A DNA stretch of 64,000 nt from Eledone cirrhosa (lineage: Eukaryota). Position numbers and translations under genes: made by a program. The first letter of the stretch is position 1, and every line of letters starts with the position of its first letter. The stretch covers positions 25,668,001 through 25,732,000 of the forward strand of contig OZ024755.1 of the NCBI GenBank assembly GCA_964016885.1, in the 5' to 3' direction. Shown here piece by piece: positions 1 to 64,000 of this stretch. Under the pieces are notes generated by a model. The model was not told the DNA's origin. It ran no database searches and was given only the letters and a program-made list of their open reading frames with translations.

Positions 1-959
1 CTTTTCTTTTCTTTTTCAAATCTGGTACTTATTTCATTTATCTCTTTGTTGCAGAACCGCTAAATTGTGGGACAAACATAGGCATATTATCTGGTCTGCT
101 CTGGTCTGCTGTACCTCTCTCTCTCTCTATATATATATATGTGTGTGTTTCTCTGTCTATCCTTCTCTGGAAGACAGTGTTAAGACCCGAAGATAGATAG
201 GCTCTGCCAAGTTTTAATGCCCATGATCACGTCCTTATGACGTCCCTATACATGCATTATATATTTCGGCGGAAAAATTCTACGAAAGAAGATGTGAAAA
301 TTTAATAAAAGGAAAAGAGAAATTATAATAGATAGTTTTAAGTGAACAGATGGTAGATTTTTATTGAAAGTTATTTTCTACTTCTTTAAGTGGTTGTTAA
401 AAGGGTCAAACAACTTCGGGGGGGGGGGGGGGTCAAATGACCTCATGAGAGGGTCAATGACCTCGTGAGGCGACAAATGATACCTAGAGGGATAACGAAC
501 GGAGTGTGATTAAATGTACACTACTAATATAGATGTTTTTGTAGATATTATTTGTAGATATCTTAACTATTAACATCCTGTAATGATTTAGCAGAAAATA
601 TATAAAAATGGGTTTGTTAATTCAGATGTTTATAGAATTTTCACTGCTGGACGGATTGCTGAAGAAATTTGCAGTATTAAAATAAAGACTTTAATTGTTC
701 ATGTGATGTTCTTAGAATGTTATTTGAGAATTTCCAAATATTTCTTTCTAATACAGTTTCATGTGGTACAGGATGTTAAGAGTTAAGGCATTGTTTTTCA
801 GTGAATAATATACACACACACACGTATATACACACATACACGTATATACATACATGTATATATATATACACACACACATACATACACACAGATACATACA
901 CATATATATAGAGAAAAAGTTGAGAAGTATGAATAGGGTTCTGAGTGGGGGATGTACAT

Positions 960-1266
960 ACATACATACGTTTTCGAGTACGGCCACTACTTTATATCCA
1001 TGTAGGAGAACCCCTACCGATGCGCTGAACGGGTGTGGCTTTTTGGTCCAGCCAGCGACTTGAAAACTCTGGTACAAACACTACACTTGTGACAATTATT
1101 GACACATAGTGCTGGGCCCATGGTACCATGTGACGACAAGTGCAGAGAGATAGCAATGCCTGTGTCGTGAAGCTTTTATAGTGAACAAAGGCACTGCACA
1201 AAGCCAGTCCCACTCTCTTAACCAAGCTGATATTTACCAAAAAGAAGATCAAGTCAACATCATTGA
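960..1266 (-). mobile_element. Non-autonomous RTE-related retroposon (family A), 5'-truncated copy
   Basis: Near-identical to copies at 21215, 22488 and 43107. The minus strand ends in a C2H2-like stretch (CSVCTRVFKSLAG...SAHR*) followed by a (TATG)n tail. Confidence 0.7.
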
Positions 1267-1311
1267 CATACTTACATACACAGACACAGACACAACTATA
1301 TATGAATATGC

Positions 1312-1393
<82 letters not shown>

Positions 1394-1547
1394 GTATGTA
1401 TATATATATATTCTTCTTTCGACAAACTCATATTTAATCTGTTAGGCAAAGAAATTATACTTAGTTATAAATAGTGATATTTCCAACTCTCGAATCTTGA
1501 ATAATCCCCCCCCCCCACATACATACATACATACATACATACATACA

Positions 1548-1579
<32 letters not shown>

Positions 1580-1707
1580 AAACACATTATAGTCAGATAT
1601 GTGAGACATGAACATTATCATCTCATTGTTACAATGTAAAACAAGAGTTTTACGATTTATTACTAGTTAATGTCTTGAAGATTATAAGTTCCACCCACAT
1701 TGTGTGA

Positions 1708-1752
<45 letters not shown>

Positions 1753-1754
1753 AA

Positions 1755-2175
1755 TATGATAATAATGGAGCTGCGGCGCTGTAAATGGTTTTCATATGAA
1801 AAAGTTTGTCCTCATCAGTGGCCATCCAACCGTCGTAGGCATTTCGTCGCATTAAAGGCCATATACCTCAGGTTGGTGCGAGCAACGGCTAAAAAAAGTC
1901 GTTGGGACACGTAAATAAAGGGGACGCTAGGGTAAACAAACAAAATGGTTTAAGCAGCAAAAAGTGATGAAGAAGGAAACAAGTCCCAGATTTCTATGAA
2001 TATAAATTCGGTGGAATCGTGAACGAGAGAATAAAGACCATCAAACCTGGTTGAAATGTGAGCAAGGAAGGAATTTCGCACAGGTCTAACGGGAGGAAGA
2101 AGGGGTCTGGTCTGCGAATTCGGTAAACATAAGTTCTGTGAAGTCGCAGACGAGAGAGAGAAAAAAAATTCATAC
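1755..2175 (-). mobile_element. Dispersed repeat, probable Penelope-like element 3' fragment
   Basis: Second copy at about 18495-18660; both abut (TA)n. The minus strand has CTGATGAG with a decayed rest of the hammerhead and a weak GIY-YIG-end-like translation (TFQPGLM). Confidence 0.4.
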
Positions 2176-2178
2176 CGG

Positions 2179-2268
<90 letters not shown>

Positions 2269-2299
2269 GTCGATATAGATTACGGAAGTCACTGAATTT

Positions 2300-2354
<55 letters not shown>

Positions 2355-2548
2355 GTTATTTAATAAACAACATAAGACAATTATTCCATTTACCAAAGGT
2401 TTCACGAAGACAGACGAGCTCGACACAGACGTCTGAAATCGTTTATCAGAATGAAATTGTTTATTAAATAACTAAATAACTCTGTAGCCTACATAGAGCA
2501 CTCTCTTTTTCTTTACCTTTCCTACGTAAGCACTTAATATATATATAT

Positions 2549-2643
<95 letters not shown>

Positions 2644-2699
2644 CCAGCATTTTCTGAAAAAATCTTTTTCCTTTCTACTATTTGTTAGTATTTTGATTC

Positions 2700-2960
2700 T
2701 CGGATTGAGCTTTGCGTTGTGTTCTTGAGCAAGACACTTTATTTCACGCTGCTCCAGTTTAATCAGCTATAGAAATGACAGGTGCCAAGCTGTATTGCCC
2801 ATTGCCTTTCCCTTGGACAACATCTGTGGCATGGAGAGGGAAGACTGGTATGCCTGGGTGACTGCTGGCCTTCTATAAAACACATCTTGCCCGGACTTGT
2901 ACATCGGAGAACTTTCTAGGTACAAATTCCATGGTAATTCGTGACCGAAGGGGGTCTTTA
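2700..2960 (+). mobile_element. SINE fragment (SINE1-type body, different tail)
   Basis: Shares ttgagcaagacactttatttcac with SINE1 copies. The tail matches segments at about 11020-11150 (-) and 30245-30345 (+). Confidence 0.6.
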
Positions 2961-3058
2961 TATATATATATATATTGTTTTTGTGTATTGTATGACACAA
3001 CAGACAAAAACAAGATTGTGTAGAACATAACAAAGGAGGGACACAAAATCTAAACATA

Positions 3059-3101
3059 GTCACTGAGGAGGTCACAGAATGTGTGACGAAAGAGCTTTAA
3101 C
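3059..3101 (+). ncRNA. Hammerhead ribozyme motif, type I (family D)
   Basis: GUCA-CUGAGGA-G-GUCACA/UGUGAC-GAAA-GAGC-UU-UAAC. One stem I mismatch; same family as 10562-10604. Confidence 0.5.
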
Positions 3102-3107
3102 AATATA

Positions 3108-3164
<57 letters not shown>

Positions 3165-3191
3165 TGTGAAAGACCGAAGCTCATTATATAT

Positions 3192-3669
3192 CTATCTAGG
3201 GCGGGTAAAATTTCCGAGATCCATGGACGAGTTCTCTCCAGCGGTCTCTGTCCCTCATTATCTCTGCCATGTCCTGCGTCTCCAACAGACCAGTGTCTGT
3301 CCTTAGGGCATCAACATATGTTAACCTTGGTCTTCCTCTTCCAGTGTGTCCATGTAGGGGCTCCCACAGCTTGAGATCAGTGTGGAAGTCGGACCTTCGT
3401 AAAGACCTGAAAATCCGCCTCTTCATTGCTGTAGTGGAGTCTGTGCAGCTGTACGGTTTTGAGACTTGGACACTGACCAAGAAACTCACTCAGATGGTGG
3501 ATGAGTGCTACACGAGAATGCTGAGGATGGCTCTGAACATTAATCAGTATACACTGAGGATGAAAAACTCAAAGCTGTATGGGAGTCTCCCAAAAGTCAG
3601 CTCAAAAGTGACACAGCGGAGACTGAGGTTAGCTGGACATGCTCACCGACATCCAGATTTGACATTGCA
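3192..3669 (-). mobile_element. RTE-clade LINE 3' fragment with inverted 5' part
   Basis: Minus strand 3196-3370: LWEPLHGHTGRGRPRLTYVD...DRDRWRELV*. Plus strand 3370-3670: VWKSDL..KIRLF..VESVQLYG.ETWTLT..RRLRLAGH. Direct repeat ctcattatatat at 3180-3191 and 3670-3681. Confidence 0.85.
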
Positions 3670-4133
3670 CTCATTATATATATATACGTGATGATAAATA
3701 AGATTTCGTTTGTCTAGGTCAAATCAAGTATTATTGTATGTATGTATTTATTCTGGCTGTCTGAAGCATAATATATTTTGATTTATATTTACGCCCTAGG
3801 GAATGTTTGACCAATTTGCAATTTTTTATATGTTTTCATCTTTCTCTAGGACTTCTGATATTTTCTTTGAAAGCAAAGTTTTTGCATTGGCCTCTAAAGT
3901 ACTATCTGATAGTACATTAGAGGTCAATGATAGTAACTATTATATAAAACTGCTATTTTCTGGGTGTTTATATTTCACAAGATCTTTTTTAATGGAGAAA
4001 GTAAGACATTTTTTTTTAATCCGTATTTTTACTTTACAATTTTACGGTCAATGATTAAATGATAATATTGTAGTTGTGGGTAGGGCCCTTGGTCTCCTCC
4101 TGGCAACCAACATTTTTAGACATAGTCCGCCAA

Positions 4134-4186
<53 letters not shown>

Positions 4187-4444
4187 ATGTATATGTGTGT
4201 ATATATGTTTATGTATATATATGCATGTATGAATATATGTGTGTATATATGTTTATGTATATATATATATATATATATATAAATGCATGTATGTATATAT
4301 ATTTAATTATCAGTCACACCCACACTTCATCACTAATTGTGATATAACAACGTTTCGGGGAATTCTAATGTGATAGTTAAGATTTATACACTTAGCTTTT
4401 TTACTTATTTCATACGGTGTATACAAGCATACATGCCCTCACAG

Positions 4445-4501
<57 letters not shown>

Positions 4502-4562
4502 TATATACACATATATATATACACACATATATATATACACACACACACACACACATATATAT

Positions 4563-4651
<89 letters not shown>

Positions 4652-5007
4652 CTACTACAATGCCATTGGCATCTAATTAATTACAATCTAACATTACTAA
4701 TGAAACACTCTTTCACTGGTGCCAATCCATGGGCTGTGGTCATGCTGGGGCAATGTATATTTTTTACATTTCTTTAAAGATTCTTTTCATATGCCTTGAA
4801 ATTTATATAGAGATACAAAAAAAAAGCAGATACACTGACAGGCAAGGGGGGAAATATTTTAATGAAAGGATGAAGATACATGATTCTGTTTATTAGGTGT
4901 TGTTAAATGACAACTGGAATTTCAATCTCTTTAATTAATGCCGAATTCCAGAATAATTGAATATCGAATTAATAAACGAGTGGATGTGGCATCTCTCTTC
5001 GTTCCCC

Positions 5008-5074
<67 letters not shown>

Positions 5075-5164
5075 CGTCAGTATACGTATTCACACACCCA
5101 CGTACGTACATGCATTTATACATACATACATGAATACATACATATACATACATATACATACGTA

Positions 5165-5206
<42 letters not shown>

Positions 5207-5213
<7 letters not shown>

Positions 5214-5392
5214 GGAGCTTCTACAGGACTAGTACTGTTTCATTCAGATGAAATCTTCCTGAAGATTTCATCTGAATGAAACAGTACTAGTCCTGTAGAA
5301 GCTCCTTCTATAAAATAAAAAAATTTTACTCTGCCATGTATTGAGTACCTTACTTACTGTGGTTATCCCCGACTCAACCCGGGACCTACGTA
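5207..5392 (+). mobile_element. Fold-back pseudo-LTR-like module in (TA)n
   Basis: Perfect inverted repeat 5207-5258/5261-5312, then a unique tail with TTGAGTAC at 5341. Related copy at 19441-19500 (-). Confidence 0.7.
5255..5301 (+). ncRNA. Hammerhead ribozyme motif, type I
   Basis: CUUC-CUGAAGA-UUUCAUCUGAAU-GAAA-CAG(UACUAGUC)CUG-UA-GAAG. Stems I and III pair; the loop contains the palindrome ACUAGU. Confidence 0.7.
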
Positions 5393-5574
5393 TATATATA
5401 TATATATGTATGTATATGTATATGTATGTATGTATGCATATATATATATATATATGTGTGTGTTTGTGTGTGTGCTCGCACGCGCGCGCGTGTGTGTGTG
5501 TTGTGTGTGTGTGTGCGCGCGCGCGCGTGTGTGTTGTATATGTGTGTGTGTGTGTGTGTGTGTATATATAGTTA

Positions 5575-6300
5575 TGGATGAGGAGACTCTGATCTTGTGC
5601 CACTAGGCAGCCTCTGATGGGTTCTGTTCATAGCTACATCAGCTTCCCTAGCTCATCCCGGGTATTGCCCATACAATGGTTTCTCTTGCTAGACGCGTCA
5701 TTTTCTTCAAGCTTTCCTCTTTGGCTTTTGTTTAACACTTGTTTGCTCCCTTGGTGGATGGCTTGTCCTCATTATCATCATCATGATCAAGGAGGTTAAG
5801 CTTTGTCTGTATTTATATGCCTCCTGTTCGTATTGTCTTACCAACTGTATCATCCAGTCAGTGTTATTTTGGGTGTACATTTGAAGTCCTATCGTGTTCG
5901 TTTTATAGGACGTTTCAAATTGGATCAGGCCTCTATCGCCCTCTATACCCCTCTTTTCGTAGGAGATAGAGCCTATGGACATCAGCGTCTAGGTGATGCA
6001 TTTTGTTTAATGTCAACAGTTTCCTAATCTTTATGTCTTTATATTGGAGTCAACTGAAATTGCAATTAATGACATTAAGGTTATACAGGACAACAGTCAC
6101 AACCAAAGATTTTATAGCTTTAATTCTTTTCTGGGAGTTCAACTCAGTATCCTACACCATTCTAACATGTCTACATTGTTCTTTCCTTATCTTCTCTTTC
6201 ATCGAGTTGTGCTGAATCCCTTCCACTTTGTTGACACCAAAATTCTTATAAAATCCTTCTTGATCCAGATCCTTAATAGTTAACTCCAATCATTATCAAG
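5575..6300 (-). mobile_element. R4/Dong-like non-LTR retrotransposon fragment
   Basis: Frameshifted minus-strand translation KIRKLLT..MHH.DADVHRLYL.RKE...RGLIQFETSYKTNTIGL...DWMIQLV, typical of the post-RT region. Confidence 0.7.
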
Positions 6301-6324
6301 TTAGGTCGAGGTAGTAGCTGTCAA

Positions 6325-6492
6325 AGAGGGTGTGGTAAGATACCAGGTGGACCATAACGCACCAGAGTACTCAGTACTTAGGGTAGTAGAGTGGATAATA
6401 GGAAAAGTGTTCGGACCTAGCTGTCGAAACGGTGGAGCTCAGCCGTCGGGGTCTTAACTCTTTTCCTATATATATACATATATACGTGTGTA

Positions 6493-6546
<54 letters not shown>

Positions 6547-6589
6547 TATATACATATGGGCTGTCTTTGTGCGCATGTGTATGTGTGTG

Positions 6590-6638
<49 letters not shown>

Positions 6639-6772
6639 CGAAGGAAATGTGGTAAGGAACCAGGTGGACCATAACGCACCAAAGTACTCAATACTTGAGG
6701 TAGTAGAGTGGGTATTAGGAACCAGTAAGACCCCGACAGCTGAGCTCAAGCCGTTTCGACGGCTAATTCTGT
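6325..6772 (-). mobile_element. Two copies of pseudo-LTR-like family C (6325-6470, 6637-6772)
   Basis: Shared gtggtaaggaaccaggtggaccataacgcacc block, also at 19377, 26250, 26554 and 28917. Carries a hammerhead 3' half, GAAA-CGGCU/AGCCG-UC. Confidence 0.7.
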
Positions 6773-6782
6773 ACACACACAC

Positions 6783-6816
<34 letters not shown>

Positions 6817-6861
6817 GTGTGTGTGTGAGTACACAAGAATTATAGGTCTGAAGTTCAAATT

Positions 6862-6920
<59 letters not shown>

Positions 6921-7442
6921 ATTCTCATATACCCTGCACTATACATACGCAACTTTATTCTTGAGACAAACAAACAATTGCTCTGTTTTTTACTCCAAAA
7001 GAAAGCATATTGTCTAATAAAACAGATAATGGGAGAACTTTCCCCTCATGAGGGTGCTAAAGTTGATGTCCGGAGCAAATTCTATTTTTAATGCTGCATT
7101 TGACGTCAACAAACGATGAATAAAGTATGATTCATTTGGTTCAGTTTTAGATCTAACATATATCTGAATAACAAGATCGATTAGGCGGATGTTGTGCTAT
7201 AAAAGTTTATAAACTAGTTGCAGGCATGAGCAGTTCCAATCAAAGACTGACGTCTAGCAGCCTTTTCTATTTCTTGTTCTTTCAAAGGAAATTGTAAAGT
7301 CAATGACAGCCGACTGTTTCCGGTCAGACGACTGCACCACGAAAGAGTTCCAATTGCCATATCCGGTGTATCAGCAACATGTCGTGGAAATATTCAATAC
7401 CTTCAGATACAGTAGCTATATCTATTCAATCACATGTACTCA

Positions 7443-7511
<69 letters not shown>

Positions 7512-7512
<1 letters not shown>

Positions 7513-7758
7513 AGGGTTGACGGACCCAGCATATTTATCAATGCCAGTACCGGTTGTATCTCAGCGCACTCAATGGGCAATGTAAGATACATTACCAGAG
7601 TATACATATAGTTATTTGCCTCAACACAACACACGTTAAACGGGTGCCTATAAGGTTCCCGGACTCGAGTTTCTGCTGCACTAACGCAGCAGTAAGGTGC
7701 ACTGCACCATCTGTCTGCATATATTATGCAACAATGCACAATCGGCTTATGCGGCTTC

Positions 7759-7760
<2 letters not shown>
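7512..7760 (-). mobile_element. Pseudo-LTR-like module with truncated hammerhead
   Basis: Minus strand 7658-7692: UGCUGC/GCAGCA-GAAA-CUCGAG-UC, with the CUGA core absent. TTGAGTGC motif at 7566-7573; (TA)n on both sides. Confidence 0.5.
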
Positions 7761-7799
<39 letters not shown>

Positions 7800-7920
7800 A
7801 GGTGAGTTTTATTGTAGTACAATAAAGCAATGCAGATATCGGATAAGAAGCACTCTACAGTTTGTGGGACTGGAGTATGCATAATATAAGATCAAAAGAT
7901 GGTTAAAGGAGTTCCATATA

Positions 7921-7987
7921 TTTTATTATGCGCATTTCAAAAACAAACATCATCAAACAATAATATTTGTGTTTTCATCAGATAAAA
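7921..7987 (-). ncRNA. Hammerhead ribozyme motif, type I (mirror of 8120-8186)
   Basis: Reverse complement of the 8120-8186 motif. Confidence 0.75.
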
Positions 7988-8119
7988 CAGGAGAACATGA
8001 TATGAAGGCTAAAAAAACACTTGTTGATAGTGCAGTTTTAAATCAACATAGCAACATATGTTGATTTAAAACTGCACTATCAACAAGTGTTTTTTTAGCC
8101 TTCATATCATGTTCTCCTG

Positions 8120-8186
8120 TTTTATCTGATGAAAACACAAATATTATTGTTTGATGATGTTTGTTTTTGAAATGCGCATAATAAAA
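8120..8186 (+). ncRNA. Hammerhead ribozyme motif, type I
   Basis: UUUUAU-CUGAUGA-long stem II (ACAAAUAUUAU/AUGAUGUUUGU)-GAAA-UGCGCA-UA-AUAAAA. 6-bp stem I; palindromic stem III. Confidence 0.8.
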
Positions 8187-8218
8187 TATATGGAACTCCT
8201 TTAACCATCTTTTGATCT

Positions 8219-8280
<62 letters not shown>

Positions 8281-8473
8281 GGTAATACTGTATATATATA
8301 TAGTGGATAGTATCAACGCTTGGCTAAGTTTGACTCAACAAGGCGTTTCCATAGTAATGCTGCGAGTACGCGGTGATTTCTATGTAGTTTACACTTGGAT
8401 TTATATATATATATATATATATATAATGAAATGACAGGAGGCTGGATTTGTGTAAATCCTTGAAAGGTTTATT

Positions 8474-8531
8474 ATACTATGATCATTTCAATGACCTGGT
8501 TCCGTATGAATCCGGTGATATCATCAGGTAT
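8474..8531 (-). ncRNA. Hammerhead ribozyme motif (mirror of 8696-8753)
   Basis: Reverse complement of the 8696-8753 motif. Confidence 0.6.
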
Positions 8532-8695
8532 TCGAAATATAATACGTGAATGTAATAGATAAAATCCATGGGGCTGAAAATCGAGGACCCGAGGGCGACC
8601 GGCTGAGGTTGAAGAAACAGAATAGCGGTCGCCCTCGGGTCCTCGATTTTCAGCCCCATGGATTTTATCTATTACATTCACGTATTATATTTCGA

Positions 8696-8753
8696 ATACC
8701 TGATGATATCACCGGATTCATACGGAACCAGGTCATTGAAATGATCATAGTAT
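8696..8753 (+). ncRNA. Hammerhead ribozyme motif, type I
   Basis: AUAC-CUGAUGA-imperfect stem II-GAAA-UGAUCA-UA-GUAU. Palindromic stem III. Confidence 0.65.
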
Positions 8754-8947
8754 AATAAACCTTTCAAGGATTTACACAAATCCAGCCTCCTGTCATTTCA
8801 TTTTAATATTTAACTCCGTAATAGCACCACCAACTACAAAAACAAAGACGGTTGAACTGCCTTACGTTGAGTACTCTCTATATTATTGCATTACGATTGA
8901 CCATACGGAATAGACCAGCTCTATACAGTGGTGAACCTCAAACCTGA

Positions 8948-8988
<41 letters not shown>

Positions 8989-9125
8989 TAAAAACAATGA
9001 AATAAACACACAGAACAAGTTCTTTATATTAAAAAATTAAACATTTTACGATCGTTTCTGGGATATATATGTGTGTTGGTATGTATATCATATAGATCTA
9101 TGTAAAATATTTTGGTAGACTTACC

Positions 9126-9260
<135 letters not shown>

Positions 9261-9864
9261 CGTATATACAAAGAGAGATACGCGCAAATACATACATACA
9301 TATATACATACATACATACATATATACATACATACATACAAGCAACTACATGTATATATAAAGAGAGACGGGCAGACAAACAGACAAGCAGACAGGCAAA
9401 GCAAAATAATGAGGTTATTTGATTTTTTGGTAGAAAGAAATAAAAAATAAGAGAGACGGCATCGTACTCACTCACACGCAGACAACCAGGGATATTAAAT
9501 AATATATATTAAAACATACACCACACACAGTCATCATGAATAGGATTGGTAGAAGAGATATGTAAAAGTATAGAAGCAAAATGGCTGACTGAGTATTAGA
9601 GCCAGCTGTGTTAGTTGCGGTATTTACCAGCATGTAAAATTATCGTCTGCTAATGTTAGAGCAGCCATGTTTAATAGCGCCAATTAACCTACTATTTATT
9701 ACCTGAGTGGTACAGATTGATATCAAGGGTAAATTTTAAAACTTAAATATTCCAGCAGAAATATTGGTGGAGCAATAATATAGCAATGTAGCAAACATAC
9801 ACACACACAAGAGATACATATGCATATATATGTGTATGTGTCCGTTCGTGTGTATGTGTATGAG

Positions 9865-9946
<82 letters not shown>

Positions 9947-9976
9947 ATCAAAAGATGGTTAAAAGAGTTCCAAGTA

Positions 9977-10043
9977 TTTTATTATGTGCATTTCAGAAAC
10001 AAATATCATCATGGGATGATATTTGCGTTCTCATCAGATAAAA
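9977..10043 (-). ncRNA. Hammerhead ribozyme motif, type I (family of 8120)
   Basis: UUUUAU-CUGAUGA-GAAC GCAAAUAUCAUC/GAUGAUAUUUGU UUCU-GAAA-UGCACA-UA-AUAAAA. Confidence 0.75.
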
Positions 10044-10100
10044 TAGGGAGGCATGATATGAAGCTTAAAAAAAACTTGCTAGCAGTGAAGTGTTAAATCA

Positions 10101-10191
<91 letters not shown>

Positions 10192-10279
10192 CGTAAACAA
10201 GACCGTTATTGCTCCAACCAATTTATTTACCTTCGATAACTACCCTAAATAAACATACACCTATACTACACACACACAC

Positions 10280-10353
<74 letters not shown>

Positions 10354-10407
10354 CGTTTCTGAATTTGTTTAGCAAGATTCTTTATCTGAAAACGTGTGTT
10401 GAAACCG

Positions 10408-10648
10408 ATATTGTTATACTTTGGGAGGGTCATGTTGCCAATAAGAAACACACGCACCAGTTGCTTTCACTCCAATTTATTATAATAAATTTATAAATTT
10501 AGGAATTTATAAATTTCCGGTTGGTTGGTTGGTTCCACAACCAGATGATTGTTTATATATTGTCAAAGTTCTTTCGTCACACATTCTGTGACCTCTTCAG
10601 TGACTTGTGCGTGTGTTTCTTATTGGCAACATGACCCTCCCAAAGTAT

Positions 10649-10656
<8 letters not shown>
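10408..10656 (-). mobile_element. Pseudo-LTR-like family D with inverted terminal segment
   Basis: Arms at about 10408-10457 and 10607-10656. Same family at 14162-14335 and 25232-25347. Confidence 0.75.
10562..10604 (-). ncRNA. Hammerhead ribozyme motif, type I (family D)
   Basis: GUCA-CUGAAGA-G-GUCACA/UGUGAC-GAAA-GAAC-UU-UGAC. Confidence 0.6.
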
Positions 10657-10918
<262 letters not shown>

Positions 10919-11159
10919 GCATATATTTCATATACATATATAGAACAAACGCAAGCAATCATCTAATGCCCTATGTATATATATATATATGTGTGTGTGT
11001 ATGTATGTGTATAATGCCAAGGCAAGGTGTTTCTGTGGATGACCAGTAGTCGTCGTCCATACACATCCGTGTCTCCTCTTCATGCTACCGATGTTGTCCA
11101 AGAGAAAGACAATGGCAGATACAGCTTAGCGCTAGTGACGTCGCATCTCGTTTTTTTTT

Positions 11160-11643
11160 AAATTGATAGGTACGGCAGGTTAGCATGGGAGGTTAAGCAG
11201 CCGTGGCCACTGATAAAGGTGGTGGTAATTCCAATAATTGTTTCTACTATTGGCACAAGGCCAGAAATTACCCAGTACATTACTGGTACTTTATTTTATC
11301 GACCCCGTAAGGATGAAAGGCAAAGTTAACCTCGGCGGGATTTGAACTCAGAATAGCAAGGGCCGTAACTCTATGCATCAAAGCATGGCGTCCGGTGGTA
11401 ATTCCAATAATAGTTGGAGTCTGGGAACATTGAGTAAAGATCTTGAGAAATACATTAAACAAATAGGGATTGTAATACGGATGGAACACTTACAAAACCA
11501 TCGTTGCTTGGAACAGCTCGAATACTCTGGAGGGTACTCGAAAAATAAGGGGCGTTACCTCAGTTCTCTGATAGTGAACACCTAACACTGTAATACATCT
11601 CCAGCATTAGAAGCTGAGCGAAGAAACAATAATAACAATAATA

Positions 11644-11645
<2 letters not shown>
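11160..11645 (+). mobile_element. R4/Dong-like LINE 3' end (restriction-like endonuclease region), interrupted by a SINE
   Basis: KIDRYGRLAWEVKQ.W...KVVVIPIIVG..GTLSKDLEKYIKQIG...LLGTARIL, then an (AAT)n tail. Related 3' end at about 42630-42730 (-). Confidence 0.8.
11239..11393 (-). mobile_element. tRNA-derived SINE2, 5'-truncated, 18-bp TSD
   Basis: B-box gagttcaaatcc. ggtggtaattccaataat is duplicated at 11221-11238 and 11394-11411. Confidence 0.9.
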
Positions 11646-11695
<50 letters not shown>

Positions 11696-11774
11696 CGATA
11701 CATAACGACCAATTACAGTTTTGGGGGCGAACGAGTCCCTCTTAAAATGTTCTGACTAATCAGTCGTAAAATTT

Positions 11775-11858
11775 AATGATGATAATGTTATCACCATCAT
11801 CATCAATATCATCATCATCATCATCATCATCATTATTATCATCGTCATTATTATTATT

Positions 11859-11889
<31 letters not shown>

Positions 11890-12125
11890 ACATCATCATC
11901 AACATCATCGTCACTGTCATCATCAACATCATCATCATCATCATTATCGTCATCATCAGCAGCAGCAGCATTATCATCACCATTTTCATCCTTAATCAAC
12001 ATCATCGTCATAGTCTTTATTACCTTCATCATTATCCTCATCATCTTCATCATCAACATCATCAACATCATCGTCATCAATAGCAGCACTATCATCATCA
12101 TTATCATCATTATCATCCTTAATCA
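11775..12125. repeat. Degenerate (CAT)n microsatellite
   Basis: Direct inspection. Confidence 0.95.
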
Positions 12126-12131
12126 ACATCA

Positions 12132-12795
12132 TAGTCAATGTCCCACCACAGTTAAACCCTTCTTTATTTAATAGTCAAGCTATACCTAGTGAGCTAACGT
12201 CCCACCACATTTAAACCTTACTTTTTTTAATGATCAAACTATACCTAATGAGCCTGTCCCACCACAGTTAAACCATACTTTATTTGATAGTCAAGCTATT
12301 CCTAGTGAGCCTATGTCCCACCACAGTTAAACCATACTTTAGTTAATGATTAAGCTATACCTAGTGAGCTAATGTCCCACCACAGTTAAACCCTTCTTTA
12401 TTTAATGATCAAGATATACCTAGTGAGCTAATGTCCCACTACAGTTAAATCATACTTTAGTTAATGATCAAGCTATACCTAGTGAGCTAATGTCCCACCA
12501 CAGTTAAACCATTCTTTATTTAATGATCAAGATATACCTAGTGAGCTAATGTCCCACCACAGTTAAACCATACTTTATGTAATGGTCAAGCTATACCTAG
12601 TGAGCCAATGTCCCACCACAGTTGAACCTTGCTTTATTTAATAGTCTGGATATACTTAGTGAGCTAATGTCCCACCACACTTAAACCATACTTTATGTAA
12701 TGGTCAAGCTATACCTAGTGAGCCAATGTCCCACCAGAGTTGAACCTTACTTTATTTAATAGTTTGGCTATACTTAGTCAATCAATGTTCCACTA
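12132..12795. repeat. Minisatellite, about 59-bp unit, about 11 copies
   Basis: Unit tcaagctatacctagtgagctaatgtcccaccacagttaaacc...tttatttaatga. Confidence 0.95.
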
Positions 12796-13339
12796 CATGC
12801 AAACGATGGTGATTGGAGCGGAGATAATTGATGTTTCATGTCATTCTGTTTGATATAAATAACTCCGGTAAATATAATAGTTATGTTCTAATTCCAGGAA
12901 GAGACCAGATTACTATACAGTGCAGGCAGGTGTTCCTGGGAACATTGTACGATAGGCTAACTAATGTACGTGTGAAGACATCTGTTAGAAAACTGTCAGA
13001 TAAACGACAGGATGTTGTAATATATATAGAGCATTGAGTCTCTTTCTAAAGATCAAGGGAGATAATGCATCAGTGCAAGAAATCTAGAAAATCGTAGCTT
13101 CTTTATCATTGGTTGTTTTTCTTTCTTTCAAATGTGTTTATCAACATTATCAACATCATCATCATCATCATTATTATCATTTCTTCGGTAGTTTCAGACA
13201 AATTTCTATACATCACCTGGTGCACCTCCATTTCCCTGAAGTCTGGGCAGCATTGTGTTTTTATTTTGGGGATAAGATCTTCGAATAATGGTCTTACTAG
13301 TATAAAACTGGTAAAATCCTGGTATATATATATATATTT

Positions 13340-13490
13340 ATAAACCGGATTCACAGGATCATCAGAAGAGACGGTCCTGCGAATGTGCAGGTGAAACTCA
13401 TGAGTAACAAGACTCACTACCATAAGAAATGAATATTTAAACTCTTCTTCTGCATTGAGCACTCTTTTCTCTCGTCCATCAACTACATAT
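13340..13490 (+). mobile_element. Pseudo-LTR-like family F remnant
   Basis: CCUGC/GCAGG-U-GAAA-CUCAUGAG-UA hammerhead 3' half, with TTGAGCAC at 13455. Related to 25471 and 42290. Confidence 0.55.
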
Positions 13491-13704
13491 GGATATATAT
13501 ATAGAGAGATATATATATAGATAGATATATTTATATATGTATATATATATAAGTGTGAAGAACAGACAAAATTTACCTAATTTTTCATTGTTATATATAT
13601 GTGGTGGTGGTATTAAATTAAACATGGCCAGGGCCAACACTGCCAGAGTTTTATATATATATATATATAATGTAGAAAAGTAACACACGAGTTGATATAT
13701 ATAA

Positions 13705-14163
13705 AAACAAATAGTAGAAAAGAAAAAGATTTTTTCAGTAGAAAATGTTGAAGAGATTCTTTCAGTAAAATATCAAAACATTAATTTATTTACAATACCG
13801 GTTTCAGCATTATATGCATTGTCAATTGCGGATATGCAGAATATTGTTAAGTTGCATATTTGTACAAACAGTGATAATAATAATACAAAGGGGAAGAACA
13901 ATTAATTTTCACGTACATATTCATTCAGAGAAGAGAGTTCATTTCTCTGTCCATCCTTCTTTGTTAATAGCTTGGTTATGACAGTCATTACCAAGCTATT
14001 TGTACAAATATGCAACTTAACAATATTCTGCATATCTGCAATTCACAATGCATATAATGCTGAAACAGGTATTGTAAATAAATTAATGTTTTGATATTTC
14101 ACTGAAAGAATCTCTTCAACATTTTGTACTGAAAAAATATTTTTCCTTTCTACTATTTGTTTA
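13705..14163. repeat. Imperfect palindrome, about 165-bp arms, with decayed hammerhead
   Basis: 13705-13868 versus 13999-14163. The left arm (minus strand) reads CAA-UUGACAA-GCAU/AUGC-GAAA-CCGG-UA-UUG. Confidence 0.85.
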
Positions 14164-14335
14164 TTGTTATTCTTTGGGAGGGTCATGTTGCCAATAAGAA
14201 ACACACGCACCAGTTGCTTTCACTCCAATTTATTATAAATTAAATTTATAAATTTAATTTATAATAAATTGGAGTGAAAGCAACTGGTGCGTGTGTTTCT
14301 TATTGGCAACATGACCCTCCCAAAGCATAACAATA
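14162..14335. repeat. Palindrome of the family D 3' end
   Basis: About 85-bp arms centred on aaatttataaattt. Confidence 0.9.
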
Positions 14336-14353
14336 TATATATATATATATACA

Positions 14354-14748
14354 TATAATTGAACATACAAGAGAGATAAACACAAGTATAAGCATACATG
14401 TGTTCGAATTATAAATGACCATGTTTACTAGGGTGAAAAAAATACTAACTATAACAATATGGTTTGCCAGACTTAATTTAAAGTAATAAATCAAGAAAAA
14501 GAAGAACAAACCTATATTGGGCAACTGCTTGAAAAACCCAGACAGTTATATGAACTGTTTCGCAAAATTATTAAGCGACGGTAACACCAACTTTCTGCTC
14601 ATCAGTTAGTTGCTCAATAAGGTTTGTTCTTCTTTTTCTTGATTTATTATTTTAAATTAAGTCTGGCAAACCATATTGTTATAGTTAGTATTTTTTTCAC
14701 CCTATGTATGCTTATATTTGTGTTTATCTCTCTTGCATGTTCAATTAT
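14354..14748. repeat. Imperfect palindrome with hammerhead in the spacer
   Basis: 14354-14526 versus 14608-14748; the right arm lacks about 30 bp. Confidence 0.85.
14535..14611 (-). ncRNA. Hammerhead ribozyme motif, type I
   Basis: CUGAUGA-GCAGAA/UUUUGC-GAAA-CAGUU/AACUG-UC. GUC site; stem I imperfect at the inversion junction. Confidence 0.75.
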
Positions 14749-14827
14749 ATTACACGGCTCGGAAAAACTTCTTTCTTGGAGCTATTTATTTGTAAAAGAC
14801 TATTTTAAGTTTCTAACTCAATATATG

Positions 14828-14989
<162 letters not shown>

Positions 14990-15765
14990 CATTATTTCAT
15001 TATATATATATATAATGAAATAATGAAAAAGCAAGCAGTTAAAACGTCAAATTTATAAAACAGAATAAAACAGTTAAAAATAGAAGACACGAGGTTGACA
15101 AGATATTAACACAGATATGTGTGAGTGTATATAAACACACATATTCATATATATATATAGGTGTGTGTGTGTGTGTAGGTAGGTAATAATATATATAGAG
15201 AGAGAGATAGGGGGAGCTGTGTGTGTGTGAACAACTTAATACACCATTCAGCTAACATACCGCTGCGCGATATTACCCTTATCAGCTGTCGCCTGAAGAT
15301 CATCAACGTGATTTCGACTCCCTTCGACAGTATCATTCTCTCTACCTCCAGCAGAGCCCAGCAGGGGGATTATACATGCTAATGTCCCAGGGTTCACATA
15401 ACCTGACTGCTGTAAAGGAAAGCCCTATATACTGATATCTATGTAGCGAAGAAAAACAGTAGAATCGTATATAATGTATATATAGGACTTAAGCACTTTA
15501 ATAGATAACTTCTTCCGTATGGAAATTACATGGGAACGGTGCGGAGGCGAATGGAACACACCTACATACATACATACAGACAGACAGACAGTCAGACAGT
15601 CAGACAGTCAGACAGATAGTCAGTCAGACAGACAGTCAGACAGACAGACAGACAGACTCACTGCATTCAGATTGTAACCATGCTGAGGCACCGCTTTGAT
15701 TTGATCGATTATTTCGACTACCGTACTTATTTGTGTGTGTATGTGTGTATGTCTGTGTATTATGT

Positions 15766-15815
<50 letters not shown>

Positions 15816-16569
15816 TTGTAGTTGCCTCCCTTGTAACAATTAGTATTTAACATTTGTCTAGTAGTAACATGTTTAAGTACTCTCAGGTCTCGGATAATGC
15901 CCCCCCCCCCCCTCTACCGCTCTTCTTATAGATTTTTCAGATTTTCTCTAACACCCACCCCGCTCTTATTCCACCACCACCACCACCCCACACTTATTAA
16001 AATTTGCTAATCTATCTCCTGCCAAAATTTTATTTTAAGTGGTAGCATTACTGCGACAATTAATTTTTTTTAGACATTAAAAAACGTTATACATAACAAA
16101 AAAAGAACATTACAAGAAACCCCATATATTATAAAATAAATAGCATGGGTTGGGGTCTCAAAATGTAAACTAAACAACTAATTCTGGTTTTGAAAAAATC
16201 AACAGAGACAAACTTTGAAAAATTACCGATTCTCCACCCCCGCTTATTTCAAAACCCCTTCTCCTATTATTTGGAACCCGAAAGTAGTTGTAGATATTCA
16301 GATATATTTCAGGCAATAGAAGTAAACATTATACTTTACCTTTCAACCTTACGGCGTCGATAAAATAAAGTACCAGTAATGCACTGGGATAATTGCTGGC
16401 CTTGTGCCAAAAGTCGAAACAATTATATTTAGATGAGAGTACACCAGACCGTACTTTCATCCGACTCACGTTAACTTCATCTTTCATCCTTCATCAGTCG
16501 ATAATATAGACGCCAAAACAATTAATGAATACAAGAAATTATTTTAAAAGTAAAAACAACAAAAATTAA

Positions 16570-17435
16570 TGTTTCCCAGGTCAACGAGGTTTCTACAATT
16601 CATCAACTCTTTCTCCACTGGTCAATGATACCCTGGCCAACAAGGTTTCTACGACCCACCAACTTTCTGTCAATTGGCCAATGATACCCAAACCAATAAG
16701 CTATCTACAGACCCACAACTCTCTGTCCGCTGGTCAATGATACCCAGGTCAAAAAGGTTTCTTCCCCTGGTCAATGATACCCAGGCCAAAAAGGTTTCTT
16801 CCCCTGGTCAATGATACCCAGGTCAAAAAGGTTTCTTCCCCTGGTCAATGATACCCAGCCCAAAAAGGTTTCTTCCCCTGGTCAATGATACCCAGTTCAA
16901 AAAGCTTTCTTCCTCTGGTCAATGATACCCAGTTCAAAAAGCTTTCTTCCTCTGGTCAATGATACCCAGTTCAAAAAGCTTTCTTCCTCTGGTCAATGAT
17001 ACCCAGCCCAAAAAGGTTTCTTCCCCTGGTCAATGATACCCAGTTCAAAAAGCTTTCTTCCCCTGGTCAATGATACCCAGTTCAAAAAGCTTTCTTCCTC
17101 TGGTCAATGATACCCAGTTCAAAAAGCTTTCTTCCTCTGGTCAATGATACCCAGCCCAAAAAGGTTTCTTCCCCTGGTCAATGATACCCAGTTCAAAAAG
17201 CTTTCTTCCCCTGGTCAATGATACCCAGTTCAAAAAGCTTTCTTCCTCTGGTCAATGATACCCACGTCAACAAGGTATCTACATCTCCACAACTCTCTGT
17301 TCCCTGGTCAATGTTTCCAGAGTCAACAAGGTTTCTAGAGCCTCACAACTCTATGTCCGCTGGTCAATGATACCCAGGCCAACAAGGTTTCTACAGCCTC
17401 ACAATTCTCTGTCTCCTGGTCAATATTTCCCAGGT
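16570..17435. repeat. Minisatellite: 37-bp core array flanked by about 56-bp units
   Basis: ctggtcaatgatacccag(g/t)tcaaaaag(g/c)tttcttcc, about 14 copies at 16730-17260, with longer variants on both sides. Confidence 0.95.
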
Positions 17436-17454
17436 TAACCAAAAACAAACAACA

Positions 17455-17715
17455 ACGGGGGTATTTCTCTCGCCCATGTTACATCCAAGGTTTACAACTG
17501 TTCTCAGAATTCAACCAATTATCGAGGAAATGTTACGACCGAATCAAAGTGGTTTTCGTCAAGGTCACTCCACCACATTCCATATCTTTGCTCTTCGCCG
17601 AATAGCAGAAGAACTCCAAAACCATGGCATGGGCGTTGTATTAGCATTTATTGGTTTCCGAAAGGCCTATAACTCCATCGATCGCAAGAAAATGCTTGAA
17701 ATTATTTATAATGAT
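17455..17715 (+). mobile_element. RTE-like LINE reverse transcriptase fragment
   Basis: RIQPIIEEMLRPNQSGFRQGHSTTFHIFALRRIAE...LAFIGFRKAYNSIDR, matching the Q.GF and DF.KAFDS RT motifs. Confidence 0.85.
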
Positions 17716-18198
17716 TAATTGGTTAAAATCCAGATTAACAAGTCTCATCATTAGCCACAAGAAGGAATATATAAACTCTATTTCGGTACTGAGTATTTAT
17801 TCTCGCATCCGATAATTTTACACAGATATATATATATATATATATATATAAACATGTCTCTGTATGTGTCAACGTGTCTGTGCGTGTCAGTGTATGCGTG
17901 GTGCATGTGTGTGTGTGCGTGTGCTTTGATTAGAAGTCAGACGTCTTAGGAGCAGATCGATACTAAAGTCAGGTCTATCACATCCATAAAGACGTCGAGC
18001 CAATCATATGTGAAACATATGTAAAGTTCGATGTGTAATAAAATATTTTAAAGTGAAACTTCTTCTTTAGCTATATATACAGGGACCGCGGAAACCATCA
18101 GGGTAACACAGTATGTATGGGAAGGAGTATACCCGCGTGAAGATTTGCCGCATCCAATCCGAACTACTAGGCGCCGTGGTCGGGTTTATACCCTCCTT

Positions 18199-18237
<39 letters not shown>

Positions 18238-18307
18238 CGGTAGAACACGGGAAGGTAATATCCGTAGTGGTAGAGGATTCAGTCCATAGGACAAGTTTGG
18301 TAGAAGT

Positions 18308-18392
18308 AGTAACACAACAGTTAGTTCACCATACCGAGAACAATAAGATGAAACAATTGTTCTCGGTATGGTGAACTGACTGTTGTGTTACT
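18308..18392. repeat. Palindrome, about 37-bp arms, hammerhead 3' half at the turn
   Basis: GAAA-CAAUUG-UU at the start of the right arm; (TA)n follows. Confidence 0.75.
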
Positions 18393-18496
<104 letters not shown>

Positions 18497-18656
18497 TAAA
18501 GTTAGTCCTTCATCAGTGATCTACCAACCATCATTGGTATTTCATCGCTTTAAATACCATATACCTCCGGTTGGTGCGAGCAACGGCTAAAAAAGTCGTT
18601 GGGACACGTAAATAAAGTGGACACGAGTGTAAACAAACAAAAATGGTGAAGCAACG

Positions 18657-18734
<78 letters not shown>

Positions 18735-19025
18735 TAATTTATTAAAATAACAGATTAAAGTTTAAGCAAAGAATCGGTGATAAATATTTATCCTTATCGA
18801 GCCCTCTTTGGATTTTAGTCTTCAAATTTATTATTATTACTATATATATCTAACTTTTTAAATTGCATTTGTGATAACATTTTACACGTTTTTATTGTAT
18901 GTAAACTTCCCCCTTTGTATTTGTCCCCTTCTTTTGTGCCCCTGTGGCTAATAAAGAAACATATATATATATATATATATAGATAGATATATGTGTGTGT
19001 GTGTGTGTGTGTATGGGTGGGTGTA

Positions 19026-19075
<50 letters not shown>

Positions 19076-19613
19076 TGTGTGTGTGTGTGTGTCTGTGTGT
19101 GTGTGTGTGTGGTAGGCTTCTACACAGTTCCCATCTACTATATTTCACTAATATATATCATTGATCAACCAGAATCTATTGTAGAAGAGACTGCACAGCT
19201 ATGACTGAGTTCCTTAATTGAGTGTATGTGTTGTGTGTGCGTATGTGCGTGTATGTGTGTGACTATGTGTGTATGTGCGTGTTGCGTGTGTGTATGTGTG
19301 TGTATGAGTGTGCGTATGTGTCAGTGTATGTTTGTATGTGCATATGTGTGTATATATATACATATATATATATATAGGAAAAGAGTCAGGACCCCTACGG
19401 CTAACCTCCGGCCGTTTCGACAGCTAGATCTGTATATATATAGAAATGGCTTCTACGGGACTAGAACTGTTTCATTCCAATGAAATCATCGGGAAAGCCC
19501 TGTATGTATGTATGTATGCGTGTTTATATGTATATGTGTATATTTATATGTGTATATATATATATATGTGTGTATATATGTATATATATATATATGTGTG
19601 TGTATGTGTGCAT

Positions 19614-19655
<42 letters not shown>

Positions 19656-19894
19656 CTGTGTGTGTGTGTGTATGTACGTATATATATTTACATTTCAAGA
19701 TATTTTTCTAGATTTGAAGGGACAGGCATCTGTGTGTAATTCCTTCTTAAAACAACAATATTTCGACTTTAAATGTTTTCATTGTCTTAACCTCCGCCTT
19801 AATCCCGTCTATGTGGCTTAGACATATTATTATTTTTTTATCTATTTCATTTTTAAATTTCTTTAAAAAAAACACTACTTAGTGTACATATACT

Positions 19895-19929
<35 letters not shown>

Positions 19930-19937
<8 letters not shown>

Positions 19938-20830
19938 GTATAACTATATATACACAAATATATATATGCATGCATATGTGTGTGTGTATGTATACATATA
20001 TATGTATGTGTGTACTGTATATCTATATATACACAAATATATAAATATATGCATACATATGTGTGTGTGTATGTATATATGTATATATGTATGTGTGTAC
20101 TGTATATCTATATATACACAAATATATATATATGCATACATATCTGTGTGTGAATGTATATATATATATATGTATGTGTGTACTGTATATCTATATATAC
20201 ACAAATATATAAATATATGCATACATATGTGTGTGTGTATGTATATATATATATATGTATGTGTGTACTGTATATCTATATATACACAAATATATATATA
20301 TGCATACATATCTGTGTGTGTATGTATATATATATATATATGTATGTGTGTACTGTATATCTATATATACACAAATATATATATGCATACATATCTGTGT
20401 GTGTATGTATATATATATATATGTATGTGTGTACTGTATATCTATATATACACAAATATATATATGCATATATATCTGTGTGTGTATGTATATATATATA
20501 TATGTATGTGTGTACTGTATATCTATATATACACAAATATATATATGCATGCATATGTGTGTGTGTATGTATACATATATATGTATGTGTGTACTGTATA
20601 TCTATATATACACAAATATATATATACATTTATATGTGTGTGTGTATGTATATATATATATATGTGTGTGTGTGTACTGTATATCTATATATACACAAAT
20701 ATATATATGCATACATATCTGTGTGTGTATGTATATATATATATATGTATGTGTGTACTGTATATCTATATATACACAAATATATATATGCATATATACG
20801 TGCATGTGTATGTATATATATATGTATGTG
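19930..20830. repeat. Compound minisatellite built from TA/TG runs, about 80-bp unit, about 11 copies
   Basis: Recurring anchor gtgtactgtatatctatatatacacaaat. Confidence 0.9.
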
Positions 20831-21214
20831 TGTGTATGTTTGTATATAGTATGTAGTGTATGCATATGTGTGTATTTATTTAAGATGTCACCCCACTTGC
20901 ACTTGCTAATCACACAACAATAACTACATCTTGTTAAAATTAAGTTGTATTTTTATAATCAGGTGTTTTCGAAACAAACACGTGTATAGATATATATATA
21001 TACATGTTTCAGTGTGTGTATATGTGTATATATGTGTGTGTGTCTATGTGTGTACACACAAACTCCTTAAATATACGTGTGTGTATGTATGTATGTATAT
21101 ATTGTATGTATGGTTCTATATATGTATATTTGTATGAATGTATGTATGTTTGCATATATGTAAGAATACATATATGTGTGTATGTATGTATGTATACATA
21201 TATGTATGTATTTA

Positions 21215-21440
21215 TAGGCATTGCTTTATATCTGGAGATCTCTTTGCACTTGTCGTCACATGGTACCATGGGCCCAGCACTATGTGACAATAATTGTCAC
21301 AAGTGTAGTGTTTCTACCAGAGTTTTCAAGTCTCTGGCTGGACTAAAAAGTCACACTCGTTCAGCGCATCGGTAGGGGTTCTCCTACATGGATATAAAGT
21401 AGTGGTCGTACTCGAAAACGAGTTGGCAGCCACCATACAT
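21215..21440 (+). mobile_element. Family A retroposon, truncated copy
   Basis: Matches the 22488 copy; ends RVFKSLAGLKSHTRSAHR* followed by a TATG-type tail. Confidence 0.75.
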
Positions 21441-21515
21441 ATATGTATGTATTTATACATATATGTATGTATGTATACATATATGTATGTATGTATACAT
21501 ACATATATGTATGTA

Positions 21516-22094
21516 CGAGGGCAATCCCAAAAGTAAGCTCTCTGAATCGATGGGAACGCTACCTCCAAGTGCGAAGTTCGCGCAGTTATTCGGTTTTTGA
21601 ACGCAAAGAGCGTTGAACCGATTGAAATTCATCGCCAATTGACGGAAGTGTCTGGACAGTCGTGCATGGATGTCAAAAACGTTCGCAAGTGGTGTAGAGA
21701 GTTTACAGCCGGTCGTACTGAAATTTACGATGAACAAAGGAGCGGGAGACCGTCAATTTCCGACGAGACAATCGCAAAGGTTGAGGAAAACATGCGTAAA
21801 GATCGGCGGATCACTCTGGATGCTCTCTGCATTTTGGTTCCTGAGGTTTCCCGAAGCACCATCCACAGGATTTTAACGGAAAAGTTCCAATATCGGAAGG
21901 CACTTGGCGGTAGCGTTCAACGGGAGCTCCATTCTCAACGGCTGCCAAGCCAAGATTGAGCATGCCAGCGAAGCGCGCGCATGCTTGTTTGGGAGTGAAT
22001 GAAGCACCAATCACAACAGTGTTGCCAACAGCCGTACGAACAGTTTCTCTGCGTCCCCATCGCTTTGGAGATCTTACTTTTGGGATTGCCCTCG
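21516..22094 (-). mobile_element. Mariner-family transposon, internally deleted and inverted
   Basis: 22-bp TIRs cgagggcaatcccaaaagtaag with TA on both sides. N-terminal HTH fragment EVRAVIRFL..EIHRQL..VRKWCREF..RSGRP on +; start MELPLNATAKC on -. Confidence 0.9.
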
Positions 22095-22154
22095 TATGTA
22101 TGTATGTATGTATGTATGTATGTATGTATGTATGTATGTATGTATGTATGTATG

Positions 22155-22465
22155 TTCTCTCTTTCTCTTAATTTCGAGTATATTTTTGACCGGCCACCTT
22201 CCTGGTGGCAAGGTTGTAAAAGAAAAGAAATTGTCATCCCTTGAATAGCAAGAATGTTTTGCAAATTTTGAAGGTGCCAGCTATCGCAGCCATTTGTAGA
22301 CTATGAATTAGGGAGCTGCGCTCTTTGTCCGCAAATCCAAGTTCAGTTATACATTGGTCCAAGCGGGTTGGTATATAACCCGTAGCTCCAATAATGATGG
22401 GTATGAAACTAAAGGTGTATCTTGGATACTTGATTTGTAAACTCCTCATCAATGGTCCGTAGATG
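22155..22465 (-). mobile_element. Restriction-like-endonuclease LINE 3' end in (TATG)n
   Basis: YGPLMRSLQIKYPRYTFSFIPIIIGATG...LQMAAIAGTFKICKTFL*. Confidence 0.75.
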
Positions 22466-22487
22466 TATGTATGTATATATGTATATA

Positions 22488-22910
22488 GGAGAAGGAAAAC
22501 TCTGATATAACACCTGCAACCCTGGTGGTATCCAATGATGTTGACTTGTTCTTCTTTTTGGTAAATATCATCTTGGTTAAGAGAGTGGGACTGGCTATGT
22601 GCCGTGCCTTTGCTCACTATAAAAGCTTCACGGCACAGGCATTGCTTTATATCTGGAGATCTCTCTGCACTTGTCATCACATGGTACCATGGGCCCAGCA
22701 CTATGTGTCAGTAATTGTCACAAGTGTAGTGTTTGTACCAGAGTTTTCAAGTCGCTGGCTGGACTAAAAAGTCACACTCGTTCAGCGCATCGGTAGGGGT
22801 TCTCCTACATGGATATAAAGTAGTGGCCGTACTCGAAAACGAGTTGGCAGCCACCATGTATGTATGTATGTATGTATGTATGTATGTATGTATGTATGTA
22901 TGTATGTATG
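22488..22910 (+). mobile_element. Family A retroposon, near full length
   Basis: Head ggagaaggaaaactctg, C2H2 remnant CSVCTRVFKSLAGLKSHTRSAH, pure (TATG)n tail. Confidence 0.75.
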
Positions 22911-23584
22911 TACTGTCTTTGTCTACATGTGTGTTTGTGTCTGGTAATGTCCTGCAAAAACAAATTGATAAAATAAGTCCCAGATCTGAAAATGAAGGAT
23001 TGACCCAGCATGGCCGAGGTTTAAAGCCTGAAAGCATTAAAAGAATATTTCTCTCTTGTGCGTGTGTGTGTGTGTGTGTGTGTTTGTGTGTGTTTGTGTG
23101 TGAGTATGTGTGTGTGTGTGTGAGTTTGTGTGGATGTGTGTGTGTGTGTGTGTATGTGTGCGTGCGTGTGTATGTGTCTATGTGTGTGTGTGTACGTATG
23201 CGTGTGCGTGTGTGTTTATGTGTGTATTTTGTGTGTGTGTATGTGGATGTGGATATGTGTGCGTACGTGCGTGTGTGGATATGTGTGGAGATGTGTATGT
23301 GTATGTGTATGTGTATGTGTGTGTGTGTATTTGTGTGTATGTGTATGTGTGTGTGTGTGTGAGTATGTGTGTGTGTGTGTGAGTTTGTGTGGATGCGTGT
23401 GTGTGGGGGGGGGGGGGGGGGGGGGGATCACCACTGCCACCATCACTTCTTACTAATAACACCAGCCTCAACAACTCAACAGTAAAAAAGAGTGAATATG
23501 ATAATATAATATAACAGAAATAATTCCCGCTGATAGAATAAATAAATATTGGAGGTGATATGTTGAATTTAAAAACTCTTACAT

Positions 23585-23628
<44 letters not shown>

Positions 23629-24251
23629 TCAATAACATCAACATCAATAACATCAACATTTACAACACCAACAACATCAACAACAAAATAGATATCGTAT
23701 AAAAACGGCCATTTTGATTTTATCACCACAAATACGTCCATCCATACATACACACATACATACTCACATACCTACATACATTCATACGTACATACATACG
23801 TACATACATACATGCATGTATACATACATACACACATACACACATACATACATGCACACATACACACATAGTTACATCCACACATACATACACACATACA
23901 TACATGCATACATACATATACACATACATGCATACATACATACATACATGCATACATACATGCATACATACACACATACATACATACATACATACACATA
24001 CATACATACATATATACACACATACATACATACATACATACATACATACATGCATGCATGCATACATACATACATACATACATACATACATACATACATA
24101 CATACATACATACATACATACATACACAGGCACACTTCTATTGCAGTCATCCTCTCTTTTACACTCCACCATTTTAAACACCTGATTATTGAGATAAAAC
24201 TTTTTTAATTTTAACAAGATGTTATTATATCTGGCGGTCTGGTTTCTAAAG

Positions 24252-24308
24252 ATGGCGGCTGGGGGGAAGGTGATGTTAATGGCTTCAGAAAACACCAGAC
24301 GAAGAAAG
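24252..24308 (+). CDS. Candidate first coding exon (MAAGGKVMLMASENTRRRK), gene unidentified
   Basis: AAGATGGCGGC start context in a CpG-containing unique island and a phase-0 AAG|gtat donor. No downstream exon identified. Confidence 0.4.
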
Positions 24309-24479
24309 GTATCGCGTAGGAGGCGTAATGATGTGAAAAGAGGGGTTTTGTTGGGGGTTTGTTATACAAACATATATATATATTATATATGTGTGTATGT
24401 GTGTGTGTCTGTTTGTGTCAATATGCATGCGTCTGTGTACATATATATATATATATATACATACACACACACACACACG

Positions 24480-24521
<42 letters not shown>

Positions 24522-24600
24522 AACACACTACACATACACGCATATATATGTATATATATATATATATATATATAATTATATTCTATCATTACCACAGCAG

Positions 24601-24686
24601 AGGTCGGACGAGCTTTTGATTTCAGAGTCGGGCGAGATCGATACAGATCCAACCTTGAGCTGATCAATAGCGAAACGCGCGTCCCT
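24601..24686 (+). ncRNA. Hammerhead ribozyme motif, mutated core
   Basis: CGGACGA-GCUUUUGAUU...GAUCAAUAGC-GAAA-CGCGCG-UC-CCU, inside a (TA)n-flanked module at about 24580-24883. Confidence 0.55.
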
Positions 24687-24881
24687 ACTCAATGGCCGTT
24701 GTCTCTGCTGAGTTCATCCGCCCTTTGCCGGGTCTTGTATTTCATCCCTCAGAGTGTCCAAATATGACCCTCCTTACCAAGCAAGCTTGGTGGGGTTGCC
24801 GGTTTAGTCACCGACGACCCGACCATGAGACAGGTTGTACTGGGTTACATGTTACCAGTAGCACTCGTGAGCGACCTGACA

Positions 24882-24956
<75 letters not shown>

Positions 24957-25121
24957 GAGTATATGTTGGTTGTATACCAACACCTCAGTATGCAGGCTGG
25001 AGCACTCGACGAAGTGCGCAGGTTGGTTTGGTTACTCCGAGCCAAAGATGGCTGTCACTGAAATATATATAGCAGCAATAAACGAAGCTAAATTTTAAAC
25101 ATTTGACTTTTTATTCAACTT

Positions 25122-25208
<87 letters not shown>

Positions 25209-25343
25209 ATCCTCCTCTTTTTGTTCACCAGTATTGTCACAGAATATGTGACGAAAGAACTTTGACAAACTTGGACAAATTATATGGAGCGTGTGTTTCT
25301 TTCTATTGGCAATATTGACAACATGACCATCTCAAATATAACA

Positions 25344-25765
<422 letters not shown>

Positions 25766-25799
25766 TTATTTATATATATGCTAATGTCATCGCAGCCCA

Positions 25800-26215
25800 G
25801 ACTTTGGAAATTCTGAATTTACAAAGTTTGAACTGCAGTGAATAAAATGGAAAGCATATGAAAGTCAGATCTACGCAGAAAAATCAAAGTATCCTTCTTC
25901 AGAACATCTCTTGAGTCAGTGTTGTTGTATGGATCAGGTACTCAGACCCTGACACAAGCAGTTAAGAAGAAACTAGATGGTGCATTCATTAAAATGCTAA
26001 GGAATGTACAAAGCATAATTTGGCGTCAACGTATTATAAATGAAAGTTTAAATGGAAACTGCTCCAAGAAAACAACTAGTATTGCTTAAAGACGGTTACA
26101 ATTAGCAGAACATGGCTGTTGCAAGAGAAGTTATTTAGTATAAACAATGTTTCATACACTTAACATAAATGTGCGACCATTGCCTTCGGGGTCCAGTTAT
26201 GATCACCATTGTATA
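25800..26215 (+). mobile_element. RTE-like LINE fragment (post-RT region)
   Basis: KSDLRRKIKVSFFRTSLESVLLYGS..TLT..KKLDGAFIKMLR..RRLQLAEH, with stops. Confidence 0.75.
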
Positions 26216-26249
26216 TTGGTGGAGGCATATATATATATATATATATATA

Positions 26250-26858
<609 letters not shown>

Positions 26859-27826
26859 TATTTATATGTATATATATATATATATACGTACAATGTCATG
26901 CTCGGTATGCTATAAATATATAGAGCCCAATATTTTTCGTTTTATTTTGTCTGTTATCTTTCGTTAAATTTTTGCTTTGTTTGTTTCCTGTATTGCATCG
27001 AGTCGAGTAGACAGGATTTCTGGTGCGGGGGGGGGGGGGCTGAAGATGCAAGAAAAACATTTTGAACTATTGGAGGAAAATTGGGCAACGACTTAACAAC
27101 TAGTGCGAGATAACGGCCATACAGCAGCTGGAAGATTTTTCCATTGGCGCCATATAATCGCAGACACATCCAAGGTGTGAAGAACACCAAGCGATTGGTA
27201 GAAAGAGCCAGGAATTTGTGCATGGTTGGTAAATAAGTATCTGATAGCAGCTGTGTTAGTTTAAGTCAAAGGTTAGCGACATAATGTCTTCTTATCAGCC
27301 TTACAAATAATCAGGCCTCGGAAATTACGGCTTTACAATGTCTGACTGATTCTGTTTCGGTTATATTATTTTACTCTTTACTCTTTACTCTTTTACTTGT
27401 TCTAATCAAATGCCTGTGGCCATGCTGGAGAACCGCCATTAGCAGAGGTTTAATGTCAATCACAGTGGTCTTTGCAATGGTACATAGTATATTTTGGCGA
27501 ACAGTAAAGAGCGAAACGAATGTATCACAGAATACTCAGCAGTGACAATAACATCATGTAGAGCAGGGCAAGAACCCCTGAACTCCTGCTATACAAATGT
27601 CGTGAGCTGAACATCATTTCTCAGTCACAGGAGGCGGGATTTGAGCTCGGAAAGCACATATTCATATACATATTCATATATATACATATACATATATAAT
27701 ATGTACATATACATAAACTTATATATCTACATTTGCATATACATATGTATATTCATATAAATATACATATGCATGTACATATACATATTCATATACATAT
27801 ATATCATATATACATATGCATAAAGA

Positions 27827-27921
<95 letters not shown>

Positions 27922-28032
27922 TGCTAGGACAGGAGAGATGACTAATCCTTGGAGTATTCGATGCATAGGGAAATGCAGAATGGGTATAGAGATGTGTAAG
28001 ATCCGGATTTTGGTGCCGCGGTCGGGATTTTA

Positions 28033-28100
<68 letters not shown>

Positions 28101-28213
28101 AGATAGATAGTTAGATAGATTGATAGAGAGAGAGAGGGGGGGCGGTAGGGAGTGTAGAAAGAAGATAAACTAACAGTTAAAGAAGGTTAAATATTTTAAG
28201 AAAGACAGAAAGA

Positions 28214-28287
<74 letters not shown>

Positions 28288-28916
28288 AACCTGGGTGATG
28301 AAGTGTGTCTGAGGGTGGGGCTACAGGGATACTCTTGTTTTATTGCTAAGAAAACATACAGTCGGTTGCTGACATCTATTCTGTACATATATATATATAT
28401 GTGTGTGTATATATACAGTGTATATATACAGTGTGTATATATATATATATATATATGCAGGTGCATGGTTTTATCTAAGAATGTTACTCCATGTCTGCTA
28501 CCATTATATAACGGATGATATCTGGGTTAATTGACACACCTATATACACATACCTATATATACACCTATATACACATACCTATATATACACCTATATACA
28601 CATATCTATATATATATACACCTATATACATATATATATGTAGATATATATCTCTATATACATATATCTATATATATATACACCTCTATACATATACCTA
28701 TAGTCACATATCTATAGATATATACACACACCTATGTACATATATCTATATACATACATCCATATGATATGTCCTTATATATAAATATGTGTGTAGGGTA
28801 TGTGAACATGGAGGGATGGATTTATGTATGCAATTATGTATATATGTGAATGCTTGCACGGATATATATATATATATATCCGTGCAATATATATATATAG
28901 AGAGAGAGAGAGAGAT

Positions 28917-29198
<282 letters not shown>

Positions 29199-30115
29199 CA
29201 TCATCGGTCATGTTTATACCCAAGTCTCGTATCGATTTCTACACGGGCATTTCATTCCCTCCTGGTCCGGTGTAACTGCGTTGTATTGTCCTTGTGTTAG
29301 CAGGTTGATATGGTAGGTAGGGCTTGAAATATTCCACCATTAACTTGCATGTTGTTGTCCTCAGCCCGTTTGTATATGGCATCCAGATCTTTTCCAAAAG
29401 AGTAGCATCAGCTGGGTTATTGATTGCCTGTGCTACCTTTGTATCATCAGCATAGCTAGTGAGGGATGTTGTATGTACTATAGAGATAACGCTTGCATGT
29501 TTTTAGGAGAATTGCTGGGAATCCATCATGTCCAGCAGCAGAGTTTGATGTCATTTCTTGTATGGCTAATATTACATCTTCCTCTGTTATATCTATGTGG
29601 TTGGTGGTCGCCATTTCTCCGTGTAGTGTTGTGGCATCAAAGAATTCCCTTGGTTTTGTTATTTGCATGTGCCTCATCGGGGATGTGAAAACACTTTTGT
29701 ACATTTCATTCAGTATCTCACTTATCCCTTGAGCATCCTCGGTCAATGAGCCATCCTTTGGAAAATATTGTAGTGTACCGAGGCAGTCTCTTTTGCAAAT
29801 TTAAAGAAGGCCTTAGGGTTTGTTTTAATATTTTCCATGGTCCTGGCTTCTCTCTCTGCCCTATCCTTTTTATGGGAAAGTTTGAGTGCAGTTTCAATTT
29901 CAAGCAGTGTCTGTTTCAGATAGGGTTCCTTCTTGTTCTTCTGATGAGCATTTAACAGACTTGAGAACTTTGTTTTTCATCTCATAAGGATTTTCCTGTC
30001 TCTGGGGAATAAACTGTTTGTGTCTGTTGGCCTTTTTTCCGGGACAAAGACAAACTTACGACATATGGTTTGTATTAGTGTCATGAAATGTTGAAATTGC
30101 GCGTTGGTGTCTTAT
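29199..30115 (-). mobile_element. CR1/L2-like LINE ORF2 fragments
   Basis: EILNEMYKSVFT..ITEEDVILAIQEM..SAAGHDGFPAILLK, then YADDTKV and RDLGINM. Confidence 0.8.
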
Positions 30116-30168
30116 ACTTGAGAAAAGTAAACAAGATAAAGAAAAAATTACCTATTCACTTTGAACGA

Positions 30169-30233
30169 CCTGACTGCAGTTTCCTTGAGTTAACTAAGTT
30201 TTGAGTACTGTGAAAACCTCAACTCATCAGGGA
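30169..30233 (-). ncRNA. Hammerhead ribozyme motif, type I
   Basis: CUGAUGA-GUUGAG...CUCAAG-GAAA-CUGCAG-UC-AGG. Palindromic stem III; first pairs of stems I and II mismatched. Confidence 0.55.
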
Positions 30234-30550
30234 ACTTTTCCTAAAATTGGCATGGTTGGGTGACTACTAGTCTTCCATAAAACATCTTGTCCAGGTTTGT
30301 GACTTAAAGAGGGATTTTCCAACTACAAGTCCATGGTCAGTCATATTTTGGTGGGCGGGGAAGATGATGATGATGGTGGTGTTGGTTGGCGAGGAGATGG
30401 TGGTGGGTGCGTGTAGGTTGTTTTTAATGCTAATGTAGTTGAAGTTATAGCAATTTTTAAGAGGCGAACGCGAGATGTTTTATGTCAATTTTGTGGCTTA
30501 TACAGAAAAACTAATTACTACATCATTTATTTTGTATAAACACACCAGGT

Positions 30551-30691
<141 letters not shown>

Positions 30692-31989
30692 ACAGAGTCA
30701 GACAGACACACAGACAGATAGATAGATAGATAAAATTAAACCTATGGTAAGTGTGTATGTGTATTTGTGTTGCAGACATGTATATCCGATTGTGAATTTG
30801 AGGAGACAACAACTTTCGAAGCCGGCCGGATAGACTGTACTTGTAATAATTGTAAGGGGTAACCTAGTCACACACTGTGTCTTACTGAATCTCCCTGAGA
30901 ATTACGCTAAGGGCTCGAACGTCTATGGAATACTCAGCCACTATGCTATTATACAAGATTTACAGTACCTGTAATTGAAAAGGGTGACCTAGTCACACAC
31001 TGTGTATTGCTGAATCTCCCTGAGAACTACATTAAGGGTCCGAGTATCTATGGAATACTCAGTCACTACACTAGATATTTCCATATCGTCTGCTTCTCAT
31101 ATTCTGAATGATACAAAATAGAAAGTAGATTGTCATTACATTCTACTTTCTCCATCTACAGAGATTAAAACAAAATAGATTAGGCCAATTAGATTACATA
31201 TTCAATCCCTCCGTGACCTCCCCTCTTGAGCTTATCTAATTAGTTGTTTGTCAAAATAGCTTTCCCTACTTACTTTACAAATACTCTAGTCATCCATTTA
31301 AATTGAAGATATTGCAATCATCAACTGACAGTTCCGAAAATTTTATGGATTTTCATCCTCTGATAAAAAGATTTAAATATTTTAGCAGGAATGATGAGAA
31401 AACCATTGGAAAACTGATTATCCAAACAGCAAATATTTTATGGGATTTATATCTAAAACCAGAGATTGAATAAACGAAACAACCAAGCTAACACTCAAAG
31501 ACAATATACTATTTCTCAGATAAACACAAACTGGAGGAAAAAATCTGTTATATAATTAATGGTGCCATAACGTTCAGTGCAAATAGATTATAAAAATAAA
31601 TATGTAAAGATAAAATAACCTATTATAGAGTCCTAAAAGTTGGTAAATTTGCTGTTGGAAGAAAGATGTTACAAGAGAAAATCATATCAGACTTGATAAC
31701 AACAATCCTTAAATTTCTTCAACAAATTCTTAAACACAAGCTAAAACAGATTAATTTCATATCACAACGAATTCATCCAGAATTCAACTGATAAGATATT
31801 GAAATAATAATTAAGCCGTATATGGGCCTAAATACAATATGACAATATATAATAAACACACATATATAGAGAGTCTCACTGTGAATATTTTAATCTGTGA
31901 TCATATCACAACTATTCCAATACTGCTGTATATATGATCCTATCACATCTACATCAGTAACTCTATAAGAGTGCTGTATACATACATAC

Positions 31990-32067
<78 letters not shown>

Positions 32068-32100
32068 GTATATATATATATATGTTTGTTTGTTTGTTTG

Positions 32101-32159
<59 letters not shown>

Positions 32160-32681
32160 CGTAAAATAAGAAAATTTAAAAATTAAAAATTAACTTACTT
32201 ACTAAAATTTTATATATATATATATATAGTAATAATAATAAATTTGAAGACTAAAATCCAAAGAGAGCTCGATAAGGATAAATATATATATATCGATATT
32301 AATAAATATATATATATAGAGAGAGAGAGAGATTACAGTAATCAAAGTTCAGTTTAAGTCATCAGTTTAAGTCAATTGTTTCCTCCAAACCGAGTTTTGG
32401 ATTCTTCGGAGCAACTATTTACTGATCTATAACATACTTGACCTCCTTTTCAACCCAAGAGACACATAAAACATATGCGTATATTGATCAACAGTGGGGT
32501 GACATTCATATATATATATATATGATAACAAGGTATCGTTTAAAGTAATCCACCTAGAGGTTATGAGTACTCTGTCTCGGGGATAGTTTTAACGTACAGC
32601 GTTGTTTGACTCAACAAGAAGTTTCCTTAGTCGGGTGGCCGGTTTAAGAAAGTTCCTAGGCAGGCCGTTCTTAGAGTAATA

Positions 32682-32914
32682 ATAGCAAAAGAATGAAGAA
32701 TAACATGGTCAGCTGTACAATAGGGTTTATTTATAGTATAAACAATTGTTTCTTTAATCAGGTGAGTCTAAAAGCCGCTGATCGTTAGAAGTTACGTCAC
32801 TCGACTTCTAACGATCAGCGGTTTTTAGACTCACCTGATTAAAGAAACAATTGTTAATACTGTAAATAAGCCCTATTGTACAGCTGACTACGTCATTCTT
32901 CATTCTTTTGTTAT
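32682..32914. repeat. Imperfect palindrome, about 110-bp arms
   Basis: 32682-32792 versus 32804-32914. Decayed CUAACGA-UCAG/CUGA...GAAA-CAAUUG-UU starts at the turn. Confidence 0.85.
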
Positions 32915-32928
32915 ATATATATATATAT

Positions 32929-32964
<36 letters not shown>

Positions 32965-33017
32965 GGAAAAAATGAAACGATATTTCATTTCCCACTCTTA
33001 GTACGGCTGTTACTTAA

Positions 33018-33368
33018 ATATAAGTATGTACACGTACATACATATATGTATACCGACGTACAGTAGTATGTATATATATATATACATACATGCACACATA
33101 TATATATGCACGTATGGATTCACCGAACATTTATTATAATGCTCGGTGTGTTTGTAAACAAACATCCCGTATTAAGCCGTAGTGTCTAGCAACCACCGTT
33201 GCTCGTTTGTTCAACACTGACAAAGGAACGCTGTACTAGTTTCAAGCTTGTTAGCTATCGTCATATCCATACGTGCATATATATATGTGTGCATATATGT
33301 ATATATATATATATACATACTACTGTACGTCGGTATACATATATGTATGTACGTGTACATACTTATAT
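33018..33368. repeat. Inverted repeat, about 100-bp microsatellite-like arms, about 145-bp spacer
   Basis: 33018-33119 versus 33265-33368. Confidence 0.85.
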
Positions 33369-33464
33369 ATATAATAATAATAATAATTTATAACTTTACT
33401 GGTTTCACAAGGTTCATGATTGTCAAAAGTTAAGAGAGATGGAGAAATATATGGTTATGCCGTA

Positions 33465-33526
33465 TTTTATCTGATGAGGATGTACTGAAAAAACAGCACA
33501 GTACCTCCGAAATATATATAATAAAA
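33465..33526 (+). ncRNA. Hammerhead ribozyme motif, type I, fully canonical core
   Basis: UUUUAU-CUGAUGA-GGA.GUACUG/CAGUAC.UCC-GAAA-UAUAUA-UA-AUAAAA. Confidence 0.85.
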
Positions 33527-33668
33527 CATATATTTTGATTATGTGAATGTATCCATTTATTAATATTTTGAATAATATTAATAACTCCAGAAAATGTCTT
33601 TGTTGAGTGCTTTTAATCTATTGTAAAACTATTCATTGAATAATCAATGAACCCTGTTTAACATTTGG

Positions 33669-33721
<53 letters not shown>

Positions 33722-33950
33722 CATCATCATCAGTAGCAGCATCGTCGTTTTAATGTCAGACATATATATATATGAAGGGGAAAGAGGGAGAGAGAGGGAG
33801 AGAGAGTAAGAGATGGGGTAGGGTGTTGAATGTTTATACACAGCCTTAATCAACTCGGTGTTTATAAAATCTACACATTTTACACCTGTTAAATGGGGCA
33901 GACATTTTTTTATCTGAGTTCTAGAGCACGGATGTTGTTACTGTTGCTGT

Positions 33951-33981
<31 letters not shown>

Positions 33982-34879
33982 GCTGGTGCTGGTGGTGGTG
34001 ATGGTGATGTTGATGTTCTTCTTGTTATTGTTGTTGTTCCTGATGTTGTAGTTGGTGCAGTTGTTTTTGTTGTTACTCGTCAAATTGCTGTTGCTGTTCT
34101 TGTTGTTGTTGTATTATCTGCCATACATGTTGATATATGTAAATTTGCAGTATATACACGTACTTCCTGTTGCCTTGGAGTGGGTGGGGTGGGGGGGGGG
34201 ACATCTATGTTGTTGGATCTCCGTCGTTTTCGACGATGACTGTCCTACTTGAATCAATCAACGGAACTGCATGCTCGTGAAATCAAGGTGTAAGTGGCTT
34301 GAATTACAGGTACACTAAAGTTTTGTCAGCTGAATGGACCGAAGCAACGTAAAATAAAGTGTCTTGCTCAAGGACAGAATGTAAAATAAAGCCGCCTGTT
34401 CAGGGACAGAACTTTGATCAGTCCGGGAAGTGAACTGTCGACTTTATGATCGTCAGCCAAGCACACTAAACACTACCCCATGCACCTTCTCTACGGGTAC
34501 CTATACTTACTCGCTTGTTCTTGTGGCGGTGTTCACCCGGGGTAGGTTGAGTCGCCTCCATCGAAGGAATTCACGGTGTAAATTCATTTCAATGGAGTTT
34601 CTTCGGACGATTGGTTGACCAAGCGCTGCCCAGCCGCAAGTATACTGTATGCACTTTAGGATAGTGCAATCCAAGCATTGCACCGGATATAGGCGCTGGC
34701 CCTCACTTTCACGCCTAACCCAATTTAGTGGAGCCATTGCCGCAACAGGGACGCATGGGAAGGAATTTGGCTTGCAGAGGTGATAAACACAACCTATTTA
34801 AGCCATTTTGAAGGCCAGCAGGAACTCACCCCACTGTCCAGCTAAGGCGTACCGACCCTCAGCCCCAGATACCTATAGG

Positions 34880-34913
<34 letters not shown>

Positions 34914-35249
34914 CGATTCCAACCGTGACTAATCCCACTGAGAAGTTTCGTGAAATAGTCTTTTTAAGACTATATAAAGCATTTGTAGTTTCTCCAAATT
35001 GAAGGATGAGTATTTAAACTTTATTTTATTCTGAGTTAAGACTCTATTGGTTTTTTCCCTGGATTTCACAAAATCTGTGGATAAAATCTCTGTCTTGATT
35101 TTTTTTTTAATTGAGTTTGAATTATTTTCCCATATCTTACGTTAATTATTTTCCATTTTGACGTTATAGTCACTTATATATTATGAAATACTTTTGGCTT
35201 CTTGCTCACATTAATTTCTCTATTTTCATATATATATATATATCAGTAA

Positions 35250-35450
35250 AAAAATTTTTCCTGGGTCCTGTATTTTCGTTGCTCTGGTAATGCGGTCGGA
35301 CTGCCGACTGCTATATCTGATTTGCTAAGCTGTCTGAACATAATGTTATTACTCTGGGGTCTTACCTCATCTGAGTGCTAAAGTTACAAACCGAATAAGC
35401 ATACACGCTAGCTTGGCCGTATACTAGAGCTTCGTCTATGCTGTACTAAA

Positions 35451-35455
<5 letters not shown>
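35250..35455. repeat. (TA)n-flanked dispersed repeat (family G)
   Basis: Diverged inverted copy at about 37423-37632. Confidence 0.7.
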
Positions 35456-35524
<69 letters not shown>

Positions 35525-36816
35525 GCGCGCGTGTGTGTGCTTGTGTGTATATGTGTATGCCTGTATATGTATTATGTATGTATGTATGTGCGAGTATGTG
35601 CGTGAGTGTATGTGTGTGTGTGTGTGTGTATGCGTGTGTGTGAGTGGGATTGTTTGTGTGAGTATGATTGTATGAGTAAGTGTGTGTGCATGGGTATGTA
35701 TGTGTGAGTATGTAAGTGTGCATGTGTATGTATGAGTGAGTATGTGTATGTAAGTGTGTGTGTGTGTGTAAAAACAATAAACAAGGGAGATAATACCAGC
35801 TAGTGGAAATATTTGTAAACTAACTATGACGTTAGTAGGAATGGAACTAGTCTTGTTAGCGTCTCTCAAACGTCTTACTTGACCAGTCATCCATATTGTT
35901 GTGGCTCTACTAGATATCTCCGTGTATCTGGCGATAACTGTAATTGTCTCGGGTCCCCTATTCTCCTCACTTAATCACTGTATTTATCTGGGAGTCCCCT
36001 CTCCTCCGCACTTAACCCCTGTATTTACGAGACGTAAACATAGATACAAACATAAACAAGCGCCCCCCCCCCCCCCACACACACACTCACAGTAGATATT
36101 AATTTAAGGTGTGTGTGTGCGTGTGTATGTGTGTGTGAGTGTGTGTGACGGGCTTCCGCTGTTTCCATCGAACAAATTTTATTCACAAGGAACTGGTCAA
36201 CAGAAGGATATAGTGGGCCACAGGGACTGCACCTGAAACTATGTGGCTCGGAAGCGAACACCTTAACCTCACAGCCATGCCAACACCTAATAAAAAATAT
36301 ATTTTTGAGAAAGGCATACATGCCACAAATTCCTAGTTGTAAATATTTTGTAGATAATAATTTAAGACGTCTTTTCATTTTGTGAAAAACTTGCAGGACA
36401 GAGTTGTTTCCCTTGCATTTGATTGTTTCTTGCAAAAATAAAAGTTATCCGATATTACATACAAAGTTTACTGAAGAACTGTATGTCTGTCTTTGTGCCT
36501 GTTTGTGTAAGCATACATCTGCAATAGAGGAGGAGGAGGGGGAGGAGGTGGAGGAGGAGGAAGTAATACAGTCTCACAGATTGAATATTGCAAATAAGAC
36601 AAAAAAAATCCAATCAACTGAAGCTATCCTTGCAATTTCATGATGAAAACTCCCTTTAGAAGTGTTCAGATAATGATAAGTAAACAAGGGAGAGAATTCA
36701 TAGCGTAAGGTGAACCATGTCTTTTGCAACAATTCAAAGCAACGAAATGGGAGTGGACTCTGTCTATAAATCAACTTTTTGAAAACAACAAACGTGTTTC
36801 AGTCTTATTATATCTT

Positions 36817-36996
36817 TGGCAGTATCGGTAGAGGGTCGGACGCCATGCTTTCCAGCATAGTTACGTCCCTTTACCATCTGAGTTCAAATCCCGCCGAGGT
36901 TGACTTTGCCTTTCATCCTTACGGGGTCGATAAAATAAAGTACCAGTAATGCACTGGGTAATTTGCTGGCCTTGTGCCTAAAGTAGAAACAATTAT
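36817..36996 (+). mobile_element. tRNA-derived SINE2
   Basis: A-box tggcagtatcgg, B-box gagttcaaatcc and body ctttgcctttcatccttacggggtcgataaaataaagtacc (Meta/MESC-like). Confidence 0.85.
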
Positions 36997-37319
36997 ATCT
37001 CCTCAGTGAAACATATTTAGTCAGCAGGACCTTACTAGGGTACATACGTACAGATTTTTGCCAGTCTATCCTAAGTTTAATTATTATGTTACATATTCAG
37101 ACATCCGCAATTACTTTATCTATCCCTTTTCCTGCCATAAATATACCTACACCACACTACCTGATACTATGATACTATTACACACCTGGAATAGTAACTA
37201 CATATGCCCCTTGCCTATGAAGTGACTAGTTGAGGCACCCCTCCATCTACTCATCTCAGTATTACCATTTCTACAATCTCATGAGACCTATGATGCCAAT
37301 GATGCAAGATTGGTCCTGT

Positions 37320-37370
<51 letters not shown>

Positions 37371-37371
37371 T

Positions 37372-37423
<52 letters not shown>

Positions 37424-37652
37424 AATTTTAGTACAGCATTAACGAAGCTTTAGGCTGCGGCTAAGCTAACAAATGCAAATTCGGAATGTAGCTTTAGCAC
37501 TCGATGGAGGATAGTACCCCAGAGTAATAACATAACAATACGTTTAGACAGCTTTGCAAATCAAATATAGCGATCGGCAGTCCAGCCGCATTGCCATAGC
37601 AACGAAAAAGTCTGGACTCAGGAAAAGATTTTATATATATATTCATATATAT

Positions 37653-37685
<33 letters not shown>

Positions 37686-37716
<31 letters not shown>

Positions 37717-37943
37717 TTTACGTCCGCTTTTCCCTGCTTGCAAGGGTGGGATGGGAACTGATTCTGGCTTGATTTCTACAGCTGGATGCCCTTCCTAACA
37801 CCAACCTCATTTACAGTGAGTGCTGGGTGCTTTTTTGCCGTGGCACCTCCACGACCACTATACAGTGGAATGATATGGACCCCAGTCCCTATCATCTCAT
37901 TTCTACAGCTGAGTAAACTGGAGCAATGTGAAATAAAGTGTCT

Positions 37944-37945
<2 letters not shown>
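37686..37945 (-). mobile_element. SINE1, 5'-truncated
   Basis: Matches the 49370 copy; (GAT)n tail. Confidence 0.85.
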
Positions 37946-37998
<53 letters not shown>

Positions 37999-38399
37999 GT
38001 ATATATGTGTGTGTGTGTGTCAGCATCATCATCATCATCATCATCGTTTGAACATCTGCTTTCCCTGCTATAGCAAGGGTTGGACAGATCTACATAGACC
38101 ATGTCATTACTGAAGCAGTGGCTATTGATATCCCAGATATACCAGGGATCTGTCATCTCACTTATGTACAGTCTCACATTTTACCGAGTGCACTATGGAG
38201 GTTGTCGTGTCTTTGATAAAACTAAGGGTCCTCCCAACTCTTTGTTTGGCAAGCTTTCTACAGCTGGATACCCTTCCTATCACCAACCACTTTACGACAT
38301 ATATAATATAACGATGTCTATAATATAACTCTAATATAATAACATGTATCTGATTGCTGAGGGTTCCCTTAATATGGTGGTATTACCAGTATCTGACTC

Positions 38400-38880
38400 A
38401 TAGTGTAGACTAGATTCTATAGCTTGGTTATAGCAACTAGTCTAGGAGATGGTAAGCTCTGAAATAAAAGCCTGAGACCCCTGAAGTTCTTGGTCTTGTC
38501 ATTCCATATGTCATACCAATGAAATTTTCTATGGTCAAGATGTGGGAGTAGTTCTGTGCAAGCTATGTCCACTCAAAATATATTCAACTGCGAAGGTAAT
38601 TCTTGTACATGCTACAAGCTTGGTTAACATCAGCTGTATGGTTGGCAGTAACCTTAAAATGTGCTTTAAACTCATTTAAAATGTCTCAAACAGAATTAGT
38701 AAGTGGCAATAAGGACTTGAGAATGACAGGTGAACAAGTCTGGCCTGGTAGGTGTCCCAGCACACTGCAAACAGGACTCAGTTATTATCCTACTACTGTG
38801 GTCAATCAACAACATAAAACGGTTAAACACACTATGAAACTTGCTTTTCGGAATGTACATACTCTAGTGGGGTCTTTCTA
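38400..38880 (+). mobile_element. Decayed 5' end of an RTE-like LINE
   Basis: gcaactagtctaggagatggtaagctctga head motif, and MKLAFRNVHTL resembling the APE endonuclease start (WNVRTL). Confidence 0.45.
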
Positions 38881-39374
38881 CACTGTTATATATAGTTCCC
38901 ATCCAACAGATCAAATACAGAACAAACATATATCAACTGGAGAAAGAAATGCCCAGAAAACAAAGTTTATATTGATCCAAAGTAACATCATTAAAAAGAA
39001 GTTACTGACTGACATAGAAATTGATCAGATCAGGCAATCAGCACAAAATCAATGAAGTGAAACTGAAATTTATGTAATTGAAAACAAAATAATTTATGTA
39101 ATTGAAAACAAAATTCCACTACGAGCCTGGCTCGTAGTGGAACCCCTGACAAAACAAACTAAAGAAATGATCAAAAGAGTGAGAGGTTCACCCGACCAAG
39201 ATAAAGCTCAAACTGAAAACACTGAACAGAATATCAATGATGAAGAAATTAATGCTAATAAACATGAAAACCAAAAGAAATTCCATTCTGTACTCAAAGA
39301 GGCAGGAAAGTACAGGAAAGAACTAATACATGAAAACATACACCTACATACTGATGCTGACCTAATTCAAACTA

Positions 39375-39495
39375 AGGCAGCAAAGATGGGGGCCTCTCCT
39401 CATTTTGCACATACTGTCCGTGAGTGGCCTGATGTCCAATTTCCAGGACATTGGTTGATCATCGAGGTCCACATCAATTGCCAGCAAGAAGCCCT
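39375..39495 (+). mobile_element. Tc1/mariner transposase catalytic fragment
   Basis: GASPHFAHTVREWPDVQFPGHWL..RGPHQLPARSP, matching DGAPPH...WP.RSPDL. Confidence 0.65.
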
Positions 39496-40455
39496 TACTA
39501 CTAACTACTTCAATACATCTGCCACATACAAAGTCTACTTTTTCTGTTAGTCTACCTGCTATCCTACCATGCCTCTTGTGTAGCCATGTTTTACATTGTG
39601 TACATGGTATAGAGTTCTCACCCACTCCTTTTCTACATATTAAGTATGGCCACTTCCCTGACAGAATCAGAGTCCTGTCTTCATTGCTACTTACTAAGAC
39701 TTCCATTTCAGCCTTTCCTAAATTTACTCTGAGTCCTTTTGATTCTAAGTTCTGTTTCCACAATAGGGAATTTTGATTCCACAGATTCAGCTATAGGAAC
39801 CAAATTGTCAGTATATAGAAGTTCCCTATACAGCCTATTTAAACTCTTTTGTTATGGCCTGGAAAACTATAATAATCAGGAGATGGCTGAAGATCAAGCT
39901 TTAAAGCATCACTACCTGTACTTTGAATTCCTCACTAAACTCTCACTACCTACTCTCACTTTACTGATAGTTCCTCTGTATATGGCTTGCATTTCTCTTA
40001 CAAGCCATTCTTCTACACCTAGCTTCCTTAAGGACCAACAGATGACAGATCAGGGTACTCTATCAAAGGCTTTCTCCAGATCAAGAAAGCTAAATATAGC
40101 AACTTACATATAGCTAGGAACTTCTCTTGTAGTTGTCTCCCTAAGAAAAGGGCACCCGTGGTGCTTCTTCCTGGCACAAAGTCAAACGGTATCTCATCTA
40201 ATTTGACTCTTTCCCTAATTAGTATGGCTAAAACTCTTTACATCACTTTCATCTCTTGCTTCATCAGTTTTATGCCTCTGTTGTTGTTCCTTTCCAGAGC
40301 ATCAGTGAGGCAAATTACCCCAGTGTCATTCCAAACAAACTTTTCTCCAACAACATCAAATTTTACAATGGCTCATTGCTTTAATATGAGGCACCCCTTA
40401 CATCTCTCGTCCTCACATCACATTATATTGGCAAACTTACTTTCACCTTTGATGA
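39495..40455 (-). mobile_element. RTE-clade LINE RT region, decayed
   Basis: FLDLEKAFDRVP..WSLRKLGVEEWLVR and LESKGLRVN..SGKWP..CRKGVGENSI.CTQCKTWLHKR. Confidence 0.85.
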
Positions 40456-40819
40456 AGATGATACATACATATGTACACAAACACACACACACAAACACAC
40501 ATATACACACACACACACACATATAATCACTCAATGCTAATGCCACGATAAAATACACCCAACCCACTATGTAAAGTGGTAATGCAGGTACCATGATAAA
40601 AAAAAAAGCAGCCAGTCCGCTGTGTCAGGTGGTAGTGCTAGAGACATGATAAAACACACCTGACACACACTGTGAAGTGGTTGGAGTTAGAAAGGGCACC
40701 CGGCTATAGACACCAAGCCAAAAACAGATCATACAAGCAAGTCACAGTCACCTGACCAGGCTTGTCTGATAACATGATCACCCATAAACCCATGTAAGAA
40801 TGGAAAATATACGTTAAAC

Positions 40820-41248
40820 GGTGGTTATGATGATTGTGGTGGTGGTGGTGGTGGTGGTAGTTGTGGTGGTTGTGGTGGTTGCGGTTGTGGTGGTGGTGGT
40901 GGTGGTGGTGGTGGTGGTGGTGGTGGTGGTGGTTGTGGTGGTTGTGGTGGTAGTGGTGGTGGTGGTGGTGGTGATGGTAGTGATGGTAGTGGTGGTGGTG
41001 ATGATGAAGTTGATGGTGATAATGATGATGATCATGATGGTAGTAGTGATGGTGGTGGTGGTGGTGGTGGTGGTGGTGGTGGTGGTGGTGGTAATGATGA
41101 CGACGATGATGGTGATGTTGTGATGATGATGAAGATGATGATGATGATGACAGTAGTGGTGGGGGTGGCAGCGGCGGTGGTGGGGGTGGTGGTGGTGATG
41201 GTGTTGGTGATGATGATGATGACGACGGCGTTGATGATGCTTGTGGTG

Positions 41249-41282
<34 letters not shown>
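40820..41282. repeat. (TGG)n/(TGA)n microsatellite
   Basis: Direct inspection. Confidence 0.95.
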
Positions 41283-41625
41283 ACACATGACGAAGAAATG
41301 TTAAATTTAGAAACGAATTAAAAAAATTACCATTCCATGATCGAGGACTACCTGGAATAGTCGTCGAATTTACCGTTCTTACATTCTTCTATTATGAGTA
41401 ACCGGCCTTAAGCTGTGTCTACTGCTACATACTCACAGACGTACTTTCACTCTGACTAACAACAACACACATTGTTTCGTCCTAAGATATGTCTACTGTA
41501 AACTACCTACAATATGATAATACACAGTCCTTAAGTTCATTCCTTTTGACTAAATAGAAGTAGACGCTTCTACATTCTTTCATTCTAATTAACTCGCCAT
41601 AACATGCGTCTACTGCTGCACTGAC

Positions 41626-41754
41626 TGACGTCATATATTCAATCCCATAATTTACCGGAACCGGAAACTAAAATATATTACGTATCCGGTCAACCACGCC
41701 CTCTATGACAGAGCACCGACCGGTTTGATTTGAGGGTTTTTTTCCGAAGTAAGT
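41626..41754 (+). promoter_or_regulatory. Candidate Pol II promoter and first exon
   Basis: TGACGTCA at 41626, tandem ACCGGAA at 41654-41667, CCACGCCC at 41694 and a GTAAGT donor at 41749, with local CpG retention. Confidence 0.35.
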
Positions 41755-42289
41755 TTCCCTTGAAATATTTCACTGTGTAATTTTTCTTTTGTCTCCGATG
41801 CTTTTATCATTAATATATATATATACACATACATACATACGAAGGTGGGTGTGTATTCATTCGTTTCGTTGTTATTCCTACTCATAAATATATATATATA
41901 AATATATTCCAATGAAAACCCGATTCATATATTCCAAACACAAAATTCCTACCTTGTCTTTTTAATTCCCATTTTCTCTCTCCCACAACCGTCTACTATA
42001 AAATCTATCGTTACACCTAAGAACATTGTCATTATATATATACATATGTATATATATATATATATATATATGCATGCATGTATGAACAAGTTTACTCGTT
42101 TAGCAAGTGACTGATTCTGAGAGTCATTAAAACTTCGTTTTCTTTTTTCCCGTTTTTCCTACTCTCAATAATGATAATAATATATTAACTGTCAATCTTG
42201 TCCTACATTTTACATGTTGGTCAGATCTCACGTAGATGGAACACAAAATAGTTATCGCACACAACGCACACACCCACTATATATATATA

Positions 42290-42617
42290 TATCTGTATGT
42301 GGTTGACGGCTGAGAGAAAGGAGTACTCAATATCGAAATAGAGTTTTAATATTCATTATTATTGGTGAATTGGCAGTATCGTTAGAGGGTCGGACGCTAT
42401 ACTTTGGCGCATAGAGTTACGGCCCTTGCCATTCTGAGTTCAAATCCCGCCGAGGTTAACTTTGCCTTTCATCCTTACGGGGTCGATAAAATAAAGTACC
42501 AGTAATGTACTGGGTAACTGCTGGCCTTGTGCCAATAGTAGAAACAATTATTATTAAAGCTAAATAGTGATCTTGTTACTCTGGAATTTTGCCTGTTTGT
42601 CACAGGATCATCAATAT
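42290..42617 (-). mobile_element. Family F module interrupted by a SINE2 (42363-42553, +)
   Basis: The two flanks join into a copy of the 25556-25692 sequence. Confidence 0.75.
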
Positions 42618-43106
42618 ATATATGTATATTGTTCTTATTATTTCTTCGCTTAGCTTCTAACGCTGGAGATATATTATATTGTTAGCTGTTCACTACCAGT
42701 AAACTGGGATAATACCCCTTATTCTTCGACCTCCGGAGTTATATATAGTACAATGGTGTATTATATTTTGACAGTTGTGAATATATACGTGTATGAAAGA
42801 CAGCGAACCATGTAGTCTCACCTTAAAGTTCATTGAAGATCAAAGTTCCTTCCACGTCCTCCATGCTCTATTTTAATCGATTTTGATTATTATAAATTTA
42901 TTTTGCTTCTCTTATGAAAAGCTGCCACGATTCATATATATTTATTCGTAAACATGTATATTATTCGATATACAAACCTTACATACATGTATATATGTAT
43001 ATATATAAACACGGGGCGTCTCCCAAAAATGTATACACACTTTGATTAGAAAGCTGAAATGTGTATACATTTTTTGTGTCATCCCCCCCCCCACCCCCCA
43101 CACACA

Positions 43107-43500
43107 CGTTTTCGAGTACGGCCACTACTTTATATCCATGTAGGAGAACCCCTACCGATGCGCTGAACGAGTGTGACTTTTTAGTCCAGCCAGCGACTTG
43201 AAAACTCTGGTACAAACACTACATTTGTGACAATTACTGACACATAGTGCTGGGCCCATGGTACCATGTGACGACAAGTGCAGAGAGATCTCCAGATATA
43301 AAGCAGTGCCTGTGCCGTGAAGCTTTTATAGTGAGCAAAGGCACTGCACAAAGCCAGTCCCACTCTCTTAACCAAGATGATATTTACCAAAAAGAAGAAC
43401 AAGTCAACATCATTGGATACTATCAGGGTTGAAGGTGTTATATCAGTTTTCCTTCTCCTAGAATTCTGCCTTGACAAAGGCTAAGGGGTCATCTCTCCCA
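43107..43500 (-). mobile_element. Family A retroposon, longest 5' end
   Basis: Matches the 22488 copy; head gtcaaggcagaattctaggagaaggaaaactg. Confidence 0.75.
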
Positions 43501-43535
43501 TACATACATGCGCACACGCACACGCACACGCACAC

Positions 43536-43581
<46 letters not shown>

Positions 43582-43740
43582 GCGCGCGCACACACACACA
43601 CGCACACGCACATATATATATATATATATATAGTAGTCATTTCCAGAGGTTGACTGACGAGATGGGATTGTCCGTGTTTCCTTCGTCTTTGTCCTGTGCG
43701 CCTCCTGGTTTGAATATATATCTATCTCTATATATATAAA

Positions 43741-43776
43741 CTAGTCAAATTACCCCCCGAGACGGGGATAATTTAA
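43741..43776 (-). mobile_element. Helitron-like 3' terminus (extent unknown)
   Basis: GC hairpin followed by CTAG|T on the minus strand; inverted repeat nearby at about 44081-44123 and 44284-44330. Confidence 0.4.
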
Positions 43777-44544
43777 ATAGACACCTACCAGTATCGAACC
43801 GCTTATCTGCATTTTTCAAACTTGTCCTATATCTTCTTAAATTTGTCACTAATTATTTTTATTTATTTATTTATCTGTATCCATTTCCTCACTCCACATA
43901 TACACTGATCTTCTGGACATGATAGCCACAACATCCATCCCCCACCTTTGTTAATCAATCTCCACCTCCCAGAATTTTGTATTCTCTGCATCAGAAAATT
44001 CTTGTTTATACGTTGTTGTTGTTTTTTTTGTGTGCTTATGTTTTTAAGAGTTTTGGGGGTGGTTTTGATAATTCTTCTTGTTTTATACTCAGACAACGTC
44101 CAGTAATTTCCGTGCGTGGAAATTATTATAATTTATAATAACCATAGGCGTAATTTACACTTTCGAAAATGTATCCTTGTAAAATATACATTAAGAGGAA
44201 ACGAAGTCGGGTGGAGCTACTAAAATGTAATTATTTATATCTAGATTACGATTATTTTTATTAAATATATTTTTTTAGATTGACATTTTCACTCACGGAA
44301 ATTACCGGAAGTTGTCTGTGAGCATAAAACGAAGGATTATGCTCGGTTTTTCTCATGTTTACACTTCCTCTCTTTTCCTCTCTTTCTTCCTCATTCCCTC
44401 TCTCTCTCTCTCTCTCTCTCGCCTCCAAATATGATTATTATTTCTTACTACTTTATAGCAAACCATAATAAACGCCCACCAGAAACATGAATACATCGAA
44501 AATGCTGCCTAATTTATTACTGATTTCGTTTTACTAATATATAT

Positions 44545-44922
44545 TTTCTATATAGTTCACCTCCAGATATACCAAATATCCTCTTTATATTACACTGCCA
44601 GATGTATCACAGATATCCTCTCTATAGTTCACCTCCAGATGTACAGAATATCCTCTCTATATTACACAGATGTGTCACGTATATCCTCTCTATATTACAT
44701 AGATGTATCACATATAACTCCCCTATATTACACAGATGTGTCACATATATCCTCTATATTATACTTACAGATGTCACATCCTCTCTATATTACACAGATG
44801 TGTCACGTATATCTTCTCTATATTACATAGATGTATCACATATAACTCCCCTATATTACACAGATGTGTCACATATAGCCTCTATATTACACAGATGCCA
44901 CATACATCCTCTCTATATTACA
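44545..44922. repeat. Minisatellite, about 35-bp unit
   Basis: Variants of atatcctctctatattacacagatgtgtcac. Confidence 0.9.
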
Positions 44923-45176
44923 GCTCTCATAGTTTTGTTTGTCCTATTTTCAAGAATGTATCCATCCCATTTATCAATTATCCTGTCAGAACAATGTTAT
45001 TATTGTTTAACTGTTCATGATGATGTTGGTGGTGATGGTGATTGTAGTGGTGGTAAGGAGGCAGTGGTGTTTAGATGAAAGTATATTTTTAATGTGACTA
45101 CTCATTCCATTTAATGTAGTTGTGATTATATATATGTCTGTGTGTGTGTCTCTCTCTCTATCTATCTATCTATCTA

Positions 45177-45225
<49 letters not shown>

Positions 45226-46239
45226 TTGTTTGGCTTGGTACTCAAAACTTAGTATGTAGAAATTATAAGATAGGATGCCTAGCACTGAATTTTAAACTGT
45301 TTGAACTTAATTCTACTGCTTCTATTAATGGCGAGTTTAACCTTTTTGATACCAAACCATCTGAAATCAGTCCCTAGTTCTGTGATACAAAGCTGTTTAT
45401 TTTAATGGTCAGTTTAATCCTTTTGATACCAAACCGCTTGAAATCAGCCCCAAGTTGTGTGATGCAAAGCTGTTTATTTTAATGGCCTATTCATATTTAT
45501 CATAAAATCTCATTGCCATATTTTTAATGGAAGGGTTAAAGACATGGGCAATGTCTTTTTATTAGAAATATAGCAATGAAAGGGTTAAAGATATAAATTT
45601 GATATATTTGATGTACATTTCATTTAATATTCTTCATTGATAATATTTTAAATTGTTTGGTTTCTTTTGTTTTAAAGTTGCCTGTCAGTAAAAAGATTGT
45701 AGGAGCACAAGAAAGGGCAGCTTTACCCTTCAAATGTAGCCATTTCATAAACCCTTAGTTTACATAACTAATGTTCTGGTAAAAAGCATGAACATCACAC
45801 AATCTCAAATCTACCACAAACTTCATTGTCCCTACCACCACACACACACATATTCTGTAAACCCTAGAACTGAGGGAATGTATGCCTTGGATTGAGAAAT
45901 CAATATTGAAACTGAACTGGGTATCGATTCAAACAATCTGACGCAAATACTTGATTTACAAACATCCCATAGCTAAATATTTGCCATTGTCACACACACA
46001 CACCCTCTCTTTCTCACTCTCTCAACCAAACACACTCCCTCTCTCTCTCTTTCTCACTCTCTCAACCACACAGACACACATACTCTCACTCAATCTCATT
46101 CACATGTTCTCATTCTCACACACTCTCACTCAATCTCATTCACATGTTCTCACTCTCACACACTCACTCACATAAGATAGAGTAAATCTATTAAGATGAT
46201 AAAAATGTCACACAAACAGTTTCACTATCATTAATATAT

Positions 46240-46428
46240 GGCGGTGGACTGGCAGTATCGGTAGAGAGTCGGACGCCATGCTTTGACGCATAGAGTTACG
46301 GCCCTTGCCATTCTGAGTTCAAATCCCGCCGAGGTTAACTTTGCCTTTCATCCTTACGGGGTCGATAAAATAAAGTACCAGTAATGCACTGGGTAATTGC
46401 TGGCCTTGTGCCAAAAGTAGAAACAATT
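46240..46428 (+). mobile_element. Full-length SINE2 with TSD
   Basis: A and B boxes; attaatatatg on both sides. Further copies at about 16330, 48478 (-), 50165, 56125, 56390 and 63636. Confidence 0.9.
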
Positions 46429-46679
46429 AATATATGGGAGTTGGATAACATTAATTTTGAAATAAAATTAAATTCCTTAGATAAAATATTATATAAACAG
46501 ATGTGTTAATCATTTGCATATGTACTTAGTACACATTTCTGGTGTTGGTTAAGGTCTGCCTCATACTGTTGATGTTTAGGTTTAATGGTGTAAAGTTAAA
46601 GTCAATTCATTACATTATCCTTTGAGGATTAATAAAGTATCAATTATGTACTGGGGATTGATCTAAATTACTGGCCATG

Positions 46680-47400
46680 TGCCAATGTTCTTCTTCGCTC
46701 ACTTATTCTGGAGAGGGTCATGGGGGCAATCCTCGAACACTCCTTCCCGTGGGTCCTGTTAGATGCAACCATCTCCAATTGATCTGGCTGGATCCCCAAG
46801 CGAGATCAGCCAAGCTCAGGTATGTTATCCAACCATCTTGCTATGGGTTTCCTGCCAGTTGGTTTTATCTGTAAAATCTGTCCATCGATTCTTTCCTGAG
46901 ACATTCTAACCACATGCCTGCAGTAGCTCTACCTGGAATGACTCTCTGATCGCCAAGCTATGCACTCAACGTTAGTCCAAAGACCCTTTGGAGGAACCCC
47001 ATTTCGGCTGCTTGTATCCACGATCATATTCTTTTGACCATTACCCAAGATTTATGACCACAGGAAAGGGTTGGCATGAATACCAAATAGAAGATAGTGA
47101 GTTGAGCTATTACACCTACCTCCCTTCTTCCTAATACTGAAGCTGGTGCATTACTGCAACAGCTCCTGCAATTCTTGCATTTAATTCATCCTCTTGCCTC
47201 CCATCACTCGTGAACATGGCCCCAAAATACTTGAACTTCTCCACCTGCTTCAGTGGAAGTTCATTCACATGTAGTGTACTCCACAGGCTTTCTTGTGAGG
47301 ATGTATGTCTGTCTTTGCAGCACTTATTTTCATTCCAGCCATGCAGCACTCAGCATCAAACCTATTAAATGCATGCTTGAGATCACCTTTTGACAAGGAA
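46680..47400 (-). mobile_element. RTE-like LINE C-terminal fragment
   Basis: LHVNELPLKQVEKFKYFGAMFTSDGRQEDELNARIAGA. Confidence 0.8.
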
Positions 47401-48097
47401 TGTCCTCTGCAAATTCCAGTTGACTGATCCTACACCCACCAGTCGAATATAAATTGGAACCCGAGCCAAAAAGTTCGTTTCCCTACAGGAAACGAACTTT
47501 TTGGACCCGGGTTCTAATCTCATTTTGCAGCTTCCATCGCCACCTTCTCCTGAAAATATAATACTTCAAATTTAAGCGTTAAGAAGAAACAAATATAATT
47601 GCCGTTATTGTTGTTAATTTCTCTTCAAATATATAAAAACGACACGGTCTTCTTTTTTATTCACTATAATCAATGTATTTACATATATTTTCCCATTTCA
47701 TGTAATATATAAAATAACAACAACTCTACCAATTCAGCTGTTCTCTTGTTAATCTTTCTACACCGGTTAAACATTGCTTCTCTCTCACTGTGTTTCTCTC
47801 CCTCTCTCTCTCTTAATCTCTGCCTTTCTATTCCCCTTCCCTACTTCCACTTTCATTTTCTGAGCTGGCGCACTGTATTTCCTTTGTTGTTTAAACCTCT
47901 CTTAATTGGAAGGAAAGGATCGGAGCTATTTCAGGGCAGATATAATATAATATATACTTTGGAGACGAGAGGACATTATCATTCAGTTGACACCTTTTTA
48001 CATCGTATGTATATATTAATAATTTAAATTGATTCTTATACAATACACTGTTTAGAATGTTCGGATACTTACTATACCTTTTTGTCCGTCTATGTAC

Positions 48098-48134
<37 letters not shown>

Positions 48135-48191
48135 TGCTGTATAAACAGAATAGTCGGAATATATATTTTATATATATCTATATATATATAC

Positions 48192-48259
<68 letters not shown>

Positions 48260-48407
48260 TTGTATAAACAGAATAGTCGGAATATATATCATTATGTATA
48301 CACTTCTATATAAACAGAATATTGTACGCAATATATATTAGATAATGTATAATGTATATTTCATTCTGCACTGTTTAGAATTTGGGTCTACTGTCTTGTC
48401 AGTTCTG

Positions 48408-48468
<61 letters not shown>

Positions 48469-48687
48469 GTGTGTGTATTATAATTGTTTCTATTTTTGGC
48501 ACAAGACCTGCAATTAACCAGTGCATTACTGGTAGTTTATTTTATCGACCCCGTAAGGATGAAAGGCAAAGTTAACCTCGGCGGGATTTGAACTCATATA
48601 TATATACACATATATATATATATTATAATAGAATATAAAAGAAAAAATATATATATATATATACTCTTATATAAACAGAATAGTCGG

Positions 48688-48730
<43 letters not shown>

Positions 48731-49369
48731 GGGGGGGGGACATTGCTATATAAAAAAAGATTCAATGAAATATGCATTAATATTAAGCTTATGTTTGAAG
48801 CTGTTCTATATTTTGATATTTTAAACTAATATCGAATGCTCTGTGTTTGTGTATATGTATATATACTGCTTTATACCCAGTATACGATGAAATACGTATA
48901 TTAAATATCGTATATGTTAACGTATCTGTATATTTTGATGTGGGTGTATAGTTGAAATTTCGGGAAATTCTCAACAATATATTTACATGCTTTAGAAATT
49001 ATCATTATTATCAGCGATCGCCATTCCACTTCCTATAGAAATATTTTAATTAGAATCAGTATATGTATTAATTAATTAATATACAGTTGCTCATACGTTT
49101 GGTATTTTTATTCTATATTATTATTTTTAGTATCGTTATTATAGATGAGGCTATGGATTGGCAGTATCAATAGAGCCACCCATCTCTGAAACGTTCGTAA
49201 CTGAACATAATCAATAAAAACCTAAATGTGTAACGTCGTTTTTGTTCTTTATATATGTATATATACACACACACACATATGCATGTATGTGTGTGTGTAT
49301 ATATATATATATACGCACACACGCACGCACACACACATACATATATGCATGTATATATATATATAGAGA

Positions 49370-50023
49370 GAGGCACATGGCTTAGTGGTTAGAGCATTGG
49401 CCTTGCAATCGAAAGGTTGTCAGTTCAATTCTCAGACCGGGTGATGTGTTGTTTCCTTGAGCAAGACACTTTATTTCACATTGCTCCAGTTTACTCAGCT
49501 GTAGAAATGAGATGATAGGGACTGGGGTCCCTATCATTCCACTGCAAAGTGGTCGTGTAGGTGCCATGGCAAAAACGACCCAGCACTCACTGTAAATGAG
49601 GTTGGTGTTAGGAAGGGCATCCAGCTGTAGAAAGCAAGCCAGAATCAGTTCCCGTCCCACCCTTGCAAGCAGGGAAAAGTGGACGTAAAATGATGATGAT
49701 GATGATATATATATATATACATGTATGTGTGTATACATATATACATATATGTATACATATATATGTATATATACATATATATATGTAGATGCCACGACAA
49801 AAAGCACCCAGTCCACACCGTAAACTGGTCGTGCAGGTGTCACGACAAAAAGCACCGAGCCCACACTGTAAAGTGGTCATGTAGGTGTCACGACAAAAAG
49901 CATCCAACACAGTGTAAATGTGGTTGGCGTTAGGAAGGGCATCCAGCTGTAGAAATCAAGCCAGAATCAGTTCCTGTCCCACCCTTGCAAGCAGGGGAAA
50001 AGCAGACGTAAAATGAAATGATG

Positions 50024-50025
<2 letters not shown>
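49370..50025 (+). mobile_element. Full-length tRNA-derived SINE1 (49370-49705) plus partial copy (49785-50025)
   Basis: A-box tggcttagtgg, B-box agttcaattct, gttaggaagggcatccagctgtag segment and (GAT)n tail. Confidence 0.9.
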
Positions 50026-50055
<30 letters not shown>

Positions 50056-50629
50056 AAGCTATCGCCGTATTTAGGCTAAATAATTTCTCTAATTTCTTTA
50101 GTCAAAATACGGCGATAGCTTACATTTATAATAATTTCAAACTCGCTCGCTGATTCGAAAATATTGGATTGGCGGTATGCTTTCCAGCATAGTTACGTTC
50201 CTGAGTTCAAATCCCGCCGAGGTTGACTTTGCCTTTCATCCTTACGGGGTCGATAAAATAAAGTACCACTAATGCACTGGGTAATTGCTGGCCTTGTGCC
50301 TAAAGTAGAAACAATTATTATTACTTGATATATATATATTATATATATACACACACACAAAATAGAAGATGCTTTCATTATTCCAATCTCTTATGTTATT
50401 TTCACTTCTGTGTTGACCTACATCAAATGTACTTTTAACTCGATTGTTTTAACACAACACATTATTTTTACTGCTTCCTAAACAATGCTATAATTTCATG
50501 TTTAGCACACAATGATTCAGTGGCCCACATTATTAAAATTGTGTTGGGTTATGTAAGTAGAAGTTGTGTGAAATATTAACTATTATTTAATAGGTTCACA
50601 TTAGACAACAAAAACAATAAGTTGCGTGA

Positions 50630-51090
50630 GAAACAGAATATGTTATACATAACCGGATTAACGATGTGTAACATAGATAAAACTGTTACATAACCCGATT
50701 AACGATCTGTGACATAGATAAAATAATATATTACATAACATGATTAATGATGTGTGACATACATAAAAGGATATATTATATAACATGATTACTGATGCAA
50801 CATATACATAAAAGCATGTATTGCATAAATTGATTAAAGGTCTGTGACATGAAATATATTACATAACCTGATTAATGATGTGTGACAGAGATAAAATAAT
50901 ATATGACATAACATGATTAACTGTGTGACAGAGAACATGATTAACAATGTGTGGCATACATAATGTATTACATAACACGATTAATGATGTGTGACATACA
51001 TAAATAATATATTACATAACATGATAAATGAAGTGTGATATAGATAAAATATCATATTACATAACTTGACTAGCGATGTGTGACATATAT
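50630..51090. repeat. Degenerate minisatellite, about 46-bp unit
   Basis: Variants of attacataacatgattaatgatgtgtgacat. Confidence 0.85.
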
Positions 51091-51092
51091 TA

Positions 51093-52110
51093 GTCTTGAG
51101 AGCACCTCTCTCACCTGTCCTAATCATATATTCGTTCTATATAACCTGACAGATAAAATATCAACTTTGGTCTTGAGAGCACCTCTCTCACCTGTCCTAA
51201 TCATATATTCATACTATATAACCTGACAGATCAAATATCAACTTTAGTCTTGAAACCACCTCTCTCACCTGTCCTAATCATATATTCATACTATATAACC
51301 TGACAGATCAAATATCAACTTTGGTCTTGAAACCACCTCTCTCACCTGTCCTAATCATATATTCATACTATATAACCTGACAGATCAAATATCAACTTTG
51401 GTCTTGAGAGCACCTCTTTCACCTGTCCTAATCATATATTCATACTATATAACCTGACAAATCAAATATCAACTTTGGTCTTGAGACCACCTCTCTCACC
51501 TGTCCTAATCATATATTCATACTATATAACCTGACAGATCAAATATCAACTTTGGTCTTGAGAGCACCTCTTTCACCTGTCCTAATCATATATTCATACT
51601 ATATAACCTGACAAATCAAATATCAACTTTGGTCTTGAGACCACCTCTCTCACCTGTCCTAATCATATATTCATACTATATAACCTGACAGATCAAATAT
51701 CAACTTTGGTCTTGAGAACACCTCTTTCACCTGTCCTAATCATATATTCATACTATATAACCTGACAGATCAAATATCAACTTTAGTCTTGAAACCACCT
51801 CTCTCACCTGTCCTAATCATATATTCATACTATATAACCTGACAGATCAAATATCAACTTTAGTCTTGAAACCACCTCTCTCACCTGTCCTAATCATATA
51901 TTCATACTATATAACCTGACAGATCAAATATCAACTTTGGTCTTGAAACCACCTCTCTCACCTGTCCTAATCATATATTCATACTATATAACCTGACAGA
52001 TCAAATATCAACTTTGGTCTTGAGACCACCTCTCTCACCTGTCCTAATCATATATTCATACTATATAACCTGACAGATCAAATACAAAGTTATTCTTGAG
52101 ACCACCTCTC
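51093..52110. repeat. Minisatellite, 77-bp unit, 13 copies
   Basis: gtcttgaga.cacctctctcacctgtcctaatcatatattcatactatataacctgacagatcaaatatcaacttt. Confidence 0.97.
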
Positions 52111-52487
52111 TTTCTCTCTATCTCACCTACTCCATTATAAAACCCATTCCAGATTGCATTTCAATGATACCGCTATTACTAAATTTGCTTTCTTTAGATG
52201 GAACTTTTTTTTAAATTTCAACTTTTTCATTGCATTAGTAATATTAATTCTATTGTATGTTACATGGTAGCAACATCCATGTGTTGTGTCTTTGTGTGGC
52301 TAATTGATCCTTTTAACCTTTTTGATACTAACCCCAGTTCTATGGAACAAATTGTCCATTTTAAAGTGTTTATATTTATTTATCTTAACATAATAACGAA
52401 AAAATTAGTTATATTACTAAATCCTTTACAAATTTTTTATTGTTTTTAAAATGAAGTAAATAATTATAGGTAGTTTTTCATTAGCAA

Positions 52488-52768
52488 TCTATATATAATA
52501 TAAAACAGATGTTGGTTGGTTGGTGTCTTCGTGCATCACACGAAAATGAAAACTGACAAAAAGTACATAAATGGAATAAGGGTATACTCAGGAAGGTTTA
52601 TTAATACTAATTTTATAACATGAAAGAAGAAGAAAAACATCCCGGATATGCTAACCAACTCGACTGCTATTTCTAACAGGATGAGAGACAACCATAAGGG
52701 ACTCTCTCTCTGCATTGTCAGCGATGCTCATGTATCACAGCCAGTTTCCACATGGATTTGAATGCTGG

Positions 52769-52803
<35 letters not shown>

Positions 52804-53357
52804 AGATATATATTATAAAAGATTGGAACGCCCAACATCCTTTTGAGAAACCTGGACCTGCCACATCTATGCGATGGCACACAACACACATGCAGAGGAT
52901 GAACCATCTAGAGGTCACTATTCTTGGAGGCAATCATCAAGGAGAAAATGCATTTATTCCCAAGATTCCTCTCATCCCTTTCTCTACCGAGCTGCCATTC
53001 AAATTCTCAAGATTTCAGTTCCCTGTTAGAGCCAGTTTTGCTATGATCATAAATAAACCTCAAGGTCAGAGTCTCAAAGTCATAAGATTGAATATGAAAC
53101 AATTGGTTTCTACTCCTGGGCAGTTATATGTAGGTTGTTCGTGAGTGGGAACACCTTAGAAATCTTCATATACTATACACGAACGGTAAAACGAAGAATC
53201 TGGTGTTTCTGGAAGGTTTTTGACTTTTTTTTTTTTCTTGCACCATGGTCTTGCTCCATACTGTAAACCAGACAACATATCCAATACAGTTGTTTTCTCT
53301 TCTACCAGTCTTCTCTTATTATCTGTTTACCCAGGAAAAGCTGGGTACCTCAGCTAG
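52488..53357 (+). mobile_element. Non-autonomous Helitron with PIF1 helicase remnant
   Basis: A|TC start, hairpin 53328-53347 and CTAG|T end. Translation LLRNLD..FIPKIPL..FSRFQFPVRASFAMIINKPQGQSL..GQLYVGCS. Confidence 0.85.
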
Positions 53358-53764
53358 TATATTTATAAAAGAATTAAAGTGTTTGTATATATCTAAAAAC
53401 CTTTCATCATAATTTTATGTCCAAACCTTTAACCCTTTAAACACTATCCCAGCCCAAACCTCTGTTTTGAAGTGTTCAAATTTAGATTGAAATCTTATCA
53501 TTGCATAGCTGATACTATAATATTTTAGAGGTTATATATTTGACTTTTGTTCTTAGGTTGAAACTTAGTCGTATCACTGAACCTCGTAAAATTGTTGATT
53601 GTTTTGATAATTAAAACACAAATGCAATATATTCTTGTTAGACATATGATCATGAAGGTATTATGTTACAAACATCAGATACATAATGAGAAAATTAATT
53701 ACATTACTAACTTCCTCCAAATTCTTGAATATTCTCAGTGATTTGAACATTTTAGACAGTGTGT

Positions 53765-53992
53765 TTCATTAGAAATATGGTAATGAAAAGGTTAAAGACA
53801 TAGACAGTGATATCCAATAGAAATATGATAATGAAAGGGTTTAAGACATAGGCAGTGTCTTTCATTAGAAATATGGTAATGAAAGGGTTAAGGGCATAGG
53901 TAGTCTTTCATTAGAAATATGACAATGAAAGGGTTAAAGACAGACAGTGAATTTCATTAGAAATCTAGCAATGAAAGGGTTAAAGACATAGT
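53765..53992. repeat. About 47-bp dispersed minisatellite
   Basis: ttcattagaaatatggtaatgaaagggttaaagacat; inverted array at 61980-62250 and remnant at 45525-45590. Confidence 0.85.
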
Positions 53993-54134
53993 GTTGATGT
54001 CACAGTGGAATAGGGTACCCCTTGTAAAGGTGGACAGGACATAGTGTTGATGACACAGTGGAATAAGGTACCCCCTGATGAAGTAACAGGGAATAAAAGA
54101 TTCTTTGCCCTGATTGGGACTTATCAACATCTTC

Positions 54135-54522
54135 AGTGCTGGTACTGCAATAAAATGCACCCAGTACACTTTTTTAGTGTCACGATAGAATATACTCAGT
54201 ACACTCTGTAAAGTGGTAGTACTTGTGCCACAGTAAGATACACCCAGTACACTCTGTAAAGTGTTAGTGCAGGTGCTACAATAAAATACATCCAGTACAT
54301 TCTGTAAAGTAGTGCTGATGTTACAATAATGTACACCCAGTACACTCTGTAAGGTGGTAGTGCTGGTTTCACAGTAAAATACACCCAGTTCACTGTAAAG
54401 TGGTGGTGCTACTCTGAAATACACTCTGTTAAGTAGTAGTGCTGGTGCCATGATAAAATACATCTACTTTAAAGTGATAGTGGTGGTGCCACAATAAAAT
54501 ACACACAGTACACTCTTTAAAG
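54135..54522 (+). repeat. About 47-bp SINE1-related minisatellite
   Basis: ggtgcca.aataaaatacacccagtacactctgtaaagtggt; similar units at 40530-40680 and 49790-49920. Confidence 0.8.
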
Positions 54523-56859
54523 TTATTTTGCTCAGTTACTTAACTTTAAATGCATATAATATATATATATATTGAGAGAGAGAGAGCGAGTGACTTAAGT
54601 CAGGTCATACATTCCATATATGGATCATATGAGCCAAATTAGGTCTGAATATATATATATATATATATATATATCATGTATACATAAGTATGTATATATC
54701 ATGTATACATAAGTATGTATATATCATGTATACATAAGTATGTATATATCATGTATACATAAGTATGTATATATGCCTGATGTATTTATGTTGGTTTGTG
54801 ATCTTCTGTAGGCCAACTGCTACACCATAAACATACATCTCTATTTCTCTCTCCTGTGTTTCATGCTTGAACAGTTAGATAACACCTCTTCTATATAAAA
54901 TCTCCCAATTCAGTTGATGTTTTATTAGTACCTTCATTTACAAACAAACCACTTCATTCTCTTCATCATGGGAACATGGTCATATCTTGCTTTACAGTTA
55001 GGACTCTCAAACACAACTTGAAGCAAGTAAAGGCCTAAGAAAATATAGTTTAGAAAGCAACAAAGCATTTATTGTTGACATTGGGTGAGTGTTTGTTTCA
55101 TATTGTACATATTTATCTCTATTAGGGATATTTTAGTTTTATAATTTTCATTAGTATATATTTCTAACGAAATACACTGCCTATGGTTTTTAAATACTTT
55201 TGAAAATATTCAATAATTTTGAGGAATTTATTAAGCTGCTGGTTGAAACATAAAGGTTCTAATATAGAATTATAATGGAAAGTATTTTAGGTAAATATAA
55301 ACACTTTCTTTCAATAACATATTTCTAATGAAATACACTACCTACGATTTTCAAATAATTTGGAAAATATCAAATAATTTTGAGTGATTTAGTAATATAA
55401 CTTTAACTTGGCATTAGGTACTTAAAGTTAGAAAATGTTGATATCCAAACACAGTTGCTACAATGATAATGATAATAGCATTAGGAAATCGGATAAAAAT
55501 CCTTAGAGACAGAAAATATGTGGCCACTTATTGGCAACTTATTTTCTGTCTCTTAGGCTATTTTACCTGAATTTCTAATGCTATTATCATTGTAGTGACT
55601 CTTGTGTTTTGATATCAACATTTTCAAATTTCAAATCATCCAAATGCCTCAATAAATTGTAAGATTTATATCTTAAAAGGTTTTATGTAAAATTATGATG
55701 AAAGATTTTTTTTTTTAAATAAATATAAACAGTTTGGTATCGTAGAACCTGGGGTGGTTTGGTATCATAGAACCAGGGGTCGTTTCAGGTGGTTTGTTAT
55801 CAAAAGGTTAAAAGTAACTCTACAATGTATATATTACTTTCTCACTCAATACAAATAAATGTTGTGTAGAAAATGACTATGTTGTCTGTGTTGCAATATC
55901 CACACCCTTCAGTTGACCTCTAGTAACAACTGGTGAAGAAGTGATAAAGGATAATATGGAAGTTGACATTTCGTTAATATCAGGACAAGGAACTAGGATA
56001 GGTTTCCTCTATTTTGACTGTTTCTCCTTGTTTCAGTTGATTCAAGGCCAGCTTAACATGGTCTCTTGTTTCTCACTTTTGTAAAGCTGTTAGGTTTGTG
56101 TCTCTACAATTATCACTATTATTTTGGCAGTATCGGTAGAGCGTTGGACAACATTCTCTGCGGCTGCTTTCAAATCCTGCTGAGGTTAGCTTTGCTTTTC
56201 ATCCTTATGGGGTCGATAAAATAAAGTACCAGTAACACACTGGGGTTGATATAATCGGCTTTCCCCACCCGCAAAACTATTGGCCTTGTGCCTATAGAAA
56301 CCATTATTATTATTGCTGCTGCTACTACTACTGTTACTGCTACTACTACCACCACTGCTGCTTTCACTACTACTGCTACTACTAATATTCTTGGGCAGTG
56401 GATTGAGAGTCAGTAGAGCATCAGACAAATGTTTTGTGGTGTTTGTTCTGGCTCTCTCTGTTCTGAGATCAAATCCTTCCCAGGTTGATAAAGTACTAGT
56501 TATATACTGGGGTTCATCTAATCAACTTGTCTTCCCTACTAATTGATGGCCTTGTGCCTAAATTAGAAACCATTATTATTATTATTATTATTCCTTTATT
56601 GATTTCAGTCATTAGACTGTGGCCATGCTGGGGCACCCCCTTGAATGGGTTTAGTTGATCATATTACACCCTCCCCCCCTCCCCGAGTACTTATTTTATC
56701 AAACTCTTTTTCTTGAACTGCTAAGTTGCAGGGCATGAACAGTATATGTAGTCACAGATATGGACATATACACATGTTACTAATTTTGGTTAATATTTGT
56801 AATATCTTGATACTAGTATAGTAGGTTAACAACTGTGATTTAGTAATCATTTCAATCAT

Positions 56860-57184
56860 TTCATTTTACGTCCGCTTTTTTCCTGCTTGCAAGGGTGGGA
56901 CGGGAACTGATTCTGGCTTGATTTCTACAGCTGGATGCCCTTCCTAACACCAACCTCATTTACAGTGAGTGCTGGGTGCTTTTTTTGCCGTGGCACCTAC
57001 ACGACCACTTTGCAGTGGAATGATATGGATCCCAGTCCCTATCATCTCATTTCTACAGCTGAGTAAACTGGAGCAATGTGAAATAAAGTGTCTTGCTCAA
57101 GGAAACAACACATCACTCGGTCTAAGAATTGAACTGACAACCTTTCGATTGCAAGGCCAATGCTCTAACCACTAAGCCATGTGG
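56860..57184 (-). mobile_element. Full-length SINE1
   Basis: Reverse complement of 49370-49705; a partial + copy lies at 57668-57925. Confidence 0.9.
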
Positions 57185-57507
57185 TAATAAATATATTAAT
57201 TGCTCATAACAGTGAGATACAGGGGCAGTGACAGTGGGAGTTTGGTTCCTTTGAGTTCGGACCTGGTGTATATGTATATGGGTATATGGACACACATTCA
57301 TCCAGTACTAATATATTAATCAAAATCTCCTTGTAGCCAGCTTGGTATGACAATATTATCAGGTGAAAGTGAATGACTTAGTTGGGACTTTGGCAAAATT
57401 TGATAAACATAGACATATCAATAGAAATATGGACAGATAAAGAGACAGAGACAGAGATAGAGATGGACATAAAAACATTATAGAGAGAGAGACACACATA
57501 CATAAAG

Positions 57508-57620
57508 GCAGGATGAAGGACTAGCGTCCGAAACGTTAAGACCCTCTTCCTGCTATATCAAGCGTTAACCTAATATATCCCTTCCATATACTGTACCGAT
57601 TGTGTTGTTATTTCTGTTTA
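57508..57620 (+). mobile_element. Penelope-like pseudo-LTR fragment with minimal hammerhead 3' part
   Basis: GAUGAA-GGAC/GUCC-GAAA-CG-UU, stem III palindrome AACGUU; CU of the core missing. Confidence 0.5.
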
Positions 57621-57628
57621 CCATTTAC

Positions 57629-57660
<32 letters not shown>

Positions 57661-58391
57661 AAGTGTCTTGTGTTGTTTCCTTGAGCAAGACACTTTATTT
57701 CACATTGCTCCAGTATACTCAGCTGTAGAAATGAAATGATAAGACTGAGGTCCCTATCATTCCACTGCAAAGTGGTCGTGTAGGTGCCACGGCAAAAAAA
57801 GCACCCAGCATTCACTGTAAATGAGGTTGGTGTTAGGAAGGGCATCCAGCTGTAGAAATAAAGCCAGAATCGGTTCCCGTCCCACCCTTGCAAGCAGGGA
57901 AAAAGCGGACATAAAATGATGAAAGAAATATATATATATATATGGATTGATTGAAGCATATTGTATATTTATATAGACAAAGAGAGACAAACATACATAG
58001 ACAGGGAGACACACACATATATAGAGACAGAAAGAGATACATGCATAGAGACAGACACACATACATAAAGACAGAGAGAGAGACGCACATAGACAAGAGA
58101 CACACATATATAGAGAGACATAATATACACGCACACACACACAGATAGTCATACAAAGATTGACAGACTGAAAGACACAAATATAGACACTGACTGAGAG
58201 AGACAATAGACACAGTGACAGTTGACATTGTTCTAAGATAGTAATATATCTACTGAGATAGTGTCATGTATTACATTCCTGATAAGAGATAATTAACTTT
58301 TATTAATAATAAATGCTCTAATTGTGAAAATATTCTGTTGATAGTGTGGGGATGGTAGGCAGAAACAAAAAATGTTCATAGGCTGTGTGTG

Positions 58392-58422
<31 letters not shown>

Positions 58423-58692
58423 GTGTGTGTGTGTATAATGGTAGCTATGGTGCTTCCATAGGCAGTATGCCAAAATTAGCACTCAATATTCATACAGAGC
58501 AGAGTGTGAATAGTATAAAATAACGAAAAATCAGTGATGCATCTGGACTCAGTTCATTGCGTGTTCCAATTGTTTCGCCGGCAGGTAGCTCGAGACATGA
58601 TCACTGTATGGATCTGGCTGATTCTACGGCTGCAGGTTCCTTCGGACACATGCAATTCGTACGGAGCAAATTTTCTATATATATATATATAT

Positions 58693-59490
58693 GGAGGCAC
58701 ATGGCTTAGTGATTAGAGCATTGGCCTTGCAATCGAAAGGTTGTGAATTCAATTCTCAGACCGGGTGATGTGTTGTTTCCTTGAGCAAGACACTTTATTT
58801 CACATTGCTCCAGCTTACTCAGCTGTAGAAATGAGATGATAGGACTGGGGTCCCTATCATTTCACTGCAAAGTGGTCGTGGAGGTGCCACGGCAAAAAAG
58901 CACCCAGCCCACACTGTAAATGAGGTTGGTGTTAGGAAGGGCATCCAGCTGTAGAAATCAACCCAAAATCAGTTCCTGTATGAGCAAGAACGGGACACTA
59001 CCCACAACAGGACAACCCGTCTAACCCATGCTAGCGTGGAAGAACGGGACACTACCCACAACAGGACAACCCGTCTAACCCATGCTAGCATGGAAGAACG
59101 GGACACTGCCCACAACAGGACAACCCGTCTAACCCATGCTAGCATGGAAGAACGGATGTAAAATGGTGATGATGATGATGAACCTGTATTGCAAACACTT
59201 TCATCATCATCATCTGTCCAATGGACATCACAATGGGATGTGTTGTGGTATCTGTTCCAGTTCTGTACATTCATCATCACCATTTTATGTCCGTTCTTCC
59301 ACGCTAGCATGGGTTAGACGGGTTGTCCTGTTGTGGGCAGTGTCCGATCAGCTGACCTTGTCTTGCTCATACGGGAACTGATCCTGGCTTGATTTCTACA
59401 GCTGGATGCCCTTCCTAACACCAACCTCATTTACAGTGTGGGCTGGGTGCTTTTTTGCCGTGGCGCCTCCACGACCACTTTGCAGTGGGA
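58693..59490. mobile_element. Two SINE1 copies tail-to-tail (58693-59180 +, 59268-59490 -)
   Basis: Mutually inverted; the + copy has a triplicated 57-bp unit at about 58985-59155. Confidence 0.85.
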
Positions 59491-59499
59491 GGAGGTGGG

Positions 59500-59800
59500 G
59501 GGCATATTGTCTATATGCTTCAGCTTTGGCTTGTACCCGTGGGAAGTTGGGTCTTCTGTATTACTGCATGATGCCAGAGGTCACGGTCGTGTGTCATCGC
59601 CTTTGAGAGGTGCAATTGGGTATGGTCGGCTTGTATCACCTCATTCCAGGTCTTCTTGGGTCTCCCACTCTGTGGCTTCCATCGACTTCTAGTGCTCTGC
59701 ACCTTTTTATGCAGTTGTCATCCTTCATATACATCACATGTCCATACCAACGTAACCTCCTCTACTGCACACATTTGATTCCTCTTATGCTCAGTCTCCT
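59500..59800 (-). mobile_element. RTE-clade LINE 3' end
   Basis: RRLRWYGHV..GRPKKTWNEVI..DRDLW. Confidence 0.8.
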
Positions 59801-59984
59801 CTCAATTCGTTTATGCTCAGTCTCCTCTCAATTCGTTTATGCTTTGCCGTTTGCGTATATTACTATTACACATCGATCGGAGCATGCAAGCTTTGTTTCT
59901 TTCTAAGAAACATTGCTGTTCGTATACACACATCATGGGTTGAAATCCTACCTTCTGTCACCAGAAAAGCATTGATGATTCTTC

Positions 59985-60430
59985 TAGAAGTTGTGACTGA
60001 CAGATAGTATCAACAGTGGAAAGACCAATGGAAACATAGTTTCCTTGGTCTGATCTGATGATCAACTCCTTTCTTCTGCCAGAAGTTGTGACAGAGTATT
60101 AGCAATAGAAACACCAATTGAAACATAGTTACTTTGGTTTGATCTGATGATCAGGATCTATGACCAACAGTGGTAAGAAACCAGGAGTTGTGACTGGCAG
60201 ATATCGTCAATGGAGAGACCAATGGAAACAGTTTCCTTGGACTAATCTGACAATCAGCTCCTTTCTTCTGCCATGAGTTGTGATTGACAGATAGTATCAG
60301 TAATGGAAAGACCAAAGGAAACATTGTTTTCTTGATCTTATCTGATGGTCAGCTCCTTTCTTCTGCTAGGAGTTGTGATGAACTGATAGTATCAGCAATG
60401 GAAACATTGTTTCCTTGGTCCGATATGGTG
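59985..60430. repeat. Degenerate tandem repeat, about 95-bp unit
   Basis: agttgtgactgacagatagtatca...ccaatggaaacatagtttccttggtctgatctgatg, about 5 copies. Confidence 0.75.
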
Positions 60431-63221
60431 ATTGGCTCTTCTACTTTCCTTTCTCGTCTGAAGACCAAATATTTGTCTCTTAGAATACTGTTCCTCTTTT
60501 CATACACAATTTTACAGGAGTGTATAGACATTTATATGCTTCCTTACATACACACACCTATATGATAAAAGTGATATTTCTAACATAGGAACTATGCCTC
60601 AAATTTTGGACAGTCATCACCACCTTCACCATTTTACATCCAACTTCCCATGTTGGCATGGGTTGGACAAGCCATTACAGGCCAAGATAGTATTTTACCA
60701 GAGCTAGTCCACCTTGATAGTAATGGATGAGCAGCAGGAAAAGCATCCAGTTGAGGAATCCAGCCTCAAACATTCTCACCCAACAGATACCAGCATGGAA
60801 AAAGAGACATAAAACATGATGATGATGATGATGTGTGTGTTGGAGTACTATTGTTTCTGATGTGTGTTTCAGTTGGGTTTTTTTCAATTAAATATCTTGT
60901 TGATGATGATATGTATGTGTGTATATGTGTGTGTTGGACTGCTGTTTCTGACAATGTGTGTTCAAGTTGTTTTGTCAATGAAACAGCCCATTGATAATGA
61001 TGGTGCGTGTGTTTTTGTGGATTACTGTTGTTTTAGCCTGGTGATGTAAGAGGCTGAGCATTCCACAAAGATGTGTATCCTTGTAATTTTCAGGGAGATT
61101 AAGCATGATTGTGTTAACAAAACTGGCCCTTTGAATCAACAGGTAAACTCTTTTTTTCCATGTGAGTAGACAGGAGCAACAAATGCACAGCTTGGACTTG
61201 AACTCACAGCCATACGGTCTTGAGCCAAATACCCTAACCTCTAAGCAACACATTGTCACAATGATGATGATGATGATGGTATACATAGAAAAACAATCCG
61301 AAGAGTCAAAATCTCTTTAAAGTGGTTGACATAAGTTAATTACCTGTGGATATATAATATTTTTTTAATTTAATTAACTTGATATGAATATAGAATCTTT
61401 TTTTTTTTAGATAATCTCTCGTTATTAAAAATTGACAAGTTTCACATGTTAAAGAAGTAATTACTAACAGGTATTTCACAGTAGACTTTTAGAATATTTA
61501 TCACCAATCCCTTACTTGCATATTATGATACTAAGGAATAAAAAAAAAAACCTTCAACATTCTAGTCTTTAAATATCATGGTTTTATTTAGAATCTTCTC
61601 ATAAGCTTGACATATTTTCATTTCCCCTTTAATTGAAAGAAAAAATCTATATATACAAAAAAAAAAAAGAAATAAGCAGTCAGTATCATCAAAATGAATA
61701 AATTATGTAATTAAAATTAATTGAATACAGCTTGTTTTGAATCCCTCATCAATTTGAAGGGAGATGAGAGAGGTGAGATGTTGGCAGGATGTTGAAGAGA
61801 AAGTTTGGCAGATGTCAGACACACACACACAACAGATGGAACTGAATATTAAACTAATGAAACTGTTCATATTAAAGTAGAATTCATTTTAACTTCTCAT
61901 AATGTTTTCTACCTAGCTACCTAATTGACTCTTAAGTGTTCACAATTACTTATTACAACTGAGAAATTTACCAGTTCGGTAACCCTTTCATTACCATATT
62001 TCTTATGAAAGACATTGTCTATGTCTTTAATCTTTTTATTACTATATTTCTAATGAAAGACATGTCTATGTCTTTAATCTTTTTATTACTATATTTCTAA
62101 TGAAAGACACTGTCTATGTCTTTAACCCACTCATTACCATATTTCTAATGAAAGACACTATATTATTAACCCTTTCATTACCATATTTCTAATGAGACAC
62201 TAAGCTATGTCTTTAACCCTTTCATTACTAAATTTCTAATGAATGACACTACTTTTGCTTGGATGGCACCTTTGACCACTTGATTTGCTCGAGGTGTTCT
62301 CTGAATTTGGATGGAATAGTATCTGCATACCTGATTGCTCCTGATTGCCTTTTCCACCAATGCTTCCCATTTTATCCTGTATTTCTGAGTTTAAACAAAA
62401 AACTTCTATCTCAACATGGAATTTCAATTCTTGACTTCACCAATGTTGCTAATTCATGCCCTTGAATAAGGCATGAATCTTCTGTTTTCTAACTTTGACT
62501 GCATTGCCTAAATAAGAAGTCATACGCACACACATCACCTTCTTTCTTAGCATGTGATGATTATTCATGTAGCTAAAGTCATTACACTTTAAAATTTCAA
62601 CATTCACAATAGTTGAAGCATCCATCTACTGCAAGCAACAACAATTACCACCCACTAACTCACCACCATCACCGCTACTACTATTATTATACCTACTTTA
62701 TATACACAATCCACTCACTGCCAAACTATGTGTATTTGTGTGTATATGTATGTATGTATAGATATATATAAGTACCCATGCTAGCATGGAAGATGGACGT
62801 TAAATGATGATGATGATATGTGTGTGAGAGAGTTTATATATATATATACAATCAGCTCACCACCAAATTATTTGTATGTGTGTGTGTGCGTATATATTCA
62901 CGTTAGTTGGAATGGCATTTTCTGAGAATCACTCTATAACCAGGCAGCTGTACCTTCGACCTATCCATCCACTTGTCTGCTTATTTATTTTTACTTTCTT
63001 CTTCCTGATTTCTTCATTTCATTCAAGAAGCAGCTTCTTCAAAGAATTTCCTTCCTATCTTTCCAGTAAGTTTGTCTCTTTAGTTATTTCTTCACACTCA
63101 TTTATTCATGTTTTTCATGCCACAAGACAGGAAATATATTCACTATTTGCAGCTTGCTTTAAAAAAAGAAAAGCTTATCATTATCATCATCATCATCATC
63201 ATCACGATCAATATCATGATG

Positions 63222-63590
63222 GTTGATAACATAAAGTACCCGTCACATACTGGTGTTGACAATATGAAGTACCAGTCACATACTGATGTTAATATATAGT
63301 ACCAGTTACATACTGGTGTTAATATATAGTACCAGTCACATACTGGTGTTGATAATATATAGTACCAGTCACATACTGGTGTTAATATATAGTACCAGTC
63401 ACATACTGGTGTTGATAACATATAGTACCAGTCACATACTGGTGTTGATAATATATAGTACCAGTCATATACTGGTGTTGATAATATATAGTACCAGTCA
63501 CGTACTGGTGTTAATATGAAGTACCAGTCACATACCAGTGTTAATATGTAGTATCAATCATGTAGTGGTGTAGATAATATATAGTACTCG
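63222..63590 (+). repeat. 31/34-bp minisatellite derived from the SINE2 body
   Basis: ataatatatagtaccagtcacatactggtgttg; ends in a SINE2-like tail (tggccttctacctaaattaggaatcatt). Confidence 0.8.
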
Positions 63591-64000
63591 TCAAAAAAAA
63601 TTCTTGGCCTTCTACCTAAATTAGGAATCATTCGATGGATTGGCAGAATCGGTAGAGGGTCGGACGCCATGCTTTGCAGCACAGAGTTACGGCCCTTTGC
63701 GGTCTGAGTTCAAATCCCGCCAAGGTTAACTTTGCTTTTCATCCATATGGGGTCAATAAAATAAAGCACCAGTAATGCACTGGGGTAATTGCTGGCCTTG
63801 TGCCGAAACTAGTAACAATTATTATATTTTCCCCATTTTATTTATTATTCCAATATCAAATCATGATTCTTATGTAGTTCCTTGTAAACTATAAGCAGCA
63901 ATAATTTTCTCACCCTCTCTTTCTCTCTCACACAGCTGTGTCAATGGATCTATAGCAATACAATTGCTGAGAAGTAATTTTCTCTTCTCTTTCTTGTCTC

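Follow-up and report, generated by a model that had tools for sequence, protein, structure and literature searches.

A palindrome with a hammerhead motif on each strand in Eledone cirrhosa as a probable head-to-head insertion of Penelope-like pseudo-LTRs

A 64,000-nucleotide stretch of the Eledone cirrhosa genome (assembly GCA_964016885.1, contig OZ024755.1, positions 25,668,001 to 25,732,000; hereafter the window, with positions counted from its first letter) contains a hairpin that carries a hammerhead ribozyme motif on each of its strands. Viroid-like RNAs have one hammerhead per polarity within a rod, and the original prediction for this locus was of an ambisense layout of that kind. The question raised by the hairpin is whether it descends from such an RNA or whether a single ribozyme was duplicated in some other way. 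We addressed it by delineating the insertion, by locating the element from which its arms derive, and by comparing it with similar palindromes elsewhere in the genome.

Structure of the hairpin and its hammerhead motifs

The inverted repeat consists of arms at 7876-8050 and 8057-8231 that are complementary at 173 of 175 positions and are separated by the spacer GCAACA. The only mismatches, at 7879-7880, coincide with the boundary of a tail that is present on one side. Essentially perfect arms had been predicted, and this was borne out. The predicted coordinates, 7881-8226, do not cover the full extent of the insertion, which occupies 7793-8226 and includes the 88-nt tail reaching to about 7793; the arms and ribozymes had been seen, while the one-sided tail, the (TA)n target and the family had been missed. 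The features of the locus are as follows.

7766-7797, no strand: (TA)n target, left part (read from the sequence)
7793-7880, minus strand: one-sided "tail" of a Penelope-like element (PLE), 88 nt between outer ends A and B (positions 3646-3733 of the reference element L031)
7881-8050, minus strand: left arm, a pseudo-LTR (pLTR) copy with tail (the "B" arm), sense on the minus strand (mapping on L031)
7919-7989, minus strand: type I, dimer-type hammerhead motif, predicted cut after 7927 (scan; mirror of the plus-strand motif)
8051-8055, no strand: junction, a short slipped repeat of the arm start (40-nt junction pattern)
8055-8226, plus strand: right arm, a pLTR copy without tail (the "A" arm), starting at CATATG with its A at 8056 (L031 mapping, inner-end counts)
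8118-8188, plus strand: type I, dimer-type hammerhead motif, predicted cut after 8180 (scan, folding, variants)
8222-8279, no strand: (TA)n target, right part (read from the sequence)
9940-10103, minus strand: older solo arm of the same family, 83% identity (reference 3642-3476)

On the L031 reference, window positions 7793-8050 map to 3733-3477 at 96.5% and positions 8055-8226 to 3475-3645 at 95.9%. Both ends of the insertion lie within (TA)n, and for this reason a TSD is unreadable; the outer boundary of the tail is itself blurred by TA microhomology and becomes unambiguous from 7798. The two arms are identical over the 151 nt compared, which indicates that the insertion is young. A 40-nt pattern spanning the junction has one match in the genome, the window copy itself. 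The solo arm at 9940-10103, located between (TA)n runs, stops at the same inner point as the arms of the hairpin.

A descriptor scan of the window placed type I hammerhead cores at 8120-8186 (plus strand) and 7921-7987 (minus strand), pointing outward, exactly where they had been predicted; helix I can be extended to 8 bp, giving the longer motifs listed above. In the plus-strand motif, helix I pairs 8118-8125 with 8181-8188, CUGAUGA occupies 8126-8132, GAAA occupies 8169-8172, the palindrome AUGCGCAU lies at 8172-8179, and helix II (8133-8168) has 15 pairs with a C.U mismatch at the fourth step. CUGAUGA, GAAA and the AUA triplet, which together form the core of a type I hammerhead, are all present. 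The description of the motifs as "complete" therefore holds for the catalytic core, but helix III has only 2 pairs, closed by the palindromic loop GCGC within AUGCGCAU, helix II opens with A-U in place of the G10.1-C11.1 pair, and there was no Rfam match. At the gathering threshold no Rfam family matched anywhere in the window, and at E<=10 the 60 matches within 7800-10200 were to generic hairpin-type miRNA models and the like, hammerhead families being absent.

Folding predictions gave helix III of the monomer a probability of 0.00 and a penalty of 4.2 kcal/mol, so that a stable monomeric helix III is not predicted; as an intermolecular duplex, helix III was assigned -10.5 kcal/mol. The motif alone folded no better than shuffled sequences (z -1.1). 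Among 55 distinct variants from this family and related families, helix II steps 1-3 and 5-9 were paired in 46-54, with compensatory changes, and step 4 was unpaired in 54. The AUA triplet was found in 54 of the 55, loop 3 was a perfect palindrome in 38, and G10.1-C11.1 was G-C in 3. The ribozyme is thus of the dimer type, with a 2-bp helix III and a palindromic loop, and is predicted to be weak alone. Because an isolated arm is predicted to be a poor monomeric ribozyme, failure of such an arm to cleave would not count against the motif.

When the whole hairpin was folded, all three hammerhead helices had a probability of 0.00 on either strand, at a penalty of about 105 kcal/mol. This agrees with two earlier expectations, namely that a transcript of either strand through the hairpin contains one ribozyme together with its own antisense, here with complete sequestration predicted, and that the long duplex inhibits the ribozyme. 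According to these models, the ribozymes would need dimerization or protein help and would be silent inside a read-through hairpin. A perfect duplex of 170 bp is also a plausible substrate for ADAR or Dicer.

Parent element and genome-wide class

In the 3.0-Gb genome, sequence of the arm type flanks an intact 800-amino-acid ORF with RT and GIY-YIG (L031) and near-intact ORFs at three further loci (L044, L045 and L046). The latter three have the order arm-tail-ORF-3′ UTR-arm, corresponding to a pLTR formed by partial tandem arrangement, with the hammerhead in the pLTR upstream of the ORF. The L031 ORF contains YRDD and LIY..FTYFG motifs, and the 800-amino-acid protein has 68 homologues with 32-39% identity. 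Traits given for Hydra-clade PLEs in the available text of PMC8557442 are DKT, a CxCX5C linker, CxxC plus CxH, lack of CCHH, RWK and a (TA)n target. The motifs found here are SDKTNN (DKT), CNCRIKNKC (CxCX5C), CNLC (CxxC) and CLH (CxH); CCHH is absent, and there is one C between LIY and FTYFG. The N-terminal motif is RWT in L031 and RWI in L044-L046, and RWK occurs in 6 of 9 aligned homologues. Pfam matched neither RT nor GIY-YIG on the L031 ORF, and its GIY-YIG model matched just 1 of 10 aligned members, L031 not being the one; a PDB search with the partner ORF returned no relatives. By its sequence, each arm is the pLTR of a Hydra-clade, C-terminal EN+ Penelope-like element, a clade placement made by motifs. 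The L031 ORF also has an Asn-rich insert between the RT thumb and the linker (L031:2900-3400, residues about 500-660) that most homologues lack and that recalls the N-rich inserts noted in Adineta Penelope elements (PMC3846280, in the text available).

Copies were counted genome-wide by exact sequence pattern. The hammerhead pattern has 18,010 matches (9,042 plus, 8,968 minus), and the reversed control has none. For the first 100 matches, neighbours within 8 kb were arranged outward (-/+) in 28 cases, inward (+/-) in 3 and on the same strand in 4; 15 of these 28 outward gaps are shorter than 200 nt and none falls between 178 and 967 nt. The genome has 4,421 outward hammerhead pairs with a spacing of 105-135 nt, which belong to several related families. 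Loci were sampled from the first 120 Mb of one contig, where 28 of the first 50 close outward pairs are of the window family; with the window copy, this makes 29 loci. A tail is present on exactly one side in 28 of the 29 (27 by script and L054 by eye; L053 is a tandem). Within a locus the arms differ by a median of 1 change, compared with 7 between loci, as determined for the 24 of 29 loci in which both arms could be aligned (L052, L053, L066, L067 and L090 are truncated, tandem or missing an anchor). The two arms of L070, with 6 differences between them, look as though they had different parents.

The inner end at which the arms turn is fixed and lies some 70 nt upstream of the core of the hammerhead. 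Of the palindromes counted by turning point, 1,778 are centred at CATATG, 125 close to the ribozyme cut and 30 a further 35 nt or so upstream, and on the first two of these numbers the ribozyme cut was rejected as the source of the inner end. By eye, in about 6 of 50 listed cut-site palindromes both arms begin no more than 3 nt from the cut, and 17 of 50 in the CATATG-centre list are perfect palindromes. In the 29-locus sample the CATATG centre is perfect in 10, and the remaining junctions have small inserts or deletions. Like the solo arm in the window, the solo arm at L015 ends at this inner point. Arms 98-99% identical to the window arm are also present on long copies with pieces of the 3′ UTR or ORF (L038, L043).

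In contigs of independent runs, inverted pieces of many different lengths are joined at base 8056, and contigs begin at the equivalent of this base in three runs from two organisms. Together with the 18,010 pattern matches against none for the control and the 1,778 palindromes with one centre, this shows that the class as a whole is neither a chance occurrence nor peculiar to this assembly, although none of these contigs crosses the particular copy in the window.

In related families (22 loci: L058, L061, L065 and others among L068-L100), short one-tailed palindromes share the 5′ part of the hammerhead and have their turning point 55-70 nt upstream of the core, in many cases at a start resembling CTATCC. 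A fixed inner end seems to be a general property of the whole group.

Several other features of the window were recorded. A second, unrelated palindrome lies 200 bp from the first, at 8422-8948, with arms 8422-8601 and 8626-8805 that match at 179 of 180 positions around a 24-nt spacer. Each arm has a hammerhead-like core (CUGAUGA at 8700 on the plus strand and 8527 on the minus strand, palindrome AUGAUCAU), and a one-sided extension reaches 8948, all within (TA)n; the architecture is the same and the family is different. Its pattern has 3,874 matches genome-wide, its MFE fold is not a hammerhead, and a parent ORF was not found within 1.5 kb of the 6 loci checked. A solo hammerhead of a related family is located at 33380-33620 (core 33465-33526, plus strand), with a G-C pair closing helix II and the loop AUAU. 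A small hammerhead-like family with CUGAGGA or CUGAAGA cores (3063 plus, 10600 minus) is represented at 3055-3105 (plus strand), 10412-10652 and 14165-14332, within or related to short inverted repeats beside (TA)n. At least eight further short inverted repeats, many adjoining (TA)n, lie at 5210-5309, 13705-14162, 14353-14750, 18308-18392, 26251-26757, 32686-32910, 55422-55634 and 58863-59487 and are probably more inverted retroelement ends. Transposon fragments at 21546-21956, 17371-17715 and 3209-3688 (plus strand) and 39365-39790 (minus strand) comprise a mariner-type HTH fragment and an RT fragment, both matched by Pfam, and two that, judged by eye, we take to be LINE-like RT C-terminal fragments. 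A search for host exons, in which 80 of 202 candidate ORFs were scanned, yielded only the mariner-type HTH and RT fragment. Tandem arrays occupy 12133-12797, 16568-17438 and 50632-52111, with periods of about 59, 56-112 and 77 nt.

Inner and outer ends, and the origin of the second arm

The base that precedes ATATG was examined where it is not the genomic C. G was present in 2,095 cases and A or T in 2,136, while about 21% G is expected from composition. A subfamily SNP was considered as the source of this G and rejected, as it was a SNP in genomic context at 0 of 30 G loci. The base was scored by script as untemplated at 15 of 30 G loci and 9 of 30 A/T loci, and by eye at about 14 of the 30 G loci; inspection indicates that the script misfiles at least L150, L159 and L160. 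For 11 of the 30 G loci the partner arm could have served as the template, and 3 are explicable by slippage. In contigs from independent runs, too, G or AG separates the two sides where pieces join at 8056; the junction of the window copy itself has no extra G. In L1 and SVA insertions an untemplated G is recognised as a sign of a capped start (PMC4859970, as far as its available text goes), and in Penelope and Chlamys elements the TSS lies in the pLTR according to the text available of PMC8557442. As judged from these counts, the inner end is likely the transcript start of the element, and the excess of non-genomic G suggests a capped start. Alternatively, a C-adding preference of the RT, a terminal-transferase bias or a strong pause could cause the cap-like G.

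As regards the outer ends, 12 of the 15 pairs that were mapped, mostly longer ones, combine an arm that stops at site A with one that stops at site B; the rule is broken by L033, L035 and L050. Long pairs lack a mirror point at the junction, and which of the two arms is longer varies (compare L031 with L032 and L041, and, among short pairs, L003 and L052). When 25 of 28 pairs were classed by arm length (L035 and L039 look like two insertions and L044 is a tandem), 14 were short-short, 1 short-long and 10 long-long, with p about 4e-6 against independence. Such coupling would follow from the use of both start sites in one pLTR of a single RNA. We infer two reverse transcriptions, since a longer tail-less arm is not a fold-back copy and a tailed arm cannot be copied from a tail-less one. 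This fits biochemical data on a PLE protein, PAc Poseidon, which in vitro cleaves and extends both strands, with RT starting at two sites that bound the tail (PMC11167929, in its available text).

We therefore favor, with a probability of roughly 0.7, the interpretation that the hairpin is a very short and young head-to-head double insertion of pLTRs in (TA)n, generated as both broken DNA ends copied PLE RNA. The RT-endonuclease of the PLE would cut both DNA strands at (TA)n, and both ends of the one cut would then prime reverse transcription at two fixed sites on the element RNA, A and B, which, to judge from the DNA, may be two internal RT start sites. Initiation at the upstream pair of start sites would yield two cDNAs by run-off, about 170 and 260 nt long, ending at the 5′ (probably capped) end of the element transcript, a position at which the fixed inner end behaves like the end of a template. 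The 3′ ends of the cDNAs would become linked either because CATATG, being self-complementary, anneals or through end-joining that leaves slipped inserts. A single RNA or a single source locus would probably supply both cDNAs, and the ribozymes would be passengers inherited from the pLTR. A more specific proposal, to which we give slightly less than an even chance, is that the short palindromes record a dimeric RT-endonuclease priming both cut ends on one capped transcript, in a "double strong-stop" run-off.

An alternative that retains the PLE pLTR origin is that the second arm arose when the first cDNA folded back and primed itself at CATATG, instead of through a second reverse transcription. 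Self-priming explains the perfect CATATG centres (10/29, and 17/50 by eye) equally well, it accounts for the near-identity of arms within a locus and for the short-short coupling, and it has been proposed for inverted PLE junctions (PMC3846280, in the part available). We nevertheless consider it unlikely, as long pairs have non-mirror junctions and many centres hold inserts instead of a mirror point. There are also partial signs that short pairs without a mirror centre are no rarer than those with one and keep to the A/B rule. In addition, the tail-less arm of L032, L041, L003 and L052 reaches further in than the tailed arm, which is impossible for fold-back copies.

The short arms might also constitute a non-autonomous, SINE-like family with an internal promoter, transcribed from the centre outward and re-copied in trans, in which case short-short palindromes would give rise to others like themselves. 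The strong split between short-short and long-long pairs would be expected, solo arms stop at the same point (window 9940-10103, L015), and pLTR promoters are internal in Penelope (PMC8557442, text available). Against this stand the 98-99% identical arms on long copies (L038, L043), which show no separate short lineage, and the in vitro requirement of the Anolis element, whose RNA needed sequence beyond the RT start that short copies lack (PMC11167929, text available). This makes a SINE-like origin improbable.

The hypothesis closest to the original prediction, that of an ambisense rod RNA, similar to a viroid or retrozyme, which replicates as a unit and has a working ribozyme in either polarity, draws on the presence of a ribozyme core on each strand of a perfect rod and on the conservation of helix II pairing across families. 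The arms, however, are identical to the end of a coding PLE, the ribozyme is predicted to be fully sequestered, the junction is unique in the genome and junctions elsewhere vary. There is one cut per strand with no tandem unit or head-to-tail repeat, and palindromes centred on the cut site are rare (125 vs. 1,778). The ambisense layout is thus better described as one ribozyme duplicated at insertion, and we regard a replicating rod as very improbable.

An assembly or library chimera from a fold-back read, for which it can be said that none of the reads available spans the window copy, is scarcely credible given the one-sided tail, the fixed family-specific ends and the (TA)n flanks at many loci, and given that contigs from independent runs show the inverted joints at an identical base.

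Comparison with known systems and implications

The preferred reading, a double insertion of pLTRs, places the window hairpin close to published elements. Hydra-clade PLEs (Craig et al. 2021, PMC8557442) likewise have a single RT plus GIY-YIG ORF, a hammerhead in the pLTR, a (TA)n target and inverted 5′-truncated copies with a tail at one end. In the available text of that paper they have RWK, a tail of 30-40 nt and a unit of less than 3 kb, whereas the values here are RWT, 88 nt and about 3.7 kb. About half of the outward pairs in Eledone consist of two pLTRs with a fixed inner end, an arrangement of which the same text holds no description that we met.

The ribozymes resemble the dimer-type hammerheads of metazoan PLEs (Cervera and de la Peña 2014, PMC4209133), which, in the text available, have a type I core, a long helix II and a tiny palindromic helix III and are present in thousands of copies. 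Those ribozymes show low activity in vitro, and in Schistosoma dual motifs occur 100-700 bp apart on opposite strands. The Eledone motifs differ from that description in lacking an extra base between positions 9 and 10.1, in having A-U or G-U instead of G10.1-C11.1 in most variants, and in their conserved pyrimidine mismatch at the fourth step of helix II.

Head-to-head inverted pLTRs with junction palindromes are also found in Adineta vaga Penelope elements (Arkhipova et al. 2013, PMC3846280), which have an optional tail on one pLTR and Inr-like motifs in the pLTR; self-priming is proposed there, in the part of the paper available, whereas the non-mirror junctions seen here favor two priming events. 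PAc Poseidon of Anolis (Frangieh et al. 2024, PMC11167929) agrees with the model proposed here in its cleavage and extension of two strands, its two RT start sites on either side of the tail, its AT-rich target and its hammerhead, which is dispensable for insertion and protein-assisted. It belongs to a different clade, and its models, in the available text, include neither head-to-head products nor run-off at the RNA 5′ end. Non-LTR retrozymes (bioRxiv 10.64898/2026.07.22.740005, from the text available) have hammerheads in common with the window hairpin.

Compared with viroids, HDV-like RNAs and retrozymes, the locus has neither a tandem monomer nor a head-to-tail repeat that would give a circle, its junction is unique and its parent is coding. 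Viroid-like RNAs differ further in that the two motifs here are the same ribozyme duplicated, not two that co-evolved.

The window hairpin, then, adds a new family to a known clade and repeats a known arrangement: inverted 5′-truncated copies with a tail at one end (PMC8557442) and palindromes at the junctions of PLE insertions (PMC3846280) are already published, as the available text of both papers attests. What the present analysis adds is the fixed inner end with its cap-like base and the coupling of arm lengths. A search of the open-access literature did not find short fixed-centre PLE palindromes or two-ended priming described. As a single locus the hairpin is ordinary transposon debris and is not to be counted as a viroid-like element, and the thousands of paired opposite-strand hammerheads that arise in animal genomes as insertion by-products call for caution in this respect.

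How tandem and inverted PLE insertions form is named as an open question in the PLE literature (PMC8557442, in the text available). The class described here bears on the inverted insertions, for which the A/B outer ends, the non-mirror junctions, the coupled lengths and the cap-like G constitute specific predictions. If the short palindromes do record priming of both cut ends on one capped transcript, the centre of the hairpin would reveal, to the exact base and with nothing but DNA sequence, where transcription of each family begins, and each arm would keep a promoter-proximal ribozyme facing outward. Transcripts could also start at such a centre and hold one arm only. The genome would then hold thousands of sources of perfect 170-bp duplex directed against the active element. 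With the fixed inner end as the likely start of the RNA, the unexplained origin of inverted insertions would become testable.
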